The translations under genes and the position numbers were made by a program. A stretch of DNA of 64,000 nucleotides from Promethearchaeota archaeon (GTDB lineage Archaea > Asgardarchaeota > Thorarchaeia > Thorarchaeales > Thorarchaeaceae). Of this stretch, positions 1 through 64,000 are shown in pieces. Under the pieces are notes generated by a model. The model was not told the origin of the DNA. It made no database searches and worked only from the letters and a program-made list of their open reading frames with translations. The stretch is taken from contig WJMJ01000131.1 in the NCBI GenBank assembly GCA_014728035.1, forward strand, positions 117,381 through 181,380, in the 5' to 3' direction. The stretch's first letter is position 1. The number at the start of each line of letters is the position of its first letter.

Positions 1-71
1 GCGAACGGTTTATAACTATAGTTAATTCTGAGAGTATATTAATCTGACTCTCTGGTAGTGGTTACTAACAA

Positions 72-1367
72 TCATTCTGGCAGATATTTGTCAGCAGATT
101 CACGATAGACCTTCTCTTCGGTCTTGTGAGCTCCTGGAGTATCCAACTCAACATCTCTATAATCAGATCTGTCCTGAGATAAGATACTACGGAATACTTC
201 GTGTTGGATTATCATTCTCTGCACCTCATTACTACCCGTCCAAATTGTAGCAAGTCTAGCATCGCGATATAAGCGTTCTATAGGATAGACATCTGTATAC
301 CCGATACCACCCAAAATTTGCATTGCTTCGTGTACAGCCTTAAAGCCTGCTTCAGTTGCATACACCTTAGCTTGTGATACCTCTTTTCTGCACCATGCTC
401 CCGTATCAGCTACTTTTGCGGCATGATATACAAGGCCACGAGCAGCATCAAGTTCAGTAACACAATCAGCAACTTTGAAACTAATGCCTTCGTATCTACG
501 AATAGAATGTCCAAAGGCTTCACGCTTATCAGCATATCGAGCCGCTATTTCTATCGCTGCACGACCCATACCAATTGGCCCAGCTGCTGAAGTGAGTCTT
601 TCTGGAACCATCATGGCATTGAATACATCCGCTCCCTCGTTCAGATTACCGATGATTCGAAACGGAGGAATCTCAATATTGGACATGACAATTCTTGCAG
701 CACCCATCCCCCTACATCCCATTAGTTCATATTCTTCTTCGACCTCCACTCCATCATCACGTTCGACTACAAATGCCGTAAGGGATTTGTGGGGTTTTGC
801 ATCAAAATCAGTTTTTGCATAAATGAGAAAATAGTCTGCTCCAATTCCTCCGGCTACAAATCGTTTCTGGCCGTTTATGATATACGAATCACCATTTTTG
901 ATAGCAGTTGTATTTGTGCCGAAGAAATCAGATCCACCCCTAGGTTCTGTCAGTCCCTCACCACAAATCAACTCACCTTTTATAGTAGGAGCCAAGTATG
1001 TTTTCTTTTGTTCTTCAGTGCCAAATTTGTTAATACCTTCTCCAATTATACTTGGGAGAGAGTATGCACATCCGAGCGCTATACCAAGAACCCCTATCTC
1101 TTCGATCGCTAGCATTTCGGAAACCCATCCAAGACCACGTCCACCATAATCTTTTGGAAAACGGAGGCCTAGAATATTTGCCTTGCCAGCATCTCTAATG
1201 AATTCATAAGGATACTCTTTCTCTTTAGAGTCCATTTTTAGCAGTAAAGTTCGGTCTACATTATCGCGCACAAAAGTACGGATTTCATCACGTATCTGTT
1301 TCTCATCTTCAGAGAGCAATACTTCAAACATCTTTCTCATCCCACAAGACTTAGAATTATGCACCAC
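72..1367 (-). CDS. Acyl-CoA dehydrogenase
   Basis: GLTEPRGGSD, INGQKRFV, AMQILGGIGY and ERLYRDAR...GSNEVQR motifs. The true start may be a later Met (1340 or 1331). Confidence 0.95.
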   Translation of the reverse strand: MVHNSKSCGMRKMFEVLLSEDEKQIRDEIRTFVRDNVDRTLLLKMDSKEKEYPYEFIRDAGKANILGLRFPKDYGGRGLGWVSEMLAIEEIGVLGIALGCAYSLPSIIGEGINKFGTEEQKKTYLAPTIKGELICGEGLTEPRGGSDFFGTNTTAIKNGDSYIINGQKRFVAGGIGADYFLIYAKTDFDAKPHKSLTAFVVERDDGVEVEEEYELMGCRGMGAARIVMSNIEIPPFRIIGNLNEGADVFNAMMVPERLTSAAGPIGMGRAAIEIAARYADKREAFGHSIRRYEGISFKVADCVTELDAARGLVYHAAKVADTGAWCRKEVSQAKVYATEAGFKAVHEAMQILGGIGYTDVYPIERLYRDARLATIWTGSNEVQRMIIQHEVFRSILSQDRSDYRDVELDTPGAHKTEEKVYRESADKYLPE

Positions 1368-1698
1368 GTAGTAAAGAATCTAGTGTCTCTGATGAGCCAC
1401 TTTCTCGTTCTATATGAATTGCATTTCTTGGACAAACAACTTCACAAACAAGACAAAGAATGCAATCAGCATCTCGAACAGGGTCTACCACACGACCATG
1501 ATCAGGAGAAAGCCATACTGAAAATACCTTTGTTGGGCATGCAGGAACACATTTCATACATCCATTGCAGGAGGCAAGATGTACTCCAGCCGTTTTGCCA
1601 TGAATGCACTCTGAACCATCAGGGCTAACCCATACAGGATGCCCACTATGTTCGCCCGTACAGTTCCATCGTTTGCGGAATTCCTTGTCAATTGGCAC
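1357..1698 (-). CDS. 2x[4Fe-4S] ferredoxin
   Basis: Two CxxCxxCxxxCP motifs (CNGCMKCVPACP, CILCLVCEVVCP); directly upstream of the acyl-CoA dehydrogenase. Confidence 0.9.
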   Translation of the reverse strand: MPIDKEFRKRWNCTGEHSGHPVWVSPDGSECIHGKTAGVHLASCNGCMKCVPACPTKVFSVWLSPDHGRVVDPVRDADCILCLVCEVVCPRNAIHIERESGSSETLDSLLRGA

Positions 1699-1744
1699 AT
1701 CAGGATAATGTGTTCCTGAACTTATAGTCTATTTGGGAAAATAC

Positions 1745-2170
1745 TCAAAAGTCACCTAGACGATTTTCACCTTCTATCTGTTGGAGCGGAGTCAAATTAA
1801 TGCTAGCCTCCAATGTCCCAAGATATGCTCCTTCACTGTCACGAATTGCAATGTACCGAATCAAAACTTTCCTTGGTTTATCACCAACAGGAAGGTCTAT
1901 CCAGAAATCAATTTGGTCTCGTTCACCAGATTTAAGCTTCTTGAGTACTTTTTCTACCTTATCTAGACTATCGGATGGATGGCACATTCGAACATTTCGT
2001 CCAATCACACCAGGGCCTCTTTTAAATATCCGAGTGCCGTGTTTGTTCCAAAAGAGAACATCATCCTCTGCATCAATGACTGAAAATTCCACTGGAAGTA
2101 CATCTAACATACTCGCCAAGAAATCAGTGTTCATTTCATCAAGTGCGTGGATAAGCGGTTTAATTGTCAT
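1745..2170 (-). CDS. Stand-alone PAS domain protein (PAS_10/DUF438-like)
   Basis: LDVLPVEFSVID...IFKR...IGRNVRMCHP...GAYLGTLE signature. Confidence 0.85.
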   Translation of the reverse strand: MTIKPLIHALDEMNTDFLASMLDVLPVEFSVIDAEDDVLFWNKHGTRIFKRGPGVIGRNVRMCHPSDSLDKVEKVLKKLKSGERDQIDFWIDLPVGDKPRKVLIRYIAIRDSEGAYLGTLEASINLTPLQQIEGENRLGDF

Positions 2171-2342
2171 AGTATAATAAAGTGAAAACCATCACTTATT
2201 GTTCTTTTCACTAATCAATCTTTTCAGATCAAGAGTATATTATTTGAGATATTGTAGATTCAATACGATTCTTCTCAAAGAAATAGCACCTTTTGCATCT
2301 ATAACATATAGGAGTGTTTCATATAATAAAAACACGATACCG

Positions 2343-2594
2343 TTGTCCTATAGATTAGATCCTAATCCTGATAAATTATCACGAGAAGATATTCTTTCAT
2401 TAGTTTCATTTTGTCCTCTTTGTGGAAATAAATGGCCAAAGAAACAATACATTTGTTCAAATGGCCACTGTGGAGTAAAGGTACGCATTGAGCCCAAAGC
2501 CCATAACTGGTTTCTATTTTATCCGAAGCATAATGGATGGGTGTATCTGGAAAGACGACTGCCAAGGATTTCGGAGGGAGAAAACAAGAGTTAG
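2343..2594 (+). CDS. Small zinc-ribbon protein
   Basis: CPLC...CSNGHC. Probable TTG start at 2343, ~22 nt after a TATA-like TATAATAAA. Confidence 0.55.
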   Translation: MSYRLDPNPDKLSREDILSLVSFCPLCGNKWPKKQYICSNGHCGVKVRIEPKAHNWFLFYPKHNGWVYLERRLPRISEGENKS

Positions 2595-2665
2595 TGAGAA
2601 GACTAATTACATGGATTTTATACAATATCACAATCAATAGCATGGGATGTGCAAGGTGAAGATAA

Positions 2666-3154
2666 ATGACTGACGTTTTCATCCGATATCAAACAACAAC
2701 AGGAATAGAAAAGACAGTCAAATTCGATACGGCAGAAACCAAAATCAATTTAGACCTTCGGGATATCCAGTCAATTGACCTTTTACCACTTATTTGGTGT
2801 ACAAGTTTGCAGGACTTGAGCCTTAGAAATAACCAAATTGTTCATCTTGACCTGACACCATTAGCAAAATGCAAAAGCCTCATCTGTTTAGCTCTGAATA
2901 ATAACAAAATAGAATCCATTGATTTTAGCCCATTGTCAAGTTGTAAGAAGCTTGAGGAGATTTTCCTAAAAAAGAACAATCTCTCACGCATAGATATATC
3001 GCCACTCTTTCAGTGCAGTAACCTTCAGACATTTGAAATCGACGAGTCAGTTTCAATGACAGCAAATATGCTACTAAGATCAATCGGAAATTGGCCATCA
3101 GTACTAGTACAACAATATGGGAAGATACTCTGGAAAGTTCCACGAAAAAGCTGA
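2666..3154 (+). CDS. Leucine-rich repeat protein (Asgard/internalin-like LRR)
   Basis: Repeated LxxLxLxxNxIxxIDLxPL units of ~22 aa. Confidence 0.9.
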   Translation: MTDVFIRYQTTTGIEKTVKFDTAETKINLDLRDIQSIDLLPLIWCTSLQDLSLRNNQIVHLDLTPLAKCKSLICLALNNNKIESIDFSPLSSCKKLEEIFLKKNNLSRIDISPLFQCSNLQTFEIDESVSMTANMLLRSIGNWPSVLVQQYGKILWKVPRKS

Positions 3155-3159
3155 TGGTA

Positions 3160-4194
3160 TCAAAATATTGGAAGTATAACTAAGAATGCGAATACCATCA
3201 GACCAAAAATAGCTGATATAGGTACGGTAATAATCCAAGATATAACGATAGAACGAATCTGATCTTTTTTGATTGGTGTCTGCGAAATCCATCCCACAGC
3301 TATCAATGCGGCAACGAGAACATGAGTACCACTTAGCGGCAATCCAAAATACGTCCCGACAAACATAACCATCGAAACGGAAACACTTGCAGATAATGCA
3401 GAAGAGGGGGAGAGCGTAACTACTTCTGTAGAGAGTGTTTTGATAACCTTTCGGCCAACTACTACTAACCCGAAAGCCATTCCAACTCCTCCAACTAAGA
3501 GAGGAATCACAATACCTGGAAACACAAATGGGCCAAAGAAGACAGGCTCTTGAAAATCAGGTAGAGCAGTTAAGGGAGCTACTGCATTAGCAACATCATT
3601 CCCACCTCTACTTAGTGAGGTGATAATCAAGAAGACTGCAAGACCATAAGCAGCCAGTTCTTCTTGACGCTCACGCTGTGCCAGACCTGGCGCTCTAGAT
3701 TGGATTCGCCGAACTCCTTTGAATACCACTGCAGCAATGCCAAAACCAACAACGGGAGAAATGACCCATCCAGCAAGAATCTCGACAATCACATTCCAAG
3801 AAATTATCTCCATGCCCCAACCAGTCAACCCAAAAAACGGAGCGGATGCAGCCACACCAATAACTGAGCCGACTATACATTGTGTTGTGCTAATCGGAAG
3901 TCCTTTTGTTATAGAAGCAAGTAGAAGCCAAATTGCCATTGAGATAAGAACTGCAAACATCATTGTAGTCGTTAATTGTTGACCACTAATCAAATCAGAC
4001 CCTACTTTCTCAGAGACCCCACCACCAAGTGATAAAGCTCCGATAATATTGATGACCGCACCTATTGCAACAGCTGTGGTTACTGAAAAAACCTTAGCCC
4101 CAACAGCGGGACTCATTGTTTCATCATTGCTTCCAATCGCAAAAGCCACAATAAAGCCAATGACCAGTAATAGAAGAAGAATGACTAAATCCAC
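3160..4194 (-). CDS. PiT family inorganic phosphate transporter
   Basis: Duplicated GSND/GGNDVAN and LPISTT/LPLSGTH motifs; multiple TM helices. Confidence 0.93.
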   Translation of the reverse strand: MDLVILLLLLVIGFIVAFAIGSNDETMSPAVGAKVFSVTTAVAIGAVINIIGALSLGGGVSEKVGSDLISGQQLTTTMMFAVLISMAIWLLLASITKGLPISTTQCIVGSVIGVAASAPFFGLTGWGMEIISWNVIVEILAGWVISPVVGFGIAAVVFKGVRRIQSRAPGLAQRERQEELAAYGLAVFLIITSLSRGGNDVANAVAPLTALPDFQEPVFFGPFVFPGIVIPLLVGGVGMAFGLVVVGRKVIKTLSTEVVTLSPSSALSASVSVSMVMFVGTYFGLPLSGTHVLVAALIAVGWISQTPIKKDQIRSIVISWIITVPISAIFGLMVFAFLVILPIF

Positions 4195-4218
4195 TAGAAT
4201 GTCACACTCTTATCTTTT

Positions 4219-4887
4219 CTAGGAATATTTGGTAGCTAATGCACGAATGTAATCAGCAGTTGCTTCTGTGCGTTCCGCAACCAGTAATATTCTATGAGAC
4301 ATTCCATGAAACAGAAGTAGATTAGGAGCTTCGTGGTTTTGTTCAGTAAGAAGTGCTCCCAACAGATCGAATTGTATGTCCCGTGCCTCTTCTCTTACAT
4401 CTTCAACTTTATGACAGAACTCAACCGATTTAGAGAAATTGGTGAAAAGGAACTTGACTGCGTCTTGAAGTAAATCAGTACAATTCCAACATTTCTCAGC
4501 AATTTTGACAATTGCTTCAGGAGGTTTAGACTTTCGACCAATCGCCATCATTCTTACAGCTTCTTCAGCAGCATCGACAATATCATCCATCATCTCGACA
4601 AGTTTGTGGCGTTCTTGGGTCTGTTGAGGGAGATAGGCATGTTTGGGAAAGATGGATTCGACTAGCTCGTCCTTCAGTTCGTCCGCATGTCTTTCTATTG
4701 TGATTATCTCTTCTTCTCGAGCTAATAGAGTTTCTAGATCTCCATCGAACCAAGCCTGTGCACTCTGGTGTAATTTGGCACTAGCAGCTTGAAGGGCTTT
4801 GCTAATTTTTAGCATTAATTCATCTGCTTGTCTTCTTAATTCCTTATCGCCGCCACGGAATATTTTGGAAAACGCCATGATAACCAC
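4219..4887 (-). CDS. DUF47/PhoU-like phosphate transport regulator
   Basis: IERHADELK...MDDIVDAAE helical repeat, in an operon with PiT. Confidence 0.88.
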   Translation of the reverse strand: MVIMAFSKIFRGGDKELRRQADELMLKISKALQAASAKLHQSAQAWFDGDLETLLAREEEIITIERHADELKDELVESIFPKHAYLPQQTQERHKLVEMMDDIVDAAEEAVRMMAIGRKSKPPEAIVKIAEKCWNCTDLLQDAVKFLFTNFSKSVEFCHKVEDVREEARDIQFDLLGALLTEQNHEAPNLLLFHGMSHRILLVAERTEATADYIRALATKYS

Positions 4888-4940
4888 AATGTAACACGAT
4901 TATTGGTATCCTCACTTATAATCTTCATCCAAGCATAGTT

Positions 4941-5939
4941 CTATAGTTCAACTGCACCAATAGAATCCATATCACCAACGACTTCAAGTCCAGCATTTGT
5001 TCCTGTGCCTTCAAATAGCAGCTTGCGGCTGGTTTTTGTGAGCTCATAAAATCGAATACTAATCTTAGAAGTAAGACTCTCAATAATTCGTCCGGACATC
5101 GAGCCTTGGACTGGAGACCTAAGTGTTGCACCATCAGCACGTGAGGCATCAACCATAATAGCATATTTTTTATCACGTACTTGAAATCTAACGTTTTTTT
5201 CTGATACACGAATTTGAGATATCCGAGCCCCAGTGTAAGTTGTGAATCGGTATATTGTATTATCATAGAGAAGTCCAATTAGAAATCCAGGAAATTGAGA
5301 GCCAAACCAAGGAATCGTAGCAATTGATGATGAAAATGAAACTCTAGGTTCTTGAAAATGATTAGATTGCATCCAGATCCAAGAGCTAGGGAAACCTTGA
5401 CCCCAGTCCTTCTCTAAATATCCACGACCATCAGTGAAATCAATCTTGCTTCCATTGATCGTCAGAACTCCTTCTATGGAATGATCGAAGCTAAGTATAC
5501 CATGAAGGCATTGTAATCCAGGAACAAAACGAAATATTCCCATAGCCCCTGGAGAAAATGTTGTTACAGGCCAAGGAATAATGTTTTTGAAAATCAGGCT
5601 CCCTTCAACATGTTGGTCATCATTTCTGATTGCTAGTTTGATTCCATTTAGTGAAAATCTGCTATTCTCAACTTGGATGTCAAAAGAATGCTTAGCACTT
5701 GAGAAAGAATCTAGTGGGTAGCGATGGTAAGTAGCAGAGGCATCATTTCCAGTCAACACCTGGATAAAAGAATGTCGTGAGCCATCAAGCCCTCCAAAAC
5801 TCACACCAGGAATAATGGCATACGAGTGCTTCCGGGATTTATCAACTATTTTGAAATACCATCCCTCAAAGTAACCATTCATTTCCTTTTTCCCCTGATA
5901 CATCTCAGGTTTCCAATAGGTACGCAAAGCATGAAACAT
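4941..5939 (-). CDS. Tocopherol cyclase (VTE1-like) family protein
   Basis: YFEGWYFK and GYLEKDWGQGFPSSWIWMQSN motifs. Confidence 0.85.
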   Translation of the reverse strand: MFHALRTYWKPEMYQGKKEMNGYFEGWYFKIVDKSRKHSYAIIPGVSFGGLDGSRHSFIQVLTGNDASATYHRYPLDSFSSAKHSFDIQVENSRFSLNGIKLAIRNDDQHVEGSLIFKNIIPWPVTTFSPGAMGIFRFVPGLQCLHGILSFDHSIEGVLTINGSKIDFTDGRGYLEKDWGQGFPSSWIWMQSNHFQEPRVSFSSSIATIPWFGSQFPGFLIGLLYDNTIYRFTTYTGARISQIRVSEKNVRFQVRDKKYAIMVDASRADGATLRSPVQGSMSGRIIESLTSKISIRFYELTKTSRKLLFEGTGTNAGLEVVGDMDSIGAVEL

Positions 5940-6047
5940 TTAACCACCAGTTAGTCAATAAATAAGGACTAGATGCATATCTATCATTAGGTCATGCCGA
6001 ATTCTTCATAGGTAACCTCACAGAATCCTATACGAAGAGGTATTAAC

Positions 6048-6863
6048 TTGAAAACAGGTCTGAAAGGTAAGCATGCTGTAATCACGGGTGCAGCAAGTGG
6101 AATAGGTTTTGAAACTACCAAAAGACTCCTTGCAGAGGGGGTCAATATCACAGGAACATACCATAGTTCCAAGAAAGGATTAGAAGAGTTAATCGAACAT
6201 TGGCAGGATCATCTTCAAATAATCCAAGCTGACGTCAGAGATGAAGCAAGTGTACAAAATCTGTTTCGCCTAGCAAACAAAGCATTTGGAAGAGTTGATA
6301 TTTCCATCGCAAATGCAGGTATTGCCAATCACGAAGGAGTAGCAATTCAAGATATGACTCTTGAGCAATGGGATAGAATAATTTCTGTAAATCTGACTGG
6401 CGTGTTTCTTACTGCAAAGTACTTCTTCAAAAACCTAGAAACATATCCTGAGGAACAAGCATCGCTTATACTTATCGGATCAACTGCTGGTATCTTTGGT
6501 GAAGCTTGGTATTGTGATTACGCATCAACAAAAGCAGGTCTCAAAGGTCTCATGCTAAGTCTGAAGAACGAGATAGTCCATCTTGCAAGAAAAGGGAGAG
6601 TGAATATTGTGAACCCAGGTTGGACTGTCACACCAATGGCAGAAGAAGCTCTAACCGAAGAAGAAAGTGTAACCCGAATCCTTCAGACCCTCCCTATGAG
6701 GAAAGTTGCATTACCAAAAGATATAGCGAACGCAATTCTGTACTTGGCTTCAGATGAATTAGCAGGTCATGTGAGTGGACAGTCCATAACAGTAGCAGGA
6801 GGTATGGAAGGTCGTCTACTATTTGTCCCGTCAGACATAGATCCATCACGCGCAAGAGGTTAG
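6048..6863 (+). CDS. SDR family oxidoreductase
   Basis: TGAASGIG, NAG, YASTK. Confidence 0.93.
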   Translation: MKTGLKGKHAVITGAASGIGFETTKRLLAEGVNITGTYHSSKKGLEELIEHWQDHLQIIQADVRDEASVQNLFRLANKAFGRVDISIANAGIANHEGVAIQDMTLEQWDRIISVNLTGVFLTAKYFFKNLETYPEEQASLILIGSTAGIFGEAWYCDYASTKAGLKGLMLSLKNEIVHLARKGRVNIVNPGWTVTPMAEEALTEEESVTRILQTLPMRKVALPKDIANAILYLASDELAGHVSGQSITVAGGMEGRLLFVPSDIDPSRARG

Positions 6864-6867
6864 ATTC

Positions 6868-7623
6868 TTGAGTTTTGATGAAATTGCTATAGCATATGAC
6901 AATGCAATAAACTGGGAGAGCAGACTAGATAGAGAGATTCCATTCATCATCAAATCACTCAAAGATGAAGAGGCGGCAAAAATCCTAGACATAGCATGCG
7001 GATCTGGGCGTCATGCAATAGAACTTGCATCCAGAGGTGCATATGTGATTGCATTTGACAACAGCAGCTCTATGATACAACAAGCAAAGAATTTTGCAGA
7101 CTCGGCAAACTCAAGTCCACGTTTTCTCATTTTGGAGATGCTTGAGATGGAAAAGGAGGTCTCTGAATCCTTCGACCTAGCTTTGTGTCTAGGAAATTCT
7201 TTAGCTCTACTAAATGATTGGAATGAAGTAGAACATGTAATTCGAACGGTTCGAAACCTGCTAAACCAAGAGGGAAAATTCATATTTCAAACTCTCAACT
7301 TCACAGAGATAATTAAAAACGATTTTCGACTCTTTCCACTGAAAAGAGGATATACACCTAGTGGAAAAGAAATTGTTTTTGGCAGATTCTTTGACCACGA
7401 TACAAATAGCCAACAGACTCATCTGATTATGTCATCTTTTGTTAAAACTGGTAAAGAGTGGACAGTAACTTCCTCCAAACAAAAGATTCTAAGAATACAG
7501 AAGGAGAATATCGAAGAAATATTACTAAGAGCAGGATTCAATCAAGTAGAATTCTACTCTGATTATAACAAATCCTCTTTTGTACCTACAACTAGTCGAA
7601 GTATGATTGTACGAGCTCAATAA
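6868..7623 (+). CDS. Class I SAM-dependent methyltransferase
   Basis: ILDIACGSGRH motif I; FDLALCLGNSL. Confidence 0.92.
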   Translation: MSFDEIAIAYDNAINWESRLDREIPFIIKSLKDEEAAKILDIACGSGRHAIELASRGAYVIAFDNSSSMIQQAKNFADSANSSPRFLILEMLEMEKEVSESFDLALCLGNSLALLNDWNEVEHVIRTVRNLLNQEGKFIFQTLNFTEIIKNDFRLFPLKRGYTPSGKEIVFGRFFDHDTNSQQTHLIMSSFVKTGKEWTVTSSKQKILRIQKENIEEILLRAGFNQVEFYSDYNKSSFVPTTSRSMIVRAQ

Positions 7624-7630
7624 TTGGTAT

Positions 7631-8563
7631 TCAATCATTATTTGATTGAGTCTTGACAACAATAGCGATAATAATTGTAACCCCAACACCAACAGCTAGA
7701 ATTCGAGTAGAATCAAATAATGAAGGAGGTGAAGTAGGAGTGGGACTGGTCGGAGTAGTTGTAATGGAAGATATTTCAATCAATCCAATTGTCGGATCGT
7801 ATGTGAGAGTTTCATTGAAATAGGGGAAACAGAAGTAGATTTGTTCACCATTGTTTTGTGGATTCGCACCATTTACACTCGCAGTTACTCCGACTGTCTG
7901 AGAGCTGACCTCAGCAGTAGAGGGGTAAGATAGATATCCATTATCAAAGGAAACATTTCCTGCACCAGTAGCAACTGTGGGTCTATTCAACTGGCCGCTA
8001 GAATGCTGACCAATACTAATCACTATTCCAACTGCAAGACTATTGTTGGTATTATGCCAATTCCATCCAGAGAGAATTACATCAAATTTCAAAGATGCAT
8101 TTTTTGAGACTTCAATGTGATTTACCAATACTATCTGAAGACTGGGTTGTTGCGGCCCGAAACTTCCCGGAGAACTGGCAAGTTCAAAGTCTAATTGAAC
8201 CACCTCACCAGATTCTTCTTGAGTTACAAAGTTACTAAAAGTCCAAGTTCCAGACTGGAGTGCTATAACCGAACCAACAACTACATCACTGTCATGGGTA
8301 TAACCACCATCGCTATTGGTATCGGTATATTCAAACATTCTTACGAAGAGAACATGATAATCAGTCGTGTTCTCAACTATATCATAGAATCTATAATGTG
8401 GTGATTGGGAACCCATAAGAAAAAGACCAAACGATCCATTGCGTACATCAAGTCCAGTTGCATCTAATGTATAATCAATACCAAATGGAGAAGCAGCTGC
8501 CCAAGAGAGAGAAACCAGTAAGGTCAATACCGCAATAGTACACACTGATATAGGTCTGGACAT
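7631..8563 (-). CDS. Secreted, C-terminally anchored beta-rich surface protein (paralog 1)
   Basis: Signal peptide from Met at 8563; FEYTDTNSDG, LKFDVILSGWNW, YDPTIG; Thr/Pro linker and C-terminal TM helix. Confidence 0.8.
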   Translation of the reverse strand: MSRPISVCTIAVLTLLVSLSWAAASPFGIDYTLDATGLDVRNGSFGLFLMGSQSPHYRFYDIVENTTDYHVLFVRMFEYTDTNSDGGYTHDSDVVVGSVIALQSGTWTFSNFVTQEESGEVVQLDFELASSPGSFGPQQPSLQIVLVNHIEVSKNASLKFDVILSGWNWHNTNNSLAVGIVISIGQHSSGQLNRPTVATGAGNVSFDNGYLSYPSTAEVSSQTVGVTASVNGANPQNNGEQIYFCFPYFNETLTYDPTIGLIEISSITTTPTSPTPTSPPSLFDSTRILAVGVGVTIIIAIVVKTQSNND

Positions 8564-8628
8564 AGCTATACACAATTCAATATTGCACAAATGCATATAA
8601 TAAGACTGCTTCCTGCGTTCATTAGGAG

Positions 8629-9477
8629 TTGAATTCACTGGATCAAGATACCATAATGGACAAGATGTTCAATGCGCTTGCTCATAAAATCAGACGGAAA
8701 ATAATCGTCATGGTTGGTAATCAGGGCTCCGTCACCTATACGGATCTTACGAAACTAGGTCTTGAACCAGGCACTCTCTATCACCATCTTGATATCCTTG
8801 TAAAATCCGAAGCTGCTATTCTCATACAGGGAAAGAACAAGCAATACTCTCTTACTGATCTAGGAGAAGCAGCTCTTAGTGTTATTTCACAGGGAGAAGA
8901 CCAAACATCTTGGACCATAAGAGAACATAATACTTCTGGAACAATTCCTAAAAAGATAGCAGATTATGTTGGGATGAAGCCTTTGACCATTCGGATACAA
9001 AGAGACCCTTGGAGATTTGTTATTGAGGTGATTCTCTTCCTAAGTGTATATGGGTATCTTGCATCTGAAGTGGCACTTCTGCCTTTTCTATTGTTCTTTC
9101 TTGAGGGGACTTTTATTTCAGGGATAACAATCATAGCAGCACTAGCTTCATGGATAATCACATATCTGCTTGTAGAAATTCTTTCGATGATAATCCTGAA
9201 GAAACGAGAGCCATCTCGCGGGTTATTTATGGCAATACCACTTGCATTTGTTCCTCATTTCTTGATAGAACTGTTATGGTACATTGCACCTGCAAGCGCA
9301 CCATTCACAGGTTGGCCTCTCACAATTGTTCTAACAGGAATAATTTCATGGAGTACGTATATACTCACAGTGGCAGTAGCGAGAGCAAAAAAGGTGAGAC
9401 TATCACGAGCAGCAATGATTACACTAATTATTACAAACCTTAACCTGTTTCTTTTGGCACTAATTACGGGATTCTAA
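8629..9477 (+). CDS. ArsR-type wHTH fused to a multi-TM (Yip1-like) membrane domain
   Basis: FNALAHKIRRKII...GTLYHHL...YSLTDLG, followed by ~5 TM helices ending WSTYILTVAVARAKKVRLSRA. Confidence 0.8.
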   Translation: MNSLDQDTIMDKMFNALAHKIRRKIIVMVGNQGSVTYTDLTKLGLEPGTLYHHLDILVKSEAAILIQGKNKQYSLTDLGEAALSVISQGEDQTSWTIREHNTSGTIPKKIADYVGMKPLTIRIQRDPWRFVIEVILFLSVYGYLASEVALLPFLLFFLEGTFISGITIIAALASWIITYLLVEILSMIILKKREPSRGLFMAIPLAFVPHFLIELLWYIAPASAPFTGWPLTIVLTGIISWSTYILTVAVARAKKVRLSRAAMITLIITNLNLFLLALITGF

Positions 9478-9641
9478 CAATCAAAGTAGTAAATAGTCAA
9501 AGTGGTACTACATCTGAAGAATGATGCGGTCGCTAAGAGAAATCGAAGTCAGTTCGGTAAATCCCGAAGTGGTATTTCCACAAACGCGGAATAGAACTAT
9601 TATATATCCATTTGAGTAAACCATTCATGGTGTACAACCTT

Positions 9642-10589
9642 ATGAAAGATAAGAAAATATTAATCGCCTTTGTAGCATTCGTGCTTCTGGCAACTGTTCC
9701 ATTTGTTGCAGCTCAACAGAATGGACCAGATTATGGTCATAGTAATGGTGTGGCTTCGGTGACCACAGATAACATTGGTCTCAAAGTCACAGCTACTAAT
9801 CAAGTTCCACATTTCCACTTCTGGGATGCAAATGATAGCACACCAGGAGCTGATTATCATGTCATGTTTAGCAAGTTTTTCGAAGCTAATGATACTGATG
9901 ATGACGGTACATACACACCAGGAACTGATCAGCGAGTATACGACCCCTTGACACTTCCATCTCTTGGTTGGGAATTTAGCGGATTCGAAACAGAAGGCAA
10001 TCCAACTGAGAAGATCCACTTCAACTTCACATCAACAGAAACATTTACACCACAAGGACCCCCAACTCTTGCGGATACTGGACCCCCAACAAGCATGGAC
10101 ATAACCATTAAGATTCTCGTACACATTGATTTGGCAAACGATAACGAAATGAAATTCGATATCATGCTCGATGGCTGGGATTGGACATACGACGATTCAA
10201 TTCTTGTATTCCAATTTACAATTTCTGAGAGCCAACATGGAGAAGAAAATGGTACAGCAGAACCAACTAATTTCCAGGGACAGAACGGAAACTTCACGTT
10301 TGGTAACGCATACATGGAAACTGCTCAAACTGCCACTGCAGGAAATGAAACTGCTCCTCAGACAATTCAGGTCAGAGCTAGTCATGGAAGTTCAGAAGCT
10401 GGTGAAACCGGTGAATCCGTATATATTGCCTTTGAGAACTTTGGAAACGAATCGTTATACTACGATCCCACTCTAGGTATTGAATCGGACGGATTTACTG
10501 GAATCATAGACTACAATACACTCCTAATCATTGCTGGCGGTGCAACTGTTATTGTATTGATAGCAATCGTGCTCAAGATGAGAAAGTAA
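9642..10589 (+). CDS. Secreted, C-terminally anchored beta-rich surface protein (paralog 2)
   Basis: Signal peptide; FEANDTDDDG, MKFDIMLDGWDW, YDPTLG; C-terminal TM plus basic tail. Aligns by eye with 7631-8563. Confidence 0.85.
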   Translation: MKDKKILIAFVAFVLLATVPFVAAQQNGPDYGHSNGVASVTTDNIGLKVTATNQVPHFHFWDANDSTPGADYHVMFSKFFEANDTDDDGTYTPGTDQRVYDPLTLPSLGWEFSGFETEGNPTEKIHFNFTSTETFTPQGPPTLADTGPPTSMDITIKILVHIDLANDNEMKFDIMLDGWDWTYDDSILVFQFTISESQHGEENGTAEPTNFQGQNGNFTFGNAYMETAQTATAGNETAPQTIQVRASHGSSEAGETGESVYIAFENFGNESLYYDPTLGIESDGFTGIIDYNTLLIIAGGATVIVLIAIVLKMRK

Positions 10590-10686
10590 TTTTCTTGAAC
10601 AACAGATAGATAATGTTATGCACATGTCAGAGAATCGCTCTGCCTTTGCATAACATAAATTATTTTTTAAAACAAAGAAATAAGAC

Positions 10687-10706
10687 CGGACAGAATAATC
10701 TGTCCG
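10687..10706. terminator. Hairpin between convergent genes
   Basis: CGGACAGA-ATAA-TCTGTCCG inverted repeat next to an A/T tract. Confidence 0.5.
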
Positions 10707-10727
10707 ATCATGATGACTTCACTGCTT

Positions 10728-11012
10728 CTAACGAAAGAGCATAGTAAGTTGCATACCTATTATTGATTCAACTCCATGCCGTTCAACAGCTTTTTGAATT
10801 GTTTTAGGTTCAACGTGATAGAGCGTCTTCCGCATATCTTGTAAATTCGGAATCCGTTGAACCATTCCAGTTTTTAGTAAGCGCTTCAGCGCAAACGCAA
10901 CCGTTCGGGCTGGAATTTTAGCAAACTCACGAATTTGTTTAGGGGACATAGGACCTTTTCGTTGAAGTAGATGCAGTATTTTGAAGGAGCTAGGTGGTAG
11001 ACTCTTTGCCAT
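10728..11012 (-). CDS. MarR-type wHTH transcriptional regulator
   Basis: GPMSPKQI...RTVAFALKRL...PNLQDMRKTLY. Confidence 0.88.
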   Translation of the reverse strand: MAKSLPPSSFKILHLLQRKGPMSPKQIREFAKIPARTVAFALKRLLKTGMVQRIPNLQDMRKTLYHVEPKTIQKAVERHGVESIIGMQLTMLFR

Positions 11013-11023
11013 ATTGATTCCTC

Positions 11024-12715
11024 CTATTCATCTGGTCGTGATATGGATCGCATTCCAGACCAAAGGAAACCGATACCTGCAATGATAAGAATCATTGGAC
11101 CCCATAGAGCAAAAAGCCAGCCAAATCCAGTAGGACCTAATATCTGCTCTAGCAAAATATCAAGGTCTAAGATACTAAGAACTATCAGAGCAATAATTGA
11201 AGACATTATTGCGAACATTGGCACCATTATCGAAGTCATGACATTGGTTTGATGGGCGGGAGACTTTGTATCATCATAATCTGGATTATTTGCTGTAACT
11301 CCAATAGCCACCATTGTCGCCCCTACAGCGATAAGATATCCAATACCAAAAAGTGTCATTGCAACCCATATGTCCAAACCGGTTACCAAAGTAATAACAA
11401 TCACAGCTATCGAGGTAAGAACAAAATCAGTTAGAAAAGCGGATAGCGTCCTAGCTTTAACATAATCAGATGCTCCAGACGGAGTTCCTTGAAGAATCCA
11501 TAGTTGTTTCTTACTCTCAAGAAAACCTACACCAGCATGAGGAAATGCACCAATTAATGCGAACATTATTCCAAAAATACCTATCAGTTCAAGAGGGGTT
11601 TCTGCAAGGTTGTTGTCAGTAAAGAGTGTCATAAACACAGGTAGAATTATTGCAAGTGCTAGTCCATAGAACATCTTGGACAAGTTCTGTGCCTTCCTGA
11701 AATAATCCTTCATATTGATTACTACAAGTGTTCCGAAGTGTCCCTTCAGGATGGAACGCACACCTCTAAGGAAAATATTCTCTTCACCAGTAGTACTCAC
11801 GACTTCAGTCCGAACTCCTGCACTTATTGTAAAAATGCGATCAGCACTTACAATTCCAATGATAGTGATGAGGGCCAAGAAACCAATCATGAGAGTCGCA
11901 CTAACCATGAAATCCAAGTACAAAACTGATCTGAACAGTTCAATCTGCGGCAAAGTTAGACCTATACCATTGTAAGAGATTGCCAACCAGCTAATTGTAT
12001 CTGCACTCCAGGTGAAAGGAAGAAACAGAAATATTTCTAGTCCAAGAATATCCGATACCAAAGGAGCAGCATACATTATGAGATACATTGGAACGATTGC
12101 AATAATCCCCATAATCATTGACATTGCTTTTGCCAAGTCATTCCCACGGGAGGAATCCCCCAGACGCGATTGAATCAATGACGTGATATACTTTGATAAC
12201 CACAACACACCGAATACGTTGAGAAAAATTGTGCAATATATTAGAATTGACCCAACTACCGATACCTCAAATGCCATCAAAAACGGAGATAGCAGAAGAG
12301 GCGCTAGTATCAATGCAACAAACCCATAGAGAGGAGTCCACCCAAAGAAACCACCAACAAGGATATCTCGTGTGCGAGTATTGTTGCTTAGAAAGATCTC
12401 CCAGTGTCCAATCTTTATCTCTTCAAGCGATTGTGCCAAAGGAAATAACATCAATGCCAACCAAAGAAACATAATAACTGACCGCATAAGACCTGGAAAA
12501 ATACCTATGAGGAGTGATCTTAGCTCTATCAGAGGTATGATAGAGGTCAATATACCATTTATCAAAAACGGTGCCACTAAGGTGGCCCAAATGATTCCTA
12601 AAGCAAATAGACTTCCTGTGATAAGATATCTATGTTTTCTAAACTTCACTGTGAGAACATAGAAGTCTGCTTTTGCGATACTAAGCCATGTTCCAGACAA
12701 TGGCTTCACCTCCAC
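11024..12715 (-). CDS. ABC-2-type exporter permease (double domain)
   Basis: ~14 TM helices; overlaps the ABC ATPase stop. Confidence 0.8.
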   Translation of the reverse strand: MEVKPLSGTWLSIAKADFYVLTVKFRKHRYLITGSLFALGIIWATLVAPFLINGILTSIIPLIELRSLLIGIFPGLMRSVIMFLWLALMLFPLAQSLEEIKIGHWEIFLSNNTRTRDILVGGFFGWTPLYGFVALILAPLLLSPFLMAFEVSVVGSILIYCTIFLNVFGVLWLSKYITSLIQSRLGDSSRGNDLAKAMSMIMGIIAIVPMYLIMYAAPLVSDILGLEIFLFLPFTWSADTISWLAISYNGIGLTLPQIELFRSVLYLDFMVSATLMIGFLALITIIGIVSADRIFTISAGVRTEVVSTTGEENIFLRGVRSILKGHFGTLVVINMKDYFRKAQNLSKMFYGLALAIILPVFMTLFTDNNLAETPLELIGIFGIMFALIGAFPHAGVGFLESKKQLWILQGTPSGASDYVKARTLSAFLTDFVLTSIAVIVITLVTGLDIWVAMTLFGIGYLIAVGATMVAIGVTANNPDYDDTKSPAHQTNVMTSIMVPMFAIMSSIIALIVLSILDLDILLEQILGPTGFGWLFALWGPMILIIAGIGFLWSGMRSISRPDE

Positions 12716-13476
12716 GCAAGAAGAGATTTACGGTCCATCTTTCCACCGACTATCTTCAGATAAGCTTCTTCCAAATTACCTGTATTAGTTCTGTCAATTA
12801 TTTCTTGAGGTGACCCCAGAGTCACAAGTTGACCTTGATTCAAAATGCCTATAACATCGCAGACATCTTCAGCAAAATCTGTCATATGTGTGCATATGAA
12901 AAAACCAGTGTCAGTTTCTTCAGCAAGCGCTAAAATCAAATCTTTAACTAAAGCACTAGCTGAGGGATCAAGTCTTGCAGTTGGCTCATCTAGAAAGACC
13001 AATTTTGGTTCATGGAGAAGTGTCGATGCCACCAATACTTTTTGTTTCATTCCAGAAGAGTAGGACTCTAATAGGTCATCTTGACGGCCCCCAAGTCCCA
13101 AAATAGAGAGGAGACTATCTATCCGACGAGTAAGTGCAGCACCACTTCTTTTATTGAGTGCACCAATCAGTTCAAGGAACTCTCTTGCAGATAGTTTTGA
13201 GTAAAGTCCAGGAGATTCTGGAAGTATTCCAGTAGCCGCTTTGACTTGATCTCGGTCAGTAGAGATGTTAAATCCGCAAACTTCTGCAGTGCCACTTGTT
13301 TGTTTTAGTAGACCGGAAAGAATTCGAACGGTAGTAGTCTTCCCAGCACCGTTAGGTCCAAGGAAGCCAAATCTGCCACCGGTCTTCATCTCCAAATCTA
13401 GATCACGAACAGCTTGAACAGAGCCAAAGCTCTTACTCAAGCCGCGTGTGCTAATGCATATTCCATTCTGTACCAT
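12706..13476 (-). CDS. ABC transporter ATP-binding protein
   Basis: Walker A GPNGAGKTT, signature YSSGMKQK, Walker B VFLDEP. Confidence 0.96.
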   Translation of the reverse strand: MVQNGICISTRGLSKSFGSVQAVRDLDLEMKTGGRFGFLGPNGAGKTTTVRILSGLLKQTSGTAEVCGFNISTDRDQVKAATGILPESPGLYSKLSAREFLELIGALNKRSGAALTRRIDSLLSILGLGGRQDDLLESYSSGMKQKVLVASTLLHEPKLVFLDEPTARLDPSASALVKDLILALAEETDTGFFICTHMTDFAEDVCDVIGILNQGQLVTLGSPQEIIDRTNTGNLEEAYLKIVGGKMDRKSLLAWR

Positions 13477-13499
13477 TATGTTTCACGTAATTCATATTA

Positions 13500-13578
13500 G
13501 TAAATCTTTACCAGATTTCTATGCAATATACTAAGAGTTTAAATATAAATCTTTACCATAAAGCATGTAAAGAATTAC
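13500..13578. promoter_or_regulatory. Three copies of palindromic GTAAA-NN-(T/A)TTAC, a candidate operator in a divergent promoter
   Basis: gtaaatctttac (13500), ataaatctttac (13545) and gtaaagaattac (13567), each followed by CA, around TTTAAATATA. Confidence 0.6.
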
Positions 13579-13618
13579 CATAACCCTGATATGGGATGAT
13601 GAAAGAGAAAAACGAGGA

Positions 13619-14182
13619 ATGAAAATGGGATTGCTTTCAACTCACGAGGCTATTGTTTGGTGGGAATTTCAACAAGGAAAACCCACAGGAGAAATAGCTA
13701 GTGAGTATGAAGAAGAGAAAGAGTATCCGGAGTATGTTAGACAAATACTTGAGGAAGAAGCAGGATCTACAGCTTCCTTCAAAGATGCAGCATATGTGTC
13801 CAGAGTGTTGAATAGAGCAAGGAAGAAAATCAAGAAAGCACTCGAAGATCAAGGGAGAAGTCATAGACTGGACATAGAAAGTGTACAGGATTACAAGGGT
13901 CTCCTGATGGGCTTTGATTATCAGGCTAATGCACAAGTCTACATCGTATTCACTATGCAACTGGGAAATGTTGTTTGGTACAAACACGACTCGTATGCGG
14001 GAAAATTATGTCCTGAATGTCCGAAAGAGTCCGAATGTCGAGAAACTCTTGATATTATCATTAAAGAGTACAACATCGAACTACGTCCGGATCAAGAACA
14101 GCTCCCTATGACTCAGCAATCCATTGCAGTATTTACAAAACTTGCAGCAAAAGAGAATCCTCGTTACAAAAGAAGTACATAA
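13619..14182 (+). CDS. HTH (sigma70-r4-like) DNA-binding protein with a C-terminal Cys cluster
   Basis: GKPTGEIA...AAYVSRVLNRARKKI helix pattern; CPECPKESEC. Confidence 0.7.
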   Translation: MKMGLLSTHEAIVWWEFQQGKPTGEIASEYEEEKEYPEYVRQILEEEAGSTASFKDAAYVSRVLNRARKKIKKALEDQGRSHRLDIESVQDYKGLLMGFDYQANAQVYIVFTMQLGNVVWYKHDSYAGKLCPECPKESECRETLDIIIKEYNIELRPDQEQLPMTQQSIAVFTKLAAKENPRYKRST

Positions 14183-14197
14183 TGGATGTGATGTGAA

Positions 14198-14998
14198 GTG
14201 GGTCGGGATTACGAAGCAGAAACGGGAAAAGTCATAAAACCCCCATTGGAAACAATGGCTGGAAAGACGTTCAAACCAGCGCCAGCCTTTAGGAATAAGC
14301 TCTGGTTCACAGTACTATTTGTTACCTTTATCATATGGGTAATGATAATAGCAACATTCTATTTTGCTAGCAGCTTGGTAAGTTGGTTAGGTTATAATTA
14401 CTCTCTTGAGCAATTCCTTGGTCTTTGGCTTGTTCAGATTACCTACTGGTATTGGATCATTTCGCTGTTTTGGATTGTTCCTCTCTTGATATTCATACCA
14501 ATCTATATTGACAGAATCGAGTACTCTGTTCGAGCTGAATCAGGAGAGAGTCTTCCAGAGATATATGTGAAGAAGGGACTCATAGATATAACCGAAAAAC
14601 ATGTGCCTTTCAGAGCAATAACCAATCTTACCAATAGAACTGGACCTTTTGACAGACTGTTCGGCATTGGAAATATCGAGATTGAAACTGCTGGATATTC
14701 TGGTTCTATGCAGACGGGCCCTGAAGAAAAAATCGAAGGTATTCTCTTTCATGATGAATTGCGAGACTATATGCTTCAGGAGATTCGCAAGTTTAAGGCA
14801 CCCTATGCAACAACAATGGAAACAGAGGAGGATTTTGAAGAAACGGAATCAAAAGGGAGTCGCTTTGAAACATCTGAAATAATTTTGGTGCTTCAAGATA
14901 TCAAAGCTGTGCTGGAGAAAATAGATAGCAAACTGGATTCTTACAATGATTTTCAATCCGATATCAGGGATATCAAAGAAGAATTACGGAGAAAGTAA
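14198..14998 (+). CDS. bPH_2 (YdbS/YdbT-like) PH-domain membrane protein
   Basis: 2 TM helices; KGLIDITEKHVPFRAITN...GPFDRLFGIGNIEIETAG. Confidence 0.88.
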   Translation: MGRDYEAETGKVIKPPLETMAGKTFKPAPAFRNKLWFTVLFVTFIIWVMIIATFYFASSLVSWLGYNYSLEQFLGLWLVQITYWYWIISLFWIVPLLIFIPIYIDRIEYSVRAESGESLPEIYVKKGLIDITEKHVPFRAITNLTNRTGPFDRLFGIGNIEIETAGYSGSMQTGPEEKIEGILFHDELRDYMLQEIRKFKAPYATTMETEEDFEETESKGSRFETSEIILVLQDIKAVLEKIDSKLDSYNDFQSDIRDIKEELRRK

Positions 14999-15002
14999 GA
15001 AA

Positions 15003-15779
15003 ATGACGGAAAGAAAAGCAAAGGTGATTAAACCACCTGTTGAGAAGATAACAAGTGGAAGGGTGTTCCACCCTGATAATAGATACAAATACAAGATGTG
15101 GATAGAAATATTCCTCGTGGCGTTTGTAATCTATATTCTACTAGTGGGATTCTGGGTTGGAATGGGCTACTTCATAGAAGTCGTAGATAATGACGTGACA
15201 CCTGCACAATTCTGGGCGTATATCGCAGAATGGTGGTGGCCGGTGAATTCTGCATTTTGGTTAGTCATGATGGTTTGGATGATTCCAGCAATAATTGCGG
15301 TTCCAATCTACTTCAAATCATTCAGCTATTCGGTTATCAGCGAAAAAGGCGAAACGATGCCAGAGATTTTCACCAGGAGAGGTATCATCAATGTGACTGA
15401 GCGACATGTACCCTTCAGAACAATTACTAACATTTCCTCTAAGGCCGGAATACTTGATAGAATACTAGGAATAGGTTCTGTAGAAATTGAGACCGCAGGA
15501 GGATCAATCAGAAGTCCAGGACAACCGGGCCCTGAAGAGAAGATAGAGGGCGTCATGTACTATGAAGAAGTACGAGATTTTATCTTGAGAGAGTTGAGAA
15601 AGTTCAGAGATCCATATGTAACAGGAACTGAACTAGTGACTCCCAGAGCTGAACATCCAGTTCCGGTGCTTGAGGATACACTTGATGATGATATACTTCG
15701 AACATTGAGAGACATCCGAAATAGTACAGAGTGCCTTCCAGAAATTCTAGAATTGCTCAAAAAGTTGAGCAAAAGATAA
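15003..15779 (+). CDS. bPH_2 PH-domain membrane protein (tandem paralog)
   Basis: RGIINVTERHVPFRTITN...GILDRILGIGSVEIETAG. Confidence 0.88.
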   Translation: MTERKAKVIKPPVEKITSGRVFHPDNRYKYKMWIEIFLVAFVIYILLVGFWVGMGYFIEVVDNDVTPAQFWAYIAEWWWPVNSAFWLVMMVWMIPAIIAVPIYFKSFSYSVISEKGETMPEIFTRRGIINVTERHVPFRTITNISSKAGILDRILGIGSVEIETAGGSIRSPGQPGPEEKIEGVMYYEEVRDFILRELRKFRDPYVTGTELVTPRAEHPVPVLEDTLDDDILRTLRDIRNSTECLPEILELLKKLSKR

Positions 15780-15789
15780 TCTTTGCATG

Positions 15790-15815
15790 GGGAATGCAGT
15801 GCATTCTGCATTCCC
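15790..15815 (+). terminator. Perfect 10-bp inverted repeat after the operon
   Basis: GGGAATGCAG-TGCATT-CTGCATTCCC. Confidence 0.45.
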
Positions 15816-15885
15816 GCTAAAGGAGTGAATCAAAGAAAATGATAATAGACAATGATATCTGGACAATATTATGGGATGAAAGACG

Positions 15886-15978
15886 ATGTCAACAAGGAGA
15901 ATCATAATGAAAGCGTTGTTACTGATGGGAGTTGTATTTTTCTTTGTATTTTATCTCCTATTATACTTCAATAAGTAG
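15886..15978 (+). CDS. Possible 30-aa single-TM small protein
   Basis: MSTRRIIMKALLLMGVVFFFVFYLLLYFNK, read manually; below the ORF-track cutoff. Confidence 0.35.
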   Translation: MSTRRIIMKALLLMGVVFFFVFYLLLYFNK

Positions 15979-15994
15979 GAAGTAGTTTTACAAA

Positions 15995-16822
15995 TCACAA
16001 GTTAGTTCTTTGTTTTACTCTATTATATGGGAAAATAATGTTACCTTCATGAAAGACGACCATCTCGCCAGGATTAAACTCAATCCAGTCTTCAGCTGTT
16101 AACGCTCTAGTTACAATTACATAACCTGATTCTTGTTGGTCAGATTCGAGGTTGCCACTCTGGACATCAAGGATTCCAAAGGATTCATCCTTCCGTGTAA
16201 ATTCAATAGAACCAGTTGGAACAGATTTCGGGAGGAATCTTAGTCCATTATTATGTTGTTGCTCATCTGAATAACAAAACAGAAAGGGACCATTGGTTAG
16301 CATACAGTTGAAAGTGTTGTCCGAGTCATTGATCTCTTGAAATATTTCTTGGAGCTTCTCAAAATCGGGAATCTTCCACGAAGATACATCTTCATCAGCA
16401 ATTGCATCCAAAATATAACAGAATGCATGTTCGGAGTCCGTTGTGCCAATTGGGTGATATACTCCAAGCTGTAATTTTTTAAATTCGTTAAGAGTTCCAT
16501 TGTGAGCAAAAGCCCATTCCTGAATACCACTTTGTGTGGTGACTTGTCGATAGAACGGATGAGTGTTGGCATAGCTTCGCACGCCTTCAGTAGACCTACG
16601 AACATGACTTACAAAAGTCGTGGAAGTTGGATATACTTCAGCAAAGTCAAATAGTTTACTTGATTTAGCTGAAATTGGCTCTTTCAGAATACGTAGAAGT
16701 AATTCGTGATAAAAAGCTAGTCCCCAACCATCAGGATTTGGCTCTCCACGCAATTGAAATATATCCAGAGATATTCGTGGGCTTACAGGCGAATCAAAAG
16801 ATAAACCGAGTAGATCACACAT
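15995..16822 (-). CDS. Class II glutamine amidotransferase (YafJ/EgtC-like)
   Basis: N-terminal MC nucleophile (start 16822), NPDGWG, NTHPF, AHNG, GTTDSE. Confidence 0.93.
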   Translation of the reverse strand: MCDLLGLSFDSPVSPRISLDIFQLRGEPNPDGWGLAFYHELLLRILKEPISAKSSKLFDFAEVYPTSTTFVSHVRRSTEGVRSYANTHPFYRQVTTQSGIQEWAFAHNGTLNEFKKLQLGVYHPIGTTDSEHAFCYILDAIADEDVSSWKIPDFEKLQEIFQEINDSDNTFNCMLTNGPFLFCYSDEQQHNNGLRFLPKSVPTGSIEFTRKDESFGILDVQSGNLESDQQESGYVIVTRALTAEDWIEFNPGEMVVFHEGNIIFPYNRVKQRTNL

Positions 16823-17134
16823 ACACTCAGTATATGTGTATACCTGATAAGGTCTACTCTCAGAAGTATCTAACAAAAATACAACCGAAGGAATTCAGAT
16901 ATACCACACTAATAAAAAAACGATGAGTTAACAAATACAACAATATAGACCCGTTCTCGAAAATTATGTCTATCATGGAGGTGCTGTCCAATTACATTTA
17001 ACCAAGGCGGAGTGGACTTGGCAATTTTTGGTAAAAGTAGCCCATAGTAGATTGCTGCTCCTGAGATAACCTATGGGATAGTTCAAACACCACAGACTAA
17101 TCAAATCTTTAACTATTGCCAAATAAATTGACTA

Positions 17135-17884
17135 TCAAAAGAGGGATTTGCTCCAGATAGGTGTTTTCTTAACATAAGGGCTCAACAGCATTAGTATTGT
17201 TCCTATTGAGGACAGAACAATCACATCTCCAACAAACCATGCATAAAATGCAGATATTGCACCATCAAAACTAGAGATGTTGAATAAATAGAATGTGAAT
17301 GCACCTGGAATAGCTGAAGCGAACGAAGCTAATAATACACCAAAAATGAGGAAGCCAATCCAATTCGTTCTTTTTTTGCCTTTCTCAAATAGTGCAACCA
17401 ACGCAATCCCAGCAATTCCCGTTGTAAAAGAGGCAAATAGAAGGATGTTTCCAAAAGTTGGAATGACAATAGATAAGATCACAAGCAAAAATGTGATGAT
17501 TGCAACTAATAGAAAACCGATTCTTCCTCTCGGGCTAGGTTCAAAATCAGGTTCAATAAGGAAGATATAGATTGCTAAAATGGGCATAAGTGCTTCAGAT
17601 GCATCAGCGAGACCCCAAACTAGAGACCCGACGATACCTAATGGTGTCGTGAGAATGCCAAGAATCACACAAGACACATACCCCACAACTACACCCCAAC
17701 CCCGCATCCAATAAGCTAACGGAACGTATATAGCAGCTGCGATGTAAAGATAACTGATTCCGGCCATGTTGGAAGGTAGAGATACGACCGCAGAGATTGC
17801 AACAACTGTTGCTACTGCAGTAAAAATCAATGCGATTATTCCACGAAGCAGAATCATATTGTCTTTCATGAAAGAGCTGGTCAT
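17135..17884 (-). CDS. Multi-pass membrane protein (MASE1/ECF-S-like)
   Basis: 7-8 hydrophobic helices; WFVGD motif near the C-terminus. Confidence 0.7.
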   Translation of the reverse strand: MTSSFMKDNMILLRGIIALIFTAVATVVAISAVVSLPSNMAGISYLYIAAAIYVPLAYWMRGWGVVVGYVSCVILGILTTPLGIVGSLVWGLADASEALMPILAIYIFLIEPDFEPSPRGRIGFLLVAIITFLLVILSIVIPTFGNILLFASFTTGIAGIALVALFEKGKKRTNWIGFLIFGVLLASFASAIPGAFTFYLFNISSFDGAISAFYAWFVGDVIVLSSIGTILMLLSPYVKKTPIWSKSLF

Positions 17885-17960
17885 TATATGTACACCTTGC
17901 AAAGATTCCTTGAAACACAGCATCTCACGATTTGTATTAAATAAATATAGGAGGAATGCA

Positions 17961-19274
17961 TTATATTCTCCGGCGCCATGCAATCGTGATTACTACTACT
18001 GCGACTAACACAGAGCCTGCTACTACGTAAGGAAGTAGAGATACCAAGTCTGGTGTATATTCAGTAATGGTAGTTGTTGGAAGAGGGGGAGCTTGGGGAT
18101 AAAATGACACCATCAACTGGAATATGTCCGTATTATCAAGCACTTCATTGGACATATCATCAAAGATTGAACCATATCCATAGATAGGAACGTTTACTGC
18201 AGTATGTCCAGAACTACTCCAAGTGACATCTATTTGGTCCACTCGGTCAGCACGTAATTGTCTTTTTTCCTCTTCAGTATTCTCGTCGCTAGGCAGAGTT
18301 GAGTCCAAAGTATTACTATTCACAATCAATCCACCAGTTTCATGATCCGCAGTAACAATCAACATTGTATCATCATGAGTAACAGTATAATGCAACGCAA
18401 CTTCTACCGCTTTGTCGAATGCAATCGTATCAAGTGCATTCTGAACTTTGTTATTATCATGGCCCGCATGGTCAATTCTTCCTCCTTCAACCATAAGAAA
18501 GAAACCATCCGTATCTTGTGATAGAAGTTCAAGTGATTTGTTAGTCATCTGTGCAAGAGAAGGGATGACCGTCAATTCACGGTTTAACTCATAGTCCATA
18601 TGAAAATCTGAAAATATTCCAAATAGCTTTCCTTCACTTACCATATTCATTTCGGATAGATTCTGTACGAAAGAATATCCTTTATCCTGCATTGTAGTGA
18701 TATTGGCATTAGAAAAATAATGAAGTCCACCACCCAATAGTACATCTACATTTGCAGAATCTATTATTTGCTTGGTAATAGTATTGTACGAGTTCCGGTC
18801 ATTTATGTGAGTCATAAATGCGGCTGGAGTCGCATGTTGGATATAACATGTGGAAATCACACCAGTGGATTTATCGAGTCGCTGAGCAAGCTCAAGAATG
18901 GTTTCCAAATTATGACCATCTGGATCCTTTGAGATAACACCATTATCCGTCTTCACACCAGTTGCAATTGCGGTTGCAGACGCTGCAGAGTCAGTAATCG
19001 ATGAATCTGCACTGTGTGTCGTCACAGACGAGTTAAACGGAAGACTCTCCATAACAAGTTGGCCATCTACACCTTTCTCTACCCATCGAGCAAGTTTGAC
19101 CTGTTCAAAACCCATACCATCTCCAATCATCAAAATGATATTCATACCATTTTCATGTTCTTGATTAACGGATGATACAGGAGCTGCCATTGAGATTGAA
19201 AACATCAACATTAGGACTATCGATGTTGTAACAACATGACCTTGAATACGGAGAAACCAACCTATAAGAGCCAT
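17961..19274 (-). CDS. phoA: Alkaline phosphatase, exported and membrane-anchored
   Basis: IGDGMG, TDSAASAT, HATPAAF, VEGGRIDHAGH, VTADHETGG; C-terminal TM. Confidence 0.95.
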   Translation of the reverse strand: MALIGWFLRIQGHVVTTSIVLMLMFSISMAAPVSSVNQEHENGMNIILMIGDGMGFEQVKLARWVEKGVDGQLVMESLPFNSSVTTHSADSSITDSAASATAIATGVKTDNGVISKDPDGHNLETILELAQRLDKSTGVISTCYIQHATPAAFMTHINDRNSYNTITKQIIDSANVDVLLGGGLHYFSNANITTMQDKGYSFVQNLSEMNMVSEGKLFGIFSDFHMDYELNRELTVIPSLAQMTNKSLELLSQDTDGFFLMVEGGRIDHAGHDNNKVQNALDTIAFDKAVEVALHYTVTHDDTMLIVTADHETGGLIVNSNTLDSTLPSDENTEEEKRQLRADRVDQIDVTWSSSGHTAVNVPIYGYGSIFDDMSNEVLDNTDIFQLMVSFYPQAPPLPTTTITEYTPDLVSLLPYVVAGSVLVAVVVITIAWRRRI

Positions 19275-19333
19275 AGATAGTATTAGAATAGTGGTTTAAT
19301 ATTACTGTTATCAAATAACACCAAAATCCAATA

Positions 19334-19636
19334 TTATAATGGTATTAGTCGTGTCACGGTCGAATCAGTTCTAATTGCATTCAATCTGGCCGATAAGCGA
19401 ATATAATCTTCATCACTATGTAGCTTCTCAATTGTGGACCTGTATTCTTCCTCATCTTTGTATTCAGACATATAATATGTATGAACAGGCTTGTTCTTAT
19501 CACGCCAATATCCAATAATTTTTACACCATGCTTATGGTATATTTTGATAAATTCAGACCTGAGATCATCAAGTTCGCCAATATCGTCTTCTGAAACACT
19601 AGTTCTGTATAGCATTACTAAAGCCATCTTCATCAT
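19334..19636 (-). CDS. NIPSNAP-like dimeric alpha/beta-barrel protein
   Basis: KHGVKIIGYW...YYMSEYKD pattern. Confidence 0.7.
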   Translation of the reverse strand: MMKMALVMLYRTSVSEDDIGELDDLRSEFIKIYHKHGVKIIGYWRDKNKPVHTYYMSEYKDEEEYRSTIEKLHSDEDYIRLSARLNAIRTDSTVTRLIPL

Positions 19637-19685
19637 ATTAACAATAGTTAATACAGTTATAGATGTTTCTGTTGAAAAGATATTA

Positions 19686-19710
19686 AGAGTCCGTACACCT
19701 TACGGACTCT
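19686..19710 (-). terminator. 10-bp inverted repeat downstream of the ferritin-like gene
   Basis: AGAGTCCGTA-CACCT-TACGGACTCT. Confidence 0.5.
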
Positions 19711-19718
19711 AAGAAGTG

Positions 19719-20207
19719 TTAGAGGTCAGAAGGATCACATACAATATCTGCCCCTGTTTCACCTTTAACTGATTGTAAAGGCTGCATCTGAATTATACGA
19801 ACTAGCTCCTCTAAGTCAGCATGATGACGTTCTTCATCTTTTCTAAGGTGTTCTAGAAGAAGCTCTCCAAGAGGATCGGTCATTTTTTCAATTGCTTTAT
19901 CAAGAAGATCTATCATTCGTGATTCTTGTTTTTTGAAAGACTCAAGGTCTCGGGATAACTTTACTCGATCAATATAACGTTGAACTTTTGCACTCCATGC
20001 ATCACACGGAGTATCCATAAGCATCTCGATAAGACCTTTGAGGAATTCTTTATGTTTCCACGTATCAAGCCTCATTTCCATAAAGACCAGTCGTACAGCA
20101 GTTTCGTGTACTCGCTCTTCAGCATTTTCCAAATCATTCAAGAGATTTTCTTCAACAGACACTTGATCTTGTAGAATCTCGATTAGTTCATCATTTCCTT
20201 TAGCCAT
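19719..20207 (-). CDS. Ferritin-like four-helix bundle protein
   Basis: Duplicated E...DxxKH / E...DEERHH metal ligands. Confidence 0.8.
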   Translation of the reverse strand: MAKGNDELIEILQDQVSVEENLLNDLENAEERVHETAVRLVFMEMRLDTWKHKEFLKGLIEMLMDTPCDAWSAKVQRYIDRVKLSRDLESFKKQESRMIDLLDKAIEKMTDPLGELLLEHLRKDEERHHADLEELVRIIQMQPLQSVKGETGADIVCDPSDL

Positions 20208-20503
20208 AGGTACACTCTCTTAACATTCGATTACACATTCAGCACGAAATCGAAAGTTATGTTAAAATTTGTAACTTATTTATATAATGCAAGTCTTTTA
20301 CGCGATTATAGTGTTCAAGGACGCACAACAATTACGATGAACGGACCTTTTATAATTCGAATAGCAATGAATGTACTTTGGTATTTTTGAAACAGCTTCA
20401 ATATGTACAATCCCAATGAGACTTATCTGATGAGATATGGAAGATATTCATGATATACAAAAGATAGACAATGAAACCATATATTAAATAACGAGTGTGT
20501 GGA

Positions 20504-22810
20504 ATGATGCGAGTTCTGCAAGTTGATGATGATGAAATGACTTTGTTCATTTCATTAAAACATCTTGAAAAGAATATCCCTGGAATCGATTTAATACAAA
20601 TCAAAACTGCGAAAGAAGCTCTTGAGAAGTTGGAGAGTGCCCAGTTCGATGCAATAATATGTGATTATCAGATGCCAGGTATGGATGGACTGGAATTACT
20701 AGACATCATTCGGAAAAAAAGAGTTACAATCCCTTTCATTATCTTCACAGGCAAAGGAAGAGAAGAGGTTGCAATAAATGCATTAAATCTTGGAGCAGAT
20801 TATTATGTTGAGAAAAGAGGGGATGCCAAAAGTCAGTATGCAGAACTCGCACATGTCTTGAAAAGAGTTATTGCACATCACAAGTCAAAAACAATGTTGG
20901 AGCAAGAGAGGAAAAGAACCCAAAAGTACCTTGATGTAGCTGGTGTAATTCTTTTGGCTCTTGATACAAAGGGCAATGTGACTATGATTAATCAGAAAGG
21001 TTGCGAGATATTAGAACTGACGAAAGAAGAAATTATTGGAAAGAACTGGTTTTCCGAGTTCTTGCCAAAAGGTCAACAAGATGAAATCTTCAAGATATTC
21101 AAAGATATAATGAACGGAAGAATATCTGAGCATGAGTACGAAGAAGGAGGGTTGATATCAAGAGGGGGGGTGGTGAAAACGATTGCATGGAATAATACTC
21201 TTCTTTATGATGATGAGGGAAATGTGATTGGGACGCTTTCTTCTGGCATGGATGTTACAGAAATCAAAAAGACCGAATTTCGACTCAAACGTGCATTAGC
21301 AAAAGTAGAGAATCATCGTCAATATCAAGAGTTGCTATTTGAAGCAGCTCGGTCAGTTCTAACAAACATGGTATTCGATAACGCATCAAAAGAGGTATTT
21401 GAAGTATGTAAAACACTCACTGGGGCTCGATCGGGTTTCATTGCATTGCTTTCTGAAGATGGGACAACAAATGATAATATCTTAATAGATGGAGGTGGGG
21501 AGGAATGCAAGGTTGACCCAGAATTACCAACTATTATCAGAGGTTTGCGAAAAGTCGCATACCAGGAATGCAGATCAGTTTATGATAACAGCTATATGGA
21601 AAGCAAATGGACTAAATATATGCCAGAGGGCCATGTAGCATTGTATAATGTCTTGCTAGTTCCACTGATCATCCGAGATGAGGCTGTAGGATTAATCGGT
21701 CTAGCAAATAAGCCAGAACCATTTACTGAAGACGATGTGAAAACAGTAGAGGTGTTGGCTGAAATTGCTTCAGTCTCATTGGAGACTGATAAAAATAGAG
21801 AAGCCCTAAAAGAGAGCGAGGAAAGATTTCATACCTTTTTCAGTAATGCTCCATTTCCAGCTGCAGTGTTAAACGAAGAGGGGCGGTTCCTTCTATGTAA
21901 TCAAGAGTTAGAGAGGTTCTTGGGTTATTCACAAGAAGAGTTTCGCGAATTTAGCTTCATAAATATCACCCATCCAGAGGATATAGCAATAGACCAAGCT
22001 TTGTTTGAAGAAGTGCAAAAAGGTGAACGTGACTCCTACGTAATAGACAAGAGGTATATACGAAAAAATGGAGAAATAATCTGGGGGAGATTAGGTACAT
22101 CAGTAGTACGTGATGGGTCAGGTGGCTTGAAATATGTATTTGGAATCATCTCTCGTACAGGAGAACGTAAACCACCGCCAGCTACAAAGAAAGAGATGGT
22201 TCAAGAGGTTAGTGAGCTAGTACACTCGGTGTCCCATGATTTGAGAGGAAGTATCAGCAATATCGCAGGTCTTGCAACCCTATTTCAAGAAGAACAAGAT
22301 TCTAAGTATATTGAAAAACTGGTGCATATAACAAAGAATATGCAAGATTTGCTTAACCGATTTGTAGAACTAATTGATGCAGGACTTGTTACAGAGTCGT
22401 TAGAGCATATTAACCTCAATGAGCTAGTTGACAATCTTGCCCAAGACATAATACCAGACCATATAAATTTCAGACGAGAGAATCTACCAAATGTGATAGG
22501 AGACCCTGTTCGGGTTGAACAATTGTTCAGAAATCTATTTGTCAATGCAGTTGAACATGGTAATCCGACATCAATCAGAGTATATTCAAAAAGCCATGAT
22601 GATGGATTTGCTATTTTTGTTTCCAACAATGGAGACCCAATCCCTATAGAGTATGCCAAGAAGATATTTTCTAGAGGTTTTACCACAAAGGAGCACGGTA
22701 CTGGAATTGGACTGACAATCGTTCAACGAGTTGCTGAAGCTCATAACTGGCAGATAAATCTTGAGAGTGTAGATGAACCTACTTTCAGGATATTCATTCC
22801 AATGCGATAG
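20504..22810 (+). CDS. Hybrid sensor histidine kinase (REC-PAS-GAF-PAS-HisKA-HATPase)
   Basis: VDDD/DYQMPGMDG receiver, PAS domains, GAF (GLIGLANK), SHDLR, NLFVNAVEHG, GTGIGL. Confidence 0.95.
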   Translation: MMRVLQVDDDEMTLFISLKHLEKNIPGIDLIQIKTAKEALEKLESAQFDAIICDYQMPGMDGLELLDIIRKKRVTIPFIIFTGKGREEVAINALNLGADYYVEKRGDAKSQYAELAHVLKRVIAHHKSKTMLEQERKRTQKYLDVAGVILLALDTKGNVTMINQKGCEILELTKEEIIGKNWFSEFLPKGQQDEIFKIFKDIMNGRISEHEYEEGGLISRGGVVKTIAWNNTLLYDDEGNVIGTLSSGMDVTEIKKTEFRLKRALAKVENHRQYQELLFEAARSVLTNMVFDNASKEVFEVCKTLTGARSGFIALLSEDGTTNDNILIDGGGEECKVDPELPTIIRGLRKVAYQECRSVYDNSYMESKWTKYMPEGHVALYNVLLVPLIIRDEAVGLIGLANKPEPFTEDDVKTVEVLAEIASVSLETDKNREALKESEERFHTFFSNAPFPAAVLNEEGRFLLCNQELERFLGYSQEEFREFSFINITHPEDIAIDQALFEEVQKGERDSYVIDKRYIRKNGEIIWGRLGTSVVRDGSGGLKYVFGIISRTGERKPPPATKKEMVQEVSELVHSVSHDLRGSISNIAGLATLFQEEQDSKYIEKLVHITKNMQDLLNRFVELIDAGLVTESLEHINLNELVDNLAQDIIPDHINFRRENLPNVIGDPVRVEQLFRNLFVNAVEHGNPTSIRVYSKSHDDGFAIFVSNNGDPIPIEYAKKIFSRGFTTKEHGTGIGLTIVQRVAEAHNWQINLESVDEPTFRIFIPMR

Positions 22811-23122
22811 TTCAGATTGCGAATTGGACCAAGATAGACTGATTGTAAGATTATTTCAGAAAGAGAAATGTATTTTGACATGCCATTTTGATGAGTTAAA
22901 TATCTCAAATTCTATGGCTTTAATAGATTCGATTCGCCATGTGGTATCAGAAGAACACAAAACACCCAGAGCATGCCCACACAAACCACACCAAATCCCC
23001 CCACAACCGCGCCGCGTTCTGCGGCGCACCTCTTTTTCAGAGTTTCAGGAATTCGGATTCAATGTTTCATTTGCATTGAGTTCATAAAAGGTTGAAACGT
23101 CGTATTATAAAGACGGATTAGA

Positions 23123-23875
23123 ATGCCTGATGAAAAAGTAAGAAAACAACCACACTATGGACACTATGCACTACAGTGGATGGGCTACACCGTGTTTTTC
23201 ATGTACCTTGTTGCAGTGATATTATCATACCTATATCTCGTTCTAGCTGGTGTTATTGTTGCTATCTTTGGAACGTATCTCATAACTTCATATATGATCG
23301 GGCTTCGTATATTGGACCAACATAATCCCTTCCCCCCACCAAAAACACTTAAGCTCACTGGAGAGGAACATGTCTTAGATATCGGCTGTGGACTTGGAAA
23401 AATGACAGTTGGTATCGCAAAGAAACTGACCACTGGAAAGGTCACTGGACTTGACCTCTGGGTAAGTGCTGAGATTCCTGGTAACTCACCAGAGAGAGCT
23501 AAGAAAAATGCACAGCTAGAGGCCGTAGAAGATAGAGTCGAATTTGAAAGTGGCGATGTTAGATCCATGCAGTTCAACGATTCCACTTTTGACGTTGTGA
23601 CTGCTCTCACTTTGATGAACAATATCAGAGGTCATGAAGACAAGATGCTTGCTCTTTCTGAGATCTTACGTGTATTAAAGCCAGATTGCCAATTCTTACT
23701 GGTTGAAGTCCCCCGAGACCGTTGGGGAATGCTTATGGTAACTCCATTGATGTACTGGAGTATGCTAAAGAAAGAGCAATGGATAGAGCTCCTTGAAGAA
23801 GTAGGATTTGTAGACATATCATACGAAAGATACAGAAAAATGACCACAATCCTAGCAAGAAAACCAGCTAGGTAG
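23123..23875 (+). CDS. Membrane-anchored class I SAM methyltransferase
   Basis: 2 N-terminal TM helices; VLDIGCGLG; EILRVLKP. Confidence 0.9.
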   Translation: MPDEKVRKQPHYGHYALQWMGYTVFFMYLVAVILSYLYLVLAGVIVAIFGTYLITSYMIGLRILDQHNPFPPPKTLKLTGEEHVLDIGCGLGKMTVGIAKKLTTGKVTGLDLWVSAEIPGNSPERAKKNAQLEAVEDRVEFESGDVRSMQFNDSTFDVVTALTLMNNIRGHEDKMLALSEILRVLKPDCQFLLVEVPRDRWGMLMVTPLMYWSMLKKEQWIELLEEVGFVDISYERYRKMTTILARKPAR

Positions 23876-23948
23876 AATACCAGACTGTTATCATAGGCCT
23901 AGCTGGCGACGATTTACATTCTTCAATTGGATATACTACTAGAGATAA

Positions 23949-24428
23949 TCAGATGGTATCTAACTCAGAGAGAAGATATTTCTTGTTTCCTTCTTTTTCA
24001 ATCTGCTTAGCTGACTTCTTTGCCAGTTCGAAGTATTTCTTGAAATCGTCAGCATCCCGGTCGATTAGGGAATGTGCTCTAGCTAATGCCTCATAGGCAA
24101 ATGAGAGGTCGAAGTCACCAATCCCATTCTCTTCACAGATTTCAAGGCTGCGATTTGCATGATACATAGCGGCTTTGGGTAGTTCTAGTAGCGCATAAAC
24201 ACGAGATATCTGCCATTCTCCACGTGCCAGATTAACTGGTCCTGTTCCTTCCTCACCGGATTCTACTATTACTCCCCAATGATAGCGTGACGCATGAGCT
24301 GAGTGAATCATATCATCATTGTCAGCTCGAGTCCTATCTGCTCCCTTGTCAATCAAGTCCCATGTACGATTAAAGAGACTCTTTGCCATCTTCTTATGCC
24401 ATTCTAATTCCGATCTTTCGTCTGTCAT
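23949..24428 (-). CDS. Conserved helical hypothetical protein
   Basis: LFNRTWDLI...AHASRYHW...RGEWQISRVY...FAYEALARA, a TPR-like helical pattern. Confidence 0.75.
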   Translation of the reverse strand: MTDERSELEWHKKMAKSLFNRTWDLIDKGADRTRADNDDMIHSAHASRYHWGVIVESGEEGTGPVNLARGEWQISRVYALLELPKAAMYHANRSLEICEENGIGDFDLSFAYEALARAHSLIDRDADDFKKYFELAKKSAKQIEKEGNKKYLLSELDTI

Positions 24429-24573
24429 GGAATATACTCCATTCAGTACATGACTCAATGAAGCTTATAATAACCACTATTCTGCCACCTTCACAAGTAT
24501 GAGGACGAACATACTACGCCTGCCACCCATAAACGAATACAACTGTAGAACAAGATATTCACTAAGATAGGTT

Positions 24574-24611
24574 GCGGACGTGACGACTCAAAACAAAATA
24601 GTCAGCGAGGA
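24574..24611 (+). repeat. Degenerate third copy of the right half of the 66-bp repeat
   Basis: gactcaaaacaaaatagtcagcgagga versus gactgcaaaagaaaaatagtctgcgagga. Confidence 0.5.
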
Positions 24612-24679
24612 ACACAAGCACACAGACATATAAGATTGTAAACAAATAATGTATACGTATACTAAAGCGATTACATGTG

Positions 24680-24919
24680 ATGCTAATGACAGTATCGTCG
24701 GTTAGACTGACAGAGGAAGAGAAGGCCTTTCTAGAGAGACTTGTTGCTGAGGGGAGATTTGAATCCATTAGTGAGGCACTAAAGGCTGGAATATACCAGT
24801 TGATGAGGGAAGAGAAACTCCAACAAGTACCGTGGCAGACTTGTGATGATGTGAGACGGTATTTTGCAGATCGGGAAAAGAAACTGAAGGGGCTTGAAGA
24901 GGAACATGAAGAAGAATAG
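24680..24919 (+). CDS. Ribbon-helix-helix antitoxin (CopG/ParD-like)
   Basis: SVRLTEEEKAFLERLVAEGRFESISEALKAG with an acidic tail; overlaps the PIN gene. Confidence 0.85.
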   Translation: MLMTVSSVRLTEEEKAFLERLVAEGRFESISEALKAGIYQLMREEKLQQVPWQTCDDVRRYFADREKKLKGLEEEHEEE

Positions 24920-25376
24920 GATATATCTGGAGGCCTCGGCACTATGGAATCTTTTCTACGGCGAACCAGGAGAAAATCTTGTAGAATATCTACTTCTTCA
25001 TAATGAGTACCTCTGTCTAACGTCAATCTGGAGCCAACTTGAGATACATAGAGGAATTCAGAAACGTATCAATCAGTCAGAGATAACCTCTGAAGAGGGA
25101 ACAAATCTTAGGATATACATAGATACCCATCTACAACAACTGACTACCAGACGAAGGTTGGAACAGGTTCCAGTAGTTGAGGAGCATGTAGAACTCGCCA
25201 AGTCGTTGATAGTGGAATGCAATCTCTATGCATCCGATGCATTACATGTTGCTACTGCTCTGAACAATGCATGTGAGACGATCTTTGTGGATGACTATCA
25301 TATGGAGCGACTGCATGACCGAATTGCCCCACGCCTGCGTATCATGAGGACTTCAGCAGAGATTGAGGATATATGA
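24906..25376 (+). CDS. vapC: PIN-domain (VapC-like) toxin
   Basis: IYLEASAL...E...LYASDALHVATA...VDD acidic PIN residues. Confidence 0.85.
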   Translation: MKKNRIYLEASALWNLFYGEPGENLVEYLLLHNEYLCLTSIWSQLEIHRGIQKRINQSEITSEEGTNLRIYIDTHLQQLTTRRRLEQVPVVEEHVELAKSLIVECNLYASDALHVATALNNACETIFVDDYHMERLHDRIAPRLRIMRTSAEIEDI

Positions 25377-25636
25377 AACAGATATCTGAACAAGTGACGT
25401 AATGTACAACCGCCCGCACCTCACGTTTTCTGGACATGCTCGCAATACCTATAATGAGTGTTTGAAGTACGATTTGTGCCTGTACTATCAGACACAAAAC
25501 GAATGCGCAATATGTTCTTGGACTTCCACACAATCATTCAAAGACCGAAAATACCCAGCAAATGGTCGTAGGAAAGAAAACATGTGAATATTTTTTAGTA
25601 TTCATACTAGTTAACAAGGTAAGGAAGTGGGAGATT

Positions 25637-27466
25637 ATGAAGAGATACAAATCAACTTTTGAGAAACTTATTCGACTTCGTAGATATGGAGAGATTGAGG
25701 CCCTCTGTGACAGGCTAATCCAGAACGAGGGGTGGAATGCAATCAGGTCTCTGTTTGCTGACTTGCCGGTGATGGATCATGCCCCCAAAGGATTCACAAT
25801 GATAGACAAAGAAAAGGCATACATTGCAAAAGCAATACTTCAAGATAGGGACAAATTATACCATGTGCGTGGGGGAGAATTCGTTTTGGGAATCCCCTTA
25901 GGAAAAATGCGGGATGCACTGGTCAAACTGTATAGGATAGAGTCAATCAAAGGTATAGATACACCTCTATTGGAGCTCAGTCTCGATTTGAACCCAGACA
26001 ACCTTGAAGAATTACGTACTCAAATCATACCAATATGTATTGAACATTTACTCGACCAAATCAAGACCAAAAACACGTTCTTCTTGGATTTTGAAGAGAT
26101 TGCATCATCACTATATGCAAGCATTATTCCAAACTTGATAGATGCTCGGAAGCAAGAAATTGAGGCGCTTGAAGGGGATAACGATATCAATGAATTGCTT
26201 CAGACATATTACGGATTTGAGGTTATAATAAGAGGGACGATACCAAGATACAATCGTGAGATCCCTAAAGGCCTGAAGCAGAAAACTGACAGTCTCTTCA
26301 GATTGATGAAGGTGAAAGGTACTATTACCAGTGAGGATCTACTCCCTCGAACCAGTCTTTTCCAGCACTGCTCTAAGTACTCAGCATTTCTACTGAATCA
26401 GATTGTTGAGATCTCCATTAGATCGAAACGAAAAAGAGCAAACTCTCTTAGAACTCTGGGATACTTGGGCGATTCACGCGCTATTCCATACATCATGCAC
26501 ATGTTCAATTCATATAACACCAGTTCGGAACACAAACATAAAGCTTTAATCAGAACAGTAATTGAAACTCTGGGAAACATTGGATGTGTCGAATCACTGA
26601 GAGTTCTAAGGGAGCATATCGATAAAATCCATCCGAACACACGAAAAGCTTTTGCTAAGATGGCCTTCTCAGACCCAGAGGAAGTGAAATCACTTCTTGA
26701 AACAATATACAAAATGGGAAGAAAACAGGCTAGTATCATAATTGAAGAGCTATGGAGACTAGAAGACTCCAGTGTGATTCCCATTTTAGAATGGGCACTA
26801 AAAAAACGGGATGTTAGGTCATTTTGTGCAATCCGAGCACTGAAATTATCTGGTGTACAGGGAAAACAAGTTCTGCTGGATCAGGGAGAACACATACCTG
26901 AACTAATGCTGGAAAGAAAATATCTCCGTGAGCTATCGTCTTCCAGAATAGGGTGGGACCTATTCCAATCACCAGGATTCTTTAGAGGAATGATGGAACT
27001 TCTTGAATACCCAGAAAAGGTCATAAAAGTCCCCAACGAAGTTTGGCGAAGGAGCCGACCAGAGTGGAAGGAGGAGTTCGCTAAGCCACTTGCCCAAGCA
27101 ATAAGAAGAGCAGACAAGATCTTCATACAGCTAGTACTTTCTATACCAGAAGGATATTTCCAATATCAGGACCTACAAGATGCAATGAACGAATCTCGGG
27201 AAAAGCTCATCACTCATATGAAGGACGAAAGAAGTTTGAGGGGAACGCTTAGACATATTGGTTATGGGAAAGCAGTTGATATCTGTATCAGATACCCAGA
27301 GATCGCTCAAGATGAGGAGATTGCCAAACTGGTTCTTCAAACTTTTGCAAAGGAATTTGAGAGACCAATATCGGTCAGAGAAGAGAGAATCGAGAAAATC
27401 AGACAGAACAAATGGCTCAGACAAAGTCCTTACTTTGAACTGATTGTAGAAAAGACAAAGAAATGA
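25637..27466 (+). CDS. HEAT-repeat (PBS lyase-like) protein
   Basis: RANSLRTLGYLGDSRAIPYI, IETLGNIG and LWRLEDSSVIPILEWAL repeats. Confidence 0.75.
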   Translation: MKRYKSTFEKLIRLRRYGEIEALCDRLIQNEGWNAIRSLFADLPVMDHAPKGFTMIDKEKAYIAKAILQDRDKLYHVRGGEFVLGIPLGKMRDALVKLYRIESIKGIDTPLLELSLDLNPDNLEELRTQIIPICIEHLLDQIKTKNTFFLDFEEIASSLYASIIPNLIDARKQEIEALEGDNDINELLQTYYGFEVIIRGTIPRYNREIPKGLKQKTDSLFRLMKVKGTITSEDLLPRTSLFQHCSKYSAFLLNQIVEISIRSKRKRANSLRTLGYLGDSRAIPYIMHMFNSYNTSSEHKHKALIRTVIETLGNIGCVESLRVLREHIDKIHPNTRKAFAKMAFSDPEEVKSLLETIYKMGRKQASIIIEELWRLEDSSVIPILEWALKKRDVRSFCAIRALKLSGVQGKQVLLDQGEHIPELMLERKYLRELSSSRIGWDLFQSPGFFRGMMELLEYPEKVIKVPNEVWRRSRPEWKEEFAKPLAQAIRRADKIFIQLVLSIPEGYFQYQDLQDAMNESREKLITHMKDERSLRGTLRHIGYGKAVDICIRYPEIAQDEEIAKLVLQTFAKEFERPISVREERIEKIRQNKWLRQSPYFELIVEKTKK

Positions 27467-27901
27467 TTCAGATAGTTCCAAGTGAGATTTCTCTATTTGC
27501 GTACATCTACGTGACGTGAATCCCAAGGATATCTAAGTGCACACAGTTTATCATTCTAGTAGAGTCGATAAGAGAATAGAACTGCTTCATTTTTGCAACA
27601 CAGAGAAGATCTAGAACAACAACAAGGTGGAAATATATCCGGTACAGCCTGAAAAAGACATCAATCAGATTATCCTATTTTATCAATCAACTATCTAAAC
27701 AAGTTAAGTATTGCGATTCATGTCCGTTTCTATTGGGAAGAACAACTCACGTCATCCTCAATAGGTTAGAAATAGTGATGAATTGCCGTCGCCAACAGTA
27801 AGCGGACTGAGTTTACTCAATAGTCGGTTATAGTCAGTAAAACTTCATCGTGGACACATTGGGGGTGGCCGAAACTGCTTGCAATAGTTAGATCACTATA
27901 C

Positions 27902-27967
27902 AGGATATAGCATATCCTCTACAGAGGACAAAGACTGCAAAAGAAAAATAGTCTGCGAGGATGATGA
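27902..27967 (+). repeat. 66-bp direct repeat, copy A
   Basis: 65/66 identical to 29178-29243. Confidence 0.95.
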
Positions 27968-27974
27968 GTTGTAT

Positions 27975-29114
27975 CTATTCAGCATCCTCTATTGTTTCAT
28001 GAAGAAGAGAAATCACACCCTTAAGAGACTCAACTTCGCGTTTGAGCATAGCCGTGAATTCCCTCGAATCTTGCAAATCCTCGTAGGGAATTGTTTTAGA
28101 TATTTGAAACCTACCATAAAGATCGATTCTATCCTTTCCAGAATACTTCTTTTCAATATCGGAAAGAGTGAAATCGCATTCCTCAGGAACTAGTCCATAT
28201 ACGGAATACCCTTCTTCAGTTTTCTTTAGGGATTCTACAAATTCTTCATAGTCCAGAACCTTCATTGAAATTTTAGGTAATGGTCCTTTTCGATGAACTC
28301 TGAAATATATTTTGAATCCATCTGGTTTCATTTTGAAAGCGAGAATTACTTTAGATTTCCATTTCTTAGATCTGAATTCTAGATTTTCGAAGGCCAGGTG
28401 TCCAGATTGTTTTTTGTCTAATTCATCAATATTCTTCACCAAAGATGCGATATAGGGTTCTAAGTTGAATAACTGACTCCTAACAGACAGATATCCCGAG
28501 ATATCTTCATTTTTGATCCCACTAAAGGAATTCATTTTCATTTTCTCCAAAATACGTTTAGTTTCCTTGAATAGAAAGGTAGATACAGCTTGTTCACACG
28601 AATTCGGGATAGAATCCGACTTTGTGGATTTATCAGATTCAATGAGACTGCTCAATGCTCTGTGCAGATCTTGCCATAGCATGATATCCACCGATTCTTT
28701 AGGGACTCCCTGCTTTGCAAGGACAGAGAGAATATCCTTTTTAGATTGACTAGTCTGGTCTGCAGTGACTAGAAGTCGGATATCACGATTCTTGTATCTG
28801 GTTTTTAGATCGTCATAGTATTTTCTGAGTTGGGAACTCTTCCCAGACGCGGCGTCGTGTTCTGATTTGACTTTGCTCTCAAATCCAATGACAATTTCAT
28901 CCCCGATCAGAAGACCGTCAATACGCCCATGATCAAGTGTTTCTTGGGAATGAATTATAAAATCGCAGTCCAGTCCCTTAAGTTTATCAAAGCCCAATTT
29001 GCAAAAAAGGGCCTTGCGCCTAGCAATATCAATCTTCTCAAGTACGGCCAGAAACCAGTTAGTAAGCTGGTCCTCGTTTCTTTTGTGAGGTTGATACAAG
29101 AGAGTTAGCCCCAT
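27975..29114 (-). CDS. PD-(D/E)XK nuclease family protein
   Basis: NEDQLT...GRIDGLL...GFESKV...QLRKY. Start reassigned to Met at 29114 (GGTGGT upstream, own TATA at ~29151-29158). Confidence 0.82.
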   Translation of the reverse strand: MGLTLLYQPHKRNEDQLTNWFLAVLEKIDIARRKALFCKLGFDKLKGLDCDFIIHSQETLDHGRIDGLLIGDEIVIGFESKVKSEHDAASGKSSQLRKYYDDLKTRYKNRDIRLLVTADQTSQSKKDILSVLAKQGVPKESVDIMLWQDLHRALSSLIESDKSTKSDSIPNSCEQAVSTFLFKETKRILEKMKMNSFSGIKNEDISGYLSVRSQLFNLEPYIASLVKNIDELDKKQSGHLAFENLEFRSKKWKSKVILAFKMKPDGFKIYFRVHRKGPLPKISMKVLDYEEFVESLKKTEEGYSVYGLVPEECDFTLSDIEKKYSGKDRIDLYGRFQISKTIPYEDLQDSREFTAMLKREVESLKGVISLLHETIEDAE

Positions 29115-29177
29115 CAATACCACCGTACAAGAAGAGTGTGAATCAGGGTTGATATAAACAAATTCAGGATGTAATTG

Positions 29178-29243
29178 AGGATATGGCATATCCTCTACAG
29201 AGGACAAAGACTGCAAAAGAAAAATAGTCTGCGAGGATGATGA
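29178..29243 (+). repeat. 66-bp direct repeat, copy B (23S 3' trailer/terminator region)
   Basis: Includes the base of the pre-23S stem and a minus-strand TTTTTCTTTT tract. Confidence 0.95.
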
Positions 29244-29487
29244 TCCACGATACACAGTAGTACACGTTCTACCCTTGGCAACTCTAGGTACTGGCGAGTT
29301 ACACTTTGGAACCGCACGCCTCGGACATTAGTAGCGGTGAGCTGAACACCTCGTCGAAACTTGGTGCTTACACCCCCGCCCTATTTACCTTGTCTTCTAC
29401 AAGAGTCCTCGTTTCCTAGCCACACGTTACTGTCACCAGTCCCGTGCTGCATTATGCGGCGCTAGTTAAGTGGATATCTAGTTTTGA

Positions 29488-29526
<39 letters not shown>

Positions 29527-29807
29527 TATGGCTTAGCTACCCCACGCTGCCCGATCGGACAATGGGTACACCATAGGCCACCACGATGCGTTCCTCTCGT
29601 ACCGGCATCCTGTTGCTCTCAGATATCCAACAGTCCTAATAGATAGAAACCGACCTGTCTCGCAACGGTCTAAACCCAGCTCACGTTCGATTTTAATCGG
29701 TGTGCACCCGCACCCTTCGGGCCTTATGCGACCCGAGGATATCAAGAGCCGACATCGAGGAAGCAAGCCGCGGGGTCGATAGGAACTCTTGCCCGCGACA
29801 ACTCTGT

Positions 29808-30023
29808 TTGGGGGTACCCAGAACGAATCTCAGACAGGAGAGCCTAGTTGTAAACTTGCTAAACTTACCAGCTCTCAAGCCTGCCGATAACTGTCGATCC
29901 GCGTTGCTATAAATACGGTCTCCCTTACACTCACATCAGAAAATCTGACGGTCATGTATCTTTCTTGGAAAGAGAGGGAGGTCGCACTTCTAGACGCGGA
30001 CACGACATTTACCGGGGGATACC
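29808..30023 (-). other. 23S rRNA intron 2 (216 nt, BHB-type, no ORF), between E. coli-equivalent A2450 and A2451
   Basis: GGGG-UA|G...GUAUCC/GGGUAC stem...CCCC-AA|A. Excision restores GGGGUAACAGAG. Confidence 0.88.
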
Positions 30024-30033
30024 TACCCCTGGG

Positions 30034-30065
30034 TTCCTCGAACTGAAGAGCGAATCTACAGTTCT
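30034..30065 (-). other. 23S rRNA intron 1 (32 nt hairpin, relaxed BHB), between equivalents of 2440 and 2441
   Basis: ACUU-AC|A-GAACUG...CAGUUC-GAGG-AA|C. Excision restores AAAACUUACCCCAGGGG, which pairs with the helix 74 5' strand. Confidence 0.8.
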
Positions 30066-32640
30066 GTAAGTTTTTTGTCATGTCTCGCCTGAACAATTGA
30101 GGAGCGAAACGTTCGCTAGGCCAGCGTTTCCGCCCTGTTCGCGTTATTGTGCGGCGAACAGTCAGCCAGACTATATACCCTTGATCTCTAGGAGACGTTT
30201 CCATCGCCTCTGAGTCTAGCATTGGTCAGGGCTGATCTCTTGTCAGCCCTGTGCCGCCCCAGCCCAACTGCCTACATGCAGGTGTCCCTAGGCTCGCTTG
30301 GCTTAGGTTAGCCAGCCCCAATGCCATAGTCAGTGTTACATGGTTGCATTCTCACACCCCGGAGAGTGTGATTCAACGCTCCTGACTACGCTCTGTATGA
30401 CACCAGAACTGGCAGCTACATGCTGCGTAGTAAACCTCCGCAGGGACTTCTCTTCCCATTAGGACTACATACACTGTTCGGTATGGTGTAGGTTCACCGG
30501 AGCTCTCCTGGGGACAGTGGGGCTCTCATTGCTCCCTTCATGCACGTCGGCATTTAACCGACAAGGCATATGGCTACCTTAAGAGACTCATAGTTAGTCC
30601 CGGCGTTAACCCGAGCTTAGACCCCTTCCGGAGTTTTGACTGACGGGCACAGACCAGGATTCACTGACTGTACTAACGCTTTCGCGCTCGCAGTCAGCTA
30701 TGTTTGTATTAAACAGTTGGAACCCCTGAGTTACTAAGACCTGGAAAGGCGTGAACCAATCCAGGCATGGCACATCCCGAAGTTACGCCACTAATTGGCC
30801 GATTTCCCTCAGGAGAGTTGACTCCGATACACCTTGGTCTTCTAAACCAGGGAACCTGTGTCAGATCTGGGTACGGACTAGGAGGATTCTTCCGAACTCG
30901 ATTTTCAAGGTCACCAGAAATCGGCTGAACGAGTGTCCGACCACTCGCTATTCCACTTTTCTTCTGCTTCTCACCATTACGGTACTCGACAGAGTTATAG
31001 TGTTAAACACCGCGAAGGCGGTGCTCAGCGTATCCAGATGAGTTACAAGTTCGGCATCGCGTTGCCGCGTAACGTACCTCCTAGGTTCAGGAATATTAAC
31101 CTGATTCCCTTTCGTGTTACTCGTGTTACGATAACACTTAGGATCGACTAAGCTTCGGCTGACGACGCATTGCCGAAGAACCCTTTCCCTTTCGGTGACA
31201 TGGATTCTCACCATGCTTCGCTGTTACTACTGCCAGGATCATCAAATCCGGTCGGTCAACGGGACCTCACGGCCCCACTTCTACCCAACCGGATCGCTCC
31301 GCTACCGGATCACGCAATTTTACTCGCGTGCCGTATGGTCTCGGTGACCAGATTTAGCCCCGTCCATTTTCAAGGCCGAGAGCCTCGGTCTGTGAGCTGT
31401 TACGCTTTCGTTCGGGGATAGCTGCTTCTAAGCTCACCCCCAGACTGTCTTGGGCTCTCGACTCCCTTCTTCACCGCACTTATCTGGTACTTAGGGACCT
31501 TAACCATACTCTCGGTTCTCCCCATCTCGGCCTGCCGGGCTTACCCCGGGCACCCGTCTCCTGCTGTCTACGGTTCGTGCAGATTCGGAGTTTTCAGGAT
31601 GGTGAAGAACTTTACGTTCCCCGAGCCAATCCGAAAGTGCTCTACACCACACGATACCTCAAGCAGGGCTTGGCTACGACCAACTTCGCGGAGAACGAGC
31701 AATCACCAGTCTAGATAAGCCTTTTACCCCTAGACCCAGTTCAACGGAACGAGTTGCACGTCAGAACCCTATCGGGCCTCCACCGAGCTTTCGCCCGGCT
31801 TCACCCTGACCAGGTCTAGATCGACTGGTTTCTCGTGTTATGGGAGTGACTACGCGCACTTTCACACGCCGCTCCTCACCCGAAGGTTGCGAGCATATCG
31901 GTTTCCCTACGGTTTCAGCTTGACGCCTTAACCTTGCCACGCCCATAAACTCCCTGGCCCGTGTTTCAAGACGGATGATGCTGACCCGATCCGCTTCGTT
32001 CCTACTATACGATCACTCGTAATTCGTTCACGAAGCCTCTCTTCTTTTCATCAGCATCCTTTGACTAGATTGCTGGTTTCAGGTGCTTTTCACCCCGCTT
32101 CCGCGGCACTTTTCAACTTTCGCTCGCGCTACATAGTTTACTATCGGTTTGGTCTAGTATTTAGGCTTCGCAGATTGTTACTGCGTAATTCACACGAGAT
32201 TACCAACCCATGCTACTCTGGTACTTGATAATGCCTGTAAGTTGCACCTACGGGGGTTTCACCCTCTATGCCCCGTCGTTCCAGACGAGTTCGGCTTCGT
32301 TACATAGGCATATGACTCAAGCCCTTACACCACATCTCCCATAACTCTTCGCTATGGGATTCAGTTTGGCCTTTTCCCCTTTCGCTCGCTGTTACTAAGG
32401 GAATCACTGTTGTTTTCTTTTCCTGGGCATACTAAGATGCTTCAGTTCTGCCCGTTCCCGTTCCAGATTTGACCCTGGAACGAAGCAGGGTATTAACCCA
32501 CTTCAGGAAGTCCAATTGGGGATCCTGCGGATCAACGCCTTCATGCGGCTACCCACAGATTATCGCAGCTTGTCGCGCCCTTCATCGGCTGACCAACCAA
32601 GTCATCCACCAACAACCGTTTAGCGAAACGCGGTCCTACT

Positions 32641-32745
32641 CATGTAACCGGCACAGTATTGCCTGTTACCAAGGAGTGTATCTACTTCATTTCTACTTCA
32701 TAGTTGTGTATGTTTGTGTATCATCATCCTCTGCAGTCATAGTGG
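32641..32745 (-). other. 5' arm of the pre-23S processing stem with a BHB-like motif (pairs with 29225-29305)
   Basis: TCCTTGGTAAC/GTTGCCAAGGG, AGG(C)/(A)CCT flanked by 3-nt bulges, ACTG/CAGT, GAGGATGATGA/TCATCATCCTC. Confidence 0.8.
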
Positions 32746-33104
32746 TTGGTTACCCACCATTGACCGTTCCCCAACACGAAAGACTACCTATTTCGGGTCA
32801 TGATCTAGCGAAGGACCACTTCGCGTCTCAGACTAATACTTATTCAGTACCATTACCCTAGTCGGGTCATGCTGGTTATTGGAACATGTATTACGCAATA
32901 CCCTAGCCAGAGGCTGTGGGTGTGCGCTCGTCGGTCGAACCGAAGTAGCAATTTAAACGTTGCTATGTGTCCTGACCGATTTGTAATAAGCCAACATCGG
33001 TTTGGCGCTAAACCAGAATAACCATGCGACGAATTTGCCAGCAATAGATGCCACGTCGCAAAAGGCCTCTCTAACCAATGCAAGCAAATGTATCCCGTAG
33101 CATT

Positions 33105-33122
33105 TCAAAATAAACTTTTTGC
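33105..33122 (-). promoter_or_regulatory. Putative BRE-TATA of the rRNA promoter
   Basis: Minus strand CAAAAAG-TTTATTTT upstream of the structured leader. Confidence 0.45.
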
Positions 33123-33197
33123 CGCGACGAAGGAAGTTCTCCCGCACTTAGGAGATATTCAGAGAAACTAATTGGCACACTATGGCGGCATCTGTTT

Positions 33198-33605
33198 TTA
33201 CAAGTTTCTCGTTTTGAGGTATGCAGAAACACACCGTCTAACAAGACCGGCTAAGGAAAATATCCAGGACAGAAACGCCAATCCAAGAAGGAGATCAATC
33301 TCAGGTCCGAAAACCAACATAAGAAACGATACCAAGGGAACCGATAGAGCCATTGTGAGAATGCCAACGACCAAAAACAGGTGAAGAGTATGAGACGAAT
33401 CACTCTTGCTCCGAGCCCATGTGACAAGGGAGCCCATACCCCTAATAGCCAGTTCTGAGCCATTAAGACGAGAGACATATGCTCTTTGAAGAACATGAAC
33501 AACTGTACCTATGAGATACTGTAAAAGAGCTATGAGAAACAACAAACCAGATGTTGTGAAGGAATCAATTGACCAGGCCATATGAGCTGAGCTGGTCAAA
33601 AGCAA
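33198..33605 (-). CDS. Hypothetical membrane protein
   Basis: 3 hydrophobic segments; downstream of RNase PH on the same strand. Confidence 0.5.
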   Translation of the reverse strand: MLLTSSAHMAWSIDSFTTSGLLFLIALLQYLIGTVVHVLQRAYVSRLNGSELAIRGMGSLVTWARSKSDSSHTLHLFLVVGILTMALSVPLVSFLMLVFGPEIDLLLGLAFLSWIFSLAGLVRRCVSAYLKTRNL

Positions 33606-33622
33606 TTTGATTCTTTCCGTTA

Positions 33623-34333
33623 TTACAAATCAGTGTCTAATGTATCAGTTTGGATTTTTTGGAGGTCGGATATCCCTTTCACTGCAAGGTCCAATAGTTC
33701 ATCTAATGCGGACCGGTTGAATGTGCCATCTTCGCCAGTTCCTTGAACTTCAACAAATTCATCATCACGCATGACGATATTCATGTCAACAGACGCAGAA
33801 GAGTCTTCAATATAACAGAGGTCTAATAGACACTCATCATCAACTACTCCAACACTGACTGCAGCAACCTGTCCAATAAGAGGCAGTTCGGAAATCATAT
33901 CCAAATCAACCATTAATTGTAGAGCATCACAAAGTGCAATATAGGCACCAGTGATGGATGCGGTTCTTGTTCCGCCATCAGCTTGGATTACATCACAGTC
34001 TATCCGAATTTGGTGTTCACCAAGGTCACCAAGACTAACAGCAGCCCGAAGAGACCGGCCAATCAATCGCTGAATTTCTTGGTCGCGACCACTGATTCTA
34101 TTCCTCCTGGTACGCTCATTGGTTGCGCGAGGGAGCATTCCGTATTGTGCAGTGACCCACCCCTTTCCAGTTCCATTTAGCCAACCAGGAACATCTTCTT
34201 CCACAGTTGCAGTACAGATAACTTGGGTGTCACCAGTCTTAATCAGTACAGACCCTTCAGGATGTTTAAGAAAGTCACGAGTGATATCTACTGGTCTCAA
34301 TTCATCATTCAATCTACCGTCAGACCGGGCCAT
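33623..34333 (-). CDS. rph: Ribonuclease PH (bacterial type)
   Basis: RSDGR..DELRPV, EGSVL, GWVTAQYGMLPRAT, EIQRLIGRSLRA, CDVIQADGGTRTASITG, EVQGTGE. Confidence 0.95.
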   Translation of the reverse strand: MARSDGRLNDELRPVDITRDFLKHPEGSVLIKTGDTQVICTATVEEDVPGWLNGTGKGWVTAQYGMLPRATNERTRRNRISGRDQEIQRLIGRSLRAAVSLGDLGEHQIRIDCDVIQADGGTRTASITGAYIALCDALQLMVDLDMISELPLIGQVAAVSVGVVDDECLLDLCYIEDSSASVDMNIVMRDDEFVEVQGTGEDGTFNRSALDELLDLAVKGISDLQKIQTDTLDTDL

Positions 34334-34465
34334 ATTAACCACAATATGGTTGAACATATTGTCTGCTATTAACGCTATTGACGTGTAGTCACCAAATAGC
34401 TTTATTGATAAAAGAGGAAACAATACAATGAGATTGATGTAAATAACATTGGAGCGACCAAAATA

Positions 34466-35488
34466 ATGATGGATGTTCGTGGCAGATTCAACACCGCCCT
34501 AAAAGATACAGTCGAAGAATGGAAAAAGAAGGATACTGTGAAAGGCGTATATGTTCATGGCTCATACGTGAAAGGTATAATCTCACCGAATTCAGACCTT
34601 GACCTCTGTGTAATTATGGAGGCAGATGAGGCTCCCGCACAACTACTTGCGAAGTATAAAGGTGTCATGATCGATATGACTTTCTTCACCCCTGAAGATG
34701 TACAAGATGTGGTCGAGGGAAACACCCACGATATGGTTAAGATTGCTTCAGTAGTAGGTCAGTTACGAAATGCAGAAGTGCTATACGATAAAGAGGGAAA
34801 ACTCAAGAGTTGGCAGAAGGATGTTTCAACATATCAATGGCCCAAGGAATCAATCCAAACAGCAAAAACTGAGGCGATAGAAGCTTTACAAAGTGCGTCA
34901 GCCTTTGCTGCAGAAGAAGACATAATCAGTGCTGTTTACGAAATAAGAGAAGGCCTTTTTGAACTTGGACGAGCAGTGTTGATGAAGAATAATAATTTCT
35001 GTGTGATTAAACCTGCTGAAATTCTTACAGAAATTCGAATGATGGACCCAATGACTTACCAGCTGTTCCTCAGAACGTTCAAACTCAAAGGACTAGGAGA
35101 GAATGAGCTTCTAGACATGCTAGAGGATATCAAAGCATGGATCAAGAAGGCTGAAGAGTTATTTGATGCTGAATCATCTGACATTGCGGCAACAATCATC
35201 CTATCGGATGCGCAGAGATCCACGTTCAGTGCGATTAACCTAACACTAAATGGAGATTATGAGTTAGCAGTATTTGAGCTAAGACTAGCAATACGAAAAC
35301 TGGGACAGGCATTGCTCGCAATATCAGGAGAAACAACTTTCAATGCACGTACATTTATCAGTGATATAAAAGAGCATGAGCCAAATTTCTATAATAACAT
35401 CTTAGTGAAATATGGAGCTTACGAGTTTCATCCGAAGGGTGTGAAACGAAGTATTGGAGAAGCAGAATTCATAGCAAAAAGAATATGA
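34466..35488 (+). CDS. Pol-beta-family nucleotidyltransferase with tandem HEPN-like helical domains
   Basis: HGSYVKG...SDLDL...D motif, then two helical repeats (AVYEIREGLFELGRAVL; AVFELRLAIRKLGQALL). Confidence 0.8.
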   Translation: MMDVRGRFNTALKDTVEEWKKKDTVKGVYVHGSYVKGIISPNSDLDLCVIMEADEAPAQLLAKYKGVMIDMTFFTPEDVQDVVEGNTHDMVKIASVVGQLRNAEVLYDKEGKLKSWQKDVSTYQWPKESIQTAKTEAIEALQSASAFAAEEDIISAVYEIREGLFELGRAVLMKNNNFCVIKPAEILTEIRMMDPMTYQLFLRTFKLKGLGENELLDMLEDIKAWIKKAEELFDAESSDIAATIILSDAQRSTFSAINLTLNGDYELAVFELRLAIRKLGQALLAISGETTFNARTFISDIKEHEPNFYNNILVKYGAYEFHPKGVKRSIGEAEFIAKRI

Positions 35489-35528
35489 GACTGAAGATTG
35501 ATATGGGAGCTGTTGTTTTTCTACAAAA

Positions 35529-36077
35529 GTGGTGACAATGTCCGAATCCGATGTAGAAGTGATAAAACTCATGAGTGTTGCGCTAAATTACGAGAAACAA
35601 CTTGTCCTTAAGACAGAGATTGAAGCATATCACAATGCCACAAATTATGTGATAGAACAAATTCTTAAAATCAGAAAGAAGAAAGCGTCCGAAATAATTG
35701 AAGCAATTGGTGATGAATTCTCTGAAAAGTTCGATTCCCGCACAGCATATTTGAAAGATGTGGTCAAGACCGCTCGTGTTACAATTGGAGAGCACAAACA
35801 GAAAGCAAGATGGAGAAGGGATTTGAAGAATAAAGTTCCCAAATTCAAACCAAATATCATGATTTTCTCAGCACCACTGATAGAGATTTCACATGAAGCA
35901 GCATTTCTCACTGTCAAGAGTGGAGAACAGAAAGCAATTCCATTCGATAAGCATAGCAGAAACAAGAACAAAGAGATACTTTCTGAGATTATAAAAGACC
36001 CAAAGAAAATGGATAGAGTACGGTTAATGTGGAATAAAGAAGGTTACTTCAATGTTGACATCCGTGTATTCAGATAG
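35529..36077 (+). CDS. TnpB/Cas12f N-terminal (WED/REC) lobe-like protein lacking RuvC
   Basis: LKTEIEAYHNATNYV...EKF...KVPKFK...IPF...VRLMWNKEGYFNVDIRV, then stop. Confidence 0.65.
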   Translation: MVTMSESDVEVIKLMSVALNYEKQLVLKTEIEAYHNATNYVIEQILKIRKKKASEIIEAIGDEFSEKFDSRTAYLKDVVKTARVTIGEHKQKARWRRDLKNKVPKFKPNIMIFSAPLIEISHEAAFLTVKSGEQKAIPFDKHSRNKNKEILSEIIKDPKKMDRVRLMWNKEGYFNVDIRVFR

Positions 36078-36975
36078 TCCAGCATTTCAATGCACCTGAG
36101 AATTCAGTTGTGTAGAACTTCTTACCTTTCGAATCCCAAGACACTCCACTTACTCCAGTAGGAAGTTTCTGGTGGATAGATTCACTGAAGTCGTTAGCCC
36201 ATAATTGAATTGTTGTATCATAGCTCGAAGTGAGTAAACTTGAATCGGACGGATTGAAGCTGATTGAGCTGACTACATCAGTGTGACCATCAAGAATTAT
36301 TGGTTTTCGGTCATTAACTAAATCAAGAATAACAACGGAACCGTTGTGAAGGCCTAATGCAGCTTTTGTGTGTTCTGGAGATATAGCAAGAGATCGTATT
36401 CTATTATCACTCTGAAATATATTTTCCACTAACTCATATGATGATAAATCCCACAAGTTACATTTGCCAGACCAAGACGCCGTAATTAATTTGCTATCCC
36501 CAGCATAGAAAGCAAGACCAGAGATGTCACGCCGATGAAAATGAAGATTTCTAATGCATTTGAGTTTCTTGAGAGAGAATAACTTGACCAGACCATCACG
36601 AGTTCCTGCGACAGCTTTTGAAATAGTCGAGTCTACTGCAAGAGCTTTGATATCACAACTATGACGAAGGAGATGACTCTCCTTGAACTTCTTTGACGCT
36701 AACCACATTCTTGCGGTTCCATCCCAGCTGCTCGATAAGAGGTGAGATCCATTTTCAATAAAAAGCAGTGAGGAAATCATCTTTTCATGGCCGCTCAATG
36801 CAAGACGAGGTTTGCGAGTTTTGGAGTTGATAATGATGATTTGCCCATCGAGACTGCCGACCGCAACGAGATTCTTTGTAGGACTGACCGAAACACAGGT
36901 TAATGGTACAATTTGAGAGCTAGTTGGAAGGTAGATTGTAGTGGCCTGCATACTTGTCACTCCGAATATTATCAA
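36070..36975 (-). CDS. WD40 repeat beta-propeller protein
   Basis: GH...LLSSSWDGTARMW and GHTDVVSSISFNP...SSYDTTIQLW; about 7 blades. Confidence 0.92.
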   Translation of the reverse strand: MIIFGVTSMQATTIYLPTSSQIVPLTCVSVSPTKNLVAVGSLDGQIIIINSKTRKPRLALSGHEKMISSLLFIENGSHLLSSSWDGTARMWLASKKFKESHLLRHSCDIKALAVDSTISKAVAGTRDGLVKLFSLKKLKCIRNLHFHRRDISGLAFYAGDSKLITASWSGKCNLWDLSSYELVENIFQSDNRIRSLAISPEHTKAALGLHNGSVVILDLVNDRKPIILDGHTDVVSSISFNPSDSSLLTSSYDTTIQLWANDFSESIHQKLPTGVSGVSWDSKGKKFYTTEFSGALKCWTI

Positions 36976-37014
36976 TGCATAGTTATTCGTTTACAAGATA
37001 AAAAGTCTAACCAC

Positions 37015-38073
37015 TTACTGTTGACGACGAATAATAAAGTAAGAAACAATAACAAGAGGTATTGCGATAAGAATAACAAGAAAATCTAAAGGGGTTTCTT
37101 GTGGAAAATCAGAAACATCGGGGAGATAATCAACAACGAAGACTTCAACCACGCGACCTACTGCTTGTAAACTGGCTGCACTACATTTATCGGGTGTATC
37201 CTCAATAGTATGCCAAGTGGATGGAAAGGGGTAATGAATTAGATCAACTGCTGGAATATCTGCATCTAGGAAAGGAATATGGTCATCTGTTATTCGTCCA
37301 CCAGTTTCATTGAGGAAAATACTATCATAGCCAAACTCGTGGGCTATCGACCAAATGGTGTTTTGCAAAGAGGGGAATTGCATCGAGTTCTGCTCTTTTG
37401 GAATGCGCAGGTTTGCATCTCCAACCATATCTAATAGAACCATAGCTGCAATTGAGTCAATTCGGTCAGCAGATAGTTGGCTAACAAAATATCTTGAACC
37501 TTGAATCCAATCCCAGCCATCAATATTCCCAGAGTCTTCTGCATCAAAGAATACTAACTCGACATATGAACGAACAGCTTCAGGCAATACTTTCGCAAGT
37601 TCAAGAAGTACTGCCACGCCACTTGCACCATCATTTGCTCCAAGAACAGGCAAATTATGATTTGCAGGATTGGGATCATTATCAGCTTTAGGTCGTGTGT
37701 CATAATGGGCTCCCAAAATCATGGTAGAGTTAACTTCCGGACCCCATCTTGCGAGTATGTTGCTGCAAAGTGTTTCTTGATAAGTGAAATTCTGTAGAAT
37801 AACCTCCCAGCCATTGAGTTCAAGTTTATCTACAATATAAGATCGACAGTCACTGAGATTTTCTGACCCGGGAGGACGTGGTCCAAAATCACATTGGTCG
37901 TAAATATATTGAAGCGCCTCTTCTCCATTGAAAACGGGACTATAGTCATCACCGATAACCACAGGTATGTGTGGGATACCCAGCAAGAAAATGATGAGAA
38001 GCGACGAATATTTCAAAGATACACCATCAAATTCTGTACCAACGTCCCCTAAGAATCTTTTTGATAAAATCAC
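37015..38073 (-). CDS. M28 peptidase / glutaminyl cyclase-like, exported and TM-anchored
   Basis: GAHYDTR, GANDGASG, FFDAED, LLDMVG, DDHIPF, WHT. Confidence 0.9.
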   Translation of the reverse strand: MILSKRFLGDVGTEFDGVSLKYSSLLIIFLLGIPHIPVVIGDDYSPVFNGEEALQYIYDQCDFGPRPPGSENLSDCRSYIVDKLELNGWEVILQNFTYQETLCSNILARWGPEVNSTMILGAHYDTRPKADNDPNPANHNLPVLGANDGASGVAVLLELAKVLPEAVRSYVELVFFDAEDSGNIDGWDWIQGSRYFVSQLSADRIDSIAAMVLLDMVGDANLRIPKEQNSMQFPSLQNTIWSIAHEFGYDSIFLNETGGRITDDHIPFLDADIPAVDLIHYPFPSTWHTIEDTPDKCSAASLQAVGRVVEVFVVDYLPDVSDFPQETPLDFLVILIAIPLVIVSYFIIRRQQ

Positions 38074-39287
38074 GTAATATAAGACCTAATCTTGCTTCTC
38101 AACAATCTTGGCAATTCCCGGGGCAATAGACGAAGTGCGGTAGCTGGAATATCACCATATCCAATCTCACCTCTAGCAACTTTAGCCATAATTTCAGCTG
38201 CTAATGGATGACCGTTAATTTTAGAAAGGAGTCTATCTACAAGTACAGAACTCTGAGGTCCAGCCCATTCCGCCATCCCAAAACTGGATCCGAACACATC
38301 ATGACATAGATTATGATATTTAGAAAGATACTGTTCATCGTGGCGATTAGCACTGATAGCATCCGAAATAACTTGTGCGGCAAACACTCCAGATTGCATG
38401 GCATATGCAATCCCTTCGCCCATCATAGGATCAACAAATCCAGCAGCATCTCCAACTAATATCACACGATCCAAAACATTCTTGTGTTTTAATCCATCCG
38501 CACCCAAGAAAAACGTTCGCAACTTTTCAGGAACCAGTTCAATATTTGCTTGGTTTTCGATGTGCTTACAGAAATCATAGAATTTGGGACGGAGTGGAAG
38601 TATATCGATCCCAGGGCCCGCAATACCAATAGCTAGATGTTCTCGTTTTGGAAAAACCCATCCATAACCCAGTTTGCCCTTTAGAGGTTGAATTGATAAG
38701 ATGTGAGGGTTATTGTCGGTACCTTTTGCAACACCCTCTTCACCAACATAAAAATCAGACTCCATTCCAAGACCATGACGGGTCAAATCTTTTCTTTTAG
38801 GACGCAGACCCAAAGATCTACTGATCACCGAATTAACTCCATCCGCACCAATCAAAAATAATCCTCTAATATCAGCACCATTTTCTAGTTTGACACAAGC
38901 AGAATGCTCTGACACTTGAGCACTTACAACACGGGAGTCTTCCATCAAAATAACCCCAGCATCTTCTGCTCTTCTAGCTAAAAATTCATCAAACTTATTA
39001 CGAAATACAGTAATGCCAATCAACTTATCAGATACAAATTCAACAGTTGAAGAACTACTAGGAATTTGGAATTTTAAACCATAGATTTTTTGCTCTATGA
39101 TCTCGGTTGGCAGGTTTCCATTTATGACTTTTAATCCACGAAACATTACTGCACCGCCGCAAGGTTTCTCGCGAGGCAATACGAACTTTTCAATAAGAAT
39201 AGTATCTAGATTTCGTTTAGCACATTCATAAGCTGCAATAGACCCAGCAGGTCCAGCCCCCACAACAATGACATCATATTCAGTCAA
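38070..39287 (-). CDS. Geranylgeranyl reductase family FAD oxidoreductase
   Basis: GAGPAG, KPCGG, GYGWVFPK, GDAAGFVDP..GEGI. Confidence 0.92.
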   Translation of the reverse strand: MTEYDVIVVGAGPAGSIAAYECAKRNLDTILIEKFVLPREKPCGGAVMFRGLKVINGNLPTEIIEQKIYGLKFQIPSSSSTVEFVSDKLIGITVFRNKFDEFLARRAEDAGVILMEDSRVVSAQVSEHSACVKLENGADIRGLFLIGADGVNSVISRSLGLRPKRKDLTRHGLGMESDFYVGEEGVAKGTDNNPHILSIQPLKGKLGYGWVFPKREHLAIGIAGPGIDILPLRPKFYDFCKHIENQANIELVPEKLRTFFLGADGLKHKNVLDRVILVGDAAGFVDPMMGEGIAYAMQSGVFAAQVISDAISANRHDEQYLSKYHNLCHDVFGSSFGMAEWAGPQSSVLVDRLLSKINGHPLAAEIMAKVARGEIGYGDIPATALRLLPRELPRLLRSKIRSYIT

Positions 39288-39367
39288 ACTACTCTCTCCA
39301 AAACTGATTAGACAGATATCGAATCGTCTATCAAAACCTTTTTACAAAGGAATAAAAATTTGACGAC

Positions 39368-40003
39368 TCAAATATCACGACATTTTTCACAGCCAGGCCT
39401 TGGACGAAGACCCAACCGCCGCATTATTTTGCCACCAGGTAAATCAGCCGATGTATCTTGTTCAGGAGTAATTTGAACGTCCACTTCTCTTGTTCCAACT
39501 TGCTCAAATCCATATGCCATAATCAACATCTGAGAAGGGGTATTTTCTTCGTAGACCTCACAATAGACCTCTTCAACCCCAGCATCTAGAAAGTATTTTG
39601 ATGCACGTTTTATCAGAGCTGTAGCAATCCCTTTTCTTCTACGAGATGGGAGAACGCCAATACCAGTAATTTCTCCATACACTGAATCCTCTTCCTTTTC
39701 AACAAAACATGCAATGAATCCAGACAGTTTGCCCCATAGTTCTGCTACAAAAATACCCTCGGTATCGAGTTTCTTTGCTTGCTCGAGATTTATGGGGCAA
39801 AATGGGTCAGGAGACGCAAGAAAACATCTGTTGTAAAGGTCTACAAAGGATTCCAAATCATCATGTACCAATTTGCGTACATGAATGTAATTAGGAATAG
39901 TCTTACTATCCCACCATTCTTCAGCCAAGTCTAATGCTACTTTCGCCTCAGCCTTCATTATGAGATAAGAACGGGTGACACCATCCAAGTCAGACTCTGA
40001 CAT
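39368..40003 (-). CDS. GNAT acetyltransferase
   Basis: IGVLPSRRRKGIATAL motif A; N...YGF; C-terminal CEKC. Confidence 0.88.
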   Translation of the reverse strand: MSESDLDGVTRSYLIMKAEAKVALDLAEEWWDSKTIPNYIHVRKLVHDDLESFVDLYNRCFLASPDPFCPINLEQAKKLDTEGIFVAELWGKLSGFIACFVEKEEDSVYGEITGIGVLPSRRRKGIATALIKRASKYFLDAGVEEVYCEVYEENTPSQMLIMAYGFEQVGTREVDVQITPEQDTSADLPGGKIMRRLGLRPRPGCEKCRDI

Positions 40004-40052
40004 CTATCAATCTCCATGTTCAATGAAATATCTACTAATAACAATCTGTCGA

Positions 40053-40823
40053 TTATTCACCCAGTTCAACTATGGAGTCAATAGCATTTACCGTAGCTTG
40101 TATTTCTTTTTTAACAGCTTCAATCAGAAGGGGATGTTGTTCACCTGACTCTTCAGATGTGTCCTCTTGTTCTACCTTTGGGTCAGAATGGAGATTGCCA
40201 TCAACTGCAAGAATAGAGCCAGCAAAGAGTCCTTTCGTATATGCGAACGTATAGAGCAGCGAACTCTCCATTTCGATGCATTTCACCTTTGTACGGGTCC
40301 ACAGGTCTAGTTGGTCAGTATGTTTTGCAGCATAATACACATCACTTGTCCAACAAATACCTTGATGCACTCGTTCTTTGGGCAGAATCTCATTTATTTT
40401 CGAGTACAACGAGTTAAAGACCACGGGAGATGGAACTGCTGGAAATTCGATTGGAGCATAGTTCAAACTTGTTCGTTCGTCTCTTATGCATCCGATGGGA
40501 ACTACGACATCTCCGGTCTTAACAGAGGGGTCAATACCACCACATGAACCAACACGTATTAGATATTTAGCTCCCAGATTTGCCAGCTCTTCAATACAAA
40601 TATGAGTTGAAGGTGTTCCAATTCCAGTTCCAGATATAGTTACAGCAGTTCCTTTCGGGGTATATGCACGATACGTTACAAAACCACGATATCGAACAAT
40701 TTCTTTGGCATCTTTCATCTCAGCTGCAATCTTCGGAACCCGGTCTGGGTTCCCAGTTATGAGGGTGAATTTTTCAACGTCACCTTCACCTACTCGTAGA
40801 TGGGGTTGTATCCTTCTTTTCAT
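40053..40823 (-). CDS. Uridine/purine nucleoside phosphorylase
   Basis: GNPDRV, GIGTPS, RVGSCGG, EMESS. Confidence 0.92.
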   Translation of the reverse strand: MKRRIQPHLRVGEGDVEKFTLITGNPDRVPKIAAEMKDAKEIVRYRGFVTYRAYTPKGTAVTISGTGIGTPSTHICIEELANLGAKYLIRVGSCGGIDPSVKTGDVVVPIGCIRDERTSLNYAPIEFPAVPSPVVFNSLYSKINEILPKERVHQGICWTSDVYYAAKHTDQLDLWTRTKVKCIEMESSLLYTFAYTKGLFAGSILAVDGNLHSDPKVEQEDTSEESGEQHPLLIEAVKKEIQATVNAIDSIVELGE

Positions 40824-40892
40824 CAGCACCACAGCAATATTGGAATGTACTATCTGCTTTTGACTCTTAGGCTCTTTCGTTTTTGGTGAAAA

Positions 40893-41036
40893 TCACCTAT
40901 GAGGAGTTTCAATTTTAGAGATAATACAGTCAAGACATAACCATTTTTCATTGATTAAGAAGGATCGACCAAAAGACGGGGAGCTTGTACTGCAGATATC
41001 ACAGGAACGAAATCGGCTCTCATAATTCTCTGTCAG
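40893..41036 (-). CDS. Possible small C4 zinc-finger protein
   Basis: CDIC...WLCLDC in the C-terminal part of the track ORF; start uncertain. Confidence 0.35.
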   Translation of the reverse strand: MTENYESRFRSCDICSTSSPSFGRSFLINEKWLCLDCIISKIETPHR

Positions 41037-41224
41037 AAAGACAATTAGCAATGAAATCAATTTCTTCCGAGCATGTACATATTGCAAAAGCCCACATCCA
41101 ATGGTAAATACCTCATGGAACCTTATTAGCACCACAAATAAGGTAAATACCAAACATACTTTTGTGCAACCTCCGACATTTTTCCTCGACTGGCAGGTTA
41201 ATACCAGTTAGGACGATGTAGAAA

Positions 41225-41599
41225 ATGAGTGTGGATTTTACATACTACTGTTATCGCTGCGGAGGCAAGAATACGCTTAATCTCCCAGCACCAAATGCAC
41301 CAGCATATCATCACCAAGATTTGACTTGTAATAATTGCGGTGATGGCACAAGAGTTCTTGTAAGTCACTGCCCCAATTGTAGCAACCAATATGTCTACTG
41401 GATAGACGATTTACATATTCCAAATCTGGTACAGGGATTTGCAAAGTATATGGTACATAACATGCAGGCCATGATAGATAAAGCGGCACAACAAGGAGCA
41501 AGAATCAGCATAGACACCCCCGAAAAGTTTCCTATCAATGCAGCATGTCCTTGTGGGGCTAAATTCTCAATCGATATAGAAATTCCAGATTTAGACTGA
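41225..41599 (+). CDS. Multi-cysteine zinc-finger protein
   Basis: CYRC, CNNC, CPNC, CPC. Confidence 0.8.
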   Translation: MSVDFTYYCYRCGGKNTLNLPAPNAPAYHHQDLTCNNCGDGTRVLVSHCPNCSNQYVYWIDDLHIPNLVQGFAKYMVHNMQAMIDKAAQQGARISIDTPEKFPINAACPCGAKFSIDIEIPDLD

Positions 41600-41628
41600 T
41601 ATTCACAAGAGTGGTTCGCGAAAATGAT

Positions 41629-42282
41629 TCAGCAACCACTTTCTTTCCTTTTTTGCATGCCTTTAAGAGAAGAATCACACACAGGACGTACAGGACACTC
41701 TTCACACCGCGAGTTTTTTCTCAGACAAACTAGCGAGACCAGGTCAATAATTCCAAAGTAGAACTGTGGTTTATGCGGTGCTCCGAATGTATTCATAAAT
41801 GACCAAGCTTGTTCATTATACGCATTTTTGAATTGTAATGAAAACACCCGATTTAGAAAATGAAGAATATTCCCATCAACAAGAGGAACTGAATAATGAA
41901 AAGCAAAATTCCTCACTGCATTTGCCACATACTTTCCAACACCTGGAAGGGATACAAGGTCTTTTTCACCGGAGGGAACAAGCGAATCAAAATCGGACTG
42001 GATGATTTTTGCAGTTGTGACAAGATGTTTTGAGCGAGTGTTTTGTAGCCCAAGAGAAGAGATAGTTGTGGACACTATTTCAACATTGGCAGATGCCAAT
42101 TGATCAACAGTTCCATATTCTACAATAAAATCGGAATATAATCTTGCGACTGCTTGAGCAGTGGTACGACGTAGCATCATCTCTGCAATAAGAATATGAA
42201 AAGCATTGTCGGTAGAACGCCATGGAAATGACCGTCCGAATGAGGAGAACCAAGATAGTATTAGTGAGCGAGTGCGGTTCAT
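41629..42282 (-). CDS. HhH-GPD DNA glycosylase, MIG/MutY-like
   Basis: FPWR, EMMLRRTTA, LPGVGKY, VDGN, C-x6-C-x2-C-x5-C Fe-S motif. Confidence 0.88.
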   Translation of the reverse strand: MNRTRSLILSWFSSFGRSFPWRSTDNAFHILIAEMMLRRTTAQAVARLYSDFIVEYGTVDQLASANVEIVSTTISSLGLQNTRSKHLVTTAKIIQSDFDSLVPSGEKDLVSLPGVGKYVANAVRNFAFHYSVPLVDGNILHFLNRVFSLQFKNAYNEQAWSFMNTFGAPHKPQFYFGIIDLVSLVCLRKNSRCEECPVRPVCDSSLKGMQKRKESGC

Positions 42283-42338
42283 TCGCTCATTTGAAACAGG
42301 GAATCTTGTCAGCTGGAATCACCTCGATAACTTGAATT

Positions 42339-42893
42339 TCAGCGGAGAGAATCGATTATTTCAACAACCTCATTTATCGAACTAACTACAGTCACGCCCT
42401 CCATCTTACGCAACTTCTCTACATTTTCCAAATCTATTGCTCTTGTTCGAATTTTCACTTCTTGTTCGTCTGGAGTCAATGTAGTGATTGTGCCAGGGAA
42501 TTGGTCAACAGGAAACAGAATAACACGAGTGCTGCCTTTCAAAGTTTGGGCGACTGCATTAGTAAGAAGAGTATCCTCAATTCCATATGCAATCTTAGCA
42601 GAAGAGTTTGCAGTGAGTGGTGCAACAACCAACAAATCATACTTACCGACCTGTAAGGGCCCAGCGATGAATGGTACATTAGCATTGACTTCAACCTTGA
42701 CAGTATCGAATGCTTGTTTGACTCGATCCCAAAGTTTGTACCAATGAAGAACTTGTTTCCCAGCTTTTGAAATGAATACATCAATTTCTATAGTGGAATC
42801 TTCGAATAAATGCAGCATGGCATCAATAGTCTCTTTGATCTTATCACCTGAGCCAGTTATTCCCCACGCAATCTTCAACGTTATCAAATTCAT
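42339..42893 (-). CDS. afpA: Archaeal flavoprotein AfpA-like (HFCD family)
   Basis: IAWGITGSG, APLTANSSAKIAYGIEDTLLTNAV. Confidence 0.85.
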   Translation of the reverse strand: MNLITLKIAWGITGSGDKIKETIDAMLHLFEDSTIEIDVFISKAGKQVLHWYKLWDRVKQAFDTVKVEVNANVPFIAGPLQVGKYDLLVVAPLTANSSAKIAYGIEDTLLTNAVAQTLKGSTRVILFPVDQFPGTITTLTPDEQEVKIRTRAIDLENVEKLRKMEGVTVVSSINEVVEIIDSLR

Positions 42894-42965
42894 GTGGTAA
42901 TATTCACAAAAATACATACGTATTGGATGAAATCAATTATCAGATAGAGAGTTTATGATATCAAT

Positions 42966-43955
42966 GTGAGTTCTATGAAGAGTGTAAGTGTGGGAATTAC
43001 GACCAACATGCAAATTTCTGCTACATCATGGATTGCAAAGAACGCAAAAAGCCTTGGGGCAAATGGTATTTGGATTGGAGAAGATATAGACCTGGGCCAA
43101 GAGATATTCTCTCTTACTACCTCAACTATTATGCAATCAGAGGGGATCAAAATAGGGACTGGAATAGTTCCAATAACAATACATAACATGTCAACCCTTG
43201 CCCGGGTAGGAAAAACACTCAACATCCTAAGCAATGGGAGATTCATACTAGGATTAGGTATTGGGGGAATCCAAGACCTAAAATCAAAGCAAATTTCGGT
43301 GAACAAACCAGTAACCGCATTGAGAAGAACAGTCCGGAGTTTGCGAAGTCTCTGGAAAGGAAAAACTGTTACAAGTAAACATGAGTATTCACATCTTGAA
43401 GACTACAAACTAAAAATCAAGAGCCCAATGGATATCCCGATTTTTCTTGGTGTGAGGGGTCCTCAGATGTTGAAACTTGCGGGGGAGGAAGCAGATGGAG
43501 TTATTCTTTCAGGCCCAGTTGAGTATTTGAAAAACGCCATAGATATTGTGGACAAATCTGCTGAATCAAACAGAAGACCAATTCCAAAAAAGGTCGGCTG
43601 GTTAGCTACTATTCCAACATCAGACAAGGACGTGAAAATTGCAAAACGAGTTGTGTCGCTCATTGTTGCAGATACTCCACAAAGTGTAATTGAAAAATTG
43701 GATGTTGATTTAGAATTAGTAGAAATAATTAGGCAAAAGGTCTCAAAAGAAGGGCCCAAAGCAGGAATACCGTATGTTACAGAGGAGATGATGGATGTGT
43801 TTGCAGTTAGTGGAACTACCGATCAAATGGTTGACAAATATGAAAATCTCTGGAACATGGGAATCGACGATGTGGTTTTCGGTCCACCGTTTTTTGGGGA
43901 TTGGAGAAACAAAATGAAAGAGGTATTTCAGGAGATTAGAGAAAGAGAAATGTGA
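42966..43955 (+). CDS. LLM-class (Mer-like, F420-dependent) oxidoreductase
   Basis: IKIGTGIV, SNGRFILGLGIG, IFLGVRGPQMLKLAGEEADGV. Confidence 0.88.
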   Translation: MSSMKSVSVGITTNMQISATSWIAKNAKSLGANGIWIGEDIDLGQEIFSLTTSTIMQSEGIKIGTGIVPITIHNMSTLARVGKTLNILSNGRFILGLGIGGIQDLKSKQISVNKPVTALRRTVRSLRSLWKGKTVTSKHEYSHLEDYKLKIKSPMDIPIFLGVRGPQMLKLAGEEADGVILSGPVEYLKNAIDIVDKSAESNRRPIPKKVGWLATIPTSDKDVKIAKRVVSLIVADTPQSVIEKLDVDLELVEIIRQKVSKEGPKAGIPYVTEEMMDVFAVSGTTDQMVDKYENLWNMGIDDVVFGPPFFGDWRNKMKEVFQEIREREM

Positions 43956-43961
43956 GAACAT

Positions 43962-45404
43962 TCAATTGATGTATTGAGATAGGTCTAAACTCTCAGGATT
44001 TGTTGTCCATCTATCATTCTTCTTTTCCCAATGCTTTAACAAATCAAGAGTTGAACGAGACCCTTTTTGTTTAAGGGTCATAATAGACTCGACGGATTCA
44101 ACTCCTTCATATTGTTCTAGATTCCGCATTAGTTGATAGTAATCAACCTGATGATACCCAGGTACCTGAATCCAGACTACAATGCCACGATCGGACAAGT
44201 ATGATAGACTCTTTGGGAAAAGCTCCAAAGCATGGGAGATTCGTTGTATCCATTCGCCATTACAAAGAATCTCAAAACAGAAGTTATTTGGTAATCCAAG
44301 GCTACCCCACGAGGTATGTGGAAGCAAAATCCCATTGCGTTTGCATCGTCTGATAGAACGAGAGATGAAGCGCACATCATACTCAAAATTTCTCAGAGAG
44401 AGAAACTTCTTGATTTCACTTGGAGGGGCCCGGATATCCATACGATACTGACATGAAATTTCAAAATCCGAAACTCGTATTTTAGCATTCTTTCCATTAC
44501 AATATAGAAGATTTGGTTCGATATCTGAAGATAGCATTCCATCGGGATGAAGAAACTGAGTGGCAAGTTCTGGAAATTCCCAAATATCACCAGAGTACAA
44601 ATCCATATTGTAATGAGTACCACAAGCACGCATGGAGTGCACACTCACATGACTGAATATTTCATCTTTTAGCAAATCAATACTACCAATGAAATTTCTA
44701 AAATTAGCTGATGTATAAGGGAACATAAATGTGGCATAGCCATAGTCAGACATTGGTGTTTTGAGTATGGATTTTGTGTGAGGAAACCGTGCGAATCCAT
44801 CCTCAACTATATCCCAAGAAATACCATTCTTTAGCCGAAAGAACATCAAAGATGAATGGATTCCAAATGCACTATTATCAATTAAAGCTTGAAAACGAAG
44901 AGAAAAGTTTTCATTGAGACGTTTAAGAACACGAGAAACTGTTCTAGGAGCAATAGACAGAGATTCTGCTGCTTCAGAAACAGTACTAAGAGGGTTTTTT
45001 TGAAAATATATCAGACTCTCTAAATCAAAAGAAGAAATTGGAACATCATCCATCAGAAATGCAAAGTTCATTGCTGAGCGGATTGCATCAAGATTAGTAA
45101 GATTGTATTTCTTCAATGTTTCAAGATTAGATAGTATTTTTTGGATGTACACATCACGAATGGGAATCATTGTCGGATCCATTGAAACCTTAACAGATTC
45201 AGGATTCGACTTCATTTTCTCAACAAGTTTGACTGCATCTTCTACTGAAAGAGTTCCCGCATAAATTGCCAAGTATATTCTTAGTATGTCTAGATAATAT
45301 TTTGCAGAAGGATCATCTACGGCTGGAATTAGATGGTCGTAGGGTGTAGTATATTGTTCTTGAATACTATCAGTTGTCAATTTTTCTTTCCCTCTTTCTG
45401 ACAA
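43962..45404 (-). CDS. Large Lrp/AsnC-like multi-wHTH regulator
   Basis: NPLSTVSEAAESLSIAPRTVSRVLKRL HTH, RAM-like domains and a second degenerate HTH. Confidence 0.7.
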   Translation of the reverse strand: MSERGKEKLTTDSIQEQYTTPYDHLIPAVDDPSAKYYLDILRIYLAIYAGTLSVEDAVKLVEKMKSNPESVKVSMDPTMIPIRDVYIQKILSNLETLKKYNLTNLDAIRSAMNFAFLMDDVPISSFDLESLIYFQKNPLSTVSEAAESLSIAPRTVSRVLKRLNENFSLRFQALIDNSAFGIHSSLMFFRLKNGISWDIVEDGFARFPHTKSILKTPMSDYGYATFMFPYTSANFRNFIGSIDLLKDEIFSHVSVHSMRACGTHYNMDLYSGDIWEFPELATQFLHPDGMLSSDIEPNLLYCNGKNAKIRVSDFEISCQYRMDIRAPPSEIKKFLSLRNFEYDVRFISRSIRRCKRNGILLPHTSWGSLGLPNNFCFEILCNGEWIQRISHALELFPKSLSYLSDRGIVVWIQVPGYHQVDYYQLMRNLEQYEGVESVESIMTLKQKGSRSTLDLLKHWEKKNDRWTTNPESLDLSQYIN

Positions 45405-45430
45405 GAGATAACCTCGTCATGACAATTTAG

Positions 45431-46462
45431 TCATTTATCGGACGAATGAATCATTTGTTGCACAACCCCTTCTAATCCTTTTCTAATTAAGTCTTCAGAG
45501 ATGACAAAAGGAAACAGGATAGAACCAGAAGGGTCCAAAACAGATACTGTGGTAGATATTGCAAACCAGTCAATTGAAGATGGCAAATCGATGTAAACCA
45601 TTGTAAGGGTATTACCCATTGCCACACGAGTTCTAGGATAACTGTTCAATTGAGCAATAAGAGTTCGTACAACATCAGAAGAAGGAGGTGCCTTGAAAAC
45701 CAAAGCAACCCGTTGTGCAAGATTCAGGCCTGTTAGATGTACATAAGGAGTAACTATTTTTTCTCGTACTTCATTTATTCTACGTCTGATAGTACGGTCT
45801 GATGGTGGTATTACATCAAAGATTTCAAACCAATGTAATACTTCTCGCGTATTTGCAAAATAGTTCTTTTCCAATGCAACTGCAACAATTGACAATTCGA
45901 TATTTGATGGTGATGGAGAGCTTATTTCTACAAGTAGATTTTCAGGAATGATATCAACATAGTCCTTGGTTGCATGGATAACAGCTTCAAGTCTGAAAAA
46001 ATCTGTGATGTTCCAGCTCGTCCCATTAAATCTTCCAAGATTCAAAAACTGACCTTGATGAATCAATGGCGAGAAAAGAAGGGACCCAGACAGAGACTCC
46101 TGAAACTCAGCGAGCTTAGAGCGAAAGTGGCCTACCTTTGGTCCAAGAGGGAATACAGTTTCAAAAATAAGAATGGATTCCATTGATGCTGTTACTGCGG
46201 AAGGTGCAAGAGAAACGACAAATGGGTTTTGCCGTAGCCAATCTTCAACCTCACGTAATTTCAAGGGTTCATCTTGAGTGAAAAAAAGACCAACAAAAGG
46301 AATCAGACCTAATTCACCATAATTAATCATTCCACGTACAGACAGATTATGCACCTGTTCAAGTTGTCGCCATATCTGACTCACTGCTGAACGAGTAATT
46401 CCAAGATCCCTTGCAAGTGCAATCGGTCTTTTGGATGGGTCTAATACTAGACGATTAAGCAA
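45431..46462 (-). CDS. Tandem Lrp/AsnC-like wHTH regulator
   Basis: ALARDLGITRSAVSQIWRQL; second HTH SDRTIRRRI. The start may be ~46498, after GAGGAGG. Confidence 0.7.
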   Translation of the reverse strand: MLNRLVLDPSKRPIALARDLGITRSAVSQIWRQLEQVHNLSVRGMINYGELGLIPFVGLFFTQDEPLKLREVEDWLRQNPFVVSLAPSAVTASMESILIFETVFPLGPKVGHFRSKLAEFQESLSGSLLFSPLIHQGQFLNLGRFNGTSWNITDFFRLEAVIHATKDYVDIIPENLLVEISSPSPSNIELSIVAVALEKNYFANTREVLHWFEIFDVIPPSDRTIRRRINEVREKIVTPYVHLTGLNLAQRVALVFKAPPSSDVVRTLIAQLNSYPRTRVAMGNTLTMVYIDLPSSIDWFAISTTVSVLDPSGSILFPFVISEDLIRKGLEGVVQQMIHSSDK

Positions 46463-47085
46463 CTTCAGCTCTGATGAGGTTAGAGTTCGAGTGATGATAG
46501 TGCCCTCCTCAAATGACCATTTGTTTAGTTGACACCAATATAAACTGTCGTGTTCTTGTAAATACTATTTGTTTCAAGTTTGAGGGTATAATAGAATCAA
46601 GCTAGAAGGCATCTCCATGCATTTCTACAGTCTTGTTATCTGAACGACTCATTATAGTATAGAGGACACTCATTCTATATCATGACATGAATCATGCGTA
46701 GTGTTTCTAGTATTCACTATCGATGCAAATGTCACGACTCCGAATAGGTAATTGAGGAGGTGAACTAGAATAACTGTTGACCATATCAAAGCTGCAATCG
46801 AAGAGATGACGGACAATCGAACTCTACTAAGATTACTATCGATTGGGATTGTGAAGGGAGTTTCACTAATTGTGCAAGTGCCCTGTGAGGATGTTTGTCC
46901 CTTTTGAGATGTATATTCTTAGAGAGAAAAGATGGCATCAACTCGTAGTAGTTTTGTGGTAAAATTACCAATTCGGGGATTCACATTCAAAATGGAGGAG
47001 AGAACAGAATGAATCCTGATGAAAATCCAGAAACTGAGCCATGGTAAGAAATGAATCAAAAATAGAAAATGAATGGAGTGATTGA

Positions 47086-47340
47086 ATGATAAGATCAGAC
47101 CTAGCATTGAACCCAATCATAAATGCAGATATGCAAGAGAACGGCAGAGAGGTAGATATCTACAATGATCCAAAAGTTGTTAGATTGGTGGCATTAAATC
47201 TTGAACTAGCAGTGAAAAATTTAATGGCGTCACATAACCCACCAGAGTGTCTTGTTCTAACTGCAGAAATTTGTACTCATAGATTGTTTGCAATGCCAAC
47301 AAAAAATGGAGATGTAAAAGTAATAGTATTCGAACTTTAG
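47086..47340 (+). CDS. Small hypothetical protein
   Basis: 84-aa ORF with GGAGTGA SD and plausible composition. Confidence 0.65.
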   Translation: MIRSDLALNPIINADMQENGREVDIYNDPKVVRLVALNLELAVKNLMASHNPPECLVLTAEICTHRLFAMPTKNGDVKVIVFEL

Positions 47341-47497
47341 AAATCCGAAAAATTTGGGAGAGTACAACTCTCCCACAAATTCTCTTTTTATAAATCAACA
47401 CGAGAGGTGAATAAATAGCTCGGCGTGAAATTATGATGTGAGCTTTCAGATAAGATAGTCGATCATTAGTAAGCATCAAAAAATCAAGGTTTCAATT

Positions 47498-48886
47498 ATG
47501 ACCGAGGTAACACAGGAAGCAGTACCAACAGCCAAAGATAATGAAGTTTCCAAAATTGACCAGAAATCAAATCATTGCGCTGAACAACAAGTAGTAGGTA
47601 TTAGAGAAGCACTAAAAGAAATATTTGCTTGGAAGAACTACAAGATATACGTCAGCACTGCTTGGGTATTCAATGCGTTCTTTGTCATGCAAGTCTATCT
47701 GAATCTCTACTTACGTTACATCGGATGGGACTACCTAACAATAGGAGTTGTCACGTCAATTTCTATTTTTGCAATCACTATTACTAGGTTTTTGAGTGGA
47801 TACGTTGGGGATACCGTTGACAGAAAAATGCTATCTGTTTCAGCAATGGTTATGATGGGGATATACTTTCTTCTGATGGGAATATCTACCGAATTTCTGA
47901 TAGTTTTTACAGCTCTACTTGTTTACTCTTTACAAGATATTGCACGAGGGGGATCGTCAGCATATATCATGGAAAACATACCCAAAAAACATGGAGGATT
48001 AGCAGTATCGATGTTTAAAATTGGAGGGGCATTTGGCATCCTAACTCTAATTGTATTCGGTATGCTAATTCCAGTACTTGGTTTTGTTGATGGATTCAGA
48101 GTCATATCGATTACAGGAGGGGTATTGCTTCTTGTTTGCAGCTGTATTAGAGCAAAATATCTTGACGCTAGCGAAAAACAAGAGTCCTCTATTGAACTCT
48201 CAATATTAAGGGATTTTATTAGTGAGAATAAACGAGCAGCCATACTGGCAATGAAAGTGATGCCAGGTGTACTTATCATAATGGCTCTTGATGCTACCAG
48301 TGACAATCTTTTTCGATTCGCCTCATTAATCTATACAAACGAATTTCTAGGAGTTTCTGTTGATTCTATTAATCTAATGATTCTTTTACCATTATTCATT
48401 TCAATACCACTTCTTTTAAAAATAGGAAGATTTAGTGACACGAAAGGAATCAAAAAAGCAGCAATGCGCATTTATGCCATTATGCCAATTTGTGCATTAT
48501 TGCTTGTGATTGCACCAATAATTCCAATATGGCTGCCACTTGAAAATATAGCATCTTTACATCTTGTATTTGGACTCGAAGTTGTTTTCACCACGCCATT
48601 TCTAGCTCTCGCATTGAAATCGTTGAATGATATCTTGTGGGGAGTGCTCATTTTCACAATCATCCAAAAGAATCTTCCTAAAAGAGATACTGCCAAAACA
48701 TTAGGAATTGTAACAATAATAGGATATCTAGCAAGTGGACTCGCACCGTCGATAGGCGGAATTCTTTTTACATTCTTCAATCCAACCATGTTATTCTTTG
48801 TTGTGATTGGTTTGAACATGATAATTCTGATTGTGATAGCCAAGATACCATTAGAAACAAACACATCATTGATTGAAAGCACGTAA
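47498..48886 (+). CDS. MFS transporter
   Basis: 12 TM helices; GYVGDTVDRK and GRFSDTKGIK motif A. Confidence 0.9.
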   Translation: MTEVTQEAVPTAKDNEVSKIDQKSNHCAEQQVVGIREALKEIFAWKNYKIYVSTAWVFNAFFVMQVYLNLYLRYIGWDYLTIGVVTSISIFAITITRFLSGYVGDTVDRKMLSVSAMVMMGIYFLLMGISTEFLIVFTALLVYSLQDIARGGSSAYIMENIPKKHGGLAVSMFKIGGAFGILTLIVFGMLIPVLGFVDGFRVISITGGVLLLVCSCIRAKYLDASEKQESSIELSILRDFISENKRAAILAMKVMPGVLIIMALDATSDNLFRFASLIYTNEFLGVSVDSINLMILLPLFISIPLLLKIGRFSDTKGIKKAAMRIYAIMPICALLLVIAPIIPIWLPLENIASLHLVFGLEVVFTTPFLALALKSLNDILWGVLIFTIIQKNLPKRDTAKTLGIVTIIGYLASGLAPSIGGILFTFFNPTMLFFVVIGLNMIILIVIAKIPLETNTSLIEST

Positions 48887-48940
48887 TTTATCACCCACTG
48901 GCATAACCGTAGTACTGCAATAAGACTGAGAGAGATATGA

Positions 48941-49576
48941 ATGAACGCTGAAAGAAATGCCCAGATAGTGTTAGATGCTCTCAAAAAAGTATATCCTGAT
49001 GCACCCAAGACATACCTGAATTGGGATAATCCGTTCCAACTACTAATATCCACTATACTATCAGCAAATACTACAGATGCATGTGTCAACAAAGTCACAC
49101 CTAACCTATTCAAAAACTATCCTACTCCAAGAAAACTGATGAACGCATCTCAAGAGGACGTAATAGAACTGATTCGGCCATGCGGAACATACAATAGAAA
49201 ATCAGAATATATCATAAGTTCGGCTAGAATGCTGGTAGAAGAATTTGAGGGCAAGGTTCCAAAGAGTATGAATGATCTAGTAAAACTCAAAGGGGTTTCA
49301 AGAAAGACTGCAAATGTCGTACTCTCGGTAGCTTTTGGAATTAATGAAGGAATAGTTGTTGATACACATGTGAAAAGGGTATCAAAACGACTGGGACTCA
49401 CTGAAGAAAAATATCCAAAAAAAGTGGAAAGAGATTTGATTGCAATACTACCAGAATCTCTATGGTATGAATATGCTCGTCTTATTGGAGCACACGGACG
49501 ACAGACATGTAGTGCTCGTTCACCAGATTGTTCAAATTGCGCTGTGAATGAAATATGTCCTTCAGCACAAATATAG
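48941..49576 (+). CDS. nth: Endonuclease III
   Basis: LLISTILSANTTD, LKGVSRKTANVVL, VDTHVKR, C-x6-C-x2-C-x5-C. Confidence 0.95.
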   Translation: MNAERNAQIVLDALKKVYPDAPKTYLNWDNPFQLLISTILSANTTDACVNKVTPNLFKNYPTPRKLMNASQEDVIELIRPCGTYNRKSEYIISSARMLVEEFEGKVPKSMNDLVKLKGVSRKTANVVLSVAFGINEGIVVDTHVKRVSKRLGLTEEKYPKKVERDLIAILPESLWYEYARLIGAHGRQTCSARSPDCSNCAVNEICPSAQI

Positions 49577-49662
49577 AAATGTCGTCAAGACGTGAAACTG
49601 AAAAGGGGAGTAATTTCTCACAATACATACATCTTGATAGAAAATTCAAAGGTGATTATCTG

Positions 49663-50967
49663 ATGATACATATCAAGTTCATACGTGAACATCCCGACCT
49701 TATTAGAAAAGATCTCAAGAAGAGAAGAGATCTTGACAAAATCAAAGATTTCGAGCGTCTACTTGAACTAGATGAGAAAGTAAGAGCTCTAAACAGAGAG
49801 ATTCAAGACCTGAGAACCCAAAGGAACAGTCTCTCGAGAGAAGTAGGAAAAATCAAAAAATCGGGAGGAGATGCATCATCTATAATCGAAAGGGTCAACC
49901 AAGTAAACGATGATATTAAACAGACTGAAGACCATGCTGAAATATTGGAAAATGAACTTATAGGTATACAAATGCGGATTCCTAACATCCTTCATGAAAG
50001 CGTTCCATATGGAGACGATGAGGAAGACAACGTGGTTGTTAGAAAATGGGGAGGGCAACCCACCTTCGATTTTGATATTCAAAGCCATGTTGACCTCTTG
50101 GAACCGCTTGATATTGCAGATATTCCTCGTGCAGCCAGAATTGCAGGCTCAAGATTCTACTATCTCAAAAATGAGCTTGTGTTAATTGACTTAGCAATGC
50201 AACAAATGGCACTTCATATGCTTGTAAAGAAGGGATACACACCAATCTATCCACCATTCATGATGAGAAGAGAACCATACGAAGGAGTCACAGATCTAGC
50301 AGATTTTGGAGATGTGATGTATAAAATTGAGGGCGAGGACCTCTATCTCATTGCTACTGCAGAACATCCGATGGCGGCTATGTATATGGGAGAAATATTT
50401 GAACCTACTGAACTGCCAATTAAACTTGTAGGGGTCAGTGCGTGTTTCAGAAAAGAAGCAGGAAGCCATGGGAAGGACACAAAGGGCATATTCCGAGTAC
50501 ACCAATTCAGTAAGGTAGAACAATTTGTGTTCAGTCATCCTGATGAATCATGGAAAATTCATGAAGAATTATTGAAGAATGAAGAGGAATTCTTCCAAGC
50601 ACTAAAAATACCGTATCGAATTGTAAATGTTTGTACTGGAGATATTGGAATTGTCGCTGCTAAAAAATATGATTTAGAGGCATGGTTCCCAGGACAAGAG
50701 AGGTATCGAGAAGTAGGCTCATGTAGCAACTGTACATCGTATCAAGCAGTCAGACTTGGAATAAAATATCGAATTAAGAAAGGTGGCACGGAGAAAGATT
50801 ACCTACATACACTAAACAACACAATGATGGCAAACCCAAGAGCGATTGTGACAATACTGGAAAATTATCAGAGGGAAGATGGATCAATAAAAATTCCCAA
50901 AGCACTCCAAAAATATTTACCAGCAGGAATGAAAGAGATAGTGCCAAAAGAAAAGGAGCAAGAATAA
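49663..50967 (+). CDS. serS: Serine--tRNA ligase
   Basis: N-terminal coiled coil, LIATAEHP, CFRKEAG, GIFRVHQFSKVEQF, SCSNCTSYQ, HTLN. Start at Met 49663, after GGTGA. Confidence 0.97.
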   Translation: MIHIKFIREHPDLIRKDLKKRRDLDKIKDFERLLELDEKVRALNREIQDLRTQRNSLSREVGKIKKSGGDASSIIERVNQVNDDIKQTEDHAEILENELIGIQMRIPNILHESVPYGDDEEDNVVVRKWGGQPTFDFDIQSHVDLLEPLDIADIPRAARIAGSRFYYLKNELVLIDLAMQQMALHMLVKKGYTPIYPPFMMRREPYEGVTDLADFGDVMYKIEGEDLYLIATAEHPMAAMYMGEIFEPTELPIKLVGVSACFRKEAGSHGKDTKGIFRVHQFSKVEQFVFSHPDESWKIHEELLKNEEEFFQALKIPYRIVNVCTGDIGIVAAKKYDLEAWFPGQERYREVGSCSNCTSYQAVRLGIKYRIKKGGTEKDYLHTLNNTMMANPRAIVTILENYQREDGSIKIPKALQKYLPAGMKEIVPKEKEQE

Positions 50968-50998
50968 ACTTACTCCATAAATTGTTGGATACACTTTA

Positions 50999-52225
50999 CT
51001 AGAGGCCCTGTTCCAAGGTCATCTTGATAGCTTCATCGATAGTGTTCTGAAGAGCTGGAGGTAAGTCTGGGGCTTGTAATTGAATGAAGCCTTGCACAAT
51101 TAGAGACGTTGCCTCATCTTCTTCAAGCCCGCGACTCATAAGATAGTTCAATTGATCAGCACCAACTTTGCCAACGGTTGCTTCGTGACTCAATTCAACA
51201 CCTTCTGCAGATGCATCAAGGATAGGAACAGCTACTATCTTTGCGGTATCACTTAAGAGAAGCCCATTACATTCAAGTCGAGCTTTAACGCCTTCAACAC
51301 GTCCTTGCAAGTCACCGCGTGCAATAATTTCAGAGTTCTCAGTAGCTATGGTGCGAGATATTACCTTGCCGCTAGTACCATTAGCTTCAAGGACAAGAGA
51401 ACCACCAATATCATAGACGGAATCTTTTGTTCCATAAACAACTGAATATAGTTCTGCACGAGCATTTCTCCCAATCAGTCTAACCTTTGGATAAGATTGG
51501 ATGGATTTGATAGGGCTCAATACGGCATAGCTAGAAACAAAGACTCCATTTTCCTCAACTATCGCAGCAGATCTAGGGCGAACATCAACGGCTTCATTCC
51601 ACTTGTGAACCATTGTGAAGGTCATCCGTGCATCCTTTTTCACATAGAATTCAGAAACTCCGAGATGCAATGAGCGTTCCACCGATGAAGGGGTAGCACA
51701 GCCTGTGACAATGTGTAGCTCTGACCCTTCTTCTGCTATGAGAATATTATGAACGTTCTGAGCAAATTGTTTCTTCTTCATTACTAGACATGTCTGAACC
51801 GGCATCTGGATTTTCTTTCCAGGTAAAGCACGAATAAAGTAACCATCGTATTCTTCGAGCTCACTTCGAGCAGTATACTTGTCCGTATCTACTGATACTG
51901 CATTCCATAAGTATTCTGATAACCAGTCATATCTTTCAAGTGCCTCGGAAATGGGAAGTACTTCAAGTCCCTCTTGAGTCATCAAGACATCTGCTAGGAT
52001 GCTTTCATTATCAAATTGGGCAAACGAGCCAGAAACATCTTTTTGATCTGGGTCAAATCCAACTTCTGCAACCAAATCTCTATCTTCTTTAGAAATCTGG
52101 TCGGATTTAATGGATTGAGCTGAACCGCCATATTGAAAACCATCCAGATCAATATCAGAGCCATACTTAGCTTTTCGGTCTATTGCACTTTTTGCCTTCT
52201 CTTTTTGTTCTGTAGATGTCATCAT
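50999..52225 (-). CDS. sufB: Fe-S cluster assembly scaffold SufB/SufD-like
   Basis: QNVHNILIAEEGSEL, ELSHEATVGK, YLMSRGL. Confidence 0.92.
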   Translation of the reverse strand: MMTSTEQKEKAKSAIDRKAKYGSDIDLDGFQYGGSAQSIKSDQISKEDRDLVAEVGFDPDQKDVSGSFAQFDNESILADVLMTQEGLEVLPISEALERYDWLSEYLWNAVSVDTDKYTARSELEEYDGYFIRALPGKKIQMPVQTCLVMKKKQFAQNVHNILIAEEGSELHIVTGCATPSSVERSLHLGVSEFYVKKDARMTFTMVHKWNEAVDVRPRSAAIVEENGVFVSSYAVLSPIKSIQSYPKVRLIGRNARAELYSVVYGTKDSVYDIGGSLVLEANGTSGKVISRTIATENSEIIARGDLQGRVEGVKARLECNGLLLSDTAKIVAVPILDASAEGVELSHEATVGKVGADQLNYLMSRGLEEDEATSLIVQGFIQLQAPDLPPALQNTIDEAIKMTLEQGL

Positions 52226-52998
52226 TATACCTCCAAGGAAACTTCAGAAAGAAATCTCTCATAGCCTTTCTCAGCTAATACGGGAATGTCACTCATATCA
52301 CCAGTATACACCAGTTTCCCTTGTTGTAGAATATAGACAGTATCAACTTCTAGAAACTCGAGGATGTATCTATGATGACTAATAACAACCATAGTGGTAT
52401 TTCCTTTCTCACGTATTGCTTTCAATTCACGTCCGACAAGTTTCAGAGAATCGTAATCCAATCCACTATCAGGTTCATCAAGAAACATGATTTGGGGATG
52501 CATAGATAATACCTGAAATAACTCAGATCGTTTCTGTTCGCCACCTGAAAATCCATCGTTCAGATCTCTATGAGCGAGATTAGCAATGCCTAATCGATCG
52601 AAATCCTCATACAGCTCCATTCTACAGGAGCATGCTACGCCCATGAAATGATCACTAGGCTCTTTACATTCATACTCTGGGCAAATTCTACATATGAACT
52701 CATCAAGTTGGACTCCAGGAATCGAAGGTGGCGACTGAAAAGCGTATGCGATTCCCATTTGAGCTCTCTGTGTGATATTCTTATCAAGCAATGATTCGCT
52801 ATTGAATAGAATATCACCACCATCAATCTTGAACTCGGGAAGTCCCATTATTGCTTTTGCTAAAGTTGATTTTCCAGAGGCATTTGGCCCGAGAACAGCG
52901 TATACCTTCCCGCGTTCAAATTCTAACGTCACACCATCAAGAATTCGAGTTCCATTAATACTAACTCTAAGGTCATGTGTTTCAAGAAGCGGATTCAT
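52225..52998 (-). CDS. sufC: Fe-S cluster assembly ATPase SufC
   Basis: GPNASGKST, FSGGEQKRSE, DEPDSGLD; adjacent to sufB. Confidence 0.93.
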   Translation of the reverse strand: MNPLLETHDLRVSINGTRILDGVTLEFERGKVYAVLGPNASGKSTLAKAIMGLPEFKIDGGDILFNSESLLDKNITQRAQMGIAYAFQSPPSIPGVQLDEFICRICPEYECKEPSDHFMGVACSCRMELYEDFDRLGIANLAHRDLNDGFSGGEQKRSELFQVLSMHPQIMFLDEPDSGLDYDSLKLVGRELKAIREKGNTTMVVISHHRYILEFLEVDTVYILQQGKLVYTGDMSDIPVLAEKGYERFLSEVSLEV

Positions 52999-53091
52999 TC
53001 CATCATCCCCACAAGCTGTTAATTATTGTTAACTATAAAAGACTATGAATGGGGCAAATACTGTAATAGAATCAGGTGAAGATTTCAGTTA

Positions 53092-53562
53092 TCAGTTATC
53101 TTCAATCTGAGAGAGCAACTGGATTACCTTCTTTGATGACCAAGCAACATAGTCTTCGCAACGGTCTCGAACTGGTTCTTGTTTCAATCTCAGCTTTCCG
53201 GCAGGATTCAGTTCTCCTCGATCCATAGCTTTCAGATGCCTGCAATCGGTGGTTCCCCAAGATTCAACAAATTCCATAAGAAACTGATTGCCAACACTTC
53301 TTCCCAGACTTCTACGTTCTTTGAATGTTTTTGCGTCTTCTGTACCATCTGTGCCAAAAGCTAATCCAAGACAAATGATGGCACCACTTGCAGCCCCACA
53401 AATCTGACCACTTCCACATATACCTCCACCACATAAGGATGCAACTCTCATAGAAGAGGAATTGAATGCATCAATGGGATGGTCCTTGTTGACTCGTACA
53501 ACAACACTTTCAGCACAGTTCAGTGAGTTTCCATGCATTTTTTCCATGTAAATCCCAGTCAT
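53092..53562 (-). CDS. C-GCAxxG-C-C family redox protein
   Basis: NCAESV, GQICGAASG, DCRHL, RC. Confidence 0.88.
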   Translation of the reverse strand: MTGIYMEKMHGNSLNCAESVVVRVNKDHPIDAFNSSSMRVASLCGGGICGSGQICGAASGAIICLGLAFGTDGTEDAKTFKERRSLGRSVGNQFLMEFVESWGTTDCRHLKAMDRGELNPAGKLRLKQEPVRDRCEDYVAWSSKKVIQLLSQIEDN

Positions 53563-53625
53563 CCGACCATATCATAGACATGAAAAAGGTTCGGATTCAT
53601 TCATTAACTATTAGGAGTGTTCCAA

Positions 53626-54792
53626 ATGAATAACTCAGTTCCACTCATGACCGCAGCAATACGTGGAAAGCAAAACGAAGTTCAGGCAATTCTAGATAGA
53701 GGAGAGAATCCAAATCAGAGTGACGACTTTGGAAGAACTGCAATAATATATGCTGCATCTAAGAGTGAATTCGACATCATCAAGATATTAGTAGATGCAG
53801 GTGCAGATGTTAACAAACAAGATAAGGAGGGCTGGAATGCACTGATGGTGGCTACTAATGAGGGAGAAATAGACATTGTGAGATATCTTATAGAACAGGG
53901 GGCTGATGTAAATAGTAGAACCGTAGGAGGACAATCAGTTCTTCAACTTGCTGTTGCAACAGGAAAACAGGAAATCACCAAACTATTAATCGAGTGTGGA
54001 TCAAATCCTGGATATGTTAGACCAGATGGATATACGGTACTAATGGCTGCAGTGCAAGGAGAGGATATTCAAATTATACAAGGATTGCTGACAGACTACA
54101 AGCTGGATATTAATCGTGAACAACCAGATGGTTGGAATGCATTACGATATGCAGTAGATACGGGAAATACAGCTATAGTGAAGACACTTTTGGAACACGG
54201 CGCAGACCCCAATTGGTCGAATAAAAATGGTTACTCCCTACTGGTAATAGCAATAGAGAATGGCTTGCCAGAAATAGCTCATTTGATTATCAAACATGGA
54301 GCTCAAATCAATACAAGATTTGGTTCCGGTTGGACCGCCCTCACTCTAGCATCTCAAAAAGGACAAGCGGATATTGTCACCAAGCTCATTGAGAATGGAG
54401 CAGATATCGATATCCAGTTAGATTCGGGACAGTCAACATTGATGACAGCAGCCTCAAGTGGAAAACAACAAATTGTAGATATTCTAATTGAGAGAGGTGC
54501 AAATATTCATCTCACAAGAAAGGATGGATATACCAATCTCATGGCAGCTGCAGAGGGAGGGCTAACCGATTTCGCACAATATCTAGTTGAGGAAAATATA
54601 GAGATAGATGAACAGACAGAATCCGGAGCAACAGCATTAATGATAGCTGCTCAAAGAGGGAATGTAGATTTTGTCAAACTTCTTCTTGACAATGGTGCAA
54701 GCCCCAGTATTCAAGACAACTTTGGGAAAGTGGCAAAAGACTACGCCAAGATGAACAAACATGAAAATATTGCGACTATGCTTAGCTCCTAG
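53626..54792 (+). CDS. Ankyrin repeat protein (~11 repeats)
   Basis: Repeated GxTALMxAAxxG...LIExGADVN units. Confidence 0.95.
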   Translation: MNNSVPLMTAAIRGKQNEVQAILDRGENPNQSDDFGRTAIIYAASKSEFDIIKILVDAGADVNKQDKEGWNALMVATNEGEIDIVRYLIEQGADVNSRTVGGQSVLQLAVATGKQEITKLLIECGSNPGYVRPDGYTVLMAAVQGEDIQIIQGLLTDYKLDINREQPDGWNALRYAVDTGNTAIVKTLLEHGADPNWSNKNGYSLLVIAIENGLPEIAHLIIKHGAQINTRFGSGWTALTLASQKGQADIVTKLIENGADIDIQLDSGQSTLMTAASSGKQQIVDILIERGANIHLTRKDGYTNLMAAAEGGLTDFAQYLVEENIEIDEQTESGATALMIAAQRGNVDFVKLLLDNGASPSIQDNFGKVAKDYAKMNKHENIATMLSS

Positions 54793-54844
54793 TATCATCA
54801 CGCTTAAAACGGTCTATATCCGAAAACTCAATGGGTTATAGTCA

Positions 54845-55315
54845 TTGACAGAAGTCCAGCAATCATTTGAGAGGTTAATCTCCCTGGCAATAGAGAGGGA
54901 GGTAGAAGCTTATGAATTCTACACAAAGGCTGCAGAGGAAGCAACTCTTTCTTCATCAGCGAAACTGCTCAAGGAGCTTGCAGAACAAGAAGTATCTCAC
55001 AAGGAAAAGCTTGAGAACGCTCTAAAAGAGGGCGTGTGTGGTACTTTCGAATGCAAGACAGAAGCAGAATTTGAGAAATTAGACTTGGGAAAATACTTAG
55101 TGGATGTACCATTAAAACCAGATTCATCACCTCAAGATATCCTTGTGGTAGCAATTAAGAGGGAAGAAGGAGCGTATGATTTCTACAAATCACTATCAGA
55201 ACTGACCAGTGTGTCAGCACATAGAACGGTTTTTGAAACATTAGCTGAAGAAGAGCAAAAACACAAAGAACGTCTGCAGCAGATGTACGACGAGGTTTTC
55301 TCACCAGACATGTAA
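54845..55315 (+). CDS. Rubrerythrin/ferritin-like diiron protein
   Basis: AIERE...FY...EQEVSH and AIKRE...FY...EEQKH. Confidence 0.9.
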   Translation: MTEVQQSFERLISLAIEREVEAYEFYTKAAEEATLSSSAKLLKELAEQEVSHKEKLENALKEGVCGTFECKTEAEFEKLDLGKYLVDVPLKPDSSPQDILVVAIKREEGAYDFYKSLSELTSVSAHRTVFETLAEEEQKHKERLQQMYDEVFSPDM

Positions 55316-55320
55316 TAATA

Positions 55321-55341
55321 GTAAGGGCCGTTGGCCCTTAC
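55321..55341. terminator. Hairpin between convergent genes
   Basis: GTAAGGGCC-GTT-GGCCCTTAC. Confidence 0.6.
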
Positions 55342-55355
55342 TTTAACAATAAACA

Positions 55356-56633
55356 CTAATTCTTATGCAGTTTTGGAGCCGCAATGAAAGTCAAACCTTT
55401 CTTAGTTAGCTCTTCAGCTGTTCGGTTCAAAGCATGATGCTTGTCCAGATAATTTCTAAGCATCTTTGGCATATCTCCCGATTCGATAATTTCACTCTTA
55501 TCGCGGAAATAATCAAGGATATCACTGGGGTGATCACGAGTGACATCAATCTCAGGAATTCCTCCCTCATGTTTCGCACTTATATTCTTGACATGATCAG
55601 CTAATTCAACTAATTCTTCAGTACGGTCGTAGGGTTGACGTACAATAGATTTGTAGGTTTCAGTAATGTGATGTTCTAAGCGAACCACATCTTCAAACCC
55701 AAAATCGTCCCGAATGAAAGCTGCGAGTTCTATGGTGGATTTATCCACACTGTTTGATAGATTGAATCCAATAAGGGGAGTCGTACCATCAGGCCGACTA
55801 AATAATTTCGCGGTCAATAATGTCCAAAGACAAGCATATGGATTATCATTGCCCATGAATACAGAAATTTTGAACTCCAAATCAATACCTAATTTATACA
55901 GTATATAACCAACAAGAACACTTCCAGGATTGATGTTTAGAACTTGCTTTACCCCATAAGTTGTATAATAATGCAGAAATTCATCAGCCCATTTTAATAC
56001 ATAATCATTGGGCATGCCAACTCCACCAAAGTATCCAGTAATTGTTTCTGGTCCACCAAGATGAATATTTACAGGAGCTCCATCTGGGCCAGGTGCAGTC
56101 CCCTTGGTATCAAGAGTTTCAACGTAGGATGAACCTAAGATTTGCATTGCAGCAGCAAAAGCCACAATATCGTCATCTTGTGTCTGTTCCTTCATTTTTC
56201 TAACGCGGATAAATCGCCCAGGCATAAGTTCTTCCTTGTCAATTGCCTGCTTTGCCTGTTCAATAAGCCAAGGAAAATACTGACACGCACTTATCTCAAG
56301 AGTTACTGCAAAACTATCATCGAAGCTCATTGATTCTGCCTTATCACCCAAAACCTTCTGACGGAAATCTGAAATGCTAATGAAAGCACCTTTATCACGC
56401 TGTTCTTGAAGCCATTTCAAGTCAGCCAAGTAAGGAGATTTCTTCTTCTCCAAAACAGCAAGTAGGTGTTCCAACCTGCGAGCTTCTGCAGCTTTCTTAT
56501 TGATTTCTTCTACCCCTCCGTATTTTTCAATTATCTTCAGTAATTCGGTAATCAGAGGGTTATCCTCATTCAGGAGAAAATCGTTTATTGCTTCGAGTTG
56601 TGTAGCATCGATTCTTAGCTTTTCTCTGTCCAT
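55356..56633 (-). CDS. Conserved hypothetical protein (possible alpha/beta enzyme)
   Basis: Long ORF with conserved-looking motifs (LEISACQYFPW, ETLDTKG, HLGGPETITGYFGG, SAKHEGG); function not recognised. Confidence 0.8.
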   Translation of the reverse strand: MDREKLRIDATQLEAINDFLLNEDNPLITELLKIIEKYGGVEEINKKAAEARRLEHLLAVLEKKKSPYLADLKWLQEQRDKGAFISISDFRQKVLGDKAESMSFDDSFAVTLEISACQYFPWLIEQAKQAIDKEELMPGRFIRVRKMKEQTQDDDIVAFAAAMQILGSSYVETLDTKGTAPGPDGAPVNIHLGGPETITGYFGGVGMPNDYVLKWADEFLHYYTTYGVKQVLNINPGSVLVGYILYKLGIDLEFKISVFMGNDNPYACLWTLLTAKLFSRPDGTTPLIGFNLSNSVDKSTIELAAFIRDDFGFEDVVRLEHHITETYKSIVRQPYDRTEELVELADHVKNISAKHEGGIPEIDVTRDHPSDILDYFRDKSEIIESGDMPKMLRNYLDKHHALNRTAEELTKKGLTFIAAPKLHKN

Positions 56634-56795
56634 TTCAAGACCATCCAATATGTTCGACTATTGATAATAAGCCAAGATAGCCCAATACTTGATTATTAAA
56701 AAACGATTCTGAAAGAACATTAAACATGTAATTGGTATAAAAATTAAATTGTTGAAAGTGAAACTGAGCATTACTGAAATACGTTCGCAAATGAA

Positions 56796-57383
56796 TCATT
56801 CAGCTGTCTCGAATACTTGTAATTCTTTGAAAGAATCACCATCTCCAAATATTGGAGATATATCACGAAGATATGAGCGAAACTTTGGACCAACTAATCC
56901 TACAAAAATTCCACCAACAGTCACTTGAATCCAATTGATACCAAGAAGTTCTTCCCAGGCTGCAATTTCACCAAACATAATGCTCTCAAAGAAAAAATAT
57001 CCCGCCAACATAGCTAAAGCACCAAGAACAATTCCAATAACATCCATGATACTAAGGTTATGAGACCTTCTCGCCTGTAGACTGAAGGCACCCACGATGA
57101 ACCCCTCCAGACCCTTGACAAGCAAGGTGATTGGAGCAAAAGGTATGAAGCCCAAAGCAACATCTGCCATCGCAGATCCAAATCCACCAGCTATTAGACC
57201 ACCTATTGGACCTAGAAGAAGACCACTGAGCATCACCATTGTATCCCCAATATTTAGATATCCAGAGGTTGTTGGAAAAGGAATTGCAACAACCGCAGTT
57301 ACAACAGTGGTAAGAGCTGTAAATAACGCCAATAAGACGATATACAATGTGGAATTTGTGGTGCTTGAGCTAATTTTTTCCAT
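56796..57383 (-). CDS. ECF transporter S component (PdxU/HmpT-like)
   Basis: IPFPTTSGYLNIGD...GLIAGGFGSAMAD...APITLLVKGLEG...NWIQ. Confidence 0.88.
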   Translation of the reverse strand: MEKISSSTTNSTLYIVLLALFTALTTVVTAVVAIPFPTTSGYLNIGDTMVMLSGLLLGPIGGLIAGGFGSAMADVALGFIPFAPITLLVKGLEGFIVGAFSLQARRSHNLSIMDVIGIVLGALAMLAGYFFFESIMFGEIAAWEELLGINWIQVTVGGIFVGLVGPKFRSYLRDISPIFGDGDSFKELQVFETAE

Positions 57384-57443
57384 ATGAATTACTCACCGAG
57401 TTTAAACAAGTCATGCCTCTAAACCGCAATATATAACTTTGGG

Positions 57444-57455
57444 CCTATATATAGG
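57444..57455. promoter_or_regulatory. Perfect 12-bp palindrome in the divergent promoter
   Basis: CCTATATATAGG within the 80-bp intergenic region. Confidence 0.45.
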
Positions 57456-57463
57456 TCATAATA

Positions 57464-58960
57464 ATGACCTCTTTCATAAAAGAAATGTTCTGCACCGAAT
57501 GTGAAAACAGGTACTCTGAAAAAACACAGCGAAAAATTTGCAATATCTGTAAAGAAGTATTGGAAGTCAGATACAATTACGAAGCAGCAAAAGAATCCAT
57601 GACGAAAAGGACAATCAAAAAAAGACCAAGAGGTATTTGGAGGTATTTTGAGCTTTTACCACTAATAGACAGGAGAAATGTCATTTCTCTTGGAGAAGGA
57701 CAAACCTTTCTGCATCATTGCAATTCACTTTCTGAAAATCTAGGTATTCCCAATCTCTTATTGAAGAACGAAACAACCAATCCTACAGGCTCATTTTTAG
57801 ACAGAGGAAGTAGTGTTGAAATATCAATAGCCAAAGAAAGAAAACAATACAAGATCTGTTGTGGTTCAACAGGGAATCTTGCTGCTTCTGTTGTTGCTTA
57901 TGCTGCTAAAGCGTCAGTTAGTTCAAAGGTATACATGGCACAGAAGGGGCGTATTGATATTGGAAAGTTCTATCAAATATTGGCATATGGTGCTGATGTT
58001 GAGATTGTAAAGACCAGAAAAGAAGCTATCTCGCTTGCATCACAAAAAGAGCCGATTTGTCATTCAATAACCTCATACAATCCACATTTCTTGGAAGGGA
58101 CGAAAACACTTGTCTTTGATCTTTGTGAACAACTAGACTGGAAAACGCCAGATTGGATAATTACTCCAATGGGAAGTGGTGGAAATATTTCAATGATCTG
58201 GAAAGGAATACTTGAACTTCAAGAAATGGGATTAATTGGATCAGAAACACCTAAACTAATTGGGACACAGGTGGAAGGTATTTCTCCAATAGTGGACGCA
58301 TTCAAAAACGGTCAAAAAACGGTAAGACCCTCTAGTGGAAAACCCAATCTTGCAATGGATATTGGAGTTGCAGAACCGGTATGTGGAAATAAGGCATTAG
58401 AGGCAATTAGAAAATCAAAAGGACTGGCAATTGATTTGACAGATAAAGAAATCATACAAAGTGTTAGAGACCTTGCCAGAAAAGAGGGAATATTTGCAGA
58501 ACCTGCATCAGCCACAACAATTGCTGCACTAAGAAATCTAGTAGCAGAACAAGTAATCAACCCAAATGATGTAGTGGTGTGTATGATAACAGGTACGGGG
58601 CTGAAATCACCAGAGATAGCTGAATCTTTTGTGCAAGGACGTAAAGATATTGGACATCTTCTAAGTAAATTTGAAGGACGAAAGTATACTACAGAGATTG
58701 GACGAACAAAAGTCTGTATTCTCAGATTACTTTCTCTAACAGATTCATACGGGTATGCTATTTGGAAAAACCTGTCAGAATCATATGGAATACAGATTTC
58801 AATCCCAAGTGTCTATCAGCATCTTACTGAACTTTCAAGAGGTGGATTGATTGTAGAAATTAAAACAATACTATCCCCAGAAAAGAGAGTTAGAAAATTC
58901 TATGACTTGACCGAGAGGGGGAGATGGACACTTGCTCAAATTGAGAAGATATCTGAATAG
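57464..58960 (+). CDS. Threonine-synthase-fold protein (catalytic Lys->Leu) fused to a C-terminal PadR-type wHTH
   Basis: Zn ribbon; NPTGSFLDRG; STGN, PMGSGGN, TGTGLK; C-terminal SYGYAIWK...SVYQHLTEL...RKFYDLTERG. Confidence 0.88.
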   Translation: MTSFIKEMFCTECENRYSEKTQRKICNICKEVLEVRYNYEAAKESMTKRTIKKRPRGIWRYFELLPLIDRRNVISLGEGQTFLHHCNSLSENLGIPNLLLKNETTNPTGSFLDRGSSVEISIAKERKQYKICCGSTGNLAASVVAYAAKASVSSKVYMAQKGRIDIGKFYQILAYGADVEIVKTRKEAISLASQKEPICHSITSYNPHFLEGTKTLVFDLCEQLDWKTPDWIITPMGSGGNISMIWKGILELQEMGLIGSETPKLIGTQVEGISPIVDAFKNGQKTVRPSSGKPNLAMDIGVAEPVCGNKALEAIRKSKGLAIDLTDKEIIQSVRDLARKEGIFAEPASATTIAALRNLVAEQVINPNDVVVCMITGTGLKSPEIAESFVQGRKDIGHLLSKFEGRKYTTEIGRTKVCILRLLSLTDSYGYAIWKNLSESYGIQISIPSVYQHLTELSRGGLIVEIKTILSPEKRVRKFYDLTERGRWTLAQIEKISE

Positions 58961-59053
58961 ATTGAGATAAGCGAAGTGTTTTAACTGAGGGCGAGTAATG
59001 CCTAGTGGGCAATTTAGCTACATGCCCGATGTCGAAATATAGAGGAAAGAGAG

Positions 59054-59428
59054 ATGAGTTGGATTCAAACTGATGATTGGAAAAACGAAAAACATGTACC
59101 TGTAATTGAAATCGAGAAAAAAGGAGATAACTTGTATCATATCATTATCTCAGTAGGAAAGGAAATACCCCATCCTAACACAACGGCACACCATATCAAA
59201 TGGGCAGATGCATTCTTTTTGCCAGAAGGAGAGAAATTCCCTGTTGAGATAGGCTATTGTACCTTTGATCACCATGGCGAATCGACAAAAGGAGCGGATA
59301 CAAGCAAAATGTACTCTGAGCCTTATGCAGTATTTGCTTTCAAAACCGAAAAGCCAGGAACAATAATGGCCACTTCATATTGCAACATTCACGGCCTTTG
59401 GAAAAGCGAAACTAAACTCAAGTTATAG
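59054..59428 (+). CDS. sor: Superoxide reductase (neelaredoxin, class II)
   Basis: EKHVP, HPNTTAHHIKW, SYCNIHGLW. Confidence 0.95.
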   Translation: MSWIQTDDWKNEKHVPVIEIEKKGDNLYHIIISVGKEIPHPNTTAHHIKWADAFFLPEGEKFPVEIGYCTFDHHGESTKGADTSKMYSEPYAVFAFKTEKPGTIMATSYCNIHGLWKSETKLKL

Positions 59429-59441
59429 AAACAATACGAAA

Positions 59442-59478
59442 TCTGATCTGGTATTGCCAGATCAGACCTTATCTTTTT
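59442..59478. terminator. Hairpin plus T-tract between convergent genes
   Basis: TCTGATCTGG-TATTG-CCAGATCAGA, then tctttttg. Confidence 0.6.
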
Positions 59479-59487
59479 GAACTTACT

Positions 59488-59733
59488 CTAACTAGCTTGT
59501 TCTTGTAGATGAGCATCCCATATGGTGTCCCCATCAGTCAAACCAGTAGCAACTACCCGTTTGCCAAGAGAATGAGCAAAGCTACCAAGGTCGTAATCAC
59601 GAGCAACCGCTTCATGGGGCTTGATAGCTGCAAGTTCATATTGCATACCATCATCGGTTGTGATGACATAACGATTCATAATTTTTGAAACTAATCCAAC
59701 AATCTCAATTTCTTCCAGACCACTATTCAACAT
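59488..59733 (-). CDS. Small OB-fold-like hypothetical protein
   Basis: Beta-rich 81-aa ORF (IVGLV...YVITTDDG..YEL...GKRVVATG). Confidence 0.65.
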   Translation of the reverse strand: MLNSGLEEIEIVGLVSKIMNRYVITTDDGMQYELAAIKPHEAVARDYDLGSFAHSLGKRVVATGLTDGDTIWDAHLQEQAS

Positions 59734-59849
59734 GGGATGTCACTCTTCTTCAGAAGGTTCTTTCTCTCAATGGAAAGTGGTGGCTATCCAATATAACCTC
59801 ATTTGATGTATTATTTCTTATGACTGGTTTGTAAATTCGCGCGAATCGA

Positions 59850-60452
59850 TTAGGTTCGCGAAGGAGCCTTGATGATCCATTTTACCAAGTCTACATTCAT
59901 TGCATTTTCTTCAACAAATCGTTCTTGGTATTCGGGATTCTTTAATTTTAACCAGACATGTTGAGCACCCAAGTCGAAACCCACAACACGTATTGCATCT
60001 TGAATCGGTTTTGGACGGAACGCAATAGCACTTCCAATCAGCGAGATAATGAAAATACTAAGCAATCCAACATACCAGAGATTAAGCCCTCTGCCTACCG
60101 AAAGATCGTTTCCAGAAATAAATGTTGCAAAAAGAACTACTGAAAATAGAATACCATTGAAACACACACAGGTACTTCTAAACCTACAATCACTCTCGTC
60201 ATAGAAATAATGGTCTTCACAAACCGGAATAAGGAAAGTTCGAGTTTCAGGAGGTTTGAAACCCAATCGTCTTCTTTGTGATGGTGTGAACCCAGGTCTA
60301 TGTGATGGAGTAATGTACTCTTTTTTTCCGGGAACTATTGTGACACGTGTTTTTTTAGTGGCAGGTTCAGTACATACAGGACATATCTTTGGGAATCGTA
60401 TTTTTTCTTGGCGTATCCGAATAATTGGTTCATCAAATACAATCTTACTCAT
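59850..60452 (-). CDS. Zn-finger, 2-TM membrane protein
   Basis: FPKICPVC...PVCEDH, two TM helices, NPEY..RF. Confidence 0.75.
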   Translation of the reverse strand: MSKIVFDEPIIRIRQEKIRFPKICPVCTEPATKKTRVTIVPGKKEYITPSHRPGFTPSQRRRLGFKPPETRTFLIPVCEDHYFYDESDCRFRSTCVCFNGILFSVVLFATFISGNDLSVGRGLNLWYVGLLSIFIISLIGSAIAFRPKPIQDAIRVVGFDLGAQHVWLKLKNPEYQERFVEENAMNVDLVKWIIKAPSRT

Positions 60453-60561
60453 ATTACACCACCGGGGACAACCATCAGTAAGAAACTAGCTAAATTAGTG
60501 TGTCGAAACAAGTAAGACGCTTGCAACCAATCATAGTAGAAACATACCATTTGCGTGCAAA

Positions 60562-61221
60562 CTAAGATGGTGTTCGAGCTTTCAGGAAACCTTGTTCTAC
60601 AAGCTCGCAAACAATATTATGGAAACCAGGACAAAGACTCCATCGCATTTCAAACTCACAGTTTTCACAAGTTTTCAGGAGTTCCAATGAACGTTTGACC
60701 ATCAACAGAACTACAAAACCGAGGTATAAAAGGTAGATTACGACAACTTTCTCAGTAAAGAGATAATCAATTGTCCCTCCAGCAATCAGAATTGATAGAC
60801 TAACGAGTGCAAAGGAGAAGCTCAAAAGAAACTTCTTTGCTATTCGAATTGGTTGCCTCTTATCAAAACCAGAGATAGTGATTAGAAGATACAAAAGAAG
60901 ACCACCAATACCGGAATAGAACATAAGAAATCTATTGTAAGACACTATTCGAAAAAGCCAGAGAAAAAAAAGTGGTAGAAAAGAAAGGATGAAGAAAAGA
61001 GAATTTAGAAAACATCCCATACAAAGACGTCGATTTCTTAGTTTGATAGTATGTTCAGAAAACTCAGCACATGAAGGATGATGAGAAAGTAAAAAGGGAC
61101 TCGTGATTGATAAAAAAAGACGAAGACGCGCAAGAATCGATTTTATTTCGAATTCAAGCCGTCCCCGAGATTTGTCATTTATGACTTTTTTACAACCTCG
61201 CTCGTCTTTTAGTGCGTTCAT
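60562..61221 (-). CDS. Cys/His-rich membrane protein (DUF2085-like)
   Basis: LLSHHPSC...H...LCMGC, 4 TM helices, CENC...CPGF. Confidence 0.7.
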   Translation of the reverse strand: MNALKDERGCKKVINDKSRGRLEFEIKSILARLRLFLSITSPFLLSHHPSCAEFSEHTIKLRNRRLCMGCFLNSLFFILSFLPLFFLWLFRIVSYNRFLMFYSGIGGLLLYLLITISGFDKRQPIRIAKKFLLSFSFALVSLSILIAGGTIDYLFTEKVVVIYLLYLGFVVLLMVKRSLELLKTCENCEFEMRWSLCPGFHNIVCELVEQGFLKARTPS

Positions 61222-61257
61222 GTATAGTCCCTATTCATCAAACTAATCCGATTAGTA

Positions 61258-61650
61258 CTATGGCCCTGGAATTAATGGTAATGCGGAAAAGATTGCAAGA
61301 CCTAGCAGTAAAGCTAGTAGAATTACAACTACAATTACAATAATTATCGTAATAATCCAAGCAACAATCGCACCACCCCAACCAACATCATGGCGGCTTT
61401 TGATAACATACCACTGAAGGATAATTGCCAGACAAAAGATGAAGATACCACCAGGAAGTAGTAATATCAAATAAGTCAAAGCGATAATGAAAGCGGTAAC
61501 GAATGTTGATCCTAAATCTCTATTCCTTCCGTGAACTGGGCCAAGTGCAAGACCTAGACAAAAGCCATAGATAAGGAATGCAACAACAAAACCAATGATA
61601 GCAATGGTTCCAATTACTCCGAGCGCGGCAATAAGCCATTCTAACTGCAT
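61258..61650 (-). CDS. Small multi-TM membrane protein (Yip1-like C-terminal pattern)
   Basis: Very hydrophobic; WYVIKSRHDVGWGGAI. Confidence 0.7.
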   Translation of the reverse strand: MQLEWLIAALGVIGTIAIIGFVVAFLIYGFCLGLALGPVHGRNRDLGSTFVTAFIIALTYLILLLPGGIFIFCLAIILQWYVIKSRHDVGWGGAIVAWIITIIIVIVVVILLALLLGLAIFSALPLIPGP

Positions 61651-61967
61651 TTCTCAAACTCCTGAATTTAGATAGTCTTTCAAATCACCTTCAGAGATAA
61701 AAGCATACTGGATAATCTTCAATGTATGAACAATAAGATAAGAATTGCATTTCAGGTCCTTGATTTTCATTATGGATATCTTTAGATTATGGAAAAAAGA
61801 ATTGCTTAAAGATAAACCAAAAACTAGGCTTCGAAGAAACGGGGAGATTTCACCAAGCCGCATTATCTAAGAGTGCATGTATTGGTCTACTAACAAGGTC
61901 TCGAATATACATATGCTGGCGAGTTCAGGGAGGGATATTCTCCAAGAACTCAAGTTGATACGCAGGA

Positions 61968-62162
61968 TTAGGTTGAAACCACTTCGCGCTCGGGAATTGA
62001 GGAGAGATGATCACGACGAGACGTCCAAAACTGGATGATGCTCTCACGTACTGCAACACCATCGAAGATACGATTCAAAACAGTACAGATTGTGTCATGT
62101 GAATCGTCTTCCACATAGTTTTCAGTTTTCATCATATTCATTTCACATGCAGGGCATTCCAT
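61968..62162 (-). CDS. Small zinc-ribbon-like protein
   Basis: MECPAC; GGTGAG SD upstream. Confidence 0.55.
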   Translation of the reverse strand: MECPACEMNMMKTENYVEDDSHDTICTVLNRIFDGVAVRESIIQFWTSRRDHLSSIPEREVVST

Positions 62163-62474
62163 TTTCTATACTCACCTAATATGTATGTAGATTGTAATAA
62201 TAAAGGACAGATGTTTAGCGCAATCACCAAAGGAGCAATTTCGACAAAACTGGCTTTGAAAAACGTCAGATGAAAAAAAACAATAAATGCATGTTTATTG
62301 CTCAATACTTCCGAATATCACAAGAGAAAATCCGTATAATTATGGATTTAGTACTCGGGAGTATCCAGAGTTGTTAGAGTGAATCCATATGGATAAGAGT
62401 ATTAGACAATCTAGAAGTAGCGCTGAAGAAACATATTATATTATAAATTAGAGAAATAATATCTGGAAAAAGAT

Positions 62475-63332
62475 ATGACAGCATCCAGAACTGCAATAAA
62501 GGAAAAGATACTCTTAATTTTAGACCGGATGCCATGTCATGGATATGATTTGCTCGATTCATTAAACGGATATCATCGAAATCTAAGACTAACAACACTG
62601 TATAGATGGCTTCATGAAATGGAATCAGAGGGTCTTATTATTAGTTCAATGGAACCAGGTCTCACAGGTCCCAAACGCCGAGTATATCATCTTGGTCCAA
62701 GAGGAGAGTCAAAGCTTCGAGAGATTCTAAGAAGTGCAATAGAGGTCTTACTTCATTTCTTTAGTGCATATAGAGGATTCCTAACTGAAGACATCCAAGA
62801 TAATTTTGAAAAAGAAATACAAGCATCTTCATCGGGGAGAATCTTGCTAGTAGCTAATCCAAGATTAAATGAACCCATTATCAATATCATAAGATATCTT
62901 CTTACAAAATGCAGTAACAAATCAATTGATGCCATGGGTGATGTGGGATTGCTTAGAGTCTATGAAATCGACTACCGACAAGTGGAGGGAGTTGCACATG
63001 ATATGCCAGTTTCTAGTAACCGTTATTCGGAGATCTGGTTGAGCGGCACCTCAGATGCTAAAATGCTACCAATAATAATTGCAGAGTGTAAAAGGGCTCT
63101 AAAACCGGGAGGAGTTTTACGTATAATCGCACCATTTGTGTTTTTTGATGAGCCAACCGAACCAACACTAAGTGAATTCATTCGTGTTACGTCAGTACAA
63201 CTTTTTCCCGATTTGGGAATAGTAGAAGGCACGGAATTATCAAGTATTATCAATGAGCAGTTCCAGGATTATGGTATATCTGAAGTATTTCCGGGTTTGG
63301 TTTTATTTTGGGCGGTAAAAAATAAGATGTAG
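62475..63332 (+). CDS. PadR wHTH fused to a degenerate SAM-methyltransferase-like domain
   Basis: PCHGYDL...TLYRWLHEMESEG...GPKRRVY; C-terminal DMPV...ECKRALKPGGVLRI. Confidence 0.82.
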   Translation: MTASRTAIKEKILLILDRMPCHGYDLLDSLNGYHRNLRLTTLYRWLHEMESEGLIISSMEPGLTGPKRRVYHLGPRGESKLREILRSAIEVLLHFFSAYRGFLTEDIQDNFEKEIQASSSGRILLVANPRLNEPIINIIRYLLTKCSNKSIDAMGDVGLLRVYEIDYRQVEGVAHDMPVSSNRYSEIWLSGTSDAKMLPIIIAECKRALKPGGVLRIIAPFVFFDEPTEPTLSEFIRVTSVQLFPDLGIVEGTELSSIINEQFQDYGISEVFPGLVLFWAVKNKM

Positions 63333-63351
63333 TATTAATACTCGGATTATA

Positions 63352-63379
63352 AAGAAAAGAAAAGGGGACAGAGTCCCCT
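63352..63379 (-). terminator. Hairpin plus T-tract after the substrate-binding protein gene
   Basis: GGGGAC-AGA-GTCCCC next to an A-run (T-run on the minus strand). Confidence 0.65.
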
Positions 63380-63396
63380 GTATACTAAAAATGGTT

Positions 63397-63999
63397 CTAC
63401 TTTTGCCTCATCAGGACATATCCACCAACGAGGATGACCACTGCAGCGCCAACAGCGCCAGCAATAAGAGCCATCATAACATCAGGTGCAAATGTATCGG
63501 TAGGTCCATCGGGGACATCTGGATGCTCAATACCGTAGAAGTAGTTGGGGTTGTATTCGAGTTCTGTGAACTCACCGTCAACGGACTCAGATACGGTAAA
63601 TGGACCAGAGGTGACAAAGAATTCCTCGTCAGGGTCAGTTGGGTCAGGATCCCACTCGTTCCAAGTTGGGAAGCTTGGGTCGGTGAAGATGTGCTTAGGT
63701 AGGATAGGCTTGTATGAGACCGTGTGCAGGTGCCAATATGATTCCGTATCAAACTCTACAACGAGTGTGTAAGGAGTCTGGGCATAAGCTGCTGCGAGGT
63801 CTGTCAGGTCTACACCATAGGGATTACCTGACGAATCACGATAGAAGTTCAATGAGAATGCGGCATCCTCTGCAGTAATAGGAGTACCATCGGTCCAGGT
63901 TGCGTTCTGGATCATATTGAAGGTAAACCTAGTGTGACCATCAGGTACTGCTGGGTTGTCGTCATGGGTCTCAGTTGTGAAGTCTTCACAGAGCCAGTT
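63397..63999 (-). CDS. ABC peptide/oligopeptide substrate-binding protein (family 5), 5'-truncated by the window
   Basis: WTDGTPITAED, ILPKHIF, SGPF...NPNYF, C-terminal TM. The frame is open to the window edge. Confidence 0.9.
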   Translation of the reverse strand, partial: NWLCEDFTTETHDDNPAVPDGHTRFTFNMIQNATWTDGTPITAEDAAFSLNFYRDSSGNPYGVDLTDLAAAYAQTPYTLVVEFDTESYWHLHTVSYKPILPKHIFTDPSFPTWNEWDPDPTDPDEEFFVTSGPFTVSESVDGEFTELEYNPNYFYGIEHPDVPDGPTDTFAPDVMMALIAGAVGAAVVILVGGYVLMRQK

Positions 64000-64000
64000 G

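Follow-up and report, generated by a model that had tools for sequence, protein, structure and literature searches.

Twin BHB-type introns around a 10-nt micro-exon probably interrupt the peptidyl-transferase centre in the 23S rRNA gene of a Thorarchaeota genome

The 23S rRNA gene studied here very probably carries two introns of the archaeal tRNA type, defined by bulge-helix-bulge (BHB) junctions, that break up helix 74 in its 3' strand as well as the central loop of the peptidyl-transferase centre (PTC) and leave a micro-exon of only 10 nt between them. We put the probability of this reading at roughly 0.9. The twin inserts are real and conserved, and the kind of intron itself is long known from other archaea. 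The gene lies in the 64-kb window, by which we mean the whole stretch of DNA analysed, 64,000 nt in length. It gave the single LSU match in the whole 4.33-Mb assembly (97.9% complete), so that one 23S copy was found. The gene exceeds the Rfam model by 336 nt in length. The alignment to this model, which the sequence-only reading had suggested as a check, matched the gene and placed an insertion at the expected site: 271 nt were inserted in the peptidyl-transferase region, where the 3' strand of helix 74 was poorly matched and the region misaligned. Read along the RNA, the order is AAAAAACUUAC / 32 nt / CCCAGGGGUA / 216 nt / ACAGAGU or, with longer flanks, GACAAAAAACUUAC / 32 nt (30065-30034) / CCCAGGGGUA (30033-30024) / 216 nt (30023-29808) / ACAGAGUUGUCGCGGGC. 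This three-way split had been described before from the letters alone, and all of its coordinates and sequences agree with the DNA base for base. The parts of the gene, all on the minus strand, are as follows.

29309-32631, minus: 23S (LSU) rRNA gene, Rfam LSU_rRNA_archaea RF02540, 2418.6 bits, model positions 1-2987
30433-30444, minus: 5' strand of helix 74, CCUGCGGAGGUU, from the Rfam consensus structure
30066-30079, minus: 3' end of exon 1, GACAAAAAACUUAC, last base equivalent to E. coli C2440
30034-30065, minus: intron 1, 32 nt; third bulge base A, then the h' hairpin, the second strand of helix H and AA
30024-30033, minus: micro-exon CCCAGGGGUA, 10 nt, equivalent to E. coli 2441-2450
29808-30023, minus: intron 2, 216 nt, without ORF; third bulge base G, then the first strand of h', an arm and the 3' module
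29802-29807, minus: start of exon 3, ACAGAG, equivalent to A2451 C2452 A2453 G2454 and onwards

Positions were numbered after the annotated E. coli 23S rRNA, matched by BLAST with a 358-nt query. The sequence GGGGAUAACAG falls at annotated position 2443 of the 2903-nt E. coli feature, which is standard position 2444, and CUCGAUGUCGG then puts A2503 at its correct place. In this numbering intron 1 is inserted at 2440|2441 and intron 2 at A2450|A2451 (or 2449|2450). Two changes adjacent to the PTC, A2448G and G2444A (window positions 30026 and 30030, minus), are lineage-specific relative to E. coli and the archaeal consensus; the latter is offset by a U in the 5' strand of helix 74 (window position 30442), and both are also found in relatives without introns. 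With respect to the surroundings of the gene, no SSU match was detected throughout the 64-kb window, so the 23S gene is unlinked to a 16S gene, and a 125-nt fragment at the end of a contig (G000:C92:16-140) is all that the assembly shows of a 16S gene. Directly 3' of the 23S gene there is a 66-nt direct repeat (27902-27967 and 29178-29243, 1 mismatch, 1276 nt apart). The pair brackets one ORF of up to 426 aa (27975-29255, minus) that has weak sub-threshold matches to PD-(D/E)XK nucleases (PDDEXK_4, 20.9 bits), and the rRNA trailer seems to have been duplicated here by an insertion.

The junctions were read with tRNA-derived geometry, in which each cut is placed 2 nt downstream of helix H, directly behind the second base of the bulge. 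At intron 2 helix H is GGGG/CCCC, the bulges are UA|G and AA|A, and the intron-internal helix h' is GUAUCC/GGGUAC. At intron 1 the corresponding elements are ACUU/GAGG, AC|A and AA|C, and GAACUG/CAGUUC. Their positions are given here.

30071-30068, minus: ACUU of exon 1, first strand of H for intron 1; AC at 30067-30066 are the first two bulge bases
30064-30059 and 30045-30040, minus: h' of intron 1, GAACUG and CAGUUC, with a 13-nt loop
30039-30036, minus: GAGG, second strand of H for intron 1, followed by AA at 30035-30034
30029-30026, minus: GGGG of the micro-exon, first strand of H for intron 2
30022-30017, minus: GUAUCC, first strand of h' of intron 2, followed by a long structured arm
about 29887-29808, minus: conserved 3' module of intron 2
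29819-29814, minus: GGGUAC, second strand of h' of intron 2
29813-29810, minus: CCCC, second strand of H for intron 2, followed by AA at 29809-29808

The same H helices and bulges had been picked out by the sequence-only reading, which called the junctions at both inserts BHB-like. Helix H of intron 1 is weak, with three of four pairs (C-G, U-A and U-G) and an A-G mismatch. The exon-exon helix h is missing at both introns, giving the relaxed HBh'/BHL form; BHB introns are recognised by 3-nt bulges with a 4-bp helix or by this accepted relaxed arrangement, and it is in the relaxed form that both inserts belong to them. Intron 2 contains no intron-contained ORF of note. Folded alone it has a z-score of -7.9, and the BHB fold obtained with H enforced costs 0.3 kcal/mol relative to the minimum free energy (MFE) fold. 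Five homologues were folded as micro-exon plus intron 2: in four the BHB fold coincides with the MFE fold or is no more than 1 kcal/mol away from it, and in the homologue from a metagenome contig (L178) it lies 3.3 kcal/mol above the MFE. For intron 1, four mini-substrates were folded, and just two of them showed the weak H in their MFE structure. The two BHBs draw on different bases, the 3' cut of intron 1 being only 4 nt from the H helix of intron 2, and both could form simultaneously. In the MFE fold of the whole precursor CCCAG of the micro-exon pairs with CUGGG, a motif close to the 3' terminus of intron 2. This pairing is not conserved (the latter motif is CUAG in the genomes G012 and G005) and we treated it as incidental, with no evidence of ordered splicing in it.

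Removal of the two inserts restores helix 74. The spliced 3' strand pairs with the 5' strand at 11 of 11 positions when read against the Rfam consensus structure, with 10 Watson-Crick pairs and one G-U (AACUU-AC-CCCAGG versus CCUG-C-GGAGGUU), and the full set of 11 is obtained only with both inserts taken out. One of the pairs is a lineage-specific U-A where the consensus has C-G. The earlier claim that cutting after the second bulge nucleotide rebuilds this helix is thereby borne out, but the position then given for the 5' strand was one base off, the strand being at 30444-30433. Helix H of intron 1 uses ACUU and that of intron 2 uses G2445-G2448, and among these bases ACUU and G2445-G2446 are used again in helix 74. 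Because of this overlap the pairings suggest that the splicing-competent fold and the mature fold would be mutually exclusive.

The genome encodes two paralogues of the splicing endonuclease (PF01974/PF02778; L021:1216-1779 and L022:1213-1812), each with an N-terminal and a catalytic domain. The alpha-like protein of 188 aa matches the catalytic alpha subunit of A. pernix (3p1z_B, 7e-42) and, reading the sequence by eye, keeps the Tyr/His/Lys motifs. Its loop IRKPKSPEFEKP aligns with the Crenarchaea-specific (CSL/L1) loop, and a lysine there falls on the position of the CSL lysine of A. pernix, which we take to be Lys44. The beta-like protein of 200 aa has Asn in place of the catalytic His, as would be expected of a structural beta subunit. 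An RtcB ligase is also encoded (L179, 592 bits), and the gene content therefore includes both a candidate EndA for relaxed motifs and a ligase. Asgard archaea have an (alpha-beta)2 EndA with an L1 loop, and this loop has been linked to the cleavage of relaxed motifs (Kaneta et al. 2018, PMC5829648); the alpha/beta pair found here is in accordance with that work and with the broad-specificity EndA that had been postulated for this host.

In the splicing pathway that we propose, helix H of each intron would form in the pre-rRNA between two 4-nt strands, one from the exon and one from the intron, which stop 2 nt short of the 5' and the 3' splice site respectively. The 5' bulge would be closed by the intron-internal helix h' with the exon-exon helix h missing, in the relaxed HBh'/BHL manner. 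At each of the four sites the (alpha-beta)2 EndA, with its Crenarchaea-specific/L1 loop, would cleave behind the second base of the bulge. The three exons, the 10-nt micro-exon among them, would then be ligated by RtcB, which would probably also close the introns into circles. We infer cleavage, ligation and circle formation from the sequence. Since both H helices use bases of helix 74, this helix and the A2450/A2451 core would fold only after both splices. As the sole 23S gene in a 98%-complete genome, the twin-intron gene must yield a working PTC. The inserts might also be excised with the pieces left unjoined, giving a fragmented 23S rRNA as with bacterial intervening sequences in which the 10-nt piece is held by pairing. 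The micro-exon could indeed be held by its 6 pairs with the 5' strand of helix 74, but we know of no precedent for a free 10-mer as the A2450 side of the PTC. The junctions are moreover EndA-type BHB motifs, the products of which are normally substrates of the encoded RtcB, and published BHB rRNA introns are ligated (PMC4496867). We regard a fragmented product as improbable.

Comparison with relatives gives the most direct view of the spliced product. The LSU genes of 20 relatives were compared and the region was cut between two conserved anchors. A genome of the same genus (G001, L005) is insert-free and reads AAAAAACTTACCCCAGGGGTAACAGAGTTG, that is AAAAAACTTAC-CCCAGGGGTA-ACAGAGTTG, a letter-for-letter match to the predicted spliced product; the same product is found in 27 further members of the family without introns. 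By BLAST this intron-less segment is 97% identical to the window up to the last base of exon 1, then 100% identical from the last base of the micro-exon into exon 3 and 96% thereafter. The intron 1 junction is unique, the exon-final C differing from the intron-final A and the intron-first A from the micro-exon-first C, while that of intron 2 can slide by 1 nt (A|A) with the product unchanged. The micro-exon is identical in all family members compared, whether they bear introns or lack them. Cutting after the second bulge base, as in a BHB intron, thus gives the sequence of the homologues without introns. The comparison with related 23S genes had been proposed together with the BHB reading, and the junctions drawn from that reading yield exactly the congener's sequence.

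It could be argued that the inserts are retained in the mature rRNA as expansion segments, which do occur in Asgard 23S rRNAs and would agree with the 336 nt by which the gene exceeds the model, or that the gene is a dead copy. However, one insert splits helix 74 on its 3' side and the other parts A2450 from A2451, in the buried catalytic core, and the congener does without them. As expansion segments they would also leave the conserved GAGG/CCCC strand, complementary to the exon, without a role. A dead copy is at odds with a gene that is the only 23S gene found and is otherwise highly conserved. Taken together, these two possibilities appear to us slightly less probable still than fragmentation.

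The twin arrangement was also found in two genomes of two other genera, G012 and G005, and in the metagenome contig Ga0164310_10104255 (L178). The Asgard host assumed earlier is supported by the first of these, which is named as follows.

G012 (L062), contig JAWOEX010000045.1: Candidatus Thorarchaeota archaeon BLK6-1.bin.124

All four copies of intron 1 are 32-33 nt long and share one architecture. Their hairpin stems are unrelated in sequence yet 96% of the cells are paired, and 7 of the 10 pairs examined in h' have changes on both sides among the four sequences. The covariation score was reached in 0 of 500 shuffles and all slid registers collapse. Across the four copies neither the bulges nor GAGG, the partner of the exon in H, shows any change. 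At site 2, that of intron 2, the h' helix differs in each of six genomes and the partner of GGGG is CCCC, UCCC, ACCC or CCCU; H and h' are kept in all. The four ORF-less homologues of intron 2 (144-285 nt) share 34 consensus pairs, 12 of which show compensatory change. In the intron core of both inserts structure is thus kept over sequence, as in BHB introns, and the relaxed motif without an exon-side helix that had been predicted recurs, with compensatory changes, in every homologue. The 3' module of intron 2 is a separate case of conservation: about 75-80 nt long, it keeps 70-80% identity in five assemblies, which represent at least four genera, where the rest of the intron is 35-58% identical, and it contains a CUGGUAAGUUUAGC...ACAACU hairpin and a UGAGAUUCGUUCU mini-hairpin. 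BLAST of intron 2 within the family matched the 3' ~75 nt alone, in two genomes. No Rfam family matched the module (29808-29887, minus), which may act as an RNA element or as a site recognised by a protein or enzyme.

These data also bear on whether the 216-nt insert is a degenerate self-splicing intron of group I or II and not an EndA substrate. Group I introns do occur in archaeal LSU genes (PMC6125680). Against this, Rfam matches no such intron in the window at the gathering threshold or on the inserts at E<=5, the insert is small for a ribozyme core at 216 nt, and the canonical order of 3-nt bulge, 4-bp helix and 3-nt bulge is kept in six genomes; a ribozyme origin is therefore very improbable. 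The lone match to the inserts at E<=5 was a MIR319 hairpin on the opposite strand, which arose by chance. An assembly artefact or chimera, which a metagenome-assembled genome with an estimated contamination of 8.5% might suggest, can be set aside almost entirely, as the same architecture, placed at the same bases but with diverged introns, is present in four independent assemblies and the 23S gene closely matches that of its congener.

The two introns differ in their distribution. Across 400 genomes of the phylum the mini-intron pattern was found only in the present genome (G000), G005 and G012, which are three genera of one family. A BLAST survey of 86 genomes of this family, 38 of which cover the site, gave the following classes.

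28 of 38 genomes: intron-less at both sites, including congeners of all three twin-intron species
5 of 38 genomes: short ORF-less intron at site 2 (G000, G011, G012, G005, G371)
5 of 38 genomes: long intron of 737-792 nt at site 2 (G008, G369, G340, G344, G002)

The A2450|A2451 position is therefore occupied in 10 of the 38 genomes that cover it, about a quarter, and in this survey the mini-intron was never found without the short intron 2. The long introns are a lineage of their own without the conserved 3' module of the short ones and never occur with the mini-intron; that of G008 (L012 4080-4870) has an ORF with a double LAGLIDADG_3 motif. Outside the family G016 has a 344-nt BHB intron at site 2. 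Further hairpin mini-introns of 30-31 nt and the same build are present at other 23S sites in relatives, one of them in the congener G001 (L005 ~4102-4131, equivalent to ~29780 of the window; H helix GUUC/GAAC) and one in G014 (L002; H helix CUCU/AGAG). Larger inserts lie in 23S domains V/VI of G003 (L009, 216 nt) and G004 (L013, 429 nt). The rRNA genes of the host's family are widely interrupted.

BHB introns in rRNA genes have long been known from Thermoproteales and Desulfurococcales. Those in crenarchaeal 23S rRNA genes (Desulfurococcus, Staphylothermus, Pyrobaculum and Aeropyrum) are excised by the tRNA splicing endonuclease and set free in circular form. The introns described here resemble them in the junction motif, in the predicted use of EndA and RtcB, in their location in functionally central rRNA and in the existence of forms with and without an ORF, and differ in the relaxed HBh'/BHL form without an exon-exon helix. 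Self-splicing introns also use this neighbourhood: group I introns occupy LSU position L2449 in organelles, among them the yeast mitochondrial omega intron with I-SceI. They lie in the same hot spot beside A2451, 0-1 nt away, but are ribozymes and our insert shows no group I signature (Rfam Intron_gpI). In motif class and in the (alpha-beta)2 EndA with a CSL/L1 loop there is a likeness to the non-canonical tRNA introns with a relaxed HBh' (PMC5829648), although here the substrate is rRNA and two introns are to be removed within 10 nt.

The closest counterparts are in 16S rRNA. Short hairpin introns of less than 50 nt have been catalogued, and the 16S genes of Pyrobaculum and Thermoproteus hold the intron pairs S1205+S1213, 8 nt apart, and S901+S908, 7 nt apart (Jay & Inskeep 2015, PMC4496867). 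The rarity that the sequence-only reading implied was thus overstated, twin rRNA introns with micro-exons of 7-8 nt having been published for 16S genes of Thermoproteales. S1205 is a short ORF-less hairpin and S1213 encodes I-PogI, an enzyme that cleaves where the ORF-less neighbour inserts, and the two introns thereby co-convert (PMC4496867). Like the 16S pairs, our introns consist of a short hairpin BHB intron a few bases upstream of a larger BHB intron, at a conserved site and around a micro-exon, and the site of the larger one holds a LAGLIDADG-encoding intron in some genomes (here G008). Unlike them, they are in a 23S gene, at 2440/2450 of the PTC and in an Asgard lineage (Thorarchaeota), and the larger intron is ORF-less in every genome with the mini-intron. 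A co-conversion pair of the I-PogI type was not found: LAGLIDADG introns occupy site 2 in other genera, unaccompanied by the mini-intron.

The H helices sequester bases in the 3' strand of helix 74, the 3' module of intron 2 is conserved and the mini-intron is present only with the short intron 2, leading us to speculate that the twin introns are more than passive parasites. They might then be inherited together as a unit, and their obligatory and perhaps ordered double splicing might set the timing of PTC folding, with the excised, highly structured intron 2 persisting as a functional circular RNA. We consider this unlikely at present.

The searchable full-text literature gave no report of BHB introns in Asgard rRNA genes, such introns being described there only for Thermoproteales, Desulfurococcales and Aigarchaeota, and rRNA does not come up in a 2026 preprint on Asgard tRNA introns. 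Our analysis places predicted protein-spliced rRNA introns, including twins and mini-introns of 30-33 nt, in the Asgard archaea, the closest prokaryotic relatives of eukaryotes. Inserts of this kind misplace the PTC in covariance-model alignments, disrupt primers and probes and inflate the apparent length of the rRNA. The locus is also a natural substrate for studying how an (alpha-beta)2 EndA deals with two relaxed motifs that are separated by 10 nt and how so short an exon is kept available for ligation. If both introns are spliced as predicted, ribosome production in these organisms would hinge on the tRNA splicing machinery at the very catalytic core of the ribosome.

Follow-up and report, generated by a model that had tools for sequence, protein, structure and literature searches.

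To our knowledge, every described domestication of the transposon nuclease TnpB has left the RuvC scaffold in place, since much of the guide RNA is held by it; this applies to Cas12, Cas12k, TldR, the sigma-factor-associated Cas12f, and Fanzor. In the TnpB of ISDra2, the WED domain is composed of residues 1-12 and 117-176, the REC domain of residues 13-116, and RuvC starts at residue 185; only WED and REC take part in reading the TAM duplex, while RuvC is required together with WED for the omega-RNA scaffold and together with REC for the heteroduplex channel (PMC10097598). The exapted TnpBs that have been described (TldR, the sigma-, flagellin-, and DppD-associated proteins, Cas12k, and Cas12m) retain RuvC (PMC10691335, PMC10705468), and the most reduced of them is without RuvC-III only (PMC10691335). 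The first-pass annotation of the DNA studied here had likewise stated that domesticated TnpBs such as TldR keep an inactivated RuvC, in agreement with these two reports. No description of a stand-alone TnpB recognition lobe was found in the literature on exapted TnpBs.

The window, that is, the whole stretch of 64,000 nucleotides from a Thor-type Asgard archaeon that was analyzed in this study, carries a gene for such a lobe in the following arrangement.

33623..34333, minus strand: bacterial-type RNase PH gene, divergent from the nucleotidyltransferase gene (TIGR01966, 339 bits; conserved neighbor)
34466..35488, plus strand: nucleotidyltransferase of 340 aa, KNTase/ANT(4')-like, carrying two helical bundles at its C-terminus (Pfam NTP_transf_2; AlphaFold2 model, pLDDT 90.9; Foldseek)
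35497..35506, plus strand: conserved spacer motif in the version of this genus, ATTGATATGG (comparison of the spacers of 19 loci)
35531..35535, plus strand: Shine-Dalgarno-like GGTGA upstream of the ATG (a pentamer over-represented at -15 to -6 of host-genome gene starts)
35538..36077, plus strand: stand-alone TnpB-type recognition lobe gene (WED-REC-WED), 179 aa (ORF, starts of homologues, AlphaFold2 model, fold matches, and hhalign to TnpB)
35553..35576, plus strand: WED strand beta1, residues 6-13 (DSSP of the AlphaFold2 model; aligns to the first residues of Cas12f/TnpB)
35589..35813, plus strand: REC helical bundle, helices 18-45, 50-64, and 69-92, between WED beta1 and beta2 (AlphaFold2 model, alignment)
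35856..36071, plus strand: rest of the WED beta-barrel, strands 107-136, two short helices, and strands 158-178 (AlphaFold2 model, alignment, VIA-align)
36070..36975, minus strand: convergent WD40 beta-propeller gene (ORF listing, Pfam, locus comparison)

We consider it probable (roughly 0.8) that the gene encodes a domesticated descendant of an IS200/IS605-type TnpB that consists of the recognition lobe only and now binds nucleic acid without cutting it. The protein is a TnpB lobe, it has lost the nuclease half, and it has been under long-term selection, so that a conserved "hypothetical protein" from Thor-type archaea can now be named. As for its function, we infer a basic, non-cutting nucleic-acid-binding protein. 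The first-pass annotation had proposed an exapted TnpB-derived DNA- or RNA-binding protein; domestication and clean truncation at a domain boundary stand, and the binding function is the part of that proposal that goes beyond the observations.

The 182-aa frame that had been annotated from GTG (35529-36077, plus strand) is present in the ORF listing, and its translation contains all the N-terminal motifs quoted at the time (LKTEIEAYHNATNYV, SEKF, KVPKFK, IPF, and RVRLMWNKEGYFNVDIRV). Translation more likely begins at the ATG at 35538, which would give a protein of 179 aa, with the GTG 9 nt upstream as the alternative, since the ATG is preceded by the Shine-Dalgarno-like GGTGA, the homologues start with the equivalent Met, and the database protein P0001 is 179 aa long. 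The start assigned at first pass is thus corrected from 35529 to 35538 as the likelier position. The gene ends with TAG at 36075-36077 and shares its last 8 nt with the 3' end of the convergent WD40 gene, and the nucleotidyltransferase gene directly upstream ends at 35488 on the same strand, both as originally described. The protein contains no cysteine. In the alignment of 30 family sequences, 9 positions are invariant and a further 19 almost so, and the pI is 9-11 for 29 of the 30 members.

The AlphaFold2 model of the lobe, for which the 30-sequence family alignment was used as input, has a pLDDT of 93.8 and a pTM of 0.87 and is predicted to run from beta1 through three long helices into a beta-barrel with two short helices. 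The most conserved block of the family, DVVKTARVxIG, lies in the REC bundle, and the conserved IPFDKRSRN and RVRLxW motifs are located in the rest of the WED barrel. The REC-in-WED topology of ISDra2 TnpB is the same as that of the model (PMC10097598). In a Foldseek search against the PDB, the best match had an E value of 7e-7, with TM scores of 0.66-0.69 by query, and down to an E value of 1e-2 all matches were Cas12f, TnpB, Cas12k, or other Cas12-type effectors. With VIA-align, the whole model (residues 4-179) was aligned in each comparison, namely to residues 3-212 of SpCas12f1 (Z 14.8, 170 residues, rmsd 3.5), residues 1-209 of AsCas12f (Z 13.7), and residues 2-175 of ISDra2 TnpB (Z 11.3). 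A structure search independent of Foldseek, covering 48,161 PDB representatives, returned Cas12, TnpB, Fanzor, and TranC proteins at all of ranks 1-32, with Z scores from 13.3 down to 5.0, and the first unrelated chain appeared at a Z of 5.0. In the ESM Atlas, the model reached a TM score of 0.79 to TnpB clusters. The match to the WED-REC part of TnpB and Cas12f is thus strong and specific, and the resemblance to a TnpB N-terminus, which had been perceived by eye, lies far above chance in the model, Foldseek, VIA-align, and hhalign. Because the model aligns to residues 2-175 of ISDra2 TnpB, in which WED ends at residue 176 (PMC10097598), the lobe ends at the boundary between WED and the linker, where TnpB goes on into the linker and RuvC-I, as the first-pass annotation had claimed.

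At the sequence level, neither the single protein nor the family profile had a significant match in Pfam or among PDB sequences, and the relationship between the lobe and TnpB is visible only to fold and profile-profile methods. A weak NCBIfam match to TIGR01765, the TnpB N-terminal model (E value of 0.007), recurs in 6 of the 30 family members, and a weak match to Cas12f2 also recurs. When 1.84 billion cluster representatives were searched exhaustively with phmmer, only 18 matched, and the family is therefore narrow. Among 301 genomes of the phylum, the family profile matches the N-terminus of a 436-aa ORF from another Asgard family (E value of 2.8e-7), which contains a Cas12f1-like TNB domain and a weak OrfB_IS605 match and has 82 relatives, several of which are named TnpB by their sources. 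The Asgard TnpB profile matches solved Cas12f and TnpB chains, only in RuvC/TNB, which identifies the group of 82 relatives as bona fide TnpBs. When the lobe family was compared with 22 full-length Asgard TnpBs by hhalign, family positions 9-161 were paired with TnpB positions 9-172 at 17% identity (Prob 95.9, E value of 6e-9). The full-length Asgard TnpB closest to the lobe family (L030:1839-3149, minus strand) is located between AAA ATPase and PAC2 genes, and its stop overlaps the start of the gene for PAC2, a proteasome assembly chaperone. Given this overlap and no obvious room for an omega-RNA, that TnpB may itself be immobilized.

The nuclease half has left no trace at the locus. In the lobe itself, the RuvC nuclease domain (RNase H fold with a D-E-D triad) is absent, with no Pfam OrfB_IS605 match, and no TNB/zinc-ribbon domain was found, as there is no PF07282 match, no cysteine, and no relic. 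In the six frames of 34001-39500, the Asgard TnpB profile detected no relic of RuvC or TNB; its sole match was the lobe gene, at profile positions 4-154, so that the absence of a frameshifted RuvC asserted at first pass is borne out. Where relatives lack the WD40 gene, the convergent M28 gene follows the lobe stop after only 45-65 nt; given this and the WD40 overlap in the window, there is no space for a decayed nuclease half, and none for a cis omega-RNA, the latter also in line with the earlier annotation. Rfam matched only the 23S rRNA in the window, and no guide RNA was found at the lobe locus. The further claim that tnpA is missing was correct as well, since none is present near the single-copy lobe gene, whose neighbors encode RNase PH, the nucleotidyltransferase, the WD40 protein, and the M28 peptidase. 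Both flanks of the lobe gene are protein-coding in every locus examined, and no Cas12f-type association with a CRISPR array or tracrRNA was seen there.

The lobe gene was found in 71 of the 76 genomes of its Thor-type family, in all 16 genera sampled, and completeness is 84-88% for the five in which it was not detected. It is single-copy, except that 2 of the 76 genomes gave two matches. The family profile detected the gene in none of the 225 other genomes of the phylum; three gave weak matches, two of which are the N-termini of full-length TnpB-like proteins and one of which is junk. The gene order in every locus examined is RNase PH (minus strand), nucleotidyltransferase (plus), lobe (plus), an optional WD40 gene (minus), M28 (minus), and further genes, and it is constant even for members of the lobe family with 28-35% identity. 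The syntenic block comprises about 10 genes, including those for the M28 peptidase, an FAD reductase, a GNAT, and PNP. The WD40 gene is missing from its position in several genera (L007, L016, and L043-L047) and is not part of the conserved pair; it is accordingly a later insertion between the lobe and M28 genes. The conservation of length and synteny that the first-pass annotation had set out as a check thus extends across the family at one locus. In several genera, the REC bundle is enlarged by some 50 inserted residues, which brings the protein to 232-240 aa (L019-L022; P0004, P0005, P0007, and P0009-P0011). A single-sequence search for longer homologues revealed no fused form. The 377-aa member P0016 (L046:5001-6134) was considered as a full-length form and rejected, as its C-terminal part consists of helical repeats with no Pfam match and is not RuvC. 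These repeats (RxxDRPWEVL...) occupy the place of RuvC in TnpB. The ESM Atlas contains bacterial clusters of N-lobe-only proteins of 178-184 aa, with 51-225 members from Bacillota and Cyanobacteriota and TM scores to the lobe model of 0.74-0.80 on both sides, which could represent fragments of genes or additional recognition lobes that stand alone.

The lobe gene is under purifying selection and has been kept over the long term. Its dN/dS values are 0.13, 0.17, 0.16, and 0.08 (Nei-Gojobori, dS of 0.4-0.8) in the four close, unsaturated pairs on which the estimate rests, all other pairs being saturated; in the same pairs, the values are 0.07-0.09 for the nucleotidyltransferase gene and 0.09-0.11 for the WD40 gene. 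The lobe is thus near its neighbors and shows no neutral decay. One genome of the sister family, from the same order, was searched, and the lobe gene was not found there, although the orthologous nucleotidyltransferase is present (E value of 8e-87) and is followed by genes for a small membrane protein and profilin. A 102-aa ORF 3' of that nucleotidyltransferase was tried as a lobe homologue and proved unrelated. The profilin-like gene (L038:3363-3749, plus strand) adjoins the nucleotidyltransferase gene. The presence of the nucleotidyltransferase without a detected lobe fits a single acquisition of the lobe, at the base of the family, downstream of the nucleotidyltransferase gene. We picture the following history. 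An IS200/IS605-type TnpB lost RuvC, the TNB/zinc finger, the C-terminal tail, and the cis guide RNA, and retained the WED OB-barrel, into which the REC helical bundle is inserted. In the ancestor of one Thor-type family, this gene was probably fixed once, 3' of the gene for the KNTase-like nucleotidyltransferase, and it has since been kept in single copy under purifying selection.

As to what the lobe does, we tentatively favor a model in which the WED-REC cleft reads a short motif in duplex DNA independently of a guide and the protein would act as a transcription regulator. This mechanism is preferred because reading of the TAM duplex is the only activity of TnpB that lies wholly in WED and REC. 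The spacer between the nucleotidyltransferase and lobe genes provides a candidate for such a motif. It is 28-170 nt long and otherwise unconserved, but the consensus aGATTGATTAGG is present in 19 of 19 spacers (L004-L022), and in most loci the motif ends about 30-38 nt before the lobe start codon. This 10-12-mer contains TTGAT or ATTGAT, and TTGAT is the TAM of ISDra2 TnpB (PMC10097598), a match that may be a coincidence. In a k-mer survey of promoters, in which gene starts are approximate, the motif sits in the TATA zone of the host genome; the SAH hydrolase gene has a similar sequence, ATTGATATAG, at the same distance from its start, and the promoter of the nucleotidyltransferase gene is conserved equally well. 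In the simplest reading of these sequences, the motif would be the TATA-like core promoter of the lobe gene itself. Alternatively, considering the TTGAT in the motif and the ability of WED and REC to read a TAM, the ATTGAT-containing element in the promoter region of the lobe gene is a candidate operator of the lobe, or it could be what is left of the IS target or left end. Across the genome, the motif shows no enrichment (228 observed versus 204 expected), and so no regulon is visible.

It may also be considered that the lobe is the RNA-binding subunit of an RNA 3'-end module, in which it would present a structured RNA (tRNA, rRNA, or other) to the nucleotidyltransferase and RNase PH would act on the same substrates. 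We regard this possibility as somewhat less likely than the DNA-motif reading and as the main alternative to it. The nucleotidyltransferase gene is the immediate upstream neighbor of the lobe gene, on the same strand, in every locus examined. The RNase PH gene is oriented divergently to it and lies about 1 kb from the 23S rRNA gene (29309-32631, minus strand). This RNase PH is of the bacterial type and not the exosome subunit Rrp41; its ORF as listed reaches 34423, but the family model begins at residue 33, and its true start is therefore probably near 34333. The linkage of RNase PH and nucleotidyltransferase persists in the sister family, with two TldD/PmbA genes between them. In addition, the second protomer of Cas12f is resolved only as a 175-200-residue N-lobe in several structures (7wju_B, 8dzj_B, 9nzt_B, and 9nzp_B). 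Presumably this N-lobe sits on the sgRNA scaffold, which means that a lone lobe could hold RNA. However, the block of about 10 genes is wholly syntenic, so adjacency alone does not prove that the lobe and the nucleotidyltransferase work together and may reflect inherited order only, and the lobe gene seems to be served by a promoter element of its own. The fold of the nucleotidyltransferase is also nearer to small-molecule and protein nucleotidyltransferases than to RNA-tailing enzymes; its Foldseek matches are 3c18 (uncharacterized), ANT(4'), LinB, and the defense enzyme HalB. Of 19 orthologues of the nucleotidyltransferase, 17 retain an intact hGS...DxD...D signature, which is lost in one genus (L006:2171-3193 and L011:399-1421), in which GS has become GA and DxD has become VLD or TLD, and in L006 the third Asp has been replaced by Ser as well. 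In that genus, the lobe gene is kept although the GS and first-Asp catalytic residues of the nucleotidyltransferase are gone, which speaks against a joint enzymatic module, and the retention of both genes after the loss of the catalytic signature hints at a non-enzymatic role of the nucleotidyltransferase there.

Another proposal is that the lobe is a trans partner or regulator of resident TnpBs, acting as a dominant-negative binder of omega-RNA or TAM, as a second protomer, or as one half of a split TnpB. Potential partners are available, as TNB-domain ORFs are present in 62 of 77 family genomes (0-45 matches each), with four in this genome, in which three long ORFs match the Asgard TnpB profile. 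An apparent absence of TnpB from this genome in the PF01385 search was rejected as a failure of sensitivity, since PF07282 and the Asgard TnpB profile find three to four. Cas12f, which acts as an asymmetric dimer (PMC10097598), offers a model for the second-protomer role. Nevertheless, G014 and G016 (91% and 95% complete) have the lobe gene and no TNB match, the copy number of the lobe is one whatever the number of TnpB matches, apart from the two genomes with two matches, and the family profile is blind to the N-lobes of the resident TnpBs at E <= 0.01, which are hence not close relatives. Taken together, these points make a role as a partner or split half improbable.

We give equally little weight to the idea that the lobe uses a guide or scaffold RNA encoded in trans and forms, with the nucleotidyltransferase, an RNA-guided, non-nucleolytic modifying system. 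If true, programmable targeting would have outlived the complete loss of RuvC; in a less radical version, a TAM-reading lobe would have turned into a conventional archaeal transcription factor. Very improbable is an ancestral WED-REC protein that was never fused and is a relic of the module later joined to RuvC. No observation speaks for it directly, the 17% identity of the hhalign alignment being too low to read the direction of evolution from it. The lobe is confined to one family-level lineage, with nothing in the 225 other genomes of the phylum except the three weak matches and no lobe found in the sister-family genome that has the nucleotidyltransferase, and the 18 phmmer matches contrast with TnpB, which is found throughout bacteria and archaea (PMC10691335). 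Finally, a decaying, functionless remnant of an IS200/IS605 element confined to this genome, a reading invited by the missing RuvC and by the N-lobe-only clusters of the ESM Atlas, one of which is named "Transposase (Fragment)" and which indicate that truncations do arise, is refuted by the family-wide retention of an intact, single-copy gene at a fixed position in 71 genomes and 16 genera, with dN/dS of 0.13-0.17, invariant residues, and a confident fold.

Returning to the domesticated recognition lobe, its comparison with known systems can be summarized as follows. With the TnpB of IS200/IS605 elements (ISDra2; PDB 8EXA, 8H1J, and 8BF8) it shares the WED OB-barrel with REC after beta1, in the same topology and length, and with the archaeal and Asgard TnpB clade (P0020-P0101) it shares profile-level homology over the first ~170 residues. 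Unlike TnpB, it is without the linker, RuvC, TNB/zinc finger, C-terminal domain, cis omega-RNA locus, and TnpA, and its gene is single-copy, immobile, and vertically inherited, in contrast to those of IS elements. The best structural matches are to Cas12f (AsCas12f, SpCas12f1, and OsCas12f; PDB 8J12, 9I8Y, and 9NZT), with Z scores of 13-14.8, but the lobe has neither the nuclease lobe nor the zinc-finger insertion of Cas12f, and no CRISPR array was seen in its protein-coding flanks. TldR and the other exapted TnpBs are, like the lobe, immobilized, host-retained TnpB descendants that are unable to cut, and a regulatory role is plausible for the lobe too. However, they keep the RuvC scaffold, in mutated form, and an adjacent guide RNA (PMC10705468, PMC10691335), whereas the lobe has no NUC lobe, no retained inactivated RuvC, and no guide locus or room for one beside it. 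The nuclease-less lobe is therefore a form of TnpB domestication that we could not find described in the literature. Its maintenance by selection across an Asgard family marks the recognition lobe alone as an independently useful module and adds a new route from transposon nucleases into host biology, and at 179 residues and free of cysteine it offers a scaffold for asking whether such a lobe by itself suffices for TAM-type DNA reading or for binding a scaffold RNA.

Follow-up and report, generated by a model that had tools for sequence, protein, structure and literature searches.

A gene that databases name threonine synthase very probably encodes an archaeal vitamin B6-responsive regulator, which activates genes for B6 uptake or synthesis and represses its own gene. 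It is located in a stretch of 64,000 nucleotides (the window) from a Thorarchaeota assembly of 97.9% completeness and 8.5% contamination, and it diverges from a gene for an ECF transporter S component. A preliminary description of the locus had proposed a regulator that controls B6 uptake. This proposal is now supported by the linkage to B6 genes, by a palindrome that tracks the regulator, and by the loss of the catalytic lysine together with the fusion of a helix-turn-helix (HTH) domain. The DNA binding of the regulator, the identity of its ligand, and the direction of control are what we infer. The two genes and the parts of the regulator are as follows.

57464 to 58960, forward strand: regulator gene, an open reading frame of 498 residues comprising a zinc ribbon, a lysine-less threonine-synthase-like (fold-type II) sensor, and a C-terminal PadR winged helix
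57491 to 57550, forward strand: N-terminal C4 zinc ribbon (C10, C13, C26, C29), 88–96% conserved in the groups with and without the fusion
57797 to 57799, forward strand: Leu112 in place of the Schiff-base lysine (codon TTA, motif NPTGSFLDRG)
58358 to 58360, forward strand: Asp299, a subfamily-specific acidic residue that aligns with Ala240 of Thermus thermophilus ThrC
58718 to 58936, forward strand: PadR-type winged helix-turn-helix, residues 419–491 (PF03551, E 1.4e-12)
56796 to 57383, reverse strand: gene for an ECF S component, HmpT/PdxU2-like, 195 residues, predicted to take up B6 vitamers (PF07155, E 3.9e-31)

Pfam matched both halves of the suggested threonine synthase–PadR fusion within the regulator reading frame, with a PALP domain at residues 74–377 (E 1.8e-60) and a PadR domain whose 47.9 bits lie above the gathering score of 27. 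The sensor is a fold-type II PALP domain and not a fold-type I aminotransferase-like one. The C-terminal PadR domain, in which Y431, Y451, Q452, H453, and L454 are 88–99% conserved in the subfamily alignment, is the only HTH of the protein; an N-terminal GntR winged helix is missing. Threonine synthase was the best fold match of the AlphaFold model (pLDDT 85.7), with an rmsd of 2.2 Å over 400 columns. The regulator shares the fold, the zinc ribbon, and the motifs for the PLP ring and phosphate with ThrC (PDB 1UIM, 6CGQ, 2C2B; TIGR00260, PRK08197) and is 35–37% identical to the bacterial enzymes. It differs from them by the loss of the Schiff-base lysine and of most substrate-phosphate ligands, the gain of Asp299, and the addition of PadR. 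The zinc ribbon is an inheritance from archaeal ThrC. The protein passes the TIGR00260 cut-off, and its score of 270.9 against PRK05638 is below the cut-off of 421.

Alignment with solved threonine synthases placed Leu112 at the Schiff-base lysine, which confirmed the previously noted loss of this residue. All 120 nearest homologs carry Ile (101) or Leu (19) at the site; thus, the loss is not due to a sequencing error. In a profile search unbiased towards that residue, 65 of 67 HTH-fused representatives (one a fragment) were without the lysine, and 79 of 82 unfused ones had it, the exceptions being two truncated sequences and one nested in the fused clade. The expected co-occurrence of lysine loss and HTH fusion was therefore found, though in one clade: in a tree of the core domain, the fusions grouped together with a support of 0.98, bar one weakly placed sequence. 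Lysine loss and fusion represent a single ancestral event, and for that reason, their correlation does not count as repeated evidence. The clade splits into two sister groups: one with Arg in 81% and Lys in 15% of cases at the Schiff-base site (Arg/Lys group, 26 sequences, support 1.0), and a hydrophobic one (Ile/Leu, 74 sequences, support 0.90), in which the regulator of the window sits. Homologs that retain the lysine had been named beforehand as evidence against a regulator; none is among the 120 nearest, but some fused homologs of the sister subfamily keep it. The loci of the sister subfamily are L149–L182 and L209–L238, and its lysine-bearing members occur in a few Asgard genomes.

We collected 81 regulator loci from Asgard archaea, Bathyarchaeia, Nitrososphaerota, Thermoprotei, and Thermoplasmata. 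An ECF S gene lies within two genes of the regulator at 62 of them, many or most being related Thorarchaeota; pdxS-pdxT is linked at 6, an ECF S gene is farther off at 1, and neither is found at 12. The predicted linkage to B6 genes, either ECF S or pdxST, is thus not confined to Asgard archaea but is also seen in Bathyarchaeia and other lineages. In a whole-genome sample of 251 Asgard and 151 Bathyarchaeia-class genomes, a hydrophobic-group regulator and pdxS were adjacent wherever they shared a genome (6/6), and no unlinked pdxS was detected in a sampled genome with such a regulator. Linkage to pdxS occurs on at least four separate branches of the tree, including that of a basal member chosen blind to context, and two of five distant picks had other neighbours. 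One genome, G129, carries an ECF S-pdxS-pdxT operon (L183). The Arg/Lys sister, represented by the ‘threonine synthase’ PRK05638, is likewise a ThrC–HTH fusion of the same clade and also stands next to an ECF S gene. However, it lacks Asp299 and an upstream palindrome, its ECF S gene is usually downstream, and it was adjacent to pdxS in none of the seven genomes containing both. A search for NF004170 around G278 gave 0 of 101.

None of 59 Thorarchaeota genomes contained pdxS, nor did the source genome, which fits a switch of the target to uptake. Because the regulator is linked to pdxST or to an ECF S gene, and Thorarchaeota are devoid of pdxS, we conclude that its target follows the B6 source of the organism. 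No PdxK/ThiD-family kinase was found above the cut-off in the source genome, so that the route from the imported vitamer to PLP is presumably missing or incomplete. A gene related to AIR synthase (PurM/ThiL-like) is a recurrent neighbour of the ECF S gene (L052, L054, L261, L214, L221, L225, L230, L236) and is also present in the source genome (contig C37, 99121–100140). Speculatively, the missing B6 vitamer kinase of PdxK-less archaea could be its product.

The divergent genes are separated by an 80-bp spacer (57384–57463) with the following elements.

57444 to 57455, no strand assigned: palindromic candidate operator CCTATATATAGG, from the comparison of regulator promoters
57429 to 57443, reverse strand: BRE-like heptamer (57437–57443) and TATA box TTATATAT (57429–57436) of the ECF S gene
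57392 to 57397, reverse strand: Shine-Dalgarno-like GGTGAG ahead of the start of the ECF S gene, from the sequence

Both the shared promoter and its palindrome, as first described, were thereby recovered. No second perfect copy of CCTATATATAGG exists in the 4.3-Mb assembly, and a given 80-bp spacer would contain it by chance with a probability of ~7e-6. It is positioned 7 nt upstream of the ECF S TATA box and ends 8 nt before the start codon of the regulator (1–25 nt in most loci). The BRE/TATA element, read on the forward strand, could also serve the regulator gene. Allowing two mismatches, the palindrome was present in 61 of 81 regulator promoters as compared to 6 of 742 other promoters of the same loci, and TTATATAT followed on the target strand at a distance of 7 nt in 50 of 62 scored promoters.

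Motif discovery upstream of these genes, which had been suggested as a check, revealed that the palindrome tracks the regulator. The TATA-N7-palindrome arrangement was detected in 44 of 87 Thorarchaeia genomes, namely all 43 with the regulator and one in which the contig stops just past the site; 79 of the 87 genomes have the ECF S gene, and the reversed pattern, used as a control, gave 0 matches in the same set. In the regulator-less relatives examined, the flanking gene order is the same and BRE-TATA is kept in most, whereas the palindrome has decayed. The same holds for a Bathyarchaeia pdxS without an upstream regulator (L259). Since the TATA box outlasts the palindrome, the core promoter is separable from the operator, and a palindrome that is a mere TATA box is ruled out. 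It is not the TATA box of the regulator either, being too near to the start codon of that gene. Of the pdxS promoters in genomes without a detected subfamily regulator, none scored above 7.5, with three regulator-linked variant sites themselves reaching only 4.3–6.4.

The operator-N7-TATA arrangement was also found away from the regulator gene, in front of a radical SAM gene (L040), an ECF S gene (L054), a GNAT and an HTH gene (L277), and, in two Thorarchaeota, a gene for a DUF89/ARMT1 damage-control phosphatase (L275:105–131, L276:3370–3396). The phosphatase, GNAT, and radical SAM genes are without an established B6 role. A scan of the source genome for a wider regulon with an extended weight matrix yielded the site in the window alone, and matches to the one-mismatch pattern in five distant genomes were no commoner than those to controls. 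A sigma-70 promoter scan, the model of which does not apply to archaea, remained at chance level. Several lineages have GNAT, radical SAM, EamA, and C45/AAT genes inserted behind the operator (L008, L011–L014, L018, L035, L040, L047).

The arrangement suggests how the regulator might work. A dimer, as would be expected from ThrC and PadR, would bind the palindrome via its winged helices. On the target strand, the operator is directly upstream of BRE-TATA and would thus occupy the position of an activator: archaeal activators bind upstream of BRE/TATA (PMC5937170), and the operator of RbkR is just upstream of the TATA box (PMC5397151). At low B6, the regulator would aid the loading of TFB/TBP and thereby switch on, in B6 auxotrophs such as the source organism, the ECF S gene or, in prototrophs, pdxST. 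On the regulator strand, the operator lies between the TATA box and the start codon, and binding there would repress the regulator gene. Activation would end once a B6 vitamer occupies the dead pocket by non-covalent binding; PLP, PMP, and a PLP-amino acid aldimine are the candidates. Scarcity of B6 is the condition under which pdxST should be expressed; the simplest model is therefore an apo-activator that also represses its own gene and has the vitamer as anti-activator. The same logic applies to PdxR: its apo form is an activator of pdxST and a repressor of its own gene, and PLP is the anti-activator (PMC5320631). Several observations speak against this reading: the ECF-linked loci are mostly related Thorarchaeota, 12 of the 81 loci have neither partner and two distant picks have other neighbours, two pocket residues of the S component differ from those of HmpT, no PdxK/ThiD-family kinase exceeds the cut-off in the source genome, and operator sites also precede genes with no established B6 role.

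It is unlikely, in our view, that the protein is a B6-linked plain repressor with the vitamer as co-repressor, or an autoregulator only, for which the palindrome would mainly serve its own gene. PadR proteins are mostly repressors, the palindrome ends close to the regulator start codon at most loci, and its AT-rich core could itself bind TBP. However, the palindrome-N7-TATA arrangement also stands at promoters without an adjoining regulator gene (L040, L054, L275–L277), and on the target genes, the operator cannot block the polymerase because it is upstream of BRE.

To compare the pocket of the presumed activator with that of an active enzyme, its positions were mapped by alignment onto T. thermophilus ThrC, for which the numbering was checked. 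Residues F111 (96% conserved in the hydrophobic group), N138 (84%, with 14% Asp), G237 (96%), G239 (100%), E346 (95%), and T376 (99%) occupy positions that we take to contact the PLP ring and phosphate, and these contacts seem to be kept in the subfamily. K61, T88, N154, S155, R160, and N188 of T. thermophilus ThrC, presumably the substrate-phosphate ligands, correspond to L112, L139, T203, S204, F209, and S238 in the regulator, which suggests that most of these ligands were lost in the subfamily. Of the elements initially described as retained PLP contacts, STGN, PMGSGGN, and TGTGLK are all present, but STGN is partly a substrate loop and varies across the subfamily. It is intact in the regulator and most Thorarchaeota homologs, whereas its S135 and T136 are only 26–29% conserved in the subfamily.

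K168, K214, and K381 are kept, and the alignment of the hydrophobic group revealed no gain of a subfamily-specific lysine. Gained in this group were D165, Y170, and D299. An acidic residue (Asp or Glu) at position 299 is present in 99% of the subfamily, 0% of the Lys enzymes, and 4% of the Arg/Lys sister group. The Ala240 of T. thermophilus ThrC, which we assume to lie against the cofactor ring, corresponds to this position. Asp299 would then be on the open face of the cofactor, where an acid would fit a vitamer that bears an amine. As the title of PDB entry 1D6S indicates, PLP can still be held as an external aldimine by a fold-type II enzyme that lacks the lysine. More tentatively, and with considerable doubt, the pocket might have been rebuilt, with Leu/Ile in place of Lys and Asp/Glu299 in place of Ala, so that it reads a cofactor with an amine, for example, pyridoxamine phosphate or a PLP-amino acid aldimine, and not free PLP. 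The protein would then be the first archaeal B6 regulator, whose regulon (GNAT, radical SAM, DUF89 phosphatase, EamA), together with the AIR-synthase-like gene nearby, would suggest that PdxK-less archaea possess an unknown route of salvage.

The preliminary description had considered sensing of threonine or phosphohomoserine instead. A regulator of the same genes whose pocket responds to an amino acid, phosphorylated or not (threonine, O-phosphohomoserine), and to no B6 vitamer now seems improbable. The descent from ThrC, the intact STGN here and in most Thorarchaeota homologs, and the three retained lysines agree with such a sensor. This alternative is nevertheless weakened, because most substrate-phosphate ligands are gone: K61, T88, N154, and R160, if their roles are as we presume, have been replaced by L112, L139, T203, and F209. 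Moreover, S135 and T136 are poorly conserved, threonine-pathway genes were not found among the recurring neighbours of the regulator loci, and the targets are B6 genes.

The likeness of the ECF S component to PdxU/HmpT, suspected from the outset, was substantiated by the PF07155 match and by its sole PDB match, HmpT/PdxU2 (4HZU chain S, E 4.9e-12). The pocket residues E41, H84, Q87, Y120, N140, and Q143 of HmpT (PMC4860826) correspond to D47, K90, E93, Y129, N150, and Q153, that is, three of the six positions are identical (Tyr, Asn, Gln), one is conservatively exchanged (Glu to Asp), and two are changed (His84 to Lys, Gln87 to Glu). The Lys and Glu are found in nearly all of 110 aligned archaeal homologs. 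The source genome contains three EcfT modules.

HmpT was first named after hydroxymethylpyrimidine (HMP) but bound pyridoxamine in experiments (PMC4860826). Control over the uptake of HMP or another thiamine precursor is very improbable. Apart from the original name of HmpT, ThiD-ThiN or ThiR-like genes at two loci (L054, L074) and the recurrent AIR-synthase-like gene beside the ECF S gene would be consistent with it. It leaves the 6/6 linkage to pdxST unexplained, however, and it conflicts with the pyridoxamine binding of HmpT, with the lack of a ThiD above the cut-off in the source genome, and with a separate ThiR-like gene there. The latter, an HTH-ThiN gene on contig C79 (16800–17723) identified by eye and by a ThiN-domain match, faces a probable thiamine ABC transporter in divergent orientation and would represent a thiamine regulator in its own right.

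Downstream of the ECF S gene lies a further conserved gene.

55356 to 56648, reverse strand: protein of ~425 residues, downstream of the ECF S gene in Thorarchaeota, no Pfam match

The gene is possibly co-transcribed with the ECF S gene, which it follows in the Thorarchaeota loci examined, with the regulator present or absent. The protein has at least 8000 homologs, the top 120 being 77–89% identical, and no match in Pfam, Atlas, or fold searches (model pLDDT 52.8). Its weak model hints at a TIM-barrel-like core, without a significant fold match, and it is not homologous to the product of the gene after P0162.

That the regulator is still an active or bifunctional enzyme, using another lysine or a heterodimer with an intact ThrC paralog, is scarcely credible, as the database name, the TIGR00260 match, the precedent of the bifunctional RbkR, and two ThrC-like paralogs with intact lysine elsewhere in the source genome are outweighed by the lost substrate ligands, the lack of a newly gained lysine, and the acidic residue that replaces a small one on the presumed open face of the cofactor, and the paralogs could cover threonine synthesis.

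By its sequence, the regulator would be neither an active ThrC, given the missing lysine, nor a MocR/PdxR factor, from which it differs in HTH, fold, and domain order. It is best read as an enzyme-derived vitamin regulator that resembles PdxR in its mode of action and RbkR and ThiR in its construction. Bacterial PdxR/MocR proteins (PMC5320631) likewise consist of an HTH fused to a PLP-enzyme-like sensor. PdxR is divergent from pdxST, its regulons include pdxST and pdxU and also feature acetyltransferases, and it follows the apo-activator and autorepressor logic that is predicted here (PMC5320631). The regulator resembles it in the linkage to pdxST or pdxU-like genes and in the candidate operator in the divergent spacer. 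PdxR, however, combines an N-terminal GntR HTH with a fold-type I aminotransferase domain, whereas the regulator has a fold-type II ThrC domain without the lysine and a C-terminal PadR HTH, and MocR factors are absent from Archaea (PMC5320631). RbkR (PMC5397151) and ThiR are also enzyme domains reused as vitamin sensors by fusion to an HTH, with an operator just upstream of the TATA box and control over synthesis and uptake genes. They differ in the vitamin and the fold, and RbkR is a still active kinase with an N-terminal HTH (PMC5397151), whereas the regulator is apparently catalytically dead and has its HTH at the C-terminus. Unlike those of RbkR and ThiR, its sensor derives from a cofactor-using enzyme outside the pathway of the vitamin itself.

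In a literature search whose coverage excluded most subscription journals, we found neither a description of this regulator nor one of an archaeal protein for switching B6 uptake or synthesis genes. Transport of B6 is poorly known in all prokaryotes (PMC9997740). If the proposed function is correct, it represents a second, independent solution to PLP sensing, built from a fold-type II enzyme minus its catalytic lysine, and provides a protein, a candidate operator, and a predicted direction of control for B6 in archaea. The ‘threonine synthase’ label, widespread in Asgard archaea, Bathyarchaeia, and further lineages, would also have to be corrected, and the regulon and neighbouring genes would supply candidates for missing steps of B6 salvage.

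The window contains a second PadR protein at 62475–63332 on the forward strand. Its C-terminal region is methyltransferase-like by eye, and Pfam matched PadR only. The surroundings (50999–55315 and 59054–59428) have a redox and Fe-S character, with SufB/D-like and SufC-like reading frames assigned by eye, a C_GCAxxG_C_C protein, an ankyrin protein, a rubrerythrin-like protein, and a superoxide reductase.
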